64,000 nucleotides of DNA from assembly GCA_964035545.1 (NCBI GenBank), contig OZ037765.1, positions 16,120,995 through 16,184,994 on the forward strand, given 5' to 3'. The first letter of the stretch is position 1; each line of letters begins with the position of its first letter. This document shows positions 1 through 64,000 of this stretch, piece by piece. A model generated the notes under the pieces. It had not been told where the DNA came from. It did not search any database and saw only the letters and a program-made list of their open reading frames with translations. Source of the stretch: Bugula neritina (Eukaryota; Animalia; Bryozoa). Made by a program: the position numbers and the translations under genes.

Positions 1-61
1 CATTTTTCTTTGCACGAATTACAAGTATTTTGTTTTTGAACTTGAGTTTTACACTTGTTAG

Positions 62-3000
62 AAAATGCTGCAAGAAACAATGAAGAGATTCATAAGCTAT
101 CTATCGAGTACAAGTCTAGGACTCAAACACTTGCTGGAGAACTCAACAGGGTGAAGAAGACTTGTGCAAATCAGGTAATCACTAAGTTATCAGGTTACAC
201 TGAGTGACAAAGACTTAACATGAAATACAATTTCTATAATGTTGTTAAATAAACTCACGCAAGTTCATAGTCACCATTCCTGTGAGAAATCCCCTGATGG
301 AAAGGATTTTTTGTTAAGTTGGGCTAACGACTTATTGAAATGGGGCACAGGAGGAATTATGACCGGAGGCTCTTCCTAACATTATCAATGGCCTTTGTAG
401 GGGTTTGAACCTCATGACTTTTTGTTTACTAAGGAAACACTGCAAACACGCTGCTCCCTGTATAATGTTAAATGCTTATAGCTAAATTACTTACTATTGT
501 TGACCAGATGCTGAAAGCGTACTTGGAAAGTTATATTATTCAATAATCTTAGCTAGCCTCATTTATAAAGTAAATGTTGCTACTATGTAGTTTCTTGTAA
601 TACTTTGTAGTCTAATGAAAGTACATACTTCTTACATTTTATAGTTAAATACATTATAATTTATATTTTAACAATAATTCTTTGACAACCATCACCTTTA
701 GAAGCAACGCCTAATGTTAACATAATTTTTGCATTGAAAGCTGTGGCTGTCTCAAAAAAATTTATGAAAAATATTTACTGAGTTTTATAGGTGAACTTAA
801 CTTTTTTTTCTCTAATTGAAAATGTCATCTTTCACTAGCGGTAACTCTGAGTTCAAGCTTATATAGTGTTGGTATAGTTATTACTGGCTGTCTTGGGAAT
901 AAAGCTGTTTTTTTATCTTTTATAACTGTTGGAAAGATCATTTTGTATTCTGTTTTCAGTGTGATGATCTTTTATCCAGACTTGAGGAAAAGGATGAACG
1001 TCTCAAGAAAACAAACAGGTTATTTTTTAACATTCTTTTACTTTTGTGTATACATCAATGCTCAAATAATTTGATGACAAGTTTTGATGACAATAATAAG
1101 TTGTAAAAAGGTAGTGCAGCAATTCTTTATTGTGGCACTAGAATTTATCGTTTTAGCCATGTCAATGTTGTCTATTAATTTTAGTAGTCAGCAGTTGAAT
1201 ACACACGATCATGACACAGATTAGCTTTTAAAATATTTTTTACAGTAAAGTATGTTCATGTGGCTAAATTGTTTTTCAAATAGTATCTTGATTTTCTCTA
1301 AAAACTATACCTTTTATATCACATACTTCCAGAACAAAAATAATATTTGTGATGATTTTGTTATTCTATTTCTCAGGTTTGCAACTCAAAAAGTGGAACA
1401 TTTTCAGGAACTTTTGGATGAAAGAAAATCTGCATTTAATTCTTTAACGTCTAAGTAAGTTGCAGATATTGTTTCCATATTCTTCTTGTAACAGTCATCC
1501 TATTTAAAAGATTTACTTGCATGTAATTTGTAGCTGTTAAAGTTGGTATATTAGGTCAACTTTTTGAGTTAGCAGCTATATTTTCGTTCCCTGTAATTTT
1601 ATAATTATCATGTTGAATAGGTAAGACGACATCTTTGCCAAACTATTCTGCTTATTTGATGTAGGGTAAAACGCCCATGTGATTATCTGCAGAGTGATGA
1701 AGAGAAGATTGATATATAGAAACCCTAATTTTATACATTTGTGCTAATTGTTAGACTCACTAGAGTGGAATCTGAGTTGGTATTGGCTGAACAAAAGGCT
1801 AAGGATTTTGAGATTCTATTAGGCAAAGAGAGAGCCGATAAAGAAGCCATATCAGCAAGTTACAGAGCCAAGTTACAAGAAGCTAAACAGGTAACTGTTA
1901 ACTACTGAGGTGCGCTGCATACTGAGTTATTAGTGTTTAATAACCTGGTAAATCTAACATTAAATGTGCTTTAGATATACACTCAAGGAGTTAAACCGTT
2001 ATATTTATTTCTTCCAACTTAATTTATGGTTTTCATACTTGTATTTATTTCTTTTCATTTATTTGTTCTCGATGCCAGCTACATACGTCTTTAGAGAGCA
2101 AATTATCAGCTGAGTTAGCAGATATCACTGAGAAGCATAACGACTGCATGATAGAGGTGTGTATACTGTATAAACTACTGTCAAGTAATAGAGAGGTGGT
2201 AAGCATGCTTACTGGTGCTATCAATGGTGTAATTGTTTACTCACTGCACACCATATGCTCAAGTTGTACACCTGAAATACCTGTCGCCTTTGAATGTTTT
2301 TTGAACGAAAATAAGATTTTTTGTTAAAGAGCTTTGTTTTAGTAACTGATCAGCAATTTGTAAAGTAGAAAATGTTACTAACTTTTAATAGTTGATACTT
2401 ATACATGTTATCTATACTAGTTATTTTTTATGATTGTGTAGGTATAGCTAGTTTAGTTTATATTTTATTTTAGCTTCAAATGAAACTGATTTTCAAGTTA
2501 GCAAAATAATTTTAATTGATTTTTAAAGATAATCATTTATTTAAATGTCTGAATATTGTTTCATCACGCATTTTTTTAAGTTTCATGTTTAGTTTGATTA
2601 GAGATAGGTTTTGTACACAGAATACACTCAATTGTAACTGAAAGCCCAGACTATGCATTGTCTGCCCACATAGGTTAGTCTCCCTGTATTCTGTAATCAG
2701 CACGCAGCCTCCCTAATATTTTAAAGTTGTGCGTGCATTCAATATTATCAAATACCACATTCCATATTCATCACAGCAAATACTATCATTACTTTGGTTC
2801 AAATGTTAGCATTTTAAATTTTAAAATCCATGTTTTCAATTCAGGGCAGCGTGTTTGATAATGTAACTACAGTGCTCCCTCCATATCTCACTAAGCTATT
2901 GGTCCCTCTATTCGTAGCATAGTAGAATACCAGATTTAACACAAATCTGGTAAATTTGGCCATTTGACCCCCATACACACATACATAAGCCACAAAACGA

Positions 3001-6000
3001 GGATCCGATTCCGTGAGAGTGGAACCTTGAGATACGTAGAGATCACTGTTTTAGCTTTAATAAAATACAATTTCATAGGTTATTGAGCTAAGAAAAACCA
3101 GCTGCGATCAGAATAAACAGATTAACGAATTAAAAGAAGAGATTGCAAGTCTGCAGGCCGACAGTAGAGCTGCTGCCTCAACTCATCAAGGTTTGTTTAT
3201 AATCTTTCAATTGGAGAAAAGTTATAGGAAATTAATCACCGATATATGTTTTTCTTTTTATACTACACCAATAACTTGATTTTCGCGTCAGCTGATGTCT
3301 CAATGGTTGATGACTTTATAGTTTATAGCATAGCACAAGTTGCGCTAGTGAACGAGCAACTCTGTTATTGCAAATAAAACGTAGAGTAGAGTAAACAAAA
3401 ACATGCAATTATCTAAGTATCAGCAGCAGCTAGTGAAGATAGGTATGAAGAATAGGTTAATAGGAAAAATGCAGTTTTTGTTATTAAATCTGGAAAACTC
3501 ATCCTTAGTTTCTAATAAAAATCTACTCTTTTTAATTTCAATAAACAGTGTAACATTTTTTTTACACTTTTGGTATGTTAGCTTTTTAAATCTGTGTGTT
3601 CTCTTTATTTACTTTTTTGCCATTTTAACTACATCTTGCACCTGGGAGATGACTCTAGAATTTTAGTTGAACATTTAGTGTTTGTTTAAGAAGTATTTTA
3701 AATAAGCATTTGCAATGCAACCCTTATCTTAACTTTGGATTTTTAAATACATGTAGCTCTCTATCGTACTACATCTCATTATTTTCATAGAGAGATTGAA
3801 GAAAGAGCAGTTGAAACATAGCCAAGCAATAAGAGAGCTGAATCAACAGAAAGAAAAAGAAGTGCGTATTATAGCTTCTATGCTATGCTGTTTACTATCA
3901 AACTTTTGTTATCTCTCCTTTCTTCTACTATTTAAAAGTAAAAGACAAAAAGCTATAATTTGAACCGTGAACCTAATGGTTCTTGGCACTAACTTTTAGT
4001 TCAGGGCCGTTTATGATTTTAGAAATGTAGACTAGACTTACACAATCTGTTAAATTATGTGCTATCTATTCAGGTAAATAGATAACATATTTCAACCTGG
4101 TCAGCTATTCCATTATAGCCAGTGCTTCGAAAAGCTAATTGTCAGTGTAACTGTAGGTAGAGCAGGTACTTAATGATCAATCACTAATTGAAGCCTCATT
4201 GAGAAAACATGTAGCTAAAGTAGAGGAACAGAAGAGAGATGCTGAGGAGGAGATTAGCAAGTTAAAGGCACTTCTTATTACTGAGAGAATAAAAGCAGAA
4301 GAAGAGCTCAGTCAGACGAGACAGAAGCTGAAGAGTGATATGGTATGTCTAGTGAGATAGGCAATGCAAGCCATTATCACTTGTGAGCATGCATATTCAT
4401 AGTTTGAAAGTTCAAAGTTTAAACTTTTAAGCCATCTTGGTGATTAGGCTGTGCAGTGCAGCAGCAAAAAATAGCATGCAATGAAAGTTAGCTATAATTA
4501 GTATAAGTGTAGGGCCACACGACCACACGCCACAAACGTCTGTAGGCGAGCAGTAAAGTTTAACGCTAACATCATTGGCTAATAAATTTTTGCACTCGCA
4601 ACACACGCACTGTGTGTGGTAGGTCACTAGCGTGTATTTTAATGGGATTTCTCGCACGTGTGGCCCTACACTACGTTTTATAGTAGCGGTAAAGTCAAAG
4701 CCATCCGAAAATTTTATTCCCAGACAATCATAACCCCCAAATCGTTTCAGTACATACTCGCACAAACTTCATTATAAAACAAAATTGTTTAGGCATCCAA
4801 CCTTAAAACAGTATGCAAATGAAAACTAACATATATAAGAATATTTTAGTGCTGCATAAGTGAAGTGTCTCAGGGATTCTTTAAATAATCAGCTCGTGAA
4901 GTGTACCTATATTTTTGTTTCCATCGGAAGTTTAGACAAAGCAGTTTTAATCTTACTTTATTTCTTGCCTTTTTTGCTAGCTGCACAAACTGCCAAAATT
5001 GGGCGTTATTTAAAAAATAGGTATCTATTTTTTATATTGCAAAGCATAAACCTTAAATATTTAATTCAAATTTGGCAATTGTTTATAACTTTCATAGTCA
5101 TTTTAGTCATTATTATAGCAGCTTTTCTGTGAAACTTGTTTAAATTTTGACTGAACTCCCAAGTGAAAAGGAAGAAAGATGCCTCTCTCCTCTTTTGCAA
5201 TGCAATATAGAAAAGTTCCCCAATGACATAATTCAACTTGAAGTATAATTGATGGCATCAATTTATTTCTCGCTGTATAGTAAAAAGGTGTTGTAGTAAA
5301 ATGGCTGTCTTGAGAAGCATAATCCTGCTTCCCAATTGCAAACTGCGTTATATTATATGTCTTCTTTATCTAATGGTTAGTTCTCTTCAGAGGTAGTCAC
5401 AGTCACATTCCTTGCCTTTTCCACTCAGTCATAACTTTTTCACACTTTCAATGGACCTTCTCTTGAGTTGTCCTCTTTTTTCTCGGCAAATTAGTCTCCT
5501 TGATTTTCTCCCCCAGTCCTCATCTCCATTCAACACATGGCCATACCACCTCAGTTTAGAGTCTAGACTCTCCCAAAATCACTTCAATACCCTCCAATTC
5601 ACTGTTCCCTTGGTGTACTTATTCATAATTTTATCCCTTCTTGTCACCCTTGTCACTGTTGGTCTAAGCATTATCTATTCTGCCACTTCTAAGTTAGCCT
5701 CCTGTCTCTTATTTAGTCTTACTGTCTTTAAACGGTGTATTATCTATGTACTTTGATATTTATGTAGTTACTATAAGTTAGTTTCTTTGTACAAAAGCAT
5801 GTCTATGGGAATTGTTCCGGCCATGCAAAATTTTGAGGCTAATTGGTCTCAGCACTTGCCTTGCCATCTTTACATACAGTCTGTTATGTATATGCGTGTT
5901 CAATATTATAACAATTTGTAGGATTTTCACATTCACCATATGGAAGACAAACTGAAGTTACTACATTCTGCTAAAGACAATGTTCAGCAAGTGAACTCTC

Positions 6001-9000
6001 AGCAGGCCTGCACCATATCTGAGCTACAAACCAAAAATAATTCTCTTACTATGGGTGTTGATAATCTGAAGAGACAGATTGAATCTCTGCAGCAGGTAGT
6101 CATTACTATATTACTATTAGCTGCTTGCTGTGCATATATCATATCATTAGTTAACACCATAAGAATCTTGAAGGTGTCAAGCATTCCAACTACTTAAAAA
6201 TAGCACTACTGTGGTTGAAGTACTACCATTCCTTCAATTGTATATAATAGGGCAGTTTTGTGGAAATAACCCAAACTTTTATAACTTTTAACTGTAATAA
6301 TTTAAAAGGATAGAGGGCAGGGGTAGGGAGATGCAGAGATCTCAAATTGAAATAAAAAAGCTGCGTGTTAAACAACCCAAACCCTGAGAAATCATGTATA
6401 TTTTTATTGAAATTTTCATATTTAAACTAAAATTCAAGCAATTAGTTTAAAACCTAAGTTAAATGGCATCTGTGCAACATATTTCAAACTGGATAGCTTT
6501 GGATCATAACTGTTATTAACTCGATGCTTTTTTCAATTTTCAGAATCTTTGACTTTGCTTTACTTGTTTGTTTCATCGTCATAAATAATTTATTGTGAAA
6601 AAAGTTGTCATTAATTGACAAAATGGTACGCAAATCGCCCACATGTTTTTGATGACTGGCATTAGTGAAATTGTCTGAATGCTTCAGCATTCCTCATAAT
6701 TTAGACCACTCGGCGTATAGTGTGTGTAATTTAACTATCATGCTGTGATAAAGGCCTTTATGTTCCATTTGAATTGAGATTTGAATTTTCAAAAGAGTGA
6801 CAGTGACTAATGATGTTTCTGGTATTTCAAATAAGTGTTGCAGTGTTGAAAAATGCAATTGTCTTATTAAGGTTTAAGTAACCTAATGGGGCAATTTTCT
6901 TAGAGTTACATTTTCATGGTTAGTTTTTTCCTGCACTCTTCCACCATTTGTAGAGCAAAACTTATATGCCTAACTTTGTTAGTAAGCCCAATTATAGACA
7001 TAAGAATTTTGAAAAAAATAGGAACAATGTTGATAATTTGGTTAATTAATAAAAGTTTATCACAGTATCACAGTATTACAGTGATATTGTAAGTATGTTA
7101 AAACAGTTACTGTAATTCTAAGAATTATGTCATTGATAACGTACTACAGGGTATTGCTGCAAAGTATCAGGATATTGATAACGCTAAGCAGGAAGTGAGA
7201 ACGCAAATGTCAGAAAAGCTGCGGGATAGTGAGAAGGAAATGAAGGGATTGAAGTCAGAAAGGGATAAGCTTTTAGGTTCTAAACATAAATTAGAAGGTA
7301 AATCAAACAAATTACTTTATTAAGTTCTAACTTATACAATGCTTATACATAAGGTGACGTACAGCATTTTAACCTGGATTGGAATCTGCTTGTCAAGTTG
7401 TATATTTTTCTGTTAATTTGGCTTTGAATACAGCAATGTACCGATAATATTTGTTATGCTAGCTAGCTTATACCTTAAGATAGGCCAGGAGTTTTATTCG
7501 TGGTTTTGGTGTTGGTGATGTTTTATCTTGCTTCCTTGAAAGTGGATGAGTAACACAACAAGTATTTTATATCTATTGCAGAGATTGCCATATTGCTTAG
7601 TAGAAGTGTGTTAATCAATGGTGAAATTCTTTCTAGTGCATGTACAATTTTTTTTTGTTTTACTTTGTAAGTTTAATATATGCTTTGTAAATTATCCATT
7701 TTTGCTTATAGAAAATTTGTATTTTAGTTGGTAGTGTAATGGTACTTTTTTGCGTTTTTCTATTGTCTGATATTCAATTTTAATGTGTGGTTTTAAATTT
7801 TAAATATGCCCTACAACTGATAAATATCACCTTTCACTACTCTAAAATATTTCATGCACCATAGTGTAGATTTCCTGTGAAATTTCATCATAGTCACTGT
7901 TTCCGCCATTACAAAATTTAAGAATAATATCTAGCCATAGTTTTAAACGGTGCATAGCAACTCAATAGTTCATTATCATTCTGTGAGGAATTTAGGTCAA
8001 AAATAGGAAAATTGTTGAAAAGTGTCGGCTAATCTATAATTTTGAAGGAACTGAAATGCATTGTAAGAATGGTATATATTTGCAAGAGTACAACTTTCAC
8101 TGATTATAATGTAGTGGTTTTTGCATAGTACGTGTTGCTATAAAAGCATTTTGTTGCATGAACACTCGGAAACAGCTTGATAAACTGCAACTACTTTAGA
8201 TTTTATAGAAGTCCGTTGAAATACAAGAATGCAAAGTATGCCTAATACTGTATTAATTATTTGCTATTAAGAATTTAGTTGATACTAATAGCTGAATTTT
8301 TACAGCTTTTAGTTAAGTTAGGAAGAACAGCTCTGTGTATGGTGCTCTAATTAGACATTTCTTTTTAGAAATTGTGAAAAATGTTGAAATATTGAAAATT
8401 TTAATAAGAAAAGGGTTTCTTTACCAAAACATCATTTTAGTTTCAAGTTCACTTATTTTTTTAAATTTAAAGTTCTATAAGTAAATCCATGAATCACTTT
8501 TTCTTGAAATTACTGCAAATATGTTATGCAATTTGTCAAATATTTGTTTGCTCATTGCCATTTTATGATTTGCTATTAAGAGTTATCAACAAATAAATCA
8601 TGATAATTATCACAACAATAATATGATCAATGAACTGCTTTCAGGTCTTTGCTTAAAGCATTATTGGCTTATATTTGAATGGTTGTGCAATTCTTTGTTT
8701 TTTATTGCAATATGCTAAGTTTTTAACTTTGACGTTATTTTTCTGTATGTAGACATTTCATTGAAAAATAGGTTTTTTATTCAATCATTTTTCAAAATTT
8801 TTGGCATGGCTTCAAGTAGGTTCATTTCCAATGTGATTTTTATCTATAATTTTAACTATGTCAACAAGTATGATGGTATGTGTGTATAGTTATTGGTACC
8901 TCTAGTTGAAATTATCAAATCCATTGTTCTTTGTAGATCGTGTTAGTCAGCTAGAAAATGATGTGGATAAAAAAAATGAACAGTTGAAGCACTTGAAAGA

Positions 9001-9121
9001 AAAGTTATCAATGAGAGAGTCTGACATTGCGTGGATGAGAGAAGAAACGGCGCAAAGAGCAAAAGCTTTACAAGTAGCTGTTAAAAACTATGCTCAGCCT
9101 CTGACGGCTCAGTCAGCATAG
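62..9121 (+). CDS. LRRC45: LRRC45-like protein, C-terminal coiled-coil part (5'-partial, 11 exons in window)
   Basis: Phase-consistent GT-AG exons at 62-174, 960-1018, 1377-1454, 1755-1890, 2079-2156, 3079-3190, 3791-3861, 4157-4342, 5922-6095, 7150-7297 and 8937-9121 give an E/K/Q/L-rich coiled coil. The C-terminus MREETAQRAKALQVAVKNYAQ resembles my recollection of the vertebrate LRRC45 end (REEEAQRASFLQNAVLAYVQ). The LRR domain would lie upstream of the window. Confidence 0.72.
300..460 (-). mobile_element. Degenerate tRNA-headed SINE fragment
   Basis: Minus strand shows a B-box-like GGTTCAAAC followed by GTTAGGAAGAGCCTCCGGTCATAA, resembling RTE-type 5'UTR segments found in bipartite SINEs. 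Boundaries approximate. Confidence 0.4.
2870..3048. mobile_element. Tc1/mariner (pogo/Tigger-like) MITE
   Basis: Imperfect 21-bp TIRs: CAGTGCTCCCTCCATATCTCA on the left versus CAGTGATCTCTACGTATCTCA (reverse complement of right end); TA on the left flank. Confidence 0.6.
5410..5760 (-). mobile_element. RTE-clade LINE 3' fragment (decayed)
   Basis: Minus-strand translation gives VTRRDKIMN...SKLRWYGHVL...KRGQLKRRSIESVK, matching the LRWYGHV / RGRP..RW.D.VK C-terminal motifs of RTE ORFs; contains stops. Confidence 0.65.
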
Positions 9122-11158
9122 TTGTTCTAACTTGTTATGTGTCACTAATTATAATCATCATAGAAAGGCCGAGCAGAAATTTCTCTTATGTACACAGTAG
9201 TAATTGGTTGTAAATATTAAGTAAAACATACATTGTATGTTGAAAGCATGCACAGTACAATCACCTTATTATTGGATGCTGTGGACAAATTCTTATTCTG
9301 TTTTCCACCAACAAATTGGAGTTCATTTATTTTTAAAGATCAAATACATGCAATTACAACACATGACATTTTCAACACTATGAGAGCATGGCCACAAAAT
9401 TGACATTTTGCAACAATTAATAAAAAAATTAAATATAAGTATTTGCTTTTTGTTTGTTATGTTATGTAATTGCCTAATGCAAGTTTTTTAGTATCAGTTC
9501 AGTGTTTTCTAAAATTAATGAAGGACTTTCAACTTTTGAAGTATTTGTTTTATTCAAACCTTAATTTTTTCTGTATTCTCAATCTGTTCTGAAATCTTAG
9601 TTTAGTTCTTGAAAATTAGAAAGATAATGGGTGTAAAAATTGACTTCTAAGCATCTGCTGCTCTTTTATGTAATTATTTTGCTATAAATGTCTAGTAGAA
9701 TTTCAATTTGTTAAAAATCCATGTAGTTACTATTTATTCTTTGAATTATTCACTATTTCTATTTATAAATAATGACATTATTTATTCTATGCTTGTTTTT
9801 CAAGTGTGTGTTTATTAGAGAGTGAGGATGTAGGGTTGACAGGATTAAACCATAAAAGCTTACGTTTTTTGCAATTTATCACCTGTTGCTACCTACACAT
9901 GATTTCATGTACTGGGTATTTTATTCTTCTTGTCCGTCCTTTTAATTTTCAATGAAATCAGTTATAGAAATGAAATATGCTAATATTGTGATCTTTTGTA
10001 ATATGAGGTAAAGTGGAACAAGGTAAATTTGAAACATGTTCAAAAGCCCTTGTACTATCACCATCTTTGTTCTACCTCTTCAGTTATTCTGTAATAAACA
10101 GTGCAGATTCTGTAGGGTTTCTAACTATTGAATATTTAGTTTTCTCTCATAAATGTTGAATAACCACCTGCAGTTTACAAGTCATCAGCAATACCTTGGT
10201 GGTTGTATATTACTGTGCAGACCTGCTACAATATACAATCAACATATATTGCCATCAACTGATTCACTAGAGGCAAAGCATAAACAATAATATTATGCAA
10301 TGTAATTGCTATGATAACCTGCAGTACTTTATTTGATCTAAAAGCCTATTTCCTAAATCTTCTGCTTCTGGTGCCAAGTTAGTTGTTGCTTCAGTACACA
10401 TATTTTGCTATTTTCTGCACCAATACGCTATAAATACCCAATATTATGGTACCATTATACCAGCCATTTACCCAAGTGTTCCTGTATTTTTTATTTTTGA
10501 ATTGTTTATCATCATGTGCTCACACTATATTTTTTGTGAAGAAAACCTGCTTTTGGTTATGATCACTGACAATACACGTCTTAAATCTTGAAAATATTTT
10601 CTTTGAAGGATCCTTATTTTTGGACATTTATAGTGTTACTAGGGCTTTCATGAACAAATTAGGCAAGATTAGCAAAAACATTTCCTTATGAAACAAACAA
10701 GCCGTATAAATATACATAATAGCCTCAACACACAACAGCCTTGTTGTCTTGTTCATAGGTATTTGACATGTATTGTACAGCTGTGCAACTGTAGTGGAAT
10801 GGGTTTCATTACTCTTCCTTCATTAGCTACTTACTCGTACCAAATTTCATCTTTTAATATTAAATAATGGTACTGTATATAGAGAATAAGGCAATGGTGC
10901 TACTGGCCTTGCATTTAATGCTGATAATTTTGTCAATATGGCATTTAAAACCGCATGGAATAAAGTACATCTTTATACCTTCTACCCTTTCTCCCAAACA
11001 TTATTATATTCATTACACATATTATGTTTCTTACTTTATAATACACTGGACCATACAATATTACATAATAAGCCTTAAAGTCAATAATTACAATGTCAGC
11101 GTGAACTTGTATGCGACAATCACATCATTCTTAGTTGTTATAAAATGAACTATAAATA

Positions 11159-12503
11159 GGGGTAACAGGGGGGGGGGGGCACAACGGGCCGAATTCTGCA
11201 TTTGTTGCTCTCCTTCGTCTGTTTTTCAAGTTACTAGTTCAATAATCTCTAGTCTTAATGCTGCATCTGTTGTCTATTACAGGTACCAGTTTGTTGTTTC
11301 TATCTCTCTCACAACTTTCAGAATAATAAAATTTTCATGACAAAAAAATTGGCCCATTGTGCCCCGGTACCGGGGTACAATGGGCCACTGGGTGGGACAC
11401 AACAAATATATTGAAATTTTGCGTATTTTGTTACATCTGATGTTTATTTATTTAATATTACAAATAAATAAAGATACTCTTTCAGATCTACAGCAAAATT
11501 CATGTTTTAGTTGTACAGTTTGTGCCACTACGGATAGCAGAGGAAGGCAAAATCAAACGCACATCACTCGGTTCTGCAGTGCCATTATCATTACTGTTTA
11601 GAACTAAAAATGTTCTGTTATTTTCACTTCCGAGCAACGTTTATTAAAAAAAAACTTTACTAACATGTATTACAAAATTCCGAGTGGACTTTTTTCTATG
11701 AACTGTAGCTAAGGTGCATGGCTGAGATTTGTGACTGGAGTACGGAAGGGAGAGGGGGGAGCAAAAGAGCAAATCACAATTTATTTTAGTCAAATACATG
11801 TATATTCCCTCAATGGTGTAATATGTAATGATTATCATGACTATCTACTAGTAGCAACAGCAGAGTGTTTTGTATTATGTATAAAATCACAAAGCTTTAA
11901 CCTCACCAGATGTATATATTAGGGTAGCTTCAACTTGTAGTTTTGTAGTCTTACCATGATGTTTTTGATATTTTACAAAAAGGTCAGAAATGGCTATATT
12001 TATAAATTTTAGTAACAGTTTAACCAACTTTTTGGGTAAACAAACTAAAAACAGTGATCAGGGTGCAATAATCAGGTGGCCCATTGTGCCCCGGTCAGCG
12101 TGGCCCATTGTGCCCCGGTCAGCGTGGCCCATTGTGCCCCGTGTGGCCAAATTGAAAATAAATGTGCCTCAAGGAAAATGTATTTCAGTGTTTGCTGTTA
12201 TACTAGTTAAGCATTGTAGAAACAAGCAATGGCAACAATATTAGTAAAATCTAAGCTTCTTGCCTTTGAGTGTAAAAAGTTATAAGGCTTTAACGACATC
12301 CTAAAAAATTTCCAAATGTAGGTAAAAACAGTTTTTTACTCGCCTTTTCAACACGTATGTTCCGCAAGTGTTGAAACTACAAATGGCTGAATAATTATGT
12401 CAATATCTTTTTATGAAAAAAAATCACAACTTTAAGTCAATAAGTTCTCTCAGAATTTGGCCGGCTTTTTGTACCCCTATGACCGTTGTGCCCCCGTTAC
12501 CCC
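11159..12503. mobile_element. Non-autonomous DNA transposon (~1.35 kb) with TA target duplication, Tc1/mariner-superfamily type
   Basis: TA|GGGGTAAC(A)G(n)CACAACGG at the left end and CCGTTGTGCCCCCGTTACCCC|TA at the right end; internal TIR-related repeats GGCCCATTGTGCCCCG; no transposase ORF. Confidence 0.85.
12076..12145. repeat. 24-bp tandem repeat x3 (GTGGCCCATTGTGCCCCGGTCAGC) inside the element
   Basis: Direct reading; it produces the WPIVPRSA repeat in the spurious ORF 11990-12244. Confidence 0.9.
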
Positions 12504-15067
12504 TACTGATTGAAGTAGGTACCTATAGCAAAAGTGTGAGCAAGTTTTTAAACTTTTAGAACTAAAGAGAATAGCATTATTTGCCGTTCTCAAATTTGTT
12601 TATGCTAATAATTATAAAAGCTAACAACAAAATATTTAGGATAAAAAAAGAAAGTGAAGTTGTAAAATTTCCGTTGCATTTTCTTACATTTCGATATTAG
12701 GTCTATGTCATAGCTTGCATCTAATTATTGCTTTCAACAAAAGTTCTTACCAAATCATTTGATTAAATTTTTATTCAGCTAAGCAACATTTTGCTGCTAC
12801 ACTAACTTTAATAATTAAGGTAAAGTTACTAACCAGTATCTGCTATATATTTAAATGGTAATTTCTGTTTGCTATAAAACTACTTTTCTGCTTATGGTTC
12901 TTGGCTCACTTACTTCTAAGGGTATATATTATTATTTTGCTGTTTGAACAGCCCATTTTAAAGATTTCTGGCTTTAGGTTGATGATTTTAAGAGGTTGCA
13001 ACTTTGTACTTTCATAAATTGTTACAGGTTCATTGTATTGTATGATATTTTCACTTGAATTTGCTGTAGCTAATCTCACTTCAAACCTAATAAATTTTGC
13101 AAACTAATAGAGGATCAGCTGTACCTATCTTGTCTCTAAGGATTTTCTGAAAGTTTGATATAGAATATAAATGATTCATTTCCTCTCTGCATTAGTGCCT
13201 GTTGGTCAATGAAAAGCTTTGCCAAATGAGTCCACAATAAAATTAGTATAGTGGTAATAATTCATACTTTAGTAGCTGAAACGGTTTGCGTCTCAATCCT
13301 GAGTAGATTTACTACGTTATCTTAGTTCTATGAATATGCCTAAGGCTTGCACAGGTGACAGCAACTTCCTAAATTTTGACATATGCATGATGTGACTTGT
13401 GCGTTTAAACCAGCTCTGCATGTTTATGAATTACCTACACAGAATTTATATAATATGTGCATTTTTCTGTTGCCTTAAGTTGAAATTAGACCAAATGATA
13501 TTGGTAGTGTTTAAAGCTTAACAGCCACTACATATTGGGCAAACACCATCTCTCTTTCATTTTTCTCCCTGCCAGGATTTATAATGTCCATAGAAGATAA
13601 TGTCTTTTGTAAAAATTATAGTTTAATAAGAGCAAAAATATGGTCTGTCATAAAACTATCATGATCAGTATCATGAGCAAATGCTTTAATATAACCATTT
13701 GAGTATAATTATTATTGGAAAATATGCGGAGCTGGATGAAGATATGCTATTCTTAAACAGATGCATGCTCTTTTTTACAAATATTTTCCAACAAATAGAA
13801 AAGCTGCATTACAGTTGCTTCTATTAAAAGCCAAAAAAAACTCTTTCTCCAGTTTCATCCGTGAGAGCAATCTTGATATCATGTACTAAATTTTAAACTA
13901 ATAAGTGAATAACTTACTAATATTAATGACATTCAGAAGCAAGTTTGTGACGCAGTGTTGTACGAGTTCTAAAAATAGAAAGATGCATCCTGCAAAACTG
14001 CTAATAAAATACAGATAAATTAAATATTCTTATCAGTAAATAACTTGGTCACTCAGTTTTATGTGTGAACTAGGTATCTTTGTATGGAGTAGAGCCATCT
14101 GCATGACAGTTGTCAGTTTCCTTGTTGAAGTTGTAAGAACTTAGATTTACAAAATAGTATTGAAAAGACCAAATAAAATTAAATAGCGAATTTATACACC
14201 ACCATCCAAATTTTTCCTAAGTTTGTAGCTATTGCATGGCTTATCTATCAAAACCATTGAAATATAACTTTTTTAATTCAATGATCGAAACCACTAAGAA
14301 GTTTAAAGAATTAGATCCTATGACGTATTTATAACACGCATGATGCGCATCTCTCCGTTTATTATAGCGGTCTGTTTTGCAGTAGCTAAGTGGAAATAGT
14401 TCACATTTCCCTGACATCCTAAACTTTAAAATATTGACGAAGTCATAGGAAGTGGCTAAATTTCGATGCCTATAACTAAGCCCTGCCACAAATTTAATTT
14501 CTGATGTTTATTCACTAAAACACTTTCACCACAACCTTCTTGCTAAAAGCTGATAGTTAACCGTCAATGTAAATATTAAATTTAATATAAATATTAAGTA
14601 TTAGTATGAATATATTTATCATTATCATTATGTAAAACTAAAAGTAAAACTAAAAGTAAAATAAATGTTTATGTTTATGTTATGCTTATAGTTATAGTTA
14701 TACTTATCGATAATGTTATTGCTAATCATAATTATAATGGTAATGTTTATTTTATAGTTATACTTTTAGTTTTTAAAGTCACTCATTCATCATTATGATT
14801 ATGATTTTTAAATTTAATGTAATTATTGACATTCCTATTCATAGACATATGGAATACTCTTAGTCTTATAGTTATAGTTTTGGCTATTGCTTATTTTAGT
14901 CGTACTCGTGGTCATATTCCTACATTTACAGTGAACACTGAATGTGGTACTGATACCGACACTGATTCTTTAGATGCACTCATTACTCAATTTAAACACT
15001 CGCACTGACCCTGTGAGTCAAAATGGGTCTGTATAATAATGATGACAGATGCCACAAGGCTGAGCAT

Positions 15068-15563
15068 CAGGGTTGGAGTAATTGTAATTGGTTGTAATTA
15101 ATTACATTTTTTCAAGTAATTCAATGTAATTTGTAATTGATGTATAAAAATTTAATTGTAATTAATTACATATCTAATGACAGTAATGTAATTGATTTTT
15201 ATGATTTCTTTATAATTACATGTCAATTAGTATCACCTACTTCAAACTTTAAATCTTGAAAATTTAAGCTTTTCCTACCATGCCTACTGTTAAATAACAA
15301 GTTTAGATTTAGTCAATGTAGTATAGTATCACAGTTGAGAACAAAGGAGGTTCACCACTGTCAAAATTACCCCTGGTAGTTGGATCTTAAAAGTGAGATT
15401 TCTCAACTTCTATTTATCCCTTTTGAGAACAAAAATAATTGTAATTAGTTACACTGTCATGTAATTGTAATTAATTAGATTACTTTTTAACTGTAATTGT
15501 AATTGACAAATTTTCATGTAAATTGTACTTAATTACATTCACATGTAATTGATCCCAACCCTG
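15068..15563. mobile_element. hAT-family MITE
   Basis: Perfect 8-bp TSD CTGAGCAT (15060-15067 and 15564-15571); TIR CAGGGTTGG...CCAACCCTG; many subterminal GTAATT/AATTAC motifs. Confidence 0.92.
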
Positions 15564-15578
15564 CTGAGCATTCGTTAG

Positions 15579-16015
15579 GGTTTCATCCCAGTTAGAAGCT
15601 AGGCCAAATTTCCCATTTGAATGCTTCCCACTTAGACGCTAATCTTATTTTGGTATCCTAATAATGTATATACCTATGTAACTGTTGTATTCATTGCTAA
15701 ATAGCTAAAGTATCTGGAATAATAGTCCACTTTTCACAGATTTATGCGGGGCAAAAAACAGTAATTTACATTAATAATAGACATCATTTTTAATGAATAC
15801 TTATTAACCAAATATTTTTTCACACAACAAGAAGTATAGAATATGCAAAATTAATCAGTTAATGCAGATCACAGGAATTTATTTATTTGCTAAATAACAA
15901 ACAATTGATCCAAGTTTATTTAAGTGTCCGTATATTTCAGTAATATTGAAATAAACTGCATGTGAAATATATGTTGTACTAAGATAAATAAATAGCGTCT
16001 AACTGGGATGACACC
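15579..16015. mobile_element. MITE with GG-terminal TIRs and 8-bp TSD (Merlin- or MULE-like), copy 1
   Basis: TIR GGTTTCATCCCAGTTAGA...TCTAACTGGGATGACACC; TSD TTCGTTAG/TTCGTTAT; interior similar, in inverted orientation, to 34288-34788. Confidence 0.8.
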
Positions 16016-19000
16016 TTCGTTATATTCTGTTCATATTGTCAATATCAATAGGAATTAAATATAAAATTAAATAGCTGCCTTTGGTGTTGCCTCTTGGTTT
16101 CATCACCTGGGCCTAGTGAGTATTTCACTATAACTACTCCTAGTTCTAGTTGGTTTGATTACATTTCCGAAATACCACTGATTGTCACCAGTGATACTCA
16201 TAGTCATACTGATACTGAATATAAATTAAAGTTCTATTTGACCATGCCATTATGATTATCATTTATTTAGTATAAAGTTTAGCCTAGTTAGTAATTAAAA
16301 TATCAAGTTCAATATATTTACAAATTGCTGACAATTTTTAATTCTAATACTGTAAGATTATGTGAAATGATTACTGATTATCCTTATGTAGATAATAATG
16401 ATTGCTGTTAAAGTGTTGATATGTATGTGTAGATTGGTTTTAAAGCTCTATAAATATACAAGGTTTCAACTACGTTTGTTAGTATGGATGCTGCGCTTCT
16501 GCTGCTTTATTGTAAGTAAAAAGCAAAGTATACCGATTTTCGAAAAGCATAAGATAGCCTGCTGAATTAGCTTGCTGGCAGAGTTTACTGATATCATACA
16601 CCAACATTATAATAATGATAATATTTTTTGTAATGATTCTTTTCAATAGCTACGCCAAAATGTCTTTACCAACCATCATCACCATCACCATGCTTTAAGC
16701 TGGCAAAAGTTCAATATAGATAATTTAAAAGTTTGGGGTACCAAAAGTAATGTTTCTTATAAATAATGACTGGTAGTAGTATTATTATATAGCACACCAT
16801 TTTGAAATTAGTTGAGACTATTTTTTCAATGTTATTTTTAATTTAAAACCTACTCCAGCCAATAACACTGGGGCAAAATTTGATAGTTTAGTGCACTTCT
16901 AGAGACTAAGTATGTGTTATAAGAAGTTATGTAATTGATAATATTTATTGCAACTAGTTGTGAATGACAAAAAATTTATCAATCCTGCAATTGCCGTTTA
17001 TATTTATTGCATTACAAGGAAGTTATATGAGTACAAGTGAATATACTTGTTGAATAGTAATTAGTATTTTTTAATGAAATAATTATGCTAAACTTAGGAA
17101 CAAAATTTGAAAATTTGGTTTGTGCATTTGAACCTCAATTAATTATGATTACAGTTTAATTTAATGACTCAAATGTAATATCTAGCAGGTATGTTTTAGA
17201 GTTAGCTTCTTCATTCTAAAATGTGTAGATCTACACCACACAAATAGCGTCAGTTCAAGTTTTGTTCAAACTGGTAAATGCTATTTAAAATTTGTATAAA
17301 ATGTTTGCTTCTATTGCTTATTGGTAATTAGTAGGCATCATAGAATGTAATGTTGAACATTATAAACACATAATTTACCCTCTTGACTCTGTTTACACTA
17401 ATATTTACATTTTTGACATTTACTGTAGAAAGTGTAAAATAAAATGTATTAATTTAATATAATATTTGATGGGCAATCAAAGCTTATTAATAGGCCCAGC
17501 ATTATATACACTGGGTAGCTGCAAGAGATATATAGTCATACTTTATACGCTTGCTCTAACTTTTGTATTGTCAATCCTGACAGAAGCTTGCCTCCCTCCT
17601 CCTGTAACAACATCATAACCAATAATGGTATAATTTAATATGCAATGATTTTCAAAAATGTTTGAGCTAAGCTATTGGGCTTTGAAAGCCAAGTAAATAA
17701 TGCTTCATAACGATGGGTATATCTGGTTATGTTTATACCTAACTATTACCTTCCCAAATGTGCATTCTGTAAGTTTAGAGAAATTCAGTTTCAAGTAAAC
17801 CTTTTTTAAGCTTCTCGATCTTACTTTTGTAGGGTGGCTGATGCTGGTTCAGATACATACTCTTTTTGGTTTTTCTTGAGAGCATTCTCTATCCACCTTG
17901 CTTTGCCATATCTTTCTGTCAATTTCTTTTTCTTGGTAGAGTCATTTTTAAAAACATATCGTTAAAAGTTGTTAGTGTCTGTAGTTCTTCTCGCACACAT
18001 TAGCATATCCTATTCTTATGGTCTAAATAATAAATGGTTATAAATAGTTATAATAGATGTGACACTGTGATGCAAGCTGATGGTTTATAAATGTTATTTC
18101 AAAATGTACTTTTAGTAATTTAGAGCATTCCTGCTTTATTTTTAAGTTTTTTCAACTTTCTTCTTTGCATAAAAACTGCATCGCAGTTTAGGTGTTTTTA
18201 TGGCGGGTTTAACAAGTGTTAAGCTGTATATGTTACTCAGCTAATTTCCCAGTCATATTTTTGTCGGCTTTTCTAAATCGATTGTGAAGTTGAAGCTTTA
18301 TAAGACTTTGAATGTGTGTTTTGATGTGTGTTCAGATACTAAAGTTAATACCCGCAAAATACTGTGCACCTATTTCTAGCACCTTTCCTCCCCACCAAAC
18401 TATTACCAAACTAATTATTGTTTTTTATCTAATTGATCACTATTTAATAGTTTGTAATATCCATTGTTTGTTACTACATGACTAAAATTCTTACTTGTAA
18501 GTTAGTGAATAATCGATGCCGTTTCTTATTGCCACTTGCCATCTGATAATTCTTATTCTATAAAATTGTCCAATTTTGTCATTGTTGCTTTCAACAACAA
18601 TAATAGAACTTTATAATATTATGGATTGCCACTCCTTCCTATATTTATATCCTCACATTTTCTCCCAATTTTCAAAAGTTGACTCAAATATTGTTTCAGC
18701 TTGTTTTTTGGAAAAGCAAATAAGGTGAATATTTTATGGGAGGAAAGAGTAGTGTAGAAGGTTGTCATTATGCATTATGTTCGCAGCTCAATCAGTGAAA
18801 AATATTCTAATTCCATGGGTCTATAGCTTCAGCATAAAAGTGTTGTGCTTCAGTGGCTAGACTTATGGACTATGTATGCCATTGTTGAATTACATTATAA
18901 CTCTAATTTTGTCAGTGTTGTCATTTTAAGAGTAGTGTACATGCGCCTGCGCGTCAACAATAACCTAGCAGCCCATTTATATTACCTATGTGGAAATTTA

Positions 19001-19383
19001 TAGCTATGTTGATGTGTAGTTCATATTACAGGCTAATGATAAGGATTAAAGCGTGTTTATCCCCCAACCCCCCCCCTTCTTCTATCTTTTTTTGCAATAT
19101 AGGAACCATTTAGCAAGGGATTAATACCATAGCATTGTTGAATATTTTGCTTAGTGGTACTGCAGGGCAAGTAAGCCTATCGATGGATCTTTAAAGTATT
19201 AGTAACTGCCTAGTCAGTGGTCTTGCTACCAATAACTAGTTTTAAATCATTTCATCTCCTTAGAAGTGTATTTTTGCTAAAGAGGCTAACTCTGTATTAT
19301 TGAGTAGTGAGTTTTAGCTGCTGCTGCTGTTGAAGATCAAAATAACGGTGTAGGCTATATGCTAACTGTGAAATTATATGTGT

Positions 19384-19386
19384 ATA

Positions 19387-19421
<35 letters not shown>
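19384..19421. repeat. (TA)n microsatellite
   Basis: Direct reading; one interruption. Confidence 0.9.
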
Positions 19422-20109
19422 TTGGTTGTTTGTTAGATGCGTGGCTATACACTTCCTCGGTTACCTGCCAGATATGTTCATGTTTTTAGCTAGTATAAAA
19501 TTCATATGTAGAATAGTTTTTAAAGAAGGAGAAATGTTCCGATAACTTGAGATATTGGCTTTATTTGTGGTAAACTATTTGCTACATCCATGAGTTAGAT
19601 GATCAGCAATATCTACTGAAAGCTGGAACATTTTGAGGACCTACATTATTATTCATTTAAATTGTAAAACAATCTACACAGTTGCTGATTATTAATTTTG
19701 ATAACTGGGTTTTGGAAGAAATAGATATGTTGATAAAAGTAAAATATATGCATTGATTTCAATCTAACTTCGTTTTGACATTTGGTACCCTGTGTAGAAA
19801 GTAGCACTTTATACTAAAGCACACCAAGCACAGTCTGCTGGTATTAGCTAAAACATGTAATTATTATTATTTTAATGCAATATTGACAAGATATTAATTT
19901 TAAGAATTAAATACCATTTTACTCTGTTTTAAGAGTGATAATATAATTAAAGTTTGATTAATGGCCTATTATAACATCAATTGTTACATGACTTTTGTGG
20001 CCTGCAAGGGATTTATTACTTTAAGGATTGTTCTCACTTCTTCAGTTAGCTCTAACCAGTATTGTTTTCTTCGCAGCTATAAATCATTTTGGTATACTCA
20101 AAGACGGAT

Positions 20110-20793
20110 ATGCCGCCTCAACAACACTTGGTTGCTAAAATTGGCCCCTCTATCCTCAATTCTGATTTATCGAGACTCGCTGATGAATGTGACAGAATGG
20201 TGCAATCTGGTGCTGACTATTTACATCTAGATGTCATGGATGGAAATTTTGTGCCCAATCTTACATTTGGCCATCCAGTTGTAGCCACATTAAAACCCAA
20301 ATTTAAGGAGGTATTCTTTGATATGCATATGATGGTCGCAGAGCCCTTAAAGTGGGTGGAAAGTATGGCTGAAACTGGAGCTGAACAATACACATTCCAT
20401 TTAGAAGCTGCTGGTGGCCATACTGCTTCAGATATAATACGGAAAATAAAAGAAACTGGGATGAAGGCCGGAATTGCTATCAAGCCCAACACTCCAGTTG
20501 AAGCTCTATTACCATATTTAAGTGAAGTAGATATGGTGTTGATAATGACGGTTGAGCCTGGATTTGGTGGTCAAAAGTTTATGCCTGACATGATGCCAAA
20601 AATAAAAAAAGTTCGAGAAATGTTTGCTAATTTGGATATAGGAGTTGATGGAGGGGTTTCGGAAGCAAATATTGGTGAATGTGCGGAGGCTGGTGCTAAC
20701 ATGATAGTGTCTGGGAGTGCTATTGTGAAAAGTCAGGACCCTGCATCTGTTATAGCAAGTTTAAAGAAATCTGTTGAGAATGCTCTTGCATAA
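20110..20793 (+). CDS. RPE: Ribulose-phosphate 3-epimerase (intronless CDS)
   Basis: Motifs IGPSILNSD, YLHLDVMDGNFVPNLTFG, FDMHMMV, TFHLE, MTVEPGFGGQKF, VDGG and AGANMIVSGSAI; metal ligands intact. First ATG at 20110; a 5'UTR acceptor (TTCTTCGCAG) ends at 20077. Confidence 0.97.
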   Translation: MPPQQHLVAKIGPSILNSDLSRLADECDRMVQSGADYLHLDVMDGNFVPNLTFGHPVVATLKPKFKEVFFDMHMMVAEPLKWVESMAETGAEQYTFHLEAAGGHTASDIIRKIKETGMKAGIAIKPNTPVEALLPYLSEVDMVLIMTVEPGFGGQKFMPDMMPKIKKVREMFANLDIGVDGGVSEANIGECAEAGANMIVSGSAIVKSQDPASVIASLKKSVENALA

Positions 20794-23068
20794 TTATATG
20801 ACTAGAAAATTTTGTATTTAGCCCTGGCTAATAGATTTTAAACATTGCTCTTTATGCACACTTTGGGACACATTATGCTTTGTTTATGTTAAAAGAATAC
20901 AGTTTAAATTAGCTTGATATTTCATTAAATTTTGGTAAATTTGGCTCATAAAATGGTATTATTTTCCCTTAGATTGTGGTATAGCAGCAAGGAATCATTT
21001 GTCGACCTATAAGCAGTACATGGTACAAATCTCTATCAACCATTTTCCAACATTTATCAAGCAGTACATTAGACTAAATATTGAAAATGCATTAACTTAA
21101 TATAATAAAAGGTTGGTAGTTGTTTTTACTAATTACTATGTGAAATAAAATACATTGGTGGTATGGTTTAGTATGATTTTATGGTAATATTCTTATCTAA
21201 AGATGATAAAAATGAGTGTTATCAGAGCATGGCATAATAGCTGGTTAGTACTTATCTCTGAAGATACATTGTAACTTGTATTTCATCACTGATTCATCAC
21301 GTGCTACTAAGTTTCTACAGTTGACTTACAGCTTCATTTTGAACGAATTGTAGGATTTGGTGCTAGTTTTGGGTTATTCTTTGTGCAAGCACACTGAAGG
21401 TAAAGTTTTGATGTAAATTTATGAAGTTCATTTGACTTGTTTAACTTCTGAGGTGACATAGTAGGAGTGTTGATTTAACAGCTGCATAGCTAATGCATTT
21501 TTGTGAATCATAATAATTTATATATGATTTTGGGGGCTTTTCAAAACATTGTTTGATGTTCTAACTGTTCACTACTAAAAAGACTCATATTTCATTGCAA
21601 CAGAGGTACGGATATGAGCACCAGCCGTGTTGGGTATAAGAGCAGTTGCACATTTCACTGGATTAATTTAGACGGCCAACTGTAACTAATAACATCTGAG
21701 TCATAGCTTATCATTTATGGTCATTTAAAGTTGCATTAACTAGTTTTATGTAAACAGAAATTACATACAAAATATTTACTATAGTAATTCTCTAGAATCC
21801 ATTAAGCTGATATTATGATGAATCACTTCCAAGCTACTTGGTAGAAAAAAAGCATAATGTTGGCTTACCAGTAATTTTTTTACGAGTTTAAAACTTACTG
21901 AAAATATTAGTAGATGCAGCATGCTTCATAAACCATTAAAAACAGTGAATTAGTGGTTGTTGACTTCCTGCTTTTACAATCACTTTATCCACCTTAGCAT
22001 TTCTTCTTTGCCATATTTCAACTTTCATTAGGTGAGTCATGCTGTAGAGTTATCTTCCTTGAAATATTTTCTCGATTTCTATTCCAAAATTCTATTTGAA
22101 ATGTTATCAGGTCAATAACTACTCAAGTACAGCTGCCAGTATTTTTATAATTGCAAGGTGGGATTTAGTTCAATAATATATATGCATGTATATATATACC
22201 AATCTGTGTACAGCAGCTGTTTTGGGATTTATGTATATAAAGTAGCTAAAACTGTTAAAGTTGTCTGCTTTTGAAATGAAACTAATTTTCTTACAAATGT
22301 ATATGGTAGACTCAAAATTAGTAGCTCAAACTAGATGAAATCTGCATCTATGCTCTGTAAAGCTGGTAGCAACTGCCAAAGTTAGCTTTTATTAGAAATG
22401 TGTTAACAGTAGAGGCCAATGAAAATTGAGAAAAACTTTGGTATACTAGATACGAAAAATGAAGTTTAATTACCAAATTAAAGAATTCAGGTTATAAAAA
22501 TTTCTGCATTACAACAGTTTTTCTTAGTGGAAATGTACTAATTTAAAAACAGTTTCTATTTAGCTTTGATGAAAAATATTGTCCAGTCCGTAAGTTTTAT
22601 TACATCATTAGTCAAACTGCCAGTATAAATCTTTATGCAAGCTAATGGAGGCATTACCATCCCTTCACATATTATCATTTATTTTATTTATCATCATACA
22701 TACTGCTCAGATAATATTTACTCTTGGTGTGATATGTTCCAATATATGAGACAGTTTCAGCTGATGAAATATATAAATAATAACAACAGTTGTTTACTCT
22801 GATTATATGTGTATTATAATATATTTTAATATCCTGGCTGTAAAAACAGGTTTTCTGGCATATTTTCATGTCGGCTGAGAGCCTAAGCAAGGCTCTTGTC
22901 TCATTTATTTTATTTTTCATTACAAATGGTAAGTATGATTTATTATCCAATTATGACAGCTCAACGTAATTGGTTGGTAAATAATATATCTCATGTTGCA
23001 GTTAGTTCTACTTTGCTTCATGCTCATTGGCTGATAGCAGGGAGCAGTTTGGTACAGCCAAGGTAAAC

Positions 23069-26000
23069 ATGAAGGGTATAAAACAGGAGGATTATGATGA
23101 CAGAAGTAGACTGCTCAGTAGCAACCAACCAAGCACTAGCTACCAGGCTATACAGAGGAGACTCAGCTCAGCTGACTATTCAGATTTGTCTAGTTCTACA
23201 CTTACCAGAACAGAGAATATGCGCTGCAACAACGAGAGTACAGGTAATAATTTCACACTTTCATGTTAAAAATATTATTCATTTAGGAAAATATAATTTA
23301 TTTAAGATTTTTTTAACAGAGTTTGCTTTAATTTGTATGTTGCTGTTTCATGCTAAGTATTGAAAGTTAAAGGTAACTAATAATCGTGTAAATTGAAATC
23401 CATCAGCTTGTAGATTAGACATAGTTGTAGTAATCAGTCATTTAGCACAATGGAAGTTTCAAGACAAATGTTTCAACTGCGGTTTTATCTAATAGAATAT
23501 TAATTAAAGTGATTCAGTCTAAATAGATACCATAATTTATAATATTCTTCCATTGTATGGTAATGGAAGTAGCCAATAGTTTTTATACTCATGGCTGTTA
23601 TCTACTCAATCCTTGGTACAACATTTTCAGTAGAACCAAATTTAAAAATAAAATAAAAGAAAAATGTTTAATACAAATTAATTTAGTAATGGCTGAAATT
23701 ATTTTTAGTTACTGGCCAGAGTAATTTATTTCAGTTATTTGCTGCTATGTCATGAAAATTAGGTAAGCTTGATTTTAAGTAAGGTCGATGAATTTTTCTT
23801 TTGAAATGAAAAATACTGGTGAAAAATAAACTGAAGCCTACTGAAGCAATCCTGCTTCTTCAGTCCACTAGTTACCTTCTCAGTCTTTGATGTTTCTTGG
23901 TATATTATATTTCTAAGTTTCCAATTCTATTATATTAATTATGCAGTGGGATTTAGCTGATTAATGATATCCATACAGGGCTTCTTAGATAAAATAATTG
24001 GTACATTAAATGCAATTAATTTTTGCTCTCACTGACTTAATTTGAAGAATAGTCATATTTTGACCAAATTGATTTATGCACGTTTGATTATAGCAGCTGT
24101 CACCTGAAAGAAGGCCCCTTCTTTATACTTTTCATTTTCCCACACTCTCTGTAATGCAACACTATTTCTTGACTACTTTGTCACTTTATGGTCTGCCTCA
24201 GTCATGTATGATATTTCAGAAAAGTGCATGGCATCCTGCAAAGATCAGTTATGCGGACCTGCGAACCCTGTTACTCGTTATTGTCAAAATTTCTTTACTC
24301 TAGACAATGCTAAAAGGAAATTTCCTTTTGTTAAATGGGCTCCCCAATACAGGTAAGTCTCTAGCTCTACAAAAAGCTGGATGAGTACTTACTACATACA
24401 TTTGCAACAACACTTAGACTTAATTAAACGCAGCTGAGAAGTTGGCAATGGATAAAAAATGTATATTTGTACTAATAATTTATTGCTTTGTCTAATTCCA
24501 TGTTGAAGTTTTTGACATTTCTAAAATCTTGCAATGTTGTTGACAGGTTGAAGCATTTTGTTGGCGATTTAGTTGCTGGTTTAACTGTTGGACTGACTGT
24601 TATACCGCAAGGAATGGCTTATGCTCAGATAGCTGAACTGCCTGCTCAGGTGATTGCAGCTACATAATTTATGCTATTCACCTCACATGCTCCATAGAAC
24701 TGTGCCTGCTGGGAGAGGGCATATCCAGTTGCAGTCTTTACAGACATTCCTAATTTCCCAACAAATCATTGGTGATGTATTTAAAACAATTGAATCTGAA
24801 AGAACCTCTGGATTAAAGTATTTAGTAGAAAGTATAGGTATTACCCATAATACGCTGCAGCTCAAGTTACATAATCTCTCTCATTTACATTAGACAATAA
24901 TGCTGAGTAATTCCCAATCTATTGGTAATAATTCAGACTATATTTTTGAGTAAATATTGCATTATACTTAAACAAGTGTATTATGCATTAGATAAACTTA
25001 CCAGCATCCTTACGTCAACTTAGAATCCGCTTGTGTGTCTCACTGTTAGAATTAGGCACGTTACTCCATAAGTCACTAGTTGCTTTATTAGTATTCCCTA
25101 GACTTTGGTGAATCTATTTTATTGACCAGATTAGATTTATATAGATATTTCACCAAAACTTTAAATTTGCTTTGAAATGTTGCTAAAACAGTGTTTTAAA
25201 CATTTATACTAGGAAGTGACTTAATGTCATCGTCAGAATATGACTATGGCAGCAGAGGTTTGGGCTAAACTACGGTGTGCAAAATAAACTCTATTAGCAG
25301 CACTTCTTAGCTGTCTTATAAGTAAATTATCATCTGCAATGCCCCTAGTTGCATCATTCATATGTATATTTGTAGTATGGCCTATACTCTGCATTTGTTG
25401 GTGGTTTCATATACTGCCTGTTTGGCACATCTAAAGACATCACTATGGGACCCACGGCTATCATGTCTCTTTTGGTTGCTGAATTTGCTTCTGAGAAAGC
25501 TCCAACTCACGAAGATGCTCCCACGTACGCTATAGCTCTCACTTTGATTTGTGGACTGCTGCAAATGGCTATGGGATTACTAAATCTTGGTAATTCATTT
25601 TAATAATTTTGTGTTTAATCTAACTGATCTGGGATATATCTTAGTTTATCACTGATATTATAATAATATTACTAGGATAATAGGATTAGCATTTCCTGTC
25701 TTAGTTTGCAACATAAACTAAAGCATAGGAACTAGAAATAATAAACACTCTTAATCTGTGTCTACATCAATTTAAAAGATTCGCTTAAAGTTACTTGTTC
25801 AAGCTGCCAGATGCTATTCAGCATGCTTATTTTTCCACTCATAAGTCATTTGTGCAATTAGTACCAACTTACCCCTCCCTTTTTAGACATATTCATACAT
25901 CTCTTCAACTATTGGGATAATTAAATTCTTCATCAGACATCCTGTAAAAGAATTTTTTATAAATTGTAATGCAGCTCCCAAGAGCGGAACTCTTGCTACA

Positions 26001-29000
26001 TGTTGTTTATGTCCATGCAGATAAAACAACTTTGCTCTTGCCTATTTATAGAATTATCAAACTAACTTCGTTTTAATCTGATGGTTTGTGTTTGTTTCAG
26101 GGTTTGTAGTGCAATTTATCTCCTTTCCAGTGATCAGTGGTTTTACTTCTTCAGCTGCTATTTTGATAGCGTTCAGTCAAGTAAAGGTGAGGCTTAGTAT
26201 GTTTTCTTCAGCTTTGTGCAGTAGATATTCCACTTGGTACAGCAAATACCAACAACTAATTAATTAATTCATGTTAATACAGGCTTTACAATGTCTTGTA
26301 CAGGGAAACATAAGCTAATGACAATCTAATGACTGAGCATATGTTATTTATAGTAAACAATTTCAGTAGCATCTTTTAATTGTTTAAGCAGTATTATGTG
26401 ATACATTCATTGTAGAAATGGCTAGGACTAAACGGTGTTCCTAGAGCTTTTATTCCTCAAGTGAAAGCAACCTTCACAAAGATTCCAGAAACAAAGTATG
26501 TTCAGATAAATCATTTGTAGTCATTACTCTGAACATAAAACGTTCGTATTCACTATATTCAAGTGGTGATGCTAATTACAAAATTGTATGTTATGTTCAT
26601 TCAGCTTGTGGGACATGACTATGGGCTTGGTGTGCATAGTTATTCTTATCTGTATGAAGAAACTTAAAGAGTATGTTGATCCTAAACTCAAGATGGAGCT
26701 TCCAAAGTTTAAGAAGATTGTTTATAAGTTTGCTTGGCTTCTTTGTACAGGTTGGTCAAGTCTCATCACTGTTATGTTATTAGAAAATCGTTCTATAATT
26801 CTATCTTATTAGTAATTTAATATTTTTACAACTGCTCATTTACTTCTTTATGTTTCAGCTCGAAATGCAGTAGTAGTGATTGTGTGTGCGGGATTTGCAT
26901 CAATACTTGTTGACATCTATGGATTTAAAGTTGGTGGAAACTCTTTTCTCACTCTCACGGGAAATGTAAAAAGTGGAATACCCTCTCCCTCACCACCAAC
27001 ATTCTACATTCATCATTTTAACAATGACACACAAACCTCCATTACCAAAGGGCCAGGAGACATATTCTCTGTAAGTTTAGAGGCTGTTTGATTGTTCTGG
27101 CAAGAAACGTTCATGATGGTATTTATGTTTTTATTAATGAGGGAGGTTGAAATTTGTTTGATTTTATAGGATATTGGTGAAGGATTTGTTGTGGTAACCC
27201 TCATTGGCCTGTTGGAAAGCATTGCCATTGCAAAGACTTTTGCCAGGCGAAATGAGTACAAGATAGATGCTAACCAAGAACTCATAGCTATGGGTATTAG
27301 CAACAGCATCAGCTCCTTCTTCCATTCCTATCCAATTACAGGCAGCTTTTCTAGGTTAGCTCGCTATATAAAATGTTGTAAATAGTTTGTCTGACAAGAA
27401 TTTATTGATCTGCTATAACTATTTTGAGGGTTGAAATGTTATGTTTACAATTTTAGAACTGCCATAAACTCGCAGAGTGGTGCAAGAACACCAGCCAATG
27501 GTATATGGACTGGACTTACCGTCCTGTTGGCCATTGCTGTGCTTACTCCATATTTCTTTTATATTCCACAAGCAACATTGGCAGCAGTGATCATATGTGC
27601 TGTGGTACCTATGGTTGAATATGAGGTCATCCCCAAGCTATTTAAAGTTAAAAGTGAGTATCATGATTAGTATACTCTCATCTCCTAGTTTTTTTTTTCA
27701 AATGTGTGACTTCCTATTTTTCATAACACATGATAAATTGAATAATAATGTTGTAGTTTAGTTATATATAGAGTTTTTTTTGTTAGTCTAAGAATTGCAT
27801 TATATATTTGTTTAATAATTTCGATAAGATGAATTTATGTTGATTTAAATTTGTTGCAACTTTGTTAGAATGATGATAGTTTTTAGTGCATTATTTTAAT
27901 TATTCAATTTACAGAAGCTGATCTGCTGCCGCTCTTCATTACCTTTATTGTGTGCTTGCTGGTCAATATTGAGGTGAGAAGTGCTTATATTTTATCAAAT
28001 ACAATTTAGAGTTGAAGTTTGCAAGTTGTTTTTTGCTATGAAAAGGCTCTATCAAAGATGTCAAATATAGGTATATTTATTGTATTTATTTGAAATACAC
28101 AGTTATAAAAGCGCTCAAAAGCTAGAATATGAAGCCTATACTAATGCCCTTTCATAATGTTATTGAGCTCATAACCTTATAAGCATTTAAATTTTCAATC
28201 TACATATGCAGCTGTTGATTTTAAACATTTTTTGTATTATCTGTAGACACGGATCTGCTAAAGCTTCAATTTTAACTTCTGTGGCCAATTTTCTCAAATA
28301 CCTGATTTTTTAATTTGTAGTTTGGAATTATTTCTGGAGTTGGTTTTTCTCTGTTGATGCTCGTTTATCCCATGTCCAGACCAGGACTTACAATCAGGCA
28401 TGAGAAATCGTTGGATGTGGAAGCATTGCCAAATGATGAAACTATCAATGTATGTAAATAAATGTAGCTGACTTGCAACAGGTGCCATATTTAAATGTTG
28501 AATGTCTCTGAGTAAAAAATTATAATTTTGTCTAATTTTTTCACATAGTTAGTTTGTATGAGTTGCCAATTTTTAGAAGAATATTGACTTTTTAATTTGA
28601 TATACTTGTACAGAGTCCCAGAGAAGTAGTGATCATTTTTTTTCACAGAGTTTGAGTTTGTATGAGTTGCCAATTTTCAGAAGAATATTGACTTTTTAAT
28701 TTGATATATTTGTACAGAGTCCCAGAGAAGTAGTGATCATTTTTTTTCACAGAGTTTGAGTTTGTATGAGTTGCCAATTTTCAGAAGAATATTGACTTTT
28801 TAATTTGATATATTTGTACAGAGTCCCAGAGAAGTAGTGATCATTGAACCTAACCAAGGACTCAAGTTCCCTGGTATTGAGTACATAAAAGACAAAGTCA
28901 TGAAGCACGGCGTGTATGAGGAACCTGCAAAGGCTATTATTCTTAATGCTCAGCATTTTGCAGGATGTGATTACACAACAGTGCAAGGCATAACCCAAGT

Positions 29001-29903
29001 CAGCGAATACTTCAACAAGCATAACTTACAATTTATTATTGTCTGTCCTTCAGTAAGTATTCCAGCAATTTTATTTTTAATTAACTAAACATGACTTTAT
29101 TTTAAGTGGCAATTTTAGTTTATTTTAATTTTTATTTCAATTTTGATATTTCTGTTTTAGTTCCATTTATTAATGTGTTTCCATTTATTACTGTGTTTCC
29201 ATTTATTAATGTGTTTCCATTTATTTGAACCTTCTAACAACTCTTGGGCACTTTTTTTCTCTAATATTACAAATAGAATACAGTTTGTACTTATGGTGAA
29301 ACTTACCAATAATAGGTCTAAATTCTATATTTAATGCAACATGATAAGGTAAATAATTGTTTTTATTATTACAGGATGAAGTAAGGCTCATACTAGACAA
29401 GGCAGAAATCAAAGGTCTGCAATTTAGTGACAGTGTGGAAGAAGGCATGAGAGTTGCATTTGGTAGGCACATTCCTGGCAGCTTTTGCTTTTCACAACAT
29501 TCTGTTGAGGAAGGACAATAGATTTTATGACACTGTTGAAATAGCTTGTAGTCATAAACTGTCAATTTCTTCGTAATTTTTGATATGACAACATAAAATT
29601 TATTGGCTTGTCACAATTTTTGAATTTTTTTTCTAGTTTATACATGCGTAATGCTGTGTTGCAATTTGACAGTAATTTATGTGCAGATCTACCTGTCCAT
29701 GTCAGCTGATTTTTTGTCAAATGATGGATCAATCTGGTAACCTATTTTTTATTTCAAATATTTTAGCTGGGGGACAGGACTTGTCTTCACATACTAGAAA
29801 TGTGAATAGTGGAAAATTAAACGAAGCATTTACTGTGGAAATAAACAGCGGTGATGACAATGCTAGCTCTTCTACTGTGGCGGAATCTGACCAACAGGTC
29901 TGA
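23069..29903 (+). CDS. SLC26A11: Sodium-independent sulfate/anion transporter (SLC26/SulP family, SLC26A11-like), 15 exons
   Basis: Exons 23069-23243, 24220-24352, 24547-24649, 25376-25589, 26101-26186, 26416-26495, 26605-26750, 26859-27070, 27170-27354, 27457-27653, 27915-27973, 28321-28449, 28822-29052, 29375-29462, 29767-29903. Motifs GDLVAGLTVGLTVIPQGMAYA, YGLYSAFVG, GTSKDITMGPTAIMSL, ARNAVVV, IDANQELIA, YPITGSFSRTAINSQSG, plus STAS (GLKFPG...CDYT). Confidence 0.93.
28536..28844 (+). repeat. 104-bp tandem repeat x3 spanning the intron/STAS-exon boundary
   Basis: TTGTACAG|AGTCCCAGAGAAGTAGTGATCATT occurs three times, with the AG ending at 28613, 28717 and 28821. Confidence 0.95.
29152..29225. 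repeat. 18-bp minisatellite (TGTGTTTCCATTTATTAA) x~4
   Basis: Direct reading, in the SLC26A11 intron following the STAS exon. Confidence 0.85.
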
Positions 29904-32900
29904 GGGCTGTATCACAAAGCTGTGAACATGTATAGCATACTTTTATTATAACCTATTTATGATAGAACAGCTTTTTTTAGAAAATGCAATATATTTTGTA
30001 GTATCAAATGTACTCTTAACAAGGGTAGAGTGTTCTTAAAACTATGATTTACCAGCATGAACATATATTCAAAGTAGCACATACGCATAATTCAAACTTG
30101 TAAAAAATTTCCAGTCCTATAATATACACAGTAATTCATAATCCTCTAACCAACAGTATGTATAGGTCTATTCTCATAATTGCAAACATTATTCCTATGC
30201 TGGCAATCATATTGACATATTTTGAAATTTTGTTCGTATCTTTGCAGTGACTTTTGTTAAATATTGAATAGATAACGAATGTAGTTTTGGTTTGTTTGTT
30301 TTTTATGCAATGTGGTGACAGGTTTTTATGTTAAATTGTTTCAACATTATTTTTATACTTAAAGTGTTATGTTGACCTACGAACTTAAATTGTGTTATTA
30401 TCTAGTACCCACAATATTCACGCAATATTTGATTAAACATTTTGTAAGTCAAGTATAAATATAAGCATTCAACATTTTACAGACTAAGAAAAAATGTTTG
30501 CTCATTTTCATTAACCAAATAGTTCATAACTATTTACTATATTTTGAACTTTTTACTTTTTTCGTTAAAAAAAAGTTTGTACTATAAGTAATTTTTTTTT
30601 CACTATCTATTTTTAGTAGAATTTTTGTTATTGGATGAGTGCATATACAACCTGTAGCATACCGTTTCTTTAACAATTATCTTCATGGTAAGCATATAGG
30701 TAAATATAATATATATTTTTGCATAGAAGTTTTTGAAATATCTATCATATATTATAGATATATAAATAAAAAACTATTAGCTTTTAGAAAACTATTTTGC
30801 TTTATTCTTAAAAAGATTTGCAGCATTTTAAATGTTATTTAAGGCATGTGTACCTTTCTCCCAAGTGAATTATATCATCAAGCTAAAATGACAGCATTTG
30901 TTGAAGGGTATATTCTTACTCAATTTCATATAGAGTTTCGTGGGTGTCTGTGAATGTTTGCCTTTTTTCTGAAAATTTATTGATGAGATCGAAAATTTGG
31001 GAAAACTTTTCTCTTTTCAGATTGTTGAAATAAGCTCTATATGGTAAATAACTTAATATGACAACATATTGAAGGTATAAAGGCCAGTGTCACCATTTAA
31101 ATGTATACAAACACAGTGTGTGTCCTTTTTCCGCTGTGTTTCAGAACTCTGCACTAGAAACTTCTCTGTTTGAGTTCTATTTAATATAGTGCTAAACATG
31201 ATATTTAAATTCTTAATTACTATCATGCTATGCATATGAAGAAACACTATATTCTCAGTTGAAAAATTAGCTGCCATCTTGAGTGTGTAATTATATGCAA
31301 CATGCAATACCTTCCTTTATCACTTGAAAGGGTTGTCAATGTGGTTTACCTGTGATATGAAGGTATATAATATAATATTGATCACCTCTATTATTATGCA
31401 ACTGATTATTATGAATTTGCACACCATCATTGAAATAATTTAGCATAATAAATAAATGAATGTTGACTATTGGCAGTTTTGATCAGCATGTAGACAGCTT
31501 GATGAATCAGCTCTTACAATGTTTCTCACGGCAGTTATTGAGTGGGCTGAAATATGAATATGTTCACATGTCACTTTGTCCCAAAATATTAAAATATACT
31601 TTTTTAAGAGATTGGGCTAATGATTGTGCACAAAATTAGCATATAAGATACTAAAACTCACAAACAATTCTCTGAACAAGGTTTTCAAAAATGACTTTAG
31701 AGCTACTGTAAATGTGAAATTACACAATGTACACTGATTAACACTCATTATACAAAAGTGCTTATATTTTAGTATAAAACATGTAGCATATTATAACAGT
31801 TCATATTAAAACTTTGGAACTTCTAAATTGAATACATTTACATCCAAGACATGCTTGTAAACCAAACACGCACACATGCATGTATACACACTTGTATGCT
31901 TTATATGAAAAAACGCGGGTGCTCACAAAAGCAAACTAAAAAAGTAAGAATACACCATCAAAAAATGCAATTTTAGAAGTATAAAAACTGTTTACTGTGC
32001 CATGTTTTTGAGTTTGAATGAACATAATTTTTCCTTATTGCAGTGACTAAAGCACGTTGAAGTTCTTCTTTATACTAACATTGGCATGTATATGAAGCTA
32101 TATAATATAAATTGATACATTTCTCATAACCAATGTTGATGATATAGGGACATGTCATTAAATTTTCTTTCCTCATGCAATACAATACTTACAATACATG
32201 CAACAATTAGCACTTTTTCACAAAACAAAGCATCATAATGCAAATAATTTCAAGTTATTTATAATTTGAATAGTGGAGCATGTTAATCTATTTGTGAGCT
32301 TCACTATTATTAGGCCACTAAACTTCATAGCGATACTTGTGGCATCAATAATATTCATATTACAGTCATATGGCAGGTTTACACTTTAGCTAATATGGAA
32401 TATGCCCTTCTTGTTTTGACAACTTCTTAATCAACTCTTGAAATTGCCTGTTGTGCTGAAGCACACCACACCACGCTATCTCCTGGTCTACTGCAGCTTT
32501 CCTTGCCTCGACCACCTGAAACTTATACACTAGTTTCTTTATCTGCTACTTAATCAATTTTCTCAGTTTTATAACCAATACTACTACCAAATATACTAGC
32601 TAAAAACTTATTGTAATGGCATCTTCTAAAAGTTTTTATACTTTTCCCATTCCTACAATATTTGCTACAATCCAATCTCTCAATAAAATAACATGTATCA
32701 TACCAGTTAATATGAATACTTTGCCACACACTTTGGCCCATTGATGTGTTAAGGTAGTATAACTGGTCTACATATATAATTTAGGCTAGTGTATAACTCT
32801 TTAACGACCTGCACATTGATCATGATAAAATTTATCTTTGAGTTGTCTCAAACTATATGAGGTCACTAGCAGCTTATCTTGACAAATTGGCACTATAACT

Positions 32901-33766
32901 CTTGCAAATGGCTTAACCTAACTTTACCTATTAGTGAATCTCTGATTGCCTGCAAACCTAAATATCACGACTTACATTGGTCAAAGAACTAGCTTCTGTA
33001 TCATAGACTTTATACAGTACTAATCAAATTTCCAACTTGACCATTTTAGAAGGGTAATGGTGGGCCGGAAGTATGTACAACATTCTAGGCACTGCAGTAT
33101 GCTGTGAGCGCAAAACTTGAAAGCTGCGGATGGCTATTGGCAGTCACTAATTTTTCTGTTGTGGCTGATCTGCAAAAATCCTTTTATTATAGCATTTACA
33201 TTTTACAGCCTTACTAAACACACCAGTAACACCATACTACTTCTAGCAATATAATTGCCACAGGCACTTGGTTACACAACTAGCATCAGTGGTTCTCTTC
33301 CTTCAAGCATTTCCCTTCAATTTGTTTTCGTAAGTCTAGCTAAACTACAGAGTTGTAAGCCCTTTGTAATACTTCTGTTGCCCTATTGATGACCTCAGCA
33401 CCATTGGAATGACAACTCTATAATTCTAATTCTACCTGTGTTAATCGAAAAGACAACTCTGCTATTGACTTATGATTCAAGCCAGGCTGATGATCAACTT
33501 CAACTACTATAGTTTACAACTCTAGATATAATATTCGCATATCTTGTAGGCCAAAAAGTAACTAATCACCCCTTATTTTCTATATTTTTACATACATATC
33601 TCAGTGTGCTAATTGCTAGTGACTGCTAACAAATTTTACTGGCTGCTCATTTCGGTAGATTTAGTCACAACACTATGCACACTTCTACAAGCCACAACAG
33701 CCACTAGCTGGATAGTATAATAATATAATGAAAGATTAGGTGCACTCACAATCATAAAAAATAGTG

Positions 33767-33767
<1 letters not shown>

Positions 33768-33801
<34 letters not shown>
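33768..33801. repeat. (AATC)n microsatellite
   Basis: Direct reading. Confidence 0.9.
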
Positions 33802-34287
33802 CCATAAACCTTCTTGAATGAAATACTTTTAAGCTTGTTCATCTTATCACCATCTCTTAGTGTGTCAACAAATTTAGATAATAAAAACAACCAAGAAATA
33901 GTTGTATTGCCTGTATATTGCTTGTATTGCTGTATATACTTTGAACCACTCTGCTTTGAGCAAGAGTTAATTTGTTAGTATATCTCTAACCCAAAAATGT
34001 TCTGTCTTTATATGAAGATAAACTCAATACAAGTCTATTGTGTTTTAGTGGTCAAAATCTGGAGAAAATGGTCCTGCAGCCTGAAAAAAATTACTGCCAA
34101 ATTTATTGCCTAAAAGTGGCATGGGGCCTCAAGTCTTATAAAGTAGGGTGCCAGAAAACACAGTGAAGTACTCTTTGCACAATAAAAGTTTTTTATTTTG
34201 AATTTGTCAGCTCTTATTTCAGGATGCAGCTTCAATGAATGTTATGGCAAAATAAACTAGAAACAAGATAAGGACTATTGAATTAAC

Positions 34288-34788
34288 GGTATCATCCCAG
34301 ATAGACACTTCCCAGTTGGACGCTAGGCAAAATTTCCTACTTGAATGCTTCCCAATTAGATACTATTTATTAATTTTGGTACAATACATATTTTATGTGT
34401 AATTTATTGGAATATTATTTGAATATATTATGTATATTTAAATAATGCACAAATTGAGCACATAAATAAATTTCTTTGATCTGCATTAACATATTATTAA
34501 TTCTACATATTTTTTGCTTCTTGTTTGAACAGATATCTTGTTAATGAGCATTAAATAATTAAAGATAATTTTTATTATTAATATAGTACTGCTTTTGGTC
34601 CCACACAAATCTATGAAAATTGGAATATTATTCCAGATAATTCATGTTAGCTATTATTATAGCTATTAGCATTTTAGCTATTTAGCAATCAATGCAACAG
34701 TTATATATAGGTATATTACTATATAATTATATGGCACCAAAATAAAAAAGAAGTGTCTAACTGGGAAGCGTCTACCTGGTATGAAACC
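34288..34788. mobile_element. MITE with GG-terminal TIRs and 8-bp TSD (Merlin- or MULE-like), copy 2
   Basis: Perfect TSD GAATTAAC (34280-34287 and 34789-34796); TIR GGTATCATCCCAG...CTGGTATGAAACC built from TTCCCAGTTAGACGCT-like modules. Confidence 0.85.
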
Positions 34789-35369
34789 GAATTAACTGTC
34801 AATTTTATAAAGAGCCGCTACATACAATTCCTTATGTGTTGTATCTGTACATGTATTAATCAGGTCCTTGCTGAGGTTCCCACACAAAAAATTGCTTACT
34901 TTATTACCATTTGTCAAAATAATTTGTTTTGAACTTTAAATTTCTGCAAATAACACGTGCATGAATAATACACATACATCGGAAAAAATTAAATAGGAGG
35001 AGGGTGGAGGTCAGGGAAAATAGCAGCTCACTTTCTGAAACTACTGAGGTGAATAATGGTAATGGGTATATCATAATTTGTGTGTTTTAACCTATGGAAC
35101 TTATGTCAAGCTCTTTTACATCGTATATGTCATTGAATGTAATGTAATAGTAAGGTAGGGAATGGAACACAGTCAAGTTTGGGGGACCCTAAGAAAGATT
35201 GGATCAACACATTATCAGCATGATATTCTACACTAAAAATATGAATAAACCATAAGTTGATGAAATATTTCTGGTGCAGCAAGAGATTGAGAGATATAAG
35301 CAATTTAAAATTATCAGAAGGTGTGATAGAGCAAGTTGGTTTGGAAGAATGAGGATTAAATTGAATTAC

Positions 35370-35430
35370 TGATGAAATACTTGCTGACCACCTAGGCATG
35401 AGCAAAAACTTTGCATGATTCCTTGATTTT
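35370..35430 (+). mobile_element. Possible mariner transposase relic
   Basis: Translates EILADHLGMSKNFA*FL, similar to the mariner ILxxHLGMxKxSARWVP motif; surrounded by stops. Confidence 0.35.
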
Positions 35431-36269
35431 TGAGATTCTGATCGAATATATAGGGCATATAACTTTTGATACACATGACTAGCTGAATGTTTAGGTCTTT
35501 ATTGACTCATGTTTTCTTACTATTGTCATAGGACTTTACCATTTCCAGTATTTCCAAGATTATGCCTTTCCTCTAGACTCCAGAGCCTTTTTAACTTCAC
35601 ACATGGATTGTTTATTTAACCAGCAAAATATGTGCTGATATTTCGACTTGTCAACATCAAAACATTTAGTGGTGCATATAACTGCAACATCCAACTTTTT
35701 ATTTAACAATATTCATTATATAATTTATAACTCAACTGGAACAGCACTAAGAGGTACCGATCAATTAGTATGACTATGGATGGCAGCTAATATAGTTGAA
35801 AAGTGTTAACAATAATTTGTAAGTTATAACCATTGAAATACAACTCTGAAGTTTTATTTCAGTCATTCAGTGGTTACATAATCTACGTCTGGAGAGCAGT
35901 GCAAACTTGAAACAAATCTAATTAAATTATTCAATTTGCCCCAGCTGCTATGATTCCAGATAATCTCCAAGCATCTTAAATCTATAAGCTATGGCATTTG
36001 TGGTATGAGTCATGAGATAATATTGACATTACTGTAGCTTCAGCAAAGAGGCACCAACACTGCAAAACAGTTTTCTCCAGGGATCTGTCCAAGTCAGTAG
36101 CTCAAAGGTCTCTACAGAGACTGGGTTAAACTCCTGCTCAGTTAATACAGCTTAACTAATGTGCCTATTGTCCAAGGACTGCATGCCCAACATATTACCC
36201 ACATTGAAATATAACTTGGTGATTACCTACCCATATGCTGCACACCTCTTTTCATTCTACAGCGATCCA

Positions 36270-36900
36270 GTGTCATGATCGCGCGGAGTAAGTTAAAGGA
36301 ATGCTATTTTTATTTTGAAAGTTGCTCATAAACTTTGGCATTAACTCCTCTCTGCAGAAATTTGCAAAAGTCAAGAAAAAGTTAATTAGGAGTTGTCTTT
36401 TTAAGAGTAGAAAGCTTTGTATGGAGTGACCAGAAGAATGCGTGGGTGTTCGTTCAATACAACCCGAACGAGAATTCATTCGAAGCATGGAAACGCAATG
36501 TACATACAAATCATAGAACTGCTTTTTCCAGCGTTCGTAACAACCGTAGCCCGTAGGTAACTCACAGGACGTCAATGCGTAATTTAGTACATGTTTGCGT
36601 TCGATGAAAACAATGTCAATCAGTTATAGTAGCGACTTAGACCTGTGAATCAAAGGGTTCATAATTAAATTTTTTCATTATCATTATGATTATAAATATT
36701 GATATTTCGTTTTAATTTTACAGTGACGATAATTAAGGTTTTTATATTCATGTTGAATTTGATGTTCGTGTTGAAGTTGAACCTAAAAGTTTAAGTTATC
36801 AGTTATAATATTTTATTATAAACATTCAGTTTTACTGTTCAGCTTCACAGCCGAAGCGGAAGTGTTATTCACGGCAATACAAGAAAAATAACTATGATTA
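36270..36900 (+). promoter_or_regulatory. Putative paxillin promoter region
   Basis: Locally CpG-rich stretch in otherwise CpG-poor DNA, with an ETS-type CGGAAGTG near 36858, followed by ~1 kb of low-complexity AT-rich sequence upstream of the first coding exon. Inference only. Confidence 0.35.
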
Positions 36901-37644
36901 TGAGGTTAGAATTAGTAAATATAAAATAATATCAATTGTAATAGTGTTTAATGATAATCTTGTAATCTATCATAATGATGATGATTCTCACAACGGTGAT
37001 CATCATAAATTAAAATAAAGAAAATATTAATATAATTTACAATTGGTGAATTAGTCAATTACTGTAACTCAGTGTTAGTGTAACTGCAAGTGCATCGGTA
37101 TACTTTCACTTTGACTTACAGTTACAGTAAGTGTAACACTAACTGTAAGTGTAACAGTGTTGAGTGTTACACTTTGACTTGCTGTTAGCGTCAGTGTAAC
37201 GGTACTCTGTAGGGCGTAGGCGTAGCACTAGTTGAGTCTGTAGTATAACTATAAGACATAAGATAAGTTAAACTTAATGTAATAAGTATTACTAATAATA
37301 TAATAGTATTACTGTTACTGTTAGTATTAACTATTATAATAATAATTATAATTAGTAATTACTATTAACTTTAAGAATTATTATTATAATCATTAATCTA
37401 ATCATTCTGATATTGATAACAGATAATCATAATGATTATCAAATATGAAATATCATTATGATTATGGTTATCACATTGACCTTTAATTTTATGCTTTAGC
37501 GGTTAACTTAGTTTGAATTCAAATTTATGATAAATATTATAATTATTACGAGTCTCTGTAAGTGTAACACTAACTGTAAAAGTCAAAGTGTAACTTGATT
37601 AAATTTAATATTCTGGTTATGCCCATTATGGTTATGATTATTAA

Positions 37645-37938
37645 GGTTTCTGGTAAAAATGGCACCAGTAATAATGACACAACTAACATAGTAGGTAAAA
37701 ATGGCTCATTTTTTAATATTATGGTTTGAAGTGGGGGTTGAGTGTTTCGAATGGGGGTGGGGTTTAGGAATGAGGGTTTGAGTTTGGGATTGGGGTTTAA
37801 GGGTTTGAGTTTGGGGTTTAGGAAAATTTGACATCAGTGTGCCATTTTTTCCTACTTTTCCATCTGTGCCCTTATTACCACTGAATTGAAACTATTATAG
37901 TTCAATGTTTATTACCTGTGCCATTTTTACCTAAAATT
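37645..37938. mobile_element. MULE-like MITE
   Basis: 9-bp TSD GATTATTAA/GATTATTAG; repeated GGTAAAAATGGCAC and GTGCCATTTTTACC subterminal motifs; central G-rich GGGTTT(A/G)GG repeats. Confidence 0.7.
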
Positions 37939-38735
37939 GATTATTAGTTATTTAACATTTTAATGAAGATAATCATTATGATTATAATTGTTATAGTAAA
38001 CTTAGAGTCACAGAACCTTGAATAATTTTAGTTGTTGACTACAAAATTTGAAATTCCCTAACTCATTTCAATATACACATGAACTCAACATGCTCTCCTC
38101 TTACATTTACAGTCACCGGAGACAACATCTACTACTGCATCGTAGTAGCTTGGGCACTCAATGAATTTGTATTAGCCATATGATATATGTGCTGATTAAC
38201 TATGGCAATAAGTTTTATTAGGCCATACTAATTGGAGGCTATTGTTACTTAATATTTTAGCTCACTGCTATTCCACTGCTGGAATAAATTTGTTTTTACA
38301 CATTAAACTGCAGTAGTGGATTAAAATTAGATTTTTCAATTGTTTGCATAAGAGCACACACAGGCTTTTCAAAAAATTTTCTATGCTGCTCCTGGGCATA
38401 GTATAAGTGTTTTTATTTCAGGTTTTTGTTATTTGGACAAGTTTTGATGATTACAATAAATATGTTAATCATTTAGATTTTAGAGAATAGCTTTAGCTGC
38501 AAAGTATTTGTAAAAGTGGAATAAGTTTTATATACTGCAGAAGATGCTTTCAGTGATTTTAGGGCAGAATAAATTGTAAAAACTTTTTCTATTTGGTATG
38601 ATTCTAAAAAACTGATTTTAGAAATAATAAACTGGCTTTTCGTTTGTTTTATATATATATTTCTTTTATATAGGTGTGAAACAGAGTTTACCTGATTTTC
38701 AGAATATCTATACAGAATATAAAATCTTCATAGCT

Positions 38736-41700
38736 ATGGATAGCTTAGGTTTGTTATATATTTTATACATTTCATCGACAGTTGCAATAGGGAATTTTGA
38801 ACCATTTCTTCTTGCACTGAAAATTTGAAGAGTATAATGAAGATTTTATAATGTTGCTTTTATCCTGTGTACTTGGTTCATTTTACTTAAATTAGTACAT
38901 ACTGGAAATCTCAAGTTTTTAGCTATTTTTTACAATTTAGCCGCTAATGAACATGGGTTTTTGCCCAAAACTAGCAAAATATCAATAAATACACCTAAAT
39001 AATCAAGGTTCTTTTTAATTTTGCTTGGTTTTCCATGTTTTTTCTAATTACAGCTACTTTTGATTGCAGACCGTTACGGTTATTTCGCAGTCCAAATAAG
39101 CTAAATAAATAGGCACAAAACATCATGCAAAATTAAGAAGGACCTTGATTATTTAGGTGTATTTCTTGATGTTTCACTAACTTTGGGCAAAAACCCATGT
39201 TCATTAGCAGCTAAATTGTGAAAAATAGCTAAAAACTGGAGATTTGCAGTGTGTACAAAATTAAGTAAAATGGCCCACTTATTATTTCAGATGAGCTGTT
39301 AGCTGACCTACACAGTGCTACAAATTATATTAAGAATGAACAACAATCTTTCGCACCAACTCCAGGCAGTAATTTAAGTTCATTGTCTACATCTGCATTA
39401 GATGGACATAATCCTAAACATTATGTTGGTGACACACCACACCACCAGTTTTATAGCAATGATCAGCAATTATCTTCTCAGCGATTTAGTCCAAAAGGCA
39501 GGGTTAACACAGCTTCGGTGTCCAATAGGAATAGTGACAGGTATAGTGCTAGCTCTAATGGCTCTGGAGATATGCCTGCTCCCCCATTACCTCCTCCACC
39601 TAGTAGGGATGTCATAGAGGAAGCTAATATGGGCTTCAGCAGTGAGGTATTCATATATTTACCTATATGTGTATATAATATACTCACTTCTCATAATTAG
39701 AAAATATTTTGGTAATTTCTTATTTATATCTTGCCTTTAGAGAACTTGCAAGTAATTGCATGCATGCAAGAGTCACTTTTTCTTTAGCCACTGTATGAGA
39801 TGCAGAACTTGTCCTCCCGTGTACAGGATACTTCTCCCTCTAACCCTTGCCAGGATAATGCCGGTGGCTACTCTTACCAGACCAACAACCATCACAATCA
39901 CTCAACTCTTGGGGCTAACCTTTCAGAGCTAGACTATCTCCTCCAAGACCTCAACTCTGTTCAGTTTCTAGAAGAAATCAACCAACCTGCTACCAGTAAG
40001 TATGACATGTTGCATTCAGTTTCGAAGTGACATGTAAAATTATTTTGTAAAAATAAGCAGGTGTTGTATATGATAATATGCTACCTGCGCATGCCTAGAA
40101 GAAGCCAGTGGTTGTATCTTGCATTCAAAAGTTTTTAGGTGGTATAGCATTGCAGTAAAGCTACTGAACTGATCTGATTCCACAAATCATACCAGTATTG
40201 GTTGCTGGACAACCTATAGGATCTATTTAGGATTCAAAAAGCGTTTTCTTTAATAAAACTGAATGTCTGTTTCATTATCTATATTTAGATATAAAGTGAA
40301 AATGCAGCCCACAATTTATTGTGGACATAAGTTTCAGAGTTGGTAATTGTAGAGATTGCCTCTCTTATGTGTTTAATACATGACTAATGTTGAAGGTGGT
40401 GTGGAAGATGGTAGTGTTTTGTCTGATAAGACTGTCTCTTCAGCTAAAGTTCCCCCTCCTACTCTTCCTAAGCCTACACAGAAATCTTTACCCTCTTCCA
40501 GTAATGTTCATTTTAACAGTGCAGAAGACTTGGAAAGGTAGGCTTTGCTGCAATTATAAGAAAATAACTTATTGCAGGTGTAGAATATGTGTAGTATAAT
40601 GCAATATTTTGTATTAGTAATGGTTACAACACTGGCCTATCCTGGCTAGATATTTGCTAGATAATTTTCCAATCCTGGCAGAGTGCTTATTTTGTTAGAA
40701 CAAATACAGTGAAAAGTAGGGGTAATGCAGCCATGTTTTGATGTCCAAAAAGTTATTGTCTTTGGCTGTATTCAAAATGCTGTGTTCTAAATGTGCTAAT
40801 TCTGGATCTGCACGTCTACGCAGTATGCACTTAGCAGTTCCACAGCTGATTACACTTTTCTGTTGGATTGTGAGTCATGTGGTTGAAGTTCCAAGTTTTG
40901 CTGAATGTAAAGAATGAGGATGAAATAACTTGTGTACCATTGTCTGATTGAACAATTTGGAGAATGTCTAGTCTACTGAAGCAATTTTAAACTTTACTGA
41001 CTATTTTCACTGTTCCTTTGCTTCATAGACTCTCATATTCAAAATAGTCTACTGCAGCTAGATAATGGTTACCATGTTGTTAAAAAGATCTACTTCAACT
41101 TTAGTCATGGTGTTGTAGGTAACGAATGGGACCAATCCGAGTATTACATACATTTTCATGTATGGAGTCATTTGTTTTACTAATTTTTTAGTTTATGACT
41201 TTATGATAAATATTTCCTACTGTCTAATCCCTAGGCTAATACAAGAAGAATATTTACCTTATCACTTCCTATTTCGTAGGGATTCAAATCAGTTGATGCA
41301 GTGTTGGTGGTTTATCTGTGTTAATGTATTACTTATGTAGGCAGCAGGTACATGCATCCTCTGCTACACAAGAACTGGAGCATCTGATGGACTCGTTATC
41401 TCAGTTTCAGGTTGGTTAAATCTCTCCATCTACTTAGTATGTTACTGCCATGGCAAGCCTGTGTTTCAGTATTCTCTAAAGTCAAATATAATCATACATT
41501 GTTATTATTCAACACTATAATATATCTGCCCAGTGATCATTTCAAGGGGCTTATGTGGCATTTAATTTTGTATACAAAAGTTGAACCTCTGCTAATACTT
41601 TTTTCTCCTATATTATTATTAGTTAAATTTAAAGCTGTTACCAAGCACGTATTGCTTCAAATTTATATATATTCGTTTTTGATGTGTTCTTTTGAATCTT

Positions 41701-44700
41701 TCTGGTAATGCTATTGAGTTTTCTCAGTAGGAGACTTCAAGGAGATAGAAGATAGCTGTTGTACATTTGATTGTTACTTTCTACTTTAATATAAGGTTTC
41801 AAGATAATAAATTGCAAATATATATGCTATTTTTTATATTATTGCATTTATGTTACCTACCAAATAATTATATAATACAAGTCAGCGCTTGTTCATTAAT
41901 AGATTGGGACTAGCGCCCCAATTCCTTCTGAGCCGGCCCCTTTAGTTGCCGCCGAGTCAAAGCCATCAGAGCTTGACAATATGCTTGGGAATTTGGAGCT
42001 GGACATGAAAGGACAAGGGGTCTCCCTGCTGACAAAAGGCCTTTGTGGGGCTTGCTGTAAACCCATTGTCGGACAGGTTGGTGAATTCTTCTTTGTGTAC
42101 CACATCTTATAGCATTGTTGCATCGAATTGAGTTATGGTGATGGAGTTTTTTTTATAATAAGAGACATTTATTTTGTAAAAACATTTAACAAGTTTGTTT
42201 CAAATATTGTGCAACTGTTCCTGCATGTGCATCATGATCCTCAATTATAAGCTATTGTTATGTATATTATGACAGTCTCGTTGTTTTTTCTCTACTGCAG
42301 TATTTATGTTGATCCTAATAACTTACCCCCAGCACCACTTGGAAATTGAATATATATTTAATTAAATGTTTGCAATTTCCTAAACCATTGTGTTTATGAT
42401 TATCGTAGAGTGGTTACAAAACACTTTAGCTCTGTATCATTGGATTCAAAATTGTTTTTACTCTGTTGTGTGTGTTATTTTAAAAAATCAGCAGTTGCAT
42501 ACATAATTGTCTCTTTTGAAAATTTTATTAGTTAGAGTTACAAAAACCACATTGACCACTCTGCAACTTTTATTAAGAAAATACCTGTTAGTGTGTCTTC
42601 AACAGTAACCAAGGTGATTAGGCAGCTTAGTTGTATTGTAATTTGATTAACTAAAAATTGTTCTTAATTCTTATTAGTTGCTTTGTCAGTAATACTCAAA
42701 TTAAATGCAAATATTTTAGGGATAACAGTCTTTTGTGAGACTATCACTAAGCAGATTTTAGTACATAATATATATTTATATTTCCTGTGTGTCAACTCTT
42801 TTTTTTCTGTAAAATAATTGCCCCCCACCCGGATTCGAACCACAGACTTCTGGCTTGCAATCAGGTGCGCTAATTACACCACGGGGGGGGGGGGGGCTGC
42901 TCGGTAAACTCAACACTACATCCCACCCAGTTCTCAAAAACTCCACCGGCCTCTCTTTCTACTACAGTCTTCAGGCTCTCCTGGCCACTCAACTCCCTTG
43001 GAGTCTATTACACATCACTAAAGGCCGAAATAGCTTGTAAAATAATTGACCCCATCTGGCACTTGCAAGCAGGTGCGCTAACCAATTACACCACAGGGGC
43101 TGCTGAGTTAACTCAACACTACAATTCTTTTTGTGCTAAACATATTCAAGTAGCAGGGAAATTTTGGGAGAACAAAACAGCAGCCTTGGAATCTTTGTGT
43201 CAAAAATGTTTATATATTTAAATTTTACTACAACCTCTAGCATAACTCTGCTTAATGTAATGGGCACAATAAATTTTTGATCAGGAAAAAGCCTATCAGT
43301 CACCATCCATTATCTTTTCTTGAATTATGATTAGAATCCTTAACGTTGAGTTGATCACTATGTTATCATGTTTCGGTATCTAAAATGTAATATATTTACA
43401 GTTTGTTTGGCAATAGTGAGCTCTGTAGAACCTTGTTTGGAAATATGCAAGATAACTTTGAGAAACCTACACAGGAAAAAAAATTTAAGGTGTAAATTGA
43501 ATATTCAAGAACTGAAAATGAAAAGTTTCAAAACATTTGAGATGAATATCCTTACTCGCTTAAATGAAACTTGTTATTCCATGATAGTTGTTAAGTTTGA
43601 CAGCTTTTTATGACCACTGCAGGTGATAACAGCTTTGGGCAAGATATGGCACCCTGAGCACTTTTGCTGTTTCAGCTGCAAGGAAGAACTGGGGACTAGA
43701 AGCTTTTTTGAGCGAGACAGCATGCCTTACTGTGAGCCTTGCTACCATCGATTGTTTGCTCCACTTTGTGGAAGCTGCAACAATCATATACTTGACGTGA
43801 GTCATCATGTGCTTTTTGTTTCCATTCTATCTCATCCTTCCTGGCTTACATTTTTAAAGTTCTCATCACATTGAGGGTGTACACATCTCAAGTTCAATGA
43901 ATTGTTCCCGGTTGGAAACTTTACCTGTACTGTGGTAGTTGTGGTGATGATTATTTCACAAAAATATTTATATAAAATAATCCATGCTAACTGGGAAGTT
44001 CAATTTTTAACTTTCTGTGCATTAGTTTTTTTATTAAACCTATATATAGATTGCAAATGAACTAACTGTTGGTTTCTATTTACAGAAATGTGTTACTGCT
44101 ATGGACACTACATGGCATATTGAGTGCTTTGTCTGTGAGCATTGTGGGAGAATGCTCAATGATGAAGGGTTTCATGAGAGAGATGGGAAACCTTATTGTG
44201 GGCAAGTATAAAAATTGTAGATCGTTGATCGTCTTAATGCAACTGTGCGCTGTTGACTTACAGATTCATTACCTTTTAAAATGGCAAGTCCTATTTTACC
44301 GCTAGAAAGTGAGCTTCCGGATTAATATGATTTCAATGGGTTTCAGTAAGACTGGGTACTGGAATGTGGGAAATTAACTGAAACTCTTCATTTTTTAAAC
44401 GAAAGTCAAAACTCATTTTTAAAGTTTTTATAGTTGTTGCAAATTTTAAATGATTTCTAAATTATTACACTTTACCGTATATGTACTTGAAACTGTTAGT
44501 AATAAAATGTTAATACTTTTGAAGATAGTTCGTATTATGTTGTCAGCTAGAAAAGTTCAGGTGATTTGCTACTTAAAATTTTCTCATATTGTCTTCTGTT
44601 GCACACACTAATGTATTTATAATGTCCTTATACATTTTTTGATTTCTTTTATTTCAGGCAAGATTATTTTGAGATTTTTGCCCCAAAATGCTCAAGGTGT

Positions 44701-46151
44701 GATCAGCCTATTATAGAGGATTTCATATCTACATTGAACTCTCACTGGCATACTAAGTGTTTCAAGTGCATGGTAAGTATTATGGGGTTACACTATTTCA
44801 GATTACTTTACTTTATAGATTCAAACTGCTATTCATTAAACTAAGTATGTTGATTTTAAATTCAACCTATCCACAAACATCTCTTGTCACGTGGAAGCAA
44901 ATAGTTTATTGGCCATGGCCATGTAGTAGCAATATGGTTTCTGTGTGCAAAGGAAAGAACAGTGACAGGGGGCAGGTAGGACATATGCTTTTAAATGAAA
45001 CTCTGTGGTATGAAATCTGGATATTGGACTGAGCACCTGCACTGAATGATCGTTTTTAACTGCTACAAACTACCACCTCACAAGTGCTTACAAAGTCCAA
45101 CTAGATATTGTCAGTTACCAGGTTAACGTATTTTTCAGTATTGAGATTATAGGCTCATTCGCCAGTCCTAAATTCACTATGTAAAACATGCCCAGAATAA
45201 CTCAACTGTGAGTGTGGAGAACAGCTTTGGACTATTAATGTAGGTCAATCAGTCAGCCAAGCTGCACTGCAGACCTTCTTCATATGATAATAAGAGCAGA
45301 ATCTTTTAATGTCCAGAGATGTTTTCCAAGTTTGTTCTCATGTGTCTTGCAACATAATGCTTGGTTTGATTATCAGAGTAGATATTTTTTCTTTGTGCAA
45401 TGCTCATATATTGGTTCAGTCATTTAAATTTTCAGCCTTTACTTTGTTGTTTCTTCACTTGTGTTCACCAATTTTCCACTGGTCTCTTTTATTGATTTGG
45501 GTGCCTTCGTGATTTGTTTTTATTCAGGTGAGGCTTCTGTGACTACTGACTAGGATCACTTGTTTTAATTGCCGTATGTAATATTGCCTTTTGCTCCTGA
45601 TAGGCTACTTGTTTCCTTTTCTCTAAAGATCATCTCCTCAAGTTACACTTTGTATTTGATCAAGTTACCATCAACCTCTATTCCTATTCATGATTGATGA
45701 TTTAATGTGCATATTATTTCAGTTACATAATACCAGATAAGCTTAGCTTGTGCAGGCTATATTCAGAAAATTTGTTAAGTGTTTACTTAGTTAAGACCAC
45801 TACATCTTATTTGTAGTGCAAACTAACTTTATTGTTCTTGTAAACTATCCTTATATATCCTATTAAAATATCTGGTTGTTGTAGGAATGTGGGGTAATAC
45901 TGGCTGGTGGAAGCTTTTATGATCATAATGGTGAGCCTTATTGTGAGACTCACTACTACGCTAAAAGAGGCTCCCTGTGTGCTGGTTGCCAAAAACCAAT
46001 AACGGGTAGATGTATTACTGCCATGTCGAGAAAATTTCATCCCGAGCACTTCACCTGTGCTTTCTGTTTAAAACAGCTCAACAAAGGCACATTCAAAGAG
46101 CAAAATGATAAGCCATACTGTCATCCATGTTTTGTAAAACTATTTGGTTAA
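38736..46151 (+). CDS. PXN: Paxillin (LD motifs plus four LIM domains), 10 coding exons
   Basis: Exons 38736-38748, 39291-39646, 39788-39995, 40396-40537 (acceptor less certain), 41341-41410, 41903-42076, 43623-43796, 44086-44201, 44658-44772, 45885-46151. LD1 MDSLDELLADL, LD2 [14 protein letters not shown]4 [15 protein letters not shown]5 ELDNMLGNL; the LIM region ends [38 protein letters not shown]. Confidence 0.95.
38870..39281. mobile_element. Foldback/palindromic MITE in the first coding intron of paxillin
   Basis: ~150-bp imperfect inverted arms, e.g. GCTAATGAACATGGGTTTTTGCCCAAA versus TTTGGGCAAAAACCCATGTTCATTAGC, and AATACACCTAAATAATCAAGGT versus ACCTTGATTATTTAGGTGTATT. Confidence 0.85.
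42808..43123 (-). mobile_element. TRIM (miniature LTR retrotransposon) with tRNA-like sequence inside its LTRs
   Basis: Two direct repeats bounded by TG...CA (42808-42920 and 43036-43123) around a 115-bp interior; minus-strand PPT GAGAACTGGGTGGGA abuts the 3' LTR; LTRs contain A-box TGGTGTAATTGG and B-box GGTTCGAATCC; flanks TTTC/ATTC (4-bp TSD with one mismatch). Confidence 0.78.
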
Positions 46152-49021
46152 TATTCAGGTCTTGCATTTGGTTTTCCACAGCATTGGTATGATTATGCTA
46201 AAAATTTTACTATCACACTTTTACTATTTACGTTCTACTAACTAATAGGTTTAATATAGTTTGAATCATTTTATATTTTACTACTAATGTTGGTATACTT
46301 TTCAGCTCTCATATGCAAAAATGAAATTAAGCTATTTGATTTAACACACCCTTTGTTGATCTACTGTCACAATTATTGCTTAGCATTGTAAGTAATTTCT
46401 CTAGTTATTCTATTTCCTATTCAGGCAAGTTGTCTATTGTTTACTGCTTCACTATTTGAAAGCATCACTAAAATTCAGAGCTTTGCAACACCTCATAAAT
46501 TTTTGAATTTATTTAATGTAACATTTTTTACAATTTTTCCCTGTTATAAAAGAGCCAATTTTAATGGTTGCCACAGGATTTACTGGTATTCATGTTAAAA
46601 ATATCTGTCATGATGTTAACTAGCTGATTAGAAGTTGCACTTGGAATTACCTGTATAATTCTTTGTCACCAAGTTTCAGTTTTCAAATTTTACAACTGGA
46701 TGGTATGATTTGCTATTTTAATATTATGAGTGTTGAGGGAGTCAATGTTTTACCTTTGAAGTTGATCTATCATTGAGTAACGATAAAAATGTGTGAAGTG
46801 CTTACTGATTTATTTTGATATTAATGTTTCTTAATTTTTACCCTAATCATCTATATTATGATGTTGAGAATTAGTTTGCTACTGTCTCACTATCAGTCTC
46901 CTTGACAATACACTTTTTCTCTGATTAGTTTATTAGATTTTACATAAACCATTAGTAGAGTGATAGATTTCCTGATCTAATCAATATATATTTATACTTT
47001 ATCTTAACAGGGAATATAACTTTTATAAAAAATATTATAAAATGTAATCAATAAGTAACACAGTGTGGTTTCTGCACTTTATTTTAATTTTGTCTCTTTG
47101 AATCTCAAAAGACATCTCTGTAAAGTCTCGAGTTAGCAGGATTATTTTATATGTGCATAAATTTTCAACATAGCTGATAGCTAGTATATTTGAATTATGT
47201 TGAGATTATTTGCACATCAATAAAATAGTCTTGGCCATGGCCATGCACAGAGCTGAAAAACTACATATAGTAAGTAAACTTGGCTTGCGTAATTAAGAGC
47301 ATATAGTGAACCCTGGAGGATAGTCTAAATTCATAAAATTTAATTAAGCTTCACCAACAAATTGGGCTGTGTATTATACGTATAAGCACTTATGTCTTTA
47401 AAACAATGCTGGTGTTTTTATACTATTTTAATCGTGACTAGAGTCAAAATGCTTTTGGCTCAGTTATGTTTATAGAGGAAAACCCTAAAGCTTTGCTATA
47501 ATTTAAAATATATAAAATAATTACTATGCTTAAGCCACCCATTAGAACAAAGGTCTGGTGGTGCCTTACCTTTAAAGATCATGGGTGAATACTTCTTTGG
47601 TGTGTGCAATTTACCACAACGATACTAATTTCTTGTTAGAAAACTAGGACAAGCTGTTCTATACTGATTGAGTAAACCAGAAACACTAACACCAGGTATC
47701 ATCTTAAGTCTGAACAGGTTAATTATGACAGACCTAACACATTTGAGCTAAATGTATTGCTATTATAAAATTATTTCCTATCCAACTTTAGGCAACATTT
47801 TTGCTATCACATCAGAAAGTATGGAGGAAGCTTATAAATGATAGCAATGAAACTACAAGTCCAAAAAAAAGTTTCCCAACCAAACCATATGGGAGCAGTA
47901 GTGGAGAAGTTGAGATAGCCTAAGATCTTTAATGTTAATATTGAAATTTGGTTTGGGCTATGGGTCAGAATTTTTTTGAGAACATAACTTCTTTTGCTAC
48001 ATTTTTAATCTAGAATACAGGCTTTTCTCAATTTTCTCAATATCTCCATTACTTCACCTACCTCCACCAAGCGCACAAAGTGTTGCCATAACCAGTTGTC
48101 TTATGATAAAACCAACTCACAAAATCAAGATTACCTGCTTCTAATTCCTTTCCAGACCCTTTTACAGTTTAGTTTTGGCAGGCTCATAACACCTATTTAA
48201 AATGGTAAACTCAATATTTTATTATATATAAGAACCTTATGAACCTATATGCATGTTGCTCTAATTGATGCCATTGAAAAAATTTGACTACAGACTGCTA
48301 TGCTTCACACACTCACCTGTCTAAAGCTCTACTATTATCTTTGAGGAAATTACAGAACTTCAAGAACATAAAACTGCATGTATTTCTATTTTTGGTTTGT
48401 ATGCTGATGCATTCTTTACAAAACTTATAATAATAATCCCGTTTCTGTTCTTCATCCATGGTAGATTTTTTCTGTGACATCTAAAAATCAGTTTTAAGAA
48501 TATATAGAAATCAAGACATGCTATGATAGGTGGTTATAGAATAGCTGTTTATGGTTTAAATCAAAGATTTCTATAGTCAACTTTTTTAATTTCCTGGCAA
48601 TTAGCATCAAGAAAACATTCTGGTGCATATTTTTTGTGAAACACAAAGTTAAAAAAGGCTATAGAGAGAGATGTTTTTATAGTTGCATTTGAAGAAAACT
48701 GCATTTAACTAGAACTTTCAAAACATGAGAGAATTCACAAGGAAACCGAGGTAAAGTGCTTAAATTCAGATCAAAATGAGACACATGCATACAGGCATGA
48801 TTCTATAAAGAAAATATGCTATGAAAAATTTTAGCTCCAAGGTATAATAGTAATGCCATAAGATGCTGAAGTTTTTATCTGAGGCTAAATATTTGCAATA
48901 ATATACTGTTGTAGTTTTGTGCACTACTGAAGTGGGGTATTATTGTACACAAGAGTTACTGCTGCATGGTTCACTATGAGGTTATGAAAAGAACCGAAAT
49001 AGTTGACGTTTATAAAAGATC

Positions 49022-49355
49022 TGTATTGAATGTCTAATTAGATACAAATAAAGTCATCAATGGTCGCAAAAGAATATACACAATATTATCCTAGTCTATC
49101 TGACAGTTATCCTCTGACTGAAACTGTGTGCCGGAAGGCGCTATTTATATCCAGGAGGTGGATACTGATTGGCCAGTGGAAGGTTCCGGCGGTGTTGCCG
49201 CAGAGAGTGACTCGGTGCCGCTTGGAACTGTGGCATCGCTAACAGAGTTGTAGTCTCTTGGAACTTTATGCCTCATAATATAATACAATGTCACCTCTCT
49301 GCTGCAAGTACTTATGTAAGGGGTACTGGGGGGTATACTTCCCGCAGCCATTACA
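49022..49355 (-). mobile_element. Solo LTR related to the gypsy LTR at 54575-54910
   Basis: Reverse complement reads TGTAATGGCTGCGGGAAGTATACCCCCCAGTACCCC...CCGGAACCTT...CCAATCAG...TATAAAT...AATACA, collinear with 54575-54910; TG...CA ends. TSD not clean. Confidence 0.8.
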
Positions 49356-50490
49356 ATATTACCATTTGAAAACTTATATTTTTTCACCGAACATGGAGAT
49401 CATATATGAAATATTTAGATGTCAATTTTACTCCTAGTGGACTTGAATATAATATGAGCTTTGTGTAGACTGTAAAATTTCTTGGCTTTCGATCATCATG
49501 CCTTACCAGGACACTGCCTACTCCTTCTTGAAAAAAAGTATTCAAAATATGCTAGAAGCTTTGAACAACTTTCAAAGTACTTCAAGTCATCACAGAGACT
49601 ACTTAAGTAGAAAAGTTTGTAAATGCACAAAGATGGCTCAATAAAATTTTCAGCCCTCTCTACAAAATTAAACTTATGTTGCACGTAAAAACGTTATCAA
49701 GCAGCTGCATCTAGAGAAGGGCAACAATTGCCTTCATCAACGCTCCATCTCCAAAATGTAGTGAGTAGACTGTAGATTGTTGAAAAAGACCGCATCACTA
49801 TAACATAACTGACTCAAGCCCCTGAGCCTAAAATACATTGAAAAGTATTATATTCTGTTGCTGTAAAACTGATTGCAATGCATCCTGATGCAAGGATTGT
49901 CTGAATAAAAGATCCTTTTGAAGAAAAAGACCCAAATGAGGTAATGGCATTAATAATGATTGTAAGAAAACTCGAAACATTTGTTATATAATTTGCTTCA
50001 GACAAAAATTTTATATTCTATGCTTTAATCTTTCCCCATTTTTGTGATTTTAAAATACATTTACTGCTTTCACAGAATCTTGTTTTATTTTTGCAGATCA
50101 ATAGAAGACTTATTTGGTTGATGCTCAAAAGATTTCAACATGCATCCATAACAAATTTTTTAAAAATTCAATTCTTTGACATATTAGCATAAATAGCTTT
50201 CAATGTTACATAACTAGCTTCTTTTCTATACTTGTTATGTATCATGCTTTTGCCAAATGTAATGTGTCATTCATGCATATAGCAAACACGTGTTTCTATT
50301 GACAACTTGGTTGTGAAAAAAGATAGTGTTTTGCAAATTATGAATGCAGAATTAGTGTATAATTTTAATAAACAACTAATTTTTGTATCTCACCAAACAT
50401 TATTGTTTATAGACAGATAGTTAGTATTGGATGCTATTTTGCACGATATGCACTTCTAATTTAATCACCCATCCAATATGTATATTTGTC

Positions 50491-53400
50491 TATCAGCAGT
50501 ACATACCTGACTTTGCGGGGATAGCGCAGCTGGTAAATCGGCTCACCGCAAAGGGGGGACTAATGGCAGTGAACCGCAACTGAACAGCAAGCATTTGACA
50601 GCCTCGAGGGTTGCTTGCTAAAGCGATCGCCCTGGCCTACCCAAATCCTGCATGGGAATACATCCTAGACACTGATGCCAGTGACCACAATGTGGGTGCC
50701 GCGCTGTCGCAGATCCAAGATAGCCGGGAGGTAGTCGTTGCTTACTATAACAAAGCTCTCTTCACCGCTGAGAAGAATTATTGCACCACCAGAAAGAAGC
50801 TCCTGGCAGTAATTAAGGCGGTGAAACACTTCCGACCTTGTCTCTACGGTAGAATGTTCCGGCTGCGAACGAATCATGCCTCATTGATTCGGTTGTGTAA
50901 GAAGGCTGAACCTTCCAGTCAGGTCGCACAATGGCTCAAATTCCTGGCCGACCTTTCCTACCGGATCGAACAATGCAAACGGGCTAAACCGGTGACCAGG
51001 CGGAGGGTGCAGGCAGTGTCTCAACATTAAGAAGAGGGACGGAGGCCCCTTTAGTTTTAATGTGGAGGCACAGCCTGAAGACGGAGGCGGGTACAGCTAG
51101 AGGCATGGTCGACTAATGCCCGACAATTCTGCCAATGCTGCCAACCCCATTTTGGCTGATAGTGTCACTGAGCTACGGAAACTCCAGGAAACTTTGCTTG
51201 AGATAGTGGGCAACATTTACCTGACCAAAAAAAGAAAAGGCGACCCAGTGAGGAGGAGCAATAGAAGAAGTGTTCTGAGTTCCAGATGTTCTGCCGTCGC
51301 TGAGACTCCTTGCGGATCAACTCAGATAGGCTCTTGACCATCACGTTGGTCGCCACTGACAGACACCCAAAGCGGGAGCGGGTGGTCTGTTCCTTCGCCC
51401 TTTGTCCAGAGTTAATTTGGGACACACACAAGCAGGCCCACGCAAGGGTCCAGCGTGTGTTCACAAAGTTACAACTCCGGTGGTACTAGCCAAAGATGAG
51501 GCGTGACGTGCAGCTCAAAGTGAAACAGTGTGAAATCTGTCAGGCTAGCAAGCATGGCCAATCCCCACGTAACTTGGGGTGGCGAAGGCTGTGTGCTGGT
51601 CGCTCATAGCAGGTGGTCGCTGTTGATCTAGTAGGCCTCATGCTCCTGACACCTCGAGGCAACAGCTGGATCTTGATGCTCTCGAACCACTTTACTCGGT
51701 AGGCCGATGCCTTAGCTATACCAGACACATCGGCTCCAACAGTGGCCCCGGTGCTCGATCAGAATGTCTTCTGTTATCTAGGCCTTCCAAAACAGATACA
51801 TTTAGACCAAGGTGCCCAGTTTCAGTCTCCGCTCATGGGTGACCTCTGTCACCTCTGGGGGTGGGGGGAACCAGAGCGAGACTACCCCGTACCATCCTCA
51901 AGGTAACTGGGTTGTGGAACGCAATAACCGCATGATAGGAATGCGCTCCGGAGCCTGTTCCTCGGCCGCAGTCAAGAAGAATCGGATACGGTGCTCCCAC
52001 AGGTTATGCGAGCCTACCGCAGTACACCTCACACCAGTGCTTTAGAGACTCCCAACTTCTTGATGCTCGGTCAAGAGACACGAGTCTCTGACCACCTCAC
52101 CTACCACATTCCCGACCACAATAACTCCCTACATGAGTATGTGGGGGAGTTGGTAGAGCACATGAGGACTCACACGGTATGCGTCGAGAGAAGCAATGGC
52201 AGGTACAGAACGATGACTCTGACGAGCCCTCTATTAGCTGGGGGACTGCGTCTAGATGGCCAACTACTGCAGGCACTGCAGACAAGCGGCGAAATCACAG
52301 CCGACGTTCGTGGGACCCTCTCTGGTAGTCGAGGCTCTGCCCATTCATATGTTCAAGGTCGAACGCTCAGGACAGGTGTCTTTTCAAAATGAAGTTTGCT
52401 TGAAGCCATACTGGGCTAGCCCCAATGCGGTAGAGGCAGCACCGCCGTTGCTCGAGCTCAGGAGGCAGACGGAAATGCGAGGGTGGGTACGGCACGGACC
52501 CAAGTTTGAAGTGGTGGTGCCGCGAGACAATGATCTGATCAGAGACAGGCGGCCACCCCCTCCGCCAGAGGATCAACTGCCACCTCCAGAATCAGCCTCA
52601 GTCTTGCCACCCACTGAGCCTGACCCGGGCCAGAAAGTGAGGACCCCCCCTCTCCGAGGGCTGTCTCGACTCAAGCGGCTGAACAGGAACCAGTATAGGT
52701 TCTCCCACCCAAGCAACTCCTTCTGCGGTTCTCAGGAGCTCAAGGGCGGAGTCCCTGCTACTTCTCGAGAGAAGTCAGCGGTCGCGGCAACCTCCGCCAT
52801 ACCTGCGAGACATTGTCTGCGACTGCGTACAAAACAGCAGATAAAGGAGTCATGCAGCAAACACCGCAGGAAGTTGCTGCGGGCAATGTGGGAGCTGTGG
52901 GCCCGAAGGCAATGGTGATTTTTGCGAGGGCAGAGTTGTGGACGGAATTAATCTGCCAGCAGTACAAAATCCGAGAGCACGTACAGCAATATGCAGATGT
53001 AGTTAAGGCCAGACGTACGTTCCACAAATCACCACACTTCACCTCCAAACGTTCAAGTATGCAACTAAATACTGAATTTAAGGGTAAGTCAGTCAGATCT
53101 AGTATTCCTACTAATATGGAAACTGGTCTGTTATCAGTTCAGTCTGACTCCATTAACCTAGTTGAGTCGGACTTGCTAAAGACTTCGGCTACAGGTAATG
53201 GCGGCGAGAGCATGATAATGAAAAGCAATCTTCTAGATCTTAAACTGGTATTCATGACTCTCAGTCAGTCTACCTCACTGCCAACTGTGAGTGCGTAGTG
53301 AAAACGTTTGTGATTCTCAAACTGTACAGTGTCGGGTCTAACACGAGTCAGAGTGTTCAGATCCCTACAGGTCTCACACTGATTCTGCTCTTTTCAGATA

Positions 53401-54910
53401 CCACTCGACCTGCTGCCGTGAATGCCTCCATGCCACCCAAGCTTATCTGGGATGACAGCTTAGTGCCAGAGCAGCCACCCTCACCTCTCCTTCTACTGTC
53501 AGACTCCCTTCACAAACGATGGCGCTGGGTAGACCTGGTAACTGATCTCCAGATGCGGGCCGTTTGGGGGACATCAATAACACCTCTTGCCAGTTATGCC
53601 AAAAAACATTCAGTTCTACTCCTTACCTGAAGCGCCACGTGCACCGGCATTATACGGTGACTTTTTGTCCATGCAGAGTACATGATTATTACGAGCACTA
53701 TGTTGAGTGCCACCAGCTGCTACGGAGGGTATACCTTTCAAGTTGACAAGCTCATGTTCACGAAGTTTTTCGCCATCATCCAGCCGCTAATCAACAACAC
53801 AAGGGACATGACTGCCTTGTCCCAGGGATTTCCATCTACTCAGCCTATCACAGAGGGACCAATTCCAGCACCAGACCGAACATCGTTCATCTAGTCAGCA
53901 TCTTCTTGTCAGTCTCGTCCTCATCACCCAGCCCCCTCCGCTGTGTGGCAACCGACCCAGTGACAGCTGGACCATCGCCTCATTGGCAATCTTCTCCTCC
54001 AAAAGACGCCAGGCCCATTAAGAGGCCAAAGAGACACAATGATACGAAGGCTGACCGAGAGGTACCTGGTCCCTCAACCCCAGACTCCCAATGACTCCAT
54101 CTGCGAAGCTGAGCGGCATATCCATAAACTACAAATCGGGTTTGACCAGCTCGCACCCCAACTGTTGGCCACTACTAGCGGGCTGAACCAGCTAAAAGAC
54201 TACGTGGCCCGCCTAAAAAGGACACTCTGTAAAACCTAAAACCATCTGCCACCCGCTCCGGGCATGCATATATTTTATGTTGATACTTCATTTTTTTGTA
54301 TTTTTTTACTTTGTATTTTTCTTTTCTTTCTAACATAGCAGTTGCTTACTGTTGTTACAAGTCCCACTTGTTGACTACATTGGTCGAGCTGTGATACAAG
54401 GATGTCTCAAATTTAGTTCTTTCCAATATATTTTGTACCATAAGTTTTTATAATAATGTGTCTTTAAACTAGCACTTGTTAATATATAGTTTTTTTACAT
54501 TTACCAATACTTCCCTATGTTTTTGGATGTATCAGAAAGTGGGCTTTCTGCTGGAAGGAGGGGGGGGGGGGTGGTGTAGTAGTTGGGAAAATTATACCCC
54601 TCAGTACCCCCTGCTAAACACTAACAATATATTATGGTGCAACTATAGTCTCATGGACCACAACTCCGCTAGTCATGCCGCTTCTCTGTGCCGCACCACA
54701 CTACTCTTTACGGTGACACTACCGGAACCTTATCTTATCTAATCAGGATCAACCCCATGTATATAAACAATATCTTTTGGTGCCCACACCAGCCTAGACG
54801 ATGGTAGTTAAGCAGATAAGTTGACCTTGTGAAACGTTTTGCTAATTGTACTCTTTTCTCTCTTATACTTATATATGATTTTTATTGTGCGTAATTGAAA
54901 TACTAATACA
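50491..54910 (+). mobile_element. Ty3/gypsy LTR retrotransposon copy A (5'-truncated, decayed): RNase H, integrase, accessory gene, PPT, 3' LTR
   Basis: RNase H ILDTDASDHNVGAALSQ...NYCTTRKKLLAV; integrase HxHxxx..CxxC, VDLVG, YHPQGN..VERNN, AYRSTPHTS, FVGP; many stops and frameshifts; PPT GGAAGGAG(n) at 54553-54571; LTR TGTAGTAG...AATACA at 54575-54910. Confidence 0.93.
53059..54239 (+). pseudogene. Spliced accessory zinc-finger/coiled-coil gene of gypsy copy A (exon 53059-53083, intron 53084-53397, exon 53398-54239; frameshifted)
   Basis: ATG+7 codons+G|GTAAGT ... TTTTCAG|AT; GDINNTSCQLCQKTFSSTPYLKRHVHRHYTVTFCPC..., LSQGFPSTQPITEGPIPAP, terminal amphipathic helix; collinear with 61026-62178. 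Confidence 0.75.
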
Positions 54911-56415
54911 GTTCTCTCGATGAACAATCAACTGGTTCAGTGGATATGCAGTAATTATTGAGCACGCAATAACACCCTCAAGAATAGTGCACAAAACTGC
55001 AACACTATGGCTATTCTTATAAAACTTGCTACTCCATATTTATGGTAATAATTTGTTTTTCTTTAGAAAGAGTTACCATCAAAATTATGTGATGGCTCAC
55101 AGATCATATATAAGTATAGTAGAAGGAGGGAGTTCACCGTCCTCTTCTTTCCTTTTTATAGTTGGAGGCAGTCATGGCGTTTCTGCATCCCGCATCACGC
55201 GGATGCCACGTGGACAGTAACATGACAATTTTGGGCCCTCCAATCAGGATGGGGGATCCGATTATATCACGAGGGGCAGTCTGCTCCCGAGTCAGTTGTG
55301 ATCAGTTGGACAAGCAATAGACACTTATGTATAGTAATAGTATTGTATGGATTATTTATAACGTTGTTGTTGTATCTATCATATAAAATATATATCGTAT
55401 TATTCTCATGAAACAAACCAGTGAAGTCGATTGTATAGCTTTGAGTAATGTACTGAAAGACTGATACACATTACCCACACTTACTGAAGAAAGCATAACA
55501 GTGGTGGGATACTGTATATCAGAATGGCAGAAAACAACACTGGACTACACCCACAACAGACAGAAGGTGAGCGTGACAATAACGTTGTTCCCATAGACCC
55601 CATGGTAGAGGAAAGGGGGGGCCCATAGAGAACTAGTAGCTGACAGGTACCAATTGAAAGCCCCCAACTTCACGGGTGATGAAGAAGTGGAGCTGTTCAT
55701 ACGGGAGTTTAGTGATGTGATTGAGATCACCCAAGGGCCACCCCGGGTAGCACTGCTGAAGCTGAGAATGTCGTTGATGATTAAGGCCAAACCCTATGGG
55801 TTGGGACCTGACATTGACAGCATCTTTGCTTCGCTGCGGGCCCGTTTTGGCATCTCCGCCATAGATGCCCAGACCCGACTACAAAGACTGCGGGGTGACC
55901 CACGCACCACACTGCAAGAACATGCCACCATGGTGATGAAGCTGGTGCAGATCGCATACAGCGACCTGCCCCAAGCCAATCGTGAACGGTATACTTTTGA
56001 TGCATTTGTACAGTCCATCAACAACCTAGGACTCCACCACCAATTTCTGGCGAGGGGAGTCACGACGGTCGAGGGCGCACTTGCTGAAGGGGAAGCCTAT
56101 CTTCTGGCAAACCAGATGCATAAAAACCGCGGGGTCTCCCGCCAAGTGAAGTAGAACCGCCGGTCGCTCAAGACGACGCGGGAGCGGGACCCCCTACAAC
56201 TGCCGCCGTTGGACAGCTAACAGCCATATCGAAGGTCGCACAACTGACCGACATGATGGCCAAACTGTTGGCGGCAATTACACCAAAACCCCTGGAAGAC
56301 AATGCCTACAAGCCTTCACGGCCGTTGGCAAGACCACCGGGAAAACAACCAACCTTTGTTGAGAATGCAGAAACCCTGGACTCTTCCGCAAGTACTATCC
56401 TCTTCTATATCAGGG

Positions 56416-56461
56416 GTTAAACTACCGCGGCCCGCAGATGTTCTCGCCAACTGCGGGCCGC
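56416..56461 (+). promoter_or_regulatory. gag-pol -1 ribosomal frameshift signal
   Basis: Slippery-like G TTA AAC (56416-56422) followed after 4 nt by a perfect 11-bp stem GCGGCCCGCAG (56427-56437) / CTGCGGGCCGC (56451-56461); the protease frame is -1 relative to the knuckle frame. Confidence 0.7.
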
Positions 56462-59400
56462 AGATGAAATTCCCTGGGAAGAAGAAATGTGGACCGCCCA
56501 ATCGGGTGCCACGTACCACACCACAAGAGTGGCAGACATCGAGACAAGTAGGCAAGTGGCACCGCCCAGCTGTTACCTTCTCTATGCCACTCCACAATAG
56601 ATTCGATGGGTTGCCGACACTAGAGCCCGAGTGGGGGGCAGTACAAGGACAGAGCAAGACACCCTCTCCCCCACCAAGACGGCTTTGCAACCATCGCAGG
56701 CTACCTCGCCATAGACCCACAGCGAGAGAGGTGTCCCCTGCAAAGTTACGGCATGAACGGGGACTAAGGGTGCAGCCTCACAGAAACAGCTTTTTCTTAC
56801 CCAGCAAGCTAGAGGGTAAAGCTGTAACCTTCTTATTAGACTCCGGCCGCACCACAAACCTCTTAAATCGTCAACTCTTCGACACCCTCAGTGCTAGGGT
56901 CCGAGGCGAGATAGAACCATACACCGGGAATACGGCACCCTGGCAGATGGGTCGTGTATTCCCTTCTATGGTATAGTAGAGCTGACGGGACGTGTCTGAA
57001 ATCAGGCTATACGGGAAACGTTCATAGTCAGCCAACTCAAAGAGAACGCTATTCTTGGGATGCCGTTCTTGAAACGACACGGGTGTCACATTGACTTCAG
57101 TAAGTCTGCAATGGTGATGTCTGGGCGAGAACTCGCCTGTGTCGACAAGTTTAGTTGCCCCCTAGTGAGAGGCGTGCAGGTAATACAGAACTGTACTATA
57201 CCGGGCCGCTCCCAGGCCACTATTCACTGCAAGGTGAATTACAAACAGATATCGGGACTAGGAGTGGTGGAAGTTGCGCACAATAGAATCCAGCTCGCTA
57301 GCAGTTTAAACCAATTGACTGCGCGAGGAAAGATCTTAGTGCAGTGTGTCAACTCCTTCACGGAGTCGGTGGAGCTGCCGACCGGGTTCGTGGTGGGCCG
57401 CTTCCACTCTGTCTAGAAAGGAGACGTGGGACCGCAGTTGGGGGATACGACGGAGGAGTCCTAGCAACGCCCGCAAAAAGGGCGAAGGACCGTTCCACTA
57501 CACGTCAGGGAGTTGTACGAGGCAGGCTGCCATGGCTGCGCGAGCAACGAGGAACACCAGGCTATAACGAAGTTGCTGCGTGAGTACAATGACGTATTCA
57601 GCAGTGGAGATCATGACATGGGCCTAACACGGGTCACCCATTATGAGATACCACTAGCTGCGGGAACAGTTCCCATCCGGCAACCTACACATAGGTTGGG
57701 GTCAGAAAAAGAGAAGGAGGTAAGCCGACAAGTTCGGAATCTTCTGGACCGCGGCTTCATAGAGCCAGCACATAGTGCCTGGAGCTCGCAGGTCGTGTTG
57801 GTCCGGAAGAAAGATGGCAGTTGGCGGTTTTGTGTGGATTACCGCAAACTCAATAGCGTGACCATACAGAACGCTTACCCCCTACCCCGTATTACTGAAT
57901 TCCTGGACCCCCTAGCCGGCAGCAAGTACTTCAGTACGTTAGGCTTGTTGAGCGGGTACTGGCAGGTCCCTCTGAGTCCCGATGCCCAGGGGAAAACGGC
58001 ATTCATCACGCGAGACGATCTGTGGAAGTGGAAAGTGTTGCCGTTCGGGTTGACCTCCGCCCCGGCCACCTTCCAGAGACTGATGGAACAGGTCCTTAGC
58101 GGACTGCACTGGAAAACGCTGTTGATCTACCTCGATGACGTCATCGTGATCTCCTCAGCCTTCGCGGCTCATATTAGTCGTCTGAGGGAGGTTTTCGAAA
58201 GACTCAGAGGTGCCAGTCTGAAATTGAAGCCCTCCAAGTGCGTTCTGTTGCAGCCGGAGGTCAAGTACCTGGGGCACATTGTCGGCTGAAACGGCAGGGC
58301 GACAGATCCTGAAAAGGTACGGGCAGTGGAAGACTGGGTTAGCCCCCGGGATTTGACCGAACTCCGGGCATTCCTGGGTCTGGTAGGGTATTACCGACAA
58401 TACATACCAGATTTTGCGGAGATAGCACAGCCGTTAAACCGGCTCACCCCAAAGGGGGTAGCGTGGTAGTAGTCTCCGGTTGAACAACAGGCATTCGACC
58501 GTCTTAAGGATTGCCTGCTGGCTGCACCCGTCTTGGCGTACCCCGATCCCACTCGGGAGTACATCCTGGACACGGACGCCAATGACCAAAATATTGGCGC
58601 TGTGTTGTCACAGGTACAGGGAGGCCGAGAAGTAGTAGTAGCCTACTACAGCAAATCTCTCTCAGCTGCTGAACGAAAATACTGCGCTACCCGAAAGGAA
58701 TTGTTGGCAGTAATCAAATCAGTGAAACACTTCCGACCTTATTTGTACGACAGGGGGTTCCGGCTGCATACAGACCACGCCTGGTTGATTTGGTTGTGCA
58801 AGAGTGCAGAATCGTCCAACCAAGTCGACAGTTGGCTAAAAATCCTGGCTGAATTCTCTTATCGGATCGAGCACCAGCCGGGAGGAAACAGGGCAATGCG
58901 GATGGGTTAAGCCAGCGATCGGACTGAGGATGCAAGCAGTGCCTCGGTATTGAGAGGAGGGACGGAGGCCCCTCGTGATCTGATTTAGAGGCACTGGCTA
59001 ACCAAGGAACAGAGTATGACTGGGACCAGATCCAACTCAAATCGACGGTCGGAAAGGATACGGAGGCTGTGCAAGGCCTCCGTGCCAACCCTGTTTTGGC
59101 CAATAACGTCACAGAGCTGAGAAAACTCCAGGAGAATTTTCCTGGGGTAGTAGCCGACGTCTATCAGGCCAAAAAAGAAGGGCAACAACCCAGCGAGGAA
59201 CAACTGAGGCAGGAGTGCGCCAAACTCCGGCTATTCTGCCAGCGTTGGGACTCACTGCGGATCGGGGACGATGGGCTGCTGACTATCACATTGGCCACCA
59301 GCGGCAGACACCCCGAGAGGAAGAGGGTGGTTTGTCATGCTGCCATACGCCACAATTGATTGGAGATACCCACAAACAGGCTCACGCTGGAGTCTAGAGA

Positions 59401-61025
59401 GTGATCACCAAATTGCAACTCCGGTGGTATTGGCCCAAAATGGGGCGTGACGTGCGAATCAGAGTAAGACAGTGCAAGATCTGCCAGGCCAGTAAGCATG
59501 TTCATTTTCCTGGTGAAGCGGGCTGACAGAAGTTATATGCTGGACAGCCGTGTCAAGTTGTAGCTGTCGACCTGGTCGGACCCATGCCTCCAACTCTTAG
59601 AGGCAACAGCTGGATCTTAGTATTGACCAACTACTTTACCAAGTGGGCCAACGCCCTGGCTATCCCAGATGCGTCGGCCCCAACGGTGGCCCGGGTGCTG
59701 GGCCAAAACGCGTTTTGTTATTTCGGCCTTCCCGAATAGATACATTCAGACCATGATGCTCAATTCCAGTCTCATCTGATGAGTGACCTCTGTCACCTCT
59801 GGGGAGTAAATCAGAGCAGGACCACCCCTACTATCCACAAGGCAACGGGGTGGTGCAGCGCAATACCCGTATGCTGGGTGATGCACTCCGAAGCCTGCTC
59901 CTCGGCCGCAGTCAGGAGAAATGGGATACGGTACTGCCGCAAGTCATGCGTGCCTATCGTAGTACCCCACACACCAGTACTGGTGAGACCCTCCCCTCCA
60001 ATATCCTGATGCTCGGTCAAGAGACTCGACTCCCCAACCACCTTACCTACCATGTCTCTGAGCAGGATAACTCGGTCAACGAGTATGTTAGTGAACTAGT
60101 GGAACGGATGAAGACCGCACATGACATGCTGCGAAAGAAGCAGTGGCAGGTGCGGCGTGAAAACTCAGAAGAACCACCCTTCTATAAATAAGAGACTGGG
60201 TATGGATGGTCAACTACCGTAGGCGTCGCGGACAAGCGGCTAAACTACAGCCCAGGTTCGTGGGGCCCTATGTAGTAGTCGAGGCGATGCCCAACCATAC
60301 CTACATGATCGAGCGCTCAGGACAGGTGTCCATCTAAAATGAGGCTTGCTTGAAGCTGTATTGGGCCAGCCCCGATGTGGTGGGAGGGGCCCCCTGTTGT
60401 TGGAGCCCCGGAAGCAGACAGCATCACGCGGGCGACAGCGGCATGGACTCGAGTATGAGGTGGTCGTGCCGCGGGAGGAAGATCTGGTGAGAGACGAACG
60501 ACCGCTTCCCCCAGCAGAAGTGAGTCCGCCGCTTCCGGCGCCAGGTCAGTCATCGTCACTTCCGGGGTCCGGGCCGGGCCCAGAAGGGAAAACCTCCACG
60601 AAATGAGGGGCTCCGTCCAGAGAAATCAGAGAAAAACCAGCTACTAACGAGCCGGAAGTTCCACCAGTGGAACTTGATAGTCCACCGGTGAGTTCATCGC
60701 TTTCCTTAAAACGAGGACAACGTACCAGACAACCCCCTGCATATTTACAAAACTTCGTTTGTGACTGCGTTGAAAGCGGCAAGTATGTAAGTCCAGCGGG
60801 GTGCTATACGGGAAAACCACCAGTTAATTGTGGGAGTTGAACAATCGCGAGAGAAAGCGAAAATGACTTTTACGAGGGCGGAGCAGTGGGCGGAATTGAT
60901 CCGCCCAAGGCAAAAAAGTCCCAGTCACGTGCAACGAACACGCCGCTCAGCCTTTCCCTACGCTGACATTGCTAAAGGCAGACATATTCTCAAATCTTCT
61001 ACGCCAGTCTACCTGAACGTTGAGT

Positions 61026-62178
61026 ATGCCTGAAAATACCAAGTTCCAAGGTAAGTCTGCCTGGATCTAGTATTCCTACCTATGGAAACGAGTCTGTTAT
61101 CAGCTAACTCTGATTTAATTGATCCAATTGAGTCAAAGTTATGTCGACTGCGAATGACGACGAAGACATGGTAATGCCCGACGATCTTTTAGATCTGGAG
61201 CTAGACGCTATGATTTTTAATCAGTTTACACGCTCGGCCCCTGTCTCTCGAGTGCCTTATAAAAAGATTCATGACTCTCAGACTAGTAACAGTCGATTCT
61301 CATCATAATTATATCGTAAAGGTCAATTTCGTCCTAACAATAATTTTATTCTTTCAGGCGACACTCGTGCCTCCGATTCCCCGAGGATGCCTTCTCTGGA
61401 AATGGCGTGGGACCAAGAGTTCCTGCCACCTGTCACATCCAATTGTGTATTACCACACGCCTTAAAGTCTAAGCAATGTTGGACGGCGCCGGAGACGGAG
61501 CGGGGAGATATAGACAATACTACATGCTACCTATAACAACAGCACTTTACAACTCCCCACAGGCTGCGGGTACATATTCCCCATCACTATATAACGAAAT
61601 TTTGTTCCTGCGGAGAGTTCAGTTATCATAGGGACTACATCCTCAGACACCAGCGGACCATGAATTGCTTTCAGTGTTATATATATGACGTGGATGAAAT
61701 CTCCTACCCTAGATTCCTGGAATTAATACAGCCATTTGTCACCAACAAAGCTTGGCTAGAGAGACTGTCGCAAGGGTTTCCAGCCCCCAGACCAATTACC
61801 CATGGTCCAGTACCCAAGCCCCTGAACTATCAAGAACCTGGCACGACACGTGGAACATCAAGCTCCATCTCTCTTCCCCAATCCCTTCTTCGTATTTTGT
61901 TACAACGTGTAGAGACCTAACCTTCCAGACCGCGACAAATTAGACGTTCACCTTCCCCCTTGTTTCCTCCGGTCCGCAAGAGACGGTGGAATTCCTCATC
62001 TCCTGCCCGCCTACCTTCCTTAGCATGGAATCTGCAAGAAATTGAGCTCCGTGCAAGCAAACTGGAAGGAGAGGTCCATCGGCTCGCTCCTCGGATAGCA
62101 GCTGCTGCTAGTGATTTACATGCCCTAAAGGACTCCGCTGCCAAACTCAAACGATCAGCTCGTGACGATGCTAGATAG
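61026..62178 (+). pseudogene. Spliced accessory zinc-finger/coiled-coil gene of gypsy copy B (exon 61026-61050, intron 61051-61357, exon 61358-62178; internal stops)
   Basis: ATG+7 codons+G|GTAAGT ... CTAAC..TTTATTCTTTCAG|GC; GDIDNTTCYL*QQHFTTPHRLRVHIPHHYITKFCSCGEFSYHRDYILRHQ..., LSQGFPAPRPITHGPVPKP, C-terminal LQEIELRASKLEGEVHRLAPRIAAAASDLHALKDSAAKLKR. Confidence 0.78.
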
Positions 62179-62543
62179 TCTTTCGCTCCTGTGTGGGGCT
62201 TCCGGTCTGTGTGACCCATTTTCTCTTTCTCTACCTCCACATCCAGGACTGTCTGTGTGATGCCCCTCTTGATGGTTGCTGATGCCTGTTAGACTTTATG
62301 CCGGGTTGCCCGTTACATAGTCTCTTAAGTAATAATATATGTTTTTGTATATATATAAATCTGTACATTAACTTCGGATGTTACCCGTTCTTTCTTTTAT
62401 ATATCATTTTTTATATACATATATTTATGGTTTTACTATCCGTAGTGCTCATATTTTTTTTATGTATATACGTAGTAAATATTCTTTTTTGTTTTGTGAT
62501 GCACTTCCCCCCACCGTCATGTTAGCAGGAAGTTGGCTCCCTG

Positions 62544-62628
<85 letters not shown>
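62544..62628. repeat. (TA)n microsatellite, ~85 bp
   Basis: Direct reading; lies at the truncated 3' end of gypsy copy B. Confidence 0.95.
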
Positions 62629-62631
<3 letters not shown>

Positions 62632-63153
62632 GCCAATTATTTACTACAAATTTCAAAAATAGCATAAACTAAGTGGTATTTCTATGCCTATTTGCATCCA
62701 ATTTACTAGTCTTACATTTATAGCAACTGCAATGTATTTTGTGTAAAATGGTTATTGCAAGCATTATTCAATTCATATTCATGTTGTAATCACAGCGAAG
62801 CTTAAACTTTATAGCTTTGTATTTACGTGCATGAGTGAGTTTTGAATTTTTTTTAATTTTATATGCATAAAAAATGTGTTTAAAACTTTAGCAATAAACA
62901 AAACTAAAAAAGATGTACACATAAAATAAAAACATAATAAAATAACAAAAGTGGCAAAACTTCTCTTTATAACTTTTATAAACTTGTGGTACCGATCGCG
63001 GCATAATGATGCCCATATGATTTCTTAAGATTTCCTAAAGTTGGCACTCCTAAGTATACCACACTGGCATATTTCTCAAGCTGAATGTCAAAGGTTGCGT
63101 GTATTCGCTCTTCCTCTTAGGCTCAGCGTAAACTTTAACCCGTGGGGAGTTGA

Positions 63154-63289
63154 TCACGTGATTCTACTGTCGTCGTAACCCTGTAGTTGTCGTACCGTTA
63201 ATGGATGGTTGTTTGTTGAATGAACCTTTTTGTAGGGAGAATAATTCTAACATAATTTGATAACTTCGTCCTGTCAGCTGGTCACGTGA
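63154..63289. promoter_or_regulatory. Two TCACGTGA E-box/CLEAR-like motifs in the SNX4 promoter/5' region
   Basis: TCACGTGA at 63154-63161 and 63282-63289 in a CpG-rich stretch just upstream of ATG 63302. Confidence 0.55.
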
Positions 63290-63301
63290 GACGTTGTTGA
63301 C

Positions 63302-64000
63302 ATGGCGGACCAAAGTTGTCGTGAAAATGAAAGTGGTGATGATAGTTTATCTGCTTCGCCTCAATCTACAGTCAATACTCAACCGCTTAACTCATGGCTC
63401 CAAGTGTCAATCAAAGAATCTAGTCGGCGTACTACTACCTCACTGAAAATACAAGACTCGTTTGTGGTGTATTTAGTAGAAACTAAAGTATTGGATCAAT
63501 TGAAAATCTGCCCTGAATGGCAAGAGGTACCAATAACTGTTTCGGGTTCAGATTGTGCTTCTACTTCACTAGTGGTTGTTTGGAGAAGATACAGTGAATT
63601 TGATTTGTTACGAGACTACTTATTGGATGCATTTCCATCGGTAGTTATTCCTTCTCTTCCTGGAAAACGAGTCCTCACACCATGGCAAGCAGCGGCTTTA
63701 GATAAAAGTGACCCAGAATTTGTTGAGAAAAGGCGGGTTTCTTTAGAGCAGTTTTTAAAGAGGCTTTGTTGTTTACCAGACATGTCTTCAGATCCCATTC
63801 TCTTGGCTTTTTTAAAAACTGACGCTGATTGGAAGAAGATGGTCCATTCGAAACAGCAGTTATTAAAAGATTCACGTCTTAAGGCACTAAGTGCAGCTTA
63901 CAGAATCAAACGCCCCAACGAAAAGTTTGAAGCCATAAGAAGATATGCTAATGAATTAGAAGGGCATATTGGAAATTTGCTTAAAATTAGAGCTAAAGCT
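63302..64000 (+). CDS. SNX4: Sorting nexin 4 (PX domain and start of BAR region; 3'-partial)
   Basis: Open frame to the window end: FVVYLVETK...VWRRYSEFDLLRDYL..FPSVVIPSLPGKR...DPEFVEKRRVSLEQFL...DSRLKALSAAYRIKRPNEKF, matching the PX signature and the SNX4-typical DSRLKAL segment. Confidence 0.88.
   Translation, partial: MADQSCRENESGDDSLSASPQSTVNTQPLNSWLQVSIKESSRRTTTSLKIQDSFVVYLVETKVLDQLKICPEWQEVPITVSGSDCASTSLVVVWRRYSEFDLLRDYLLDAFPSVVIPSLPGKRVLTPWQAAALDKSDPEFVEKRRVSLEQFLKRLCCLPDMSSDPILLAFLKTDADWKKMVHSKQQLLKDSRLKALSAAYRIKRPNEKFEAIRRYANELEGHIGNLLKIRAKA

Follow-up and report, generated by a model that had tools for sequence, protein, structure and literature searches.

The window, that is, the whole 64-kb stretch of DNA that was analysed, is AT-rich and animal-type apart from a GC-rich block at ~50.5-62.5 kb. 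This block consists of two related elements, A and B, whose pol regions are 69.7% identical across 2109 nt. Their features are given in map order.

50497..52920, +, element A pol, 5'-truncated (RNase H, integrase), a nucleotide match to B
53059..53083, +, exon 1 coding part of A, equal to that of B in length and phase
53084..53397, +, A intron, 314 nt, with GTAAGT donor and Y6CAG acceptor
53398..54239, +, exon 2 of A, disrupted by frameshifts and stops
54553..55004, +, A polypurine tract (54553-54574) and 3' LTR (54575-55004, TG...CA)
55115..55500, +, putative 5' LTR of B, ending in CA, start uncertain, with CCAAT- and TATA-like motifs
55502..55513, +, PBS-like motif of B, directly 3' of the LTR's CA
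55524..60840, +, B gag-like region and pol (protease motif, RT, RNase H, integrase), with many stops and frameshifts
60866..60935, +, putative internal promoter of B (GC boxes at 60876, 60888 and 60901; CACGTG at 60926)
61026..61050, +, exon 1 coding part of B (ATG, 8 codons and 1 nt)
61051..61357, +, B intron, 307 nt, GT-AG, with GTAAGT donor, pyrimidine tract and CAG
61358..62178, +, exon 2 of B, encoding an acidic/Pro leader, a C2H2 + C2HC domain, a Pro-rich linker, a basic S/P patch and a coiled coil
62179..62544, +, B 3' UTR, broken off by a (TA)n tract at the position of A's PPT and without a 3' LTR

The pol of B, which ends with a stop at 60840, matched Pfam families PF00078 (E 6e-33) and PF17919 (E 4e-33). 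Among solved structures, its RT was closest to that of Ty3 (E 1.5e-47; next family, 8.5e-27), and the order PR-RT-RH-INT together with this Ty3-like RT identifies a Ty3/gypsy element. The gag-like region had no Pfam match and is labelled by its position. LTR, PBS and PPT were found across the copies, with both LTRs in neither A nor B. The PBS-like motif of B is presumably tRNA-Ala-like. The putative 5' LTR of B contains CACGTG at 55207 and matched the A LTR weakly; the A LTR was 71% identical (292/413 aligned) to an inverted solo LTR. This related solo LTR lies at 48907-49355 on the minus strand, with a near-matching 4-nt flank pair. A and B are dead, decayed copies.

The 3' LTR of A and the putative 5' LTR of B (54575-55500) are separated by a gap of only ~110 nt. 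The two elements are diverged relatives inserted head to tail, which may reflect preferred targeting of this site or a cluster of TEs. Elsewhere, the window contains a single-frame ribulose-phosphate 3-epimerase gene (20083-20793, +; PF00834, E 1e-68), a 104-nt unit present three times in tandem (28536-28847) and a MITE-like inverted repeat (38874-39277; arms of 159 nt, 87% complementary, 86 nt between them). An uninterrupted, sorting-nexin-like ORF with a PX domain (63290-64000, +; PF00787, E 5e-20) lies ~660 nt past the (TA)n tract that ends B. A link between the accessory gene and this neighbour was considered and rejected (E 0.17).

An accessory gene in the env slot

The gene lies between the integrase and the PPT/LTR. 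Its position after the integrase in both Ty3/gypsy copies, with the Ty3-like RT of B, bears out the original prediction that the ORF belongs to gypsy elements. The association of the domain with elements was seen in these two copies; searches for the DNA around relatives gave 64, 86 and 13 pattern matches, none of which was confirmed. The product had also been held not to be an Env, and we agree: across five proteins, no hydrophobic segment was long enough. Specifically, no 19-residue hydrophobic stretch was found (maximum Kyte-Doolittle value 0.52 in B and 0.49-1.13 in four relatives), and hydropathy gave no signal peptide with transmembrane anchor in any of the five. No viral fusion-protein family or fold was present among the matches listed in the Pfam and fold searches. 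The gene is non-Env and takes the position of env in this Ty3/gypsy family.

Exon 2 of B is a single frame with in-frame TAA codons at 61534 (inside finger 1) and 61918 and its end stop at 62176. A contig in one DNA-like sequencing run, which may be the window's own source, was identical to 60667-62535, so assembly error does not account for the stops of B there. In A, the motifs of exon 2 are scattered over three frames, which implies several frameshifts and stops. The B exon 2 protein matched the A pieces at E 4e-14 and 2e-9, which is not chance. The shared motifs listed in the original prediction, namely GDI.NT.C, HY...FC.C, VD, IQP, LSQGFP...PIT.GP and the C-terminal heptad helix, were all present in both copies, although the pattern is a composite and neither copy is intact. 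The basic motif is RKRR in B and KRPKR in A, the latter out of frame with A's helix.

Exon structure and a candidate internal promoter

The start of the ORF at 61358 is a predicted splice acceptor, and the ORF would be exon 2 of a two-exon gene, a structure seen in the sequence and in one natural joined form. Donor and acceptor are phase-matched (phase 1) in both copies. GTAAGT and Y6CAG are each unique in 4080 nt of A and occur three and four times, respectively, in 7040 nt of B. The B intron also contains a CTAAC branch-like motif at 61334 and an inner ATG at 61082 with an acidic reading stretch. In the joined form, P0162 (a JGI protein from a 7,886-nt contig), the N-terminus is the exon-1 peptide fused directly to exon 2. 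It was the single joined form or cluster among the proteins compared. Its source could be an RNA contig or a processed copy; a spliced gene model is less probable. Sixty-two relatives read through the intron, and their acceptor residue pair fits YAG|G in 61/62; in a third subfamily, acceptor-compatible residues were found in 30/30 motif-matched members. None of the five joints listed among 77 contigs of the DNA-like run mentioned above matched the intron.

Between A and B, intron identity by codon position was 0.61/0.67/0.61, without codon periodicity, and pooled pN/pS was 0.70 (0.47-1.07). The intron is conserved at the nucleotide level (pS 0.48, compared with about 0.8 for exon 2), with 81% identity at its 5' end. 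This conservation, and the keeping of a consensus sense-strand intron in the 62 read-through relatives against one joined cluster, would suit an RNA regulator resembling CERV or Rev. Such a protein would bind the retained intron of genomic RNA and license export or block splicing, so that intron-containing genomes are packaged. A conserved retained intron poses the export problem that CERV is described as solving in Cer1 (PMC10309623), and the Arg/Ser/Pro patch may fit RNA handling. However, conserved RNA structure in the intron was not supported (z 0.16 in B and -2.11 in A; 0 Rfam matches). Furthermore, the fingers are classical beta-beta-alpha, unlike the Cys loop and G-like domain of CERV, and the CERV exons are shared with gag whereas this gene has its own post-pol ATG. 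We consider an RNA regulator of this kind unlikely.

An acidic stretch of ~25-27 intron codons showed a coding-like pN/pS of 0.44 (CI 0.22-0.72, 27 codons). Its BLOSUM scores were -0.15 for shared variants vs -0.62 for singletons, and it weakly matched three distant relatives (E 0.003-0.013, among 289). This coding-like signal keeps a retained-intron isoform in play. The main product could then be an unspliced ~365-aa protein that starts at the intron ATG and carries an acidic activation segment, with the spliced short form providing an activator/repressor switch. Many relatives have an open intron that continues in the frame of exon 2, and 26 selected proteins aligned over 96 columns with 0 internal gaps. 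However, the other 71 intron codons showed no protein-level constraint, either in the A/B comparison or in the variants of relatives, and gene callers favour open frames. In addition, the B intron has a stop and a shift, that of A is out of frame, and the intron-encoded segment was predicted with pLDDT <50. A long main product is in our view quite improbable; the idea is compatible with the CERV-like reading as well as with the anti-silencing and Tas-like readings set out below.

Three of the seven GGGCGG motifs in the window fall within 31 nt, between the pol stop and exon 1, a clustering reached in 0/2000 simulations of B. The block of GC boxes and E-box was 72% identical between A and B, as against 57% for the integrase tail, and the GC boxes of A are degenerate. 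We infer that this block may act as an internal promoter. In neither copy was a convincing motif common to the LTR and the internal region found, the shared words being AT-rich 8-mers only. A TATAAA at 61258-61263 in the B intron, which is read as RVPYKK in many relatives and is degenerate in A, could be a second internal promoter.

A double-finger domain, its relatives and selection

The first relative search returned 51/1059 candidates at E<=0.01; successive searches gave 51, 84, 112 and 91 overlapping matches, and the relatives total >250. The collected set comprised 289 proteins of <1000 aa, of which 162 have the eight-ligand pattern intact. One of the 84 matches, the repetitive 6743-aa P0101, was spurious and was removed from all analyses. 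The eight zinc ligands were retained in 83-91 of 87-92 relatives per column. Finger 1, interrupted by a stop in copy B, is C-x2-C-x12-H-x3-H with a beta-beta-alpha fold. Finger 2 is C-x-C-x12-H-x5-C (C2HC) with a 5-residue linker, rather than a second C2H2 finger with a canonical linker. The expected tandem C2H2-like fingers were thus borne out as two fingers with a C2H2 first member, but the second is C2HC. Both are embedded in a compact ~120-residue domain.

Predicted models of intact relatives begin with a disordered leader, have a core with pLDDT >90 and end in a 46-residue helix, with a disordered Pro-rich/basic linker between core and helix, in keeping with the long C-terminal heptad helix originally described. 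Its d positions are Leu-rich and its a positions Ile/Val-rich, a combination that favours dimers. A coiled-coil homodimer prediction, run without an alignment, reached 0.18, where the mark is 0.32. Of the 82 relatives long enough to test, 75 have a basic cluster after the domain, which upholds the suggested NLS-like patch. The N-terminal 25 residues encoded by exon 2 carry a median net charge of -5 (n=62). We rejected a bZIP assignment: a bZIP requires a set spacing of basic region and zipper, and here a Pro-rich gap separates the two.

No family reached its Pfam cut-off, consistent with the earlier view that the protein belongs to no described family. P0017 had no Pfam match at E<=0.01, and PF00096 and PF13894 (zf-C2H2_4) were matched at E<=0.01 by only 6 and 9 of 104 members. 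The fold search gave no match at E<=0.001 in the PDB or among viral models. In a wide fold search, the full model retrieved generic helices (Z<=5.7) and the core reached Z<=3.5. The finger pair overlaid DNA-bound tandem C2H2 pairs (rmsd 2.5-2.8 A, 50-57 residues) at Z 3.2-3.5, which lies within the noise range; any finger pair may score so. No solved fold matched the whole domain, the flanking helices being unmatched; the weak fold match proves neither kinship nor a new fold. A PDB sequence search matched finger 1 and nothing else, and the ESM Atlas returned generic C2H2 or unnamed clusters (P0017 0.90, below the recognition mark; core 0.95, unnamed). Compared with classical C2H2 proteins (PF00096/PF13894; Kaiso, ZBTB, SALL), finger 1 matches and the pair overlays tandem fingers, whereas the sub-threshold Pfam scores, the C-x-C/H/C of finger 2, the lack of a TGEKP linker and the unmatched helices set the domain apart.

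The relatives that carry names are bryozoan only. XP_067940964.1 from Watersipora subatra (E 2e-36) and KAF6037488.1 from Bugula neritina both have the whole domain and the C-terminal helix, but are 30-38% identical and lie outside the element-borne clade. The domain is therefore not exclusive to these elements: the proposal of an element-encoded accessory protein holds for both copies, although named bryozoan proteins also carry the domain. In a midpoint-rooted tree of 45 domains from 43 hand-picked proteins (P0087 was left out, its motif missing), the B-like, A-like and P0100-like sequences, the last being the third, high-copy subfamily, fell into a single clade (99/96) whose internal branches are deep, and outside it lay the named Watersipora and Bugula proteins. 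The tree gives no direction of transfer, as it is midpoint-rooted and has no genomic context. P0135 and P0132 share a near-identical 60-residue N-terminus with KTE/KVE and have differing finger-domain versions, which resembles a family of host genes or the use of alternative exons. P0056/P0130 and P0078 contain the whole double-finger domain twice in tandem.

Selection was assessed on a protein-guided A/B codon alignment in which the finger-domain and coiled-coil segments are nearly gapless. Over these 145 codons, pS was 0.81, pN 0.39 and pN/pS 0.48 (95% CI 0.39-0.60), a ratio that understates constraint because synonymous sites are saturated; identity by codon position was 0.54/0.65/0.34. The pol controls gave pN/pS of 0.22-0.40. 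Among 110 close relatives, core variants shared by >=4 relatives had a BLOSUM score of -0.06 (n=151), against -0.91 for singletons (n=204). The low A-B ratio and the conservative shared variants agree with the past purifying selection proposed from the sequence, and neither of the two outcomes named as refuting was seen: pN/pS is well below 1 rather than near it, and the deep A-B divergence argues against a recently captured host fragment.

A captured host transcription-factor gene, taken up with its promoter and intron, could also have persisted as a passenger or as host-beneficial cargo with no role in the element cycle. The putative promoter of its own, the ATG and the intron resemble a cellular gene, and the domain occurs in named Watersipora and Bugula proteins, one of which has two copies and one KTE/KVE (SUMO-like motifs). 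However, purifying selection was maintained through synonymous saturation, and the element-borne clade (99/96) is deep-branched and separate from the named proteins. A functionless passenger would also be expected to decay, and one round of retrotransposition would remove an unneeded intron. We regard this origin as very unlikely.

The protein evolves faster than pol (A-B pN 0.39 vs 0.16). Such fast divergence outside the ligands, combined with a nuclear signature, is one argument for an anti-silencing or chromatin-targeting factor that would bind element DNA or a host chromatin protein and counter methylation or piRNA, or tether integration. VANC is the comparison for the anti-silencing reading. 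CpG o/e was 0.33 in host DNA, which is depleted, vs 0.77 in B pol, but CpG content may mirror age alone. No chromatin-reader or enzyme domain was found in the Pfam and fold searches, and packaging for integration targeting would be poorly served by an mRNA that is separate from, and unlinked to, Gag-Pol. This reading seems to us distinctly unlikely.

A possible Tas-like regulator

The gene layout appears most similar to that of foamy virus Tas, an accessory regulator driven by an internal promoter (PMC7390438). As in Tas/Bel-1, a regulator would lie behind the structural genes with an internal promoter, here an inferred one; Tas, in contrast, belongs to Retroviridae and has established DNA binding and transactivation, whereas the present gene is known from sequence (PMC7390438). 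No link to Tas in sequence or fold appeared among the matches listed. On this analogy, our preferred reading, which we hold with about equal belief and doubt, is that the two-exon env-slot gene encodes a nuclear double-zinc-finger DNA-binding regulator that would switch on element promoters. The cluster of GC boxes and E-box past the pol stop would drive an mRNA independently of the LTR, in which exon 1 would be spliced to exon 2, as the sequence and P0162 suggest. The rigid domain is predicted to present the C2H2 and C2HC fingers, the basic patch to mediate nuclear import and the heptad helix to oligomerise the protein. At the LTR, the internal promoter or both, the acidic leader would bring in the transcription machinery, and the intron may persist in genomic copies because of cis-acting sequence that it carries.

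Several observations count against a regulator. A pair of fingers is a small number for specific DNA binding, and finger 1 has Val at helix position 6, unlike most base-reading fingers. The lack of a motif common to LTR and internal region, the degenerate A boxes and the weak fold scores also weigh against it, as do the named bryozoan proteins with the domain, which look like host genes. A broader scenario, which we hold to be conceivable though rather doubtful, is that a complex Ty3/gypsy lineage in bryozoan-like invertebrates evolved, independently of foamy viruses, an internal promoter and a spliced, sequence-specific transactivator with a new domain and an intron-toggled acidic segment, later domesticated by hosts.

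In the C. elegans element Cer1, gRNA export needs CERV, a nuclear Cys-rich protein that is made from a spliced mRNA and has a leucine zipper and an NLS (PMC10309623). CERV resembles the present gene in being Ty3/gypsy-encoded, with a spliced mRNA, a Cys-rich metal site, a leucine zipper and a basic NLS, but it has 517 aa, five exons, an overlap with gag and H/M/G domains (PMC10309623). The present gene has its own ATG instead of gag-shared exons, and its model contains no G-like domain. Tor elements use internal promoters for env (PMC4402516); Oikopleura Tor3b/4b likewise have an internal promoter in or after pol that drives a 3' gene, but the product is a membrane glycoprotein and the mRNA is unspliced (PMC4402516). 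Non-env ORF3s are already a known kind (PMC5408684, PMC5718144). Those of bdelloid LTR retrotransposons are also family-specific ORFs after pol, but those described are env-like, GDSL or DEDDy proteins (PMC5408684, PMC5718144), and the main text of the bdelloid ORF3 paper does not contain 'zinc' or 'intron'. Likewise, 'zinc finger' is absent from the main text of an env survey covering Bryozoa (PMC13524379). None of the papers listed by the literature searches described this zinc-finger family. For self-encoded regulators of Ty3/gypsy elements, the searches returned CERV as the sole characterised case, and none that combined zinc fingers with an intron of its own and a promoter-like block after pol.

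Judged from its sequence, the long-maintained two-exon accessory gene is real, and its zinc-finger family appears uncatalogued. Prokaryote-style gene calls in metagenomes mis-model the gene as 365 aa through intron read-through. Self-encoded regulators are a hallmark of complex retroviruses; if the Tas-like reading is true, env-less retrotransposons would also have evolved such a control circuit, and a new double-finger domain common to elements and host genes would offer a case for tracing zinc-finger traffic between them.
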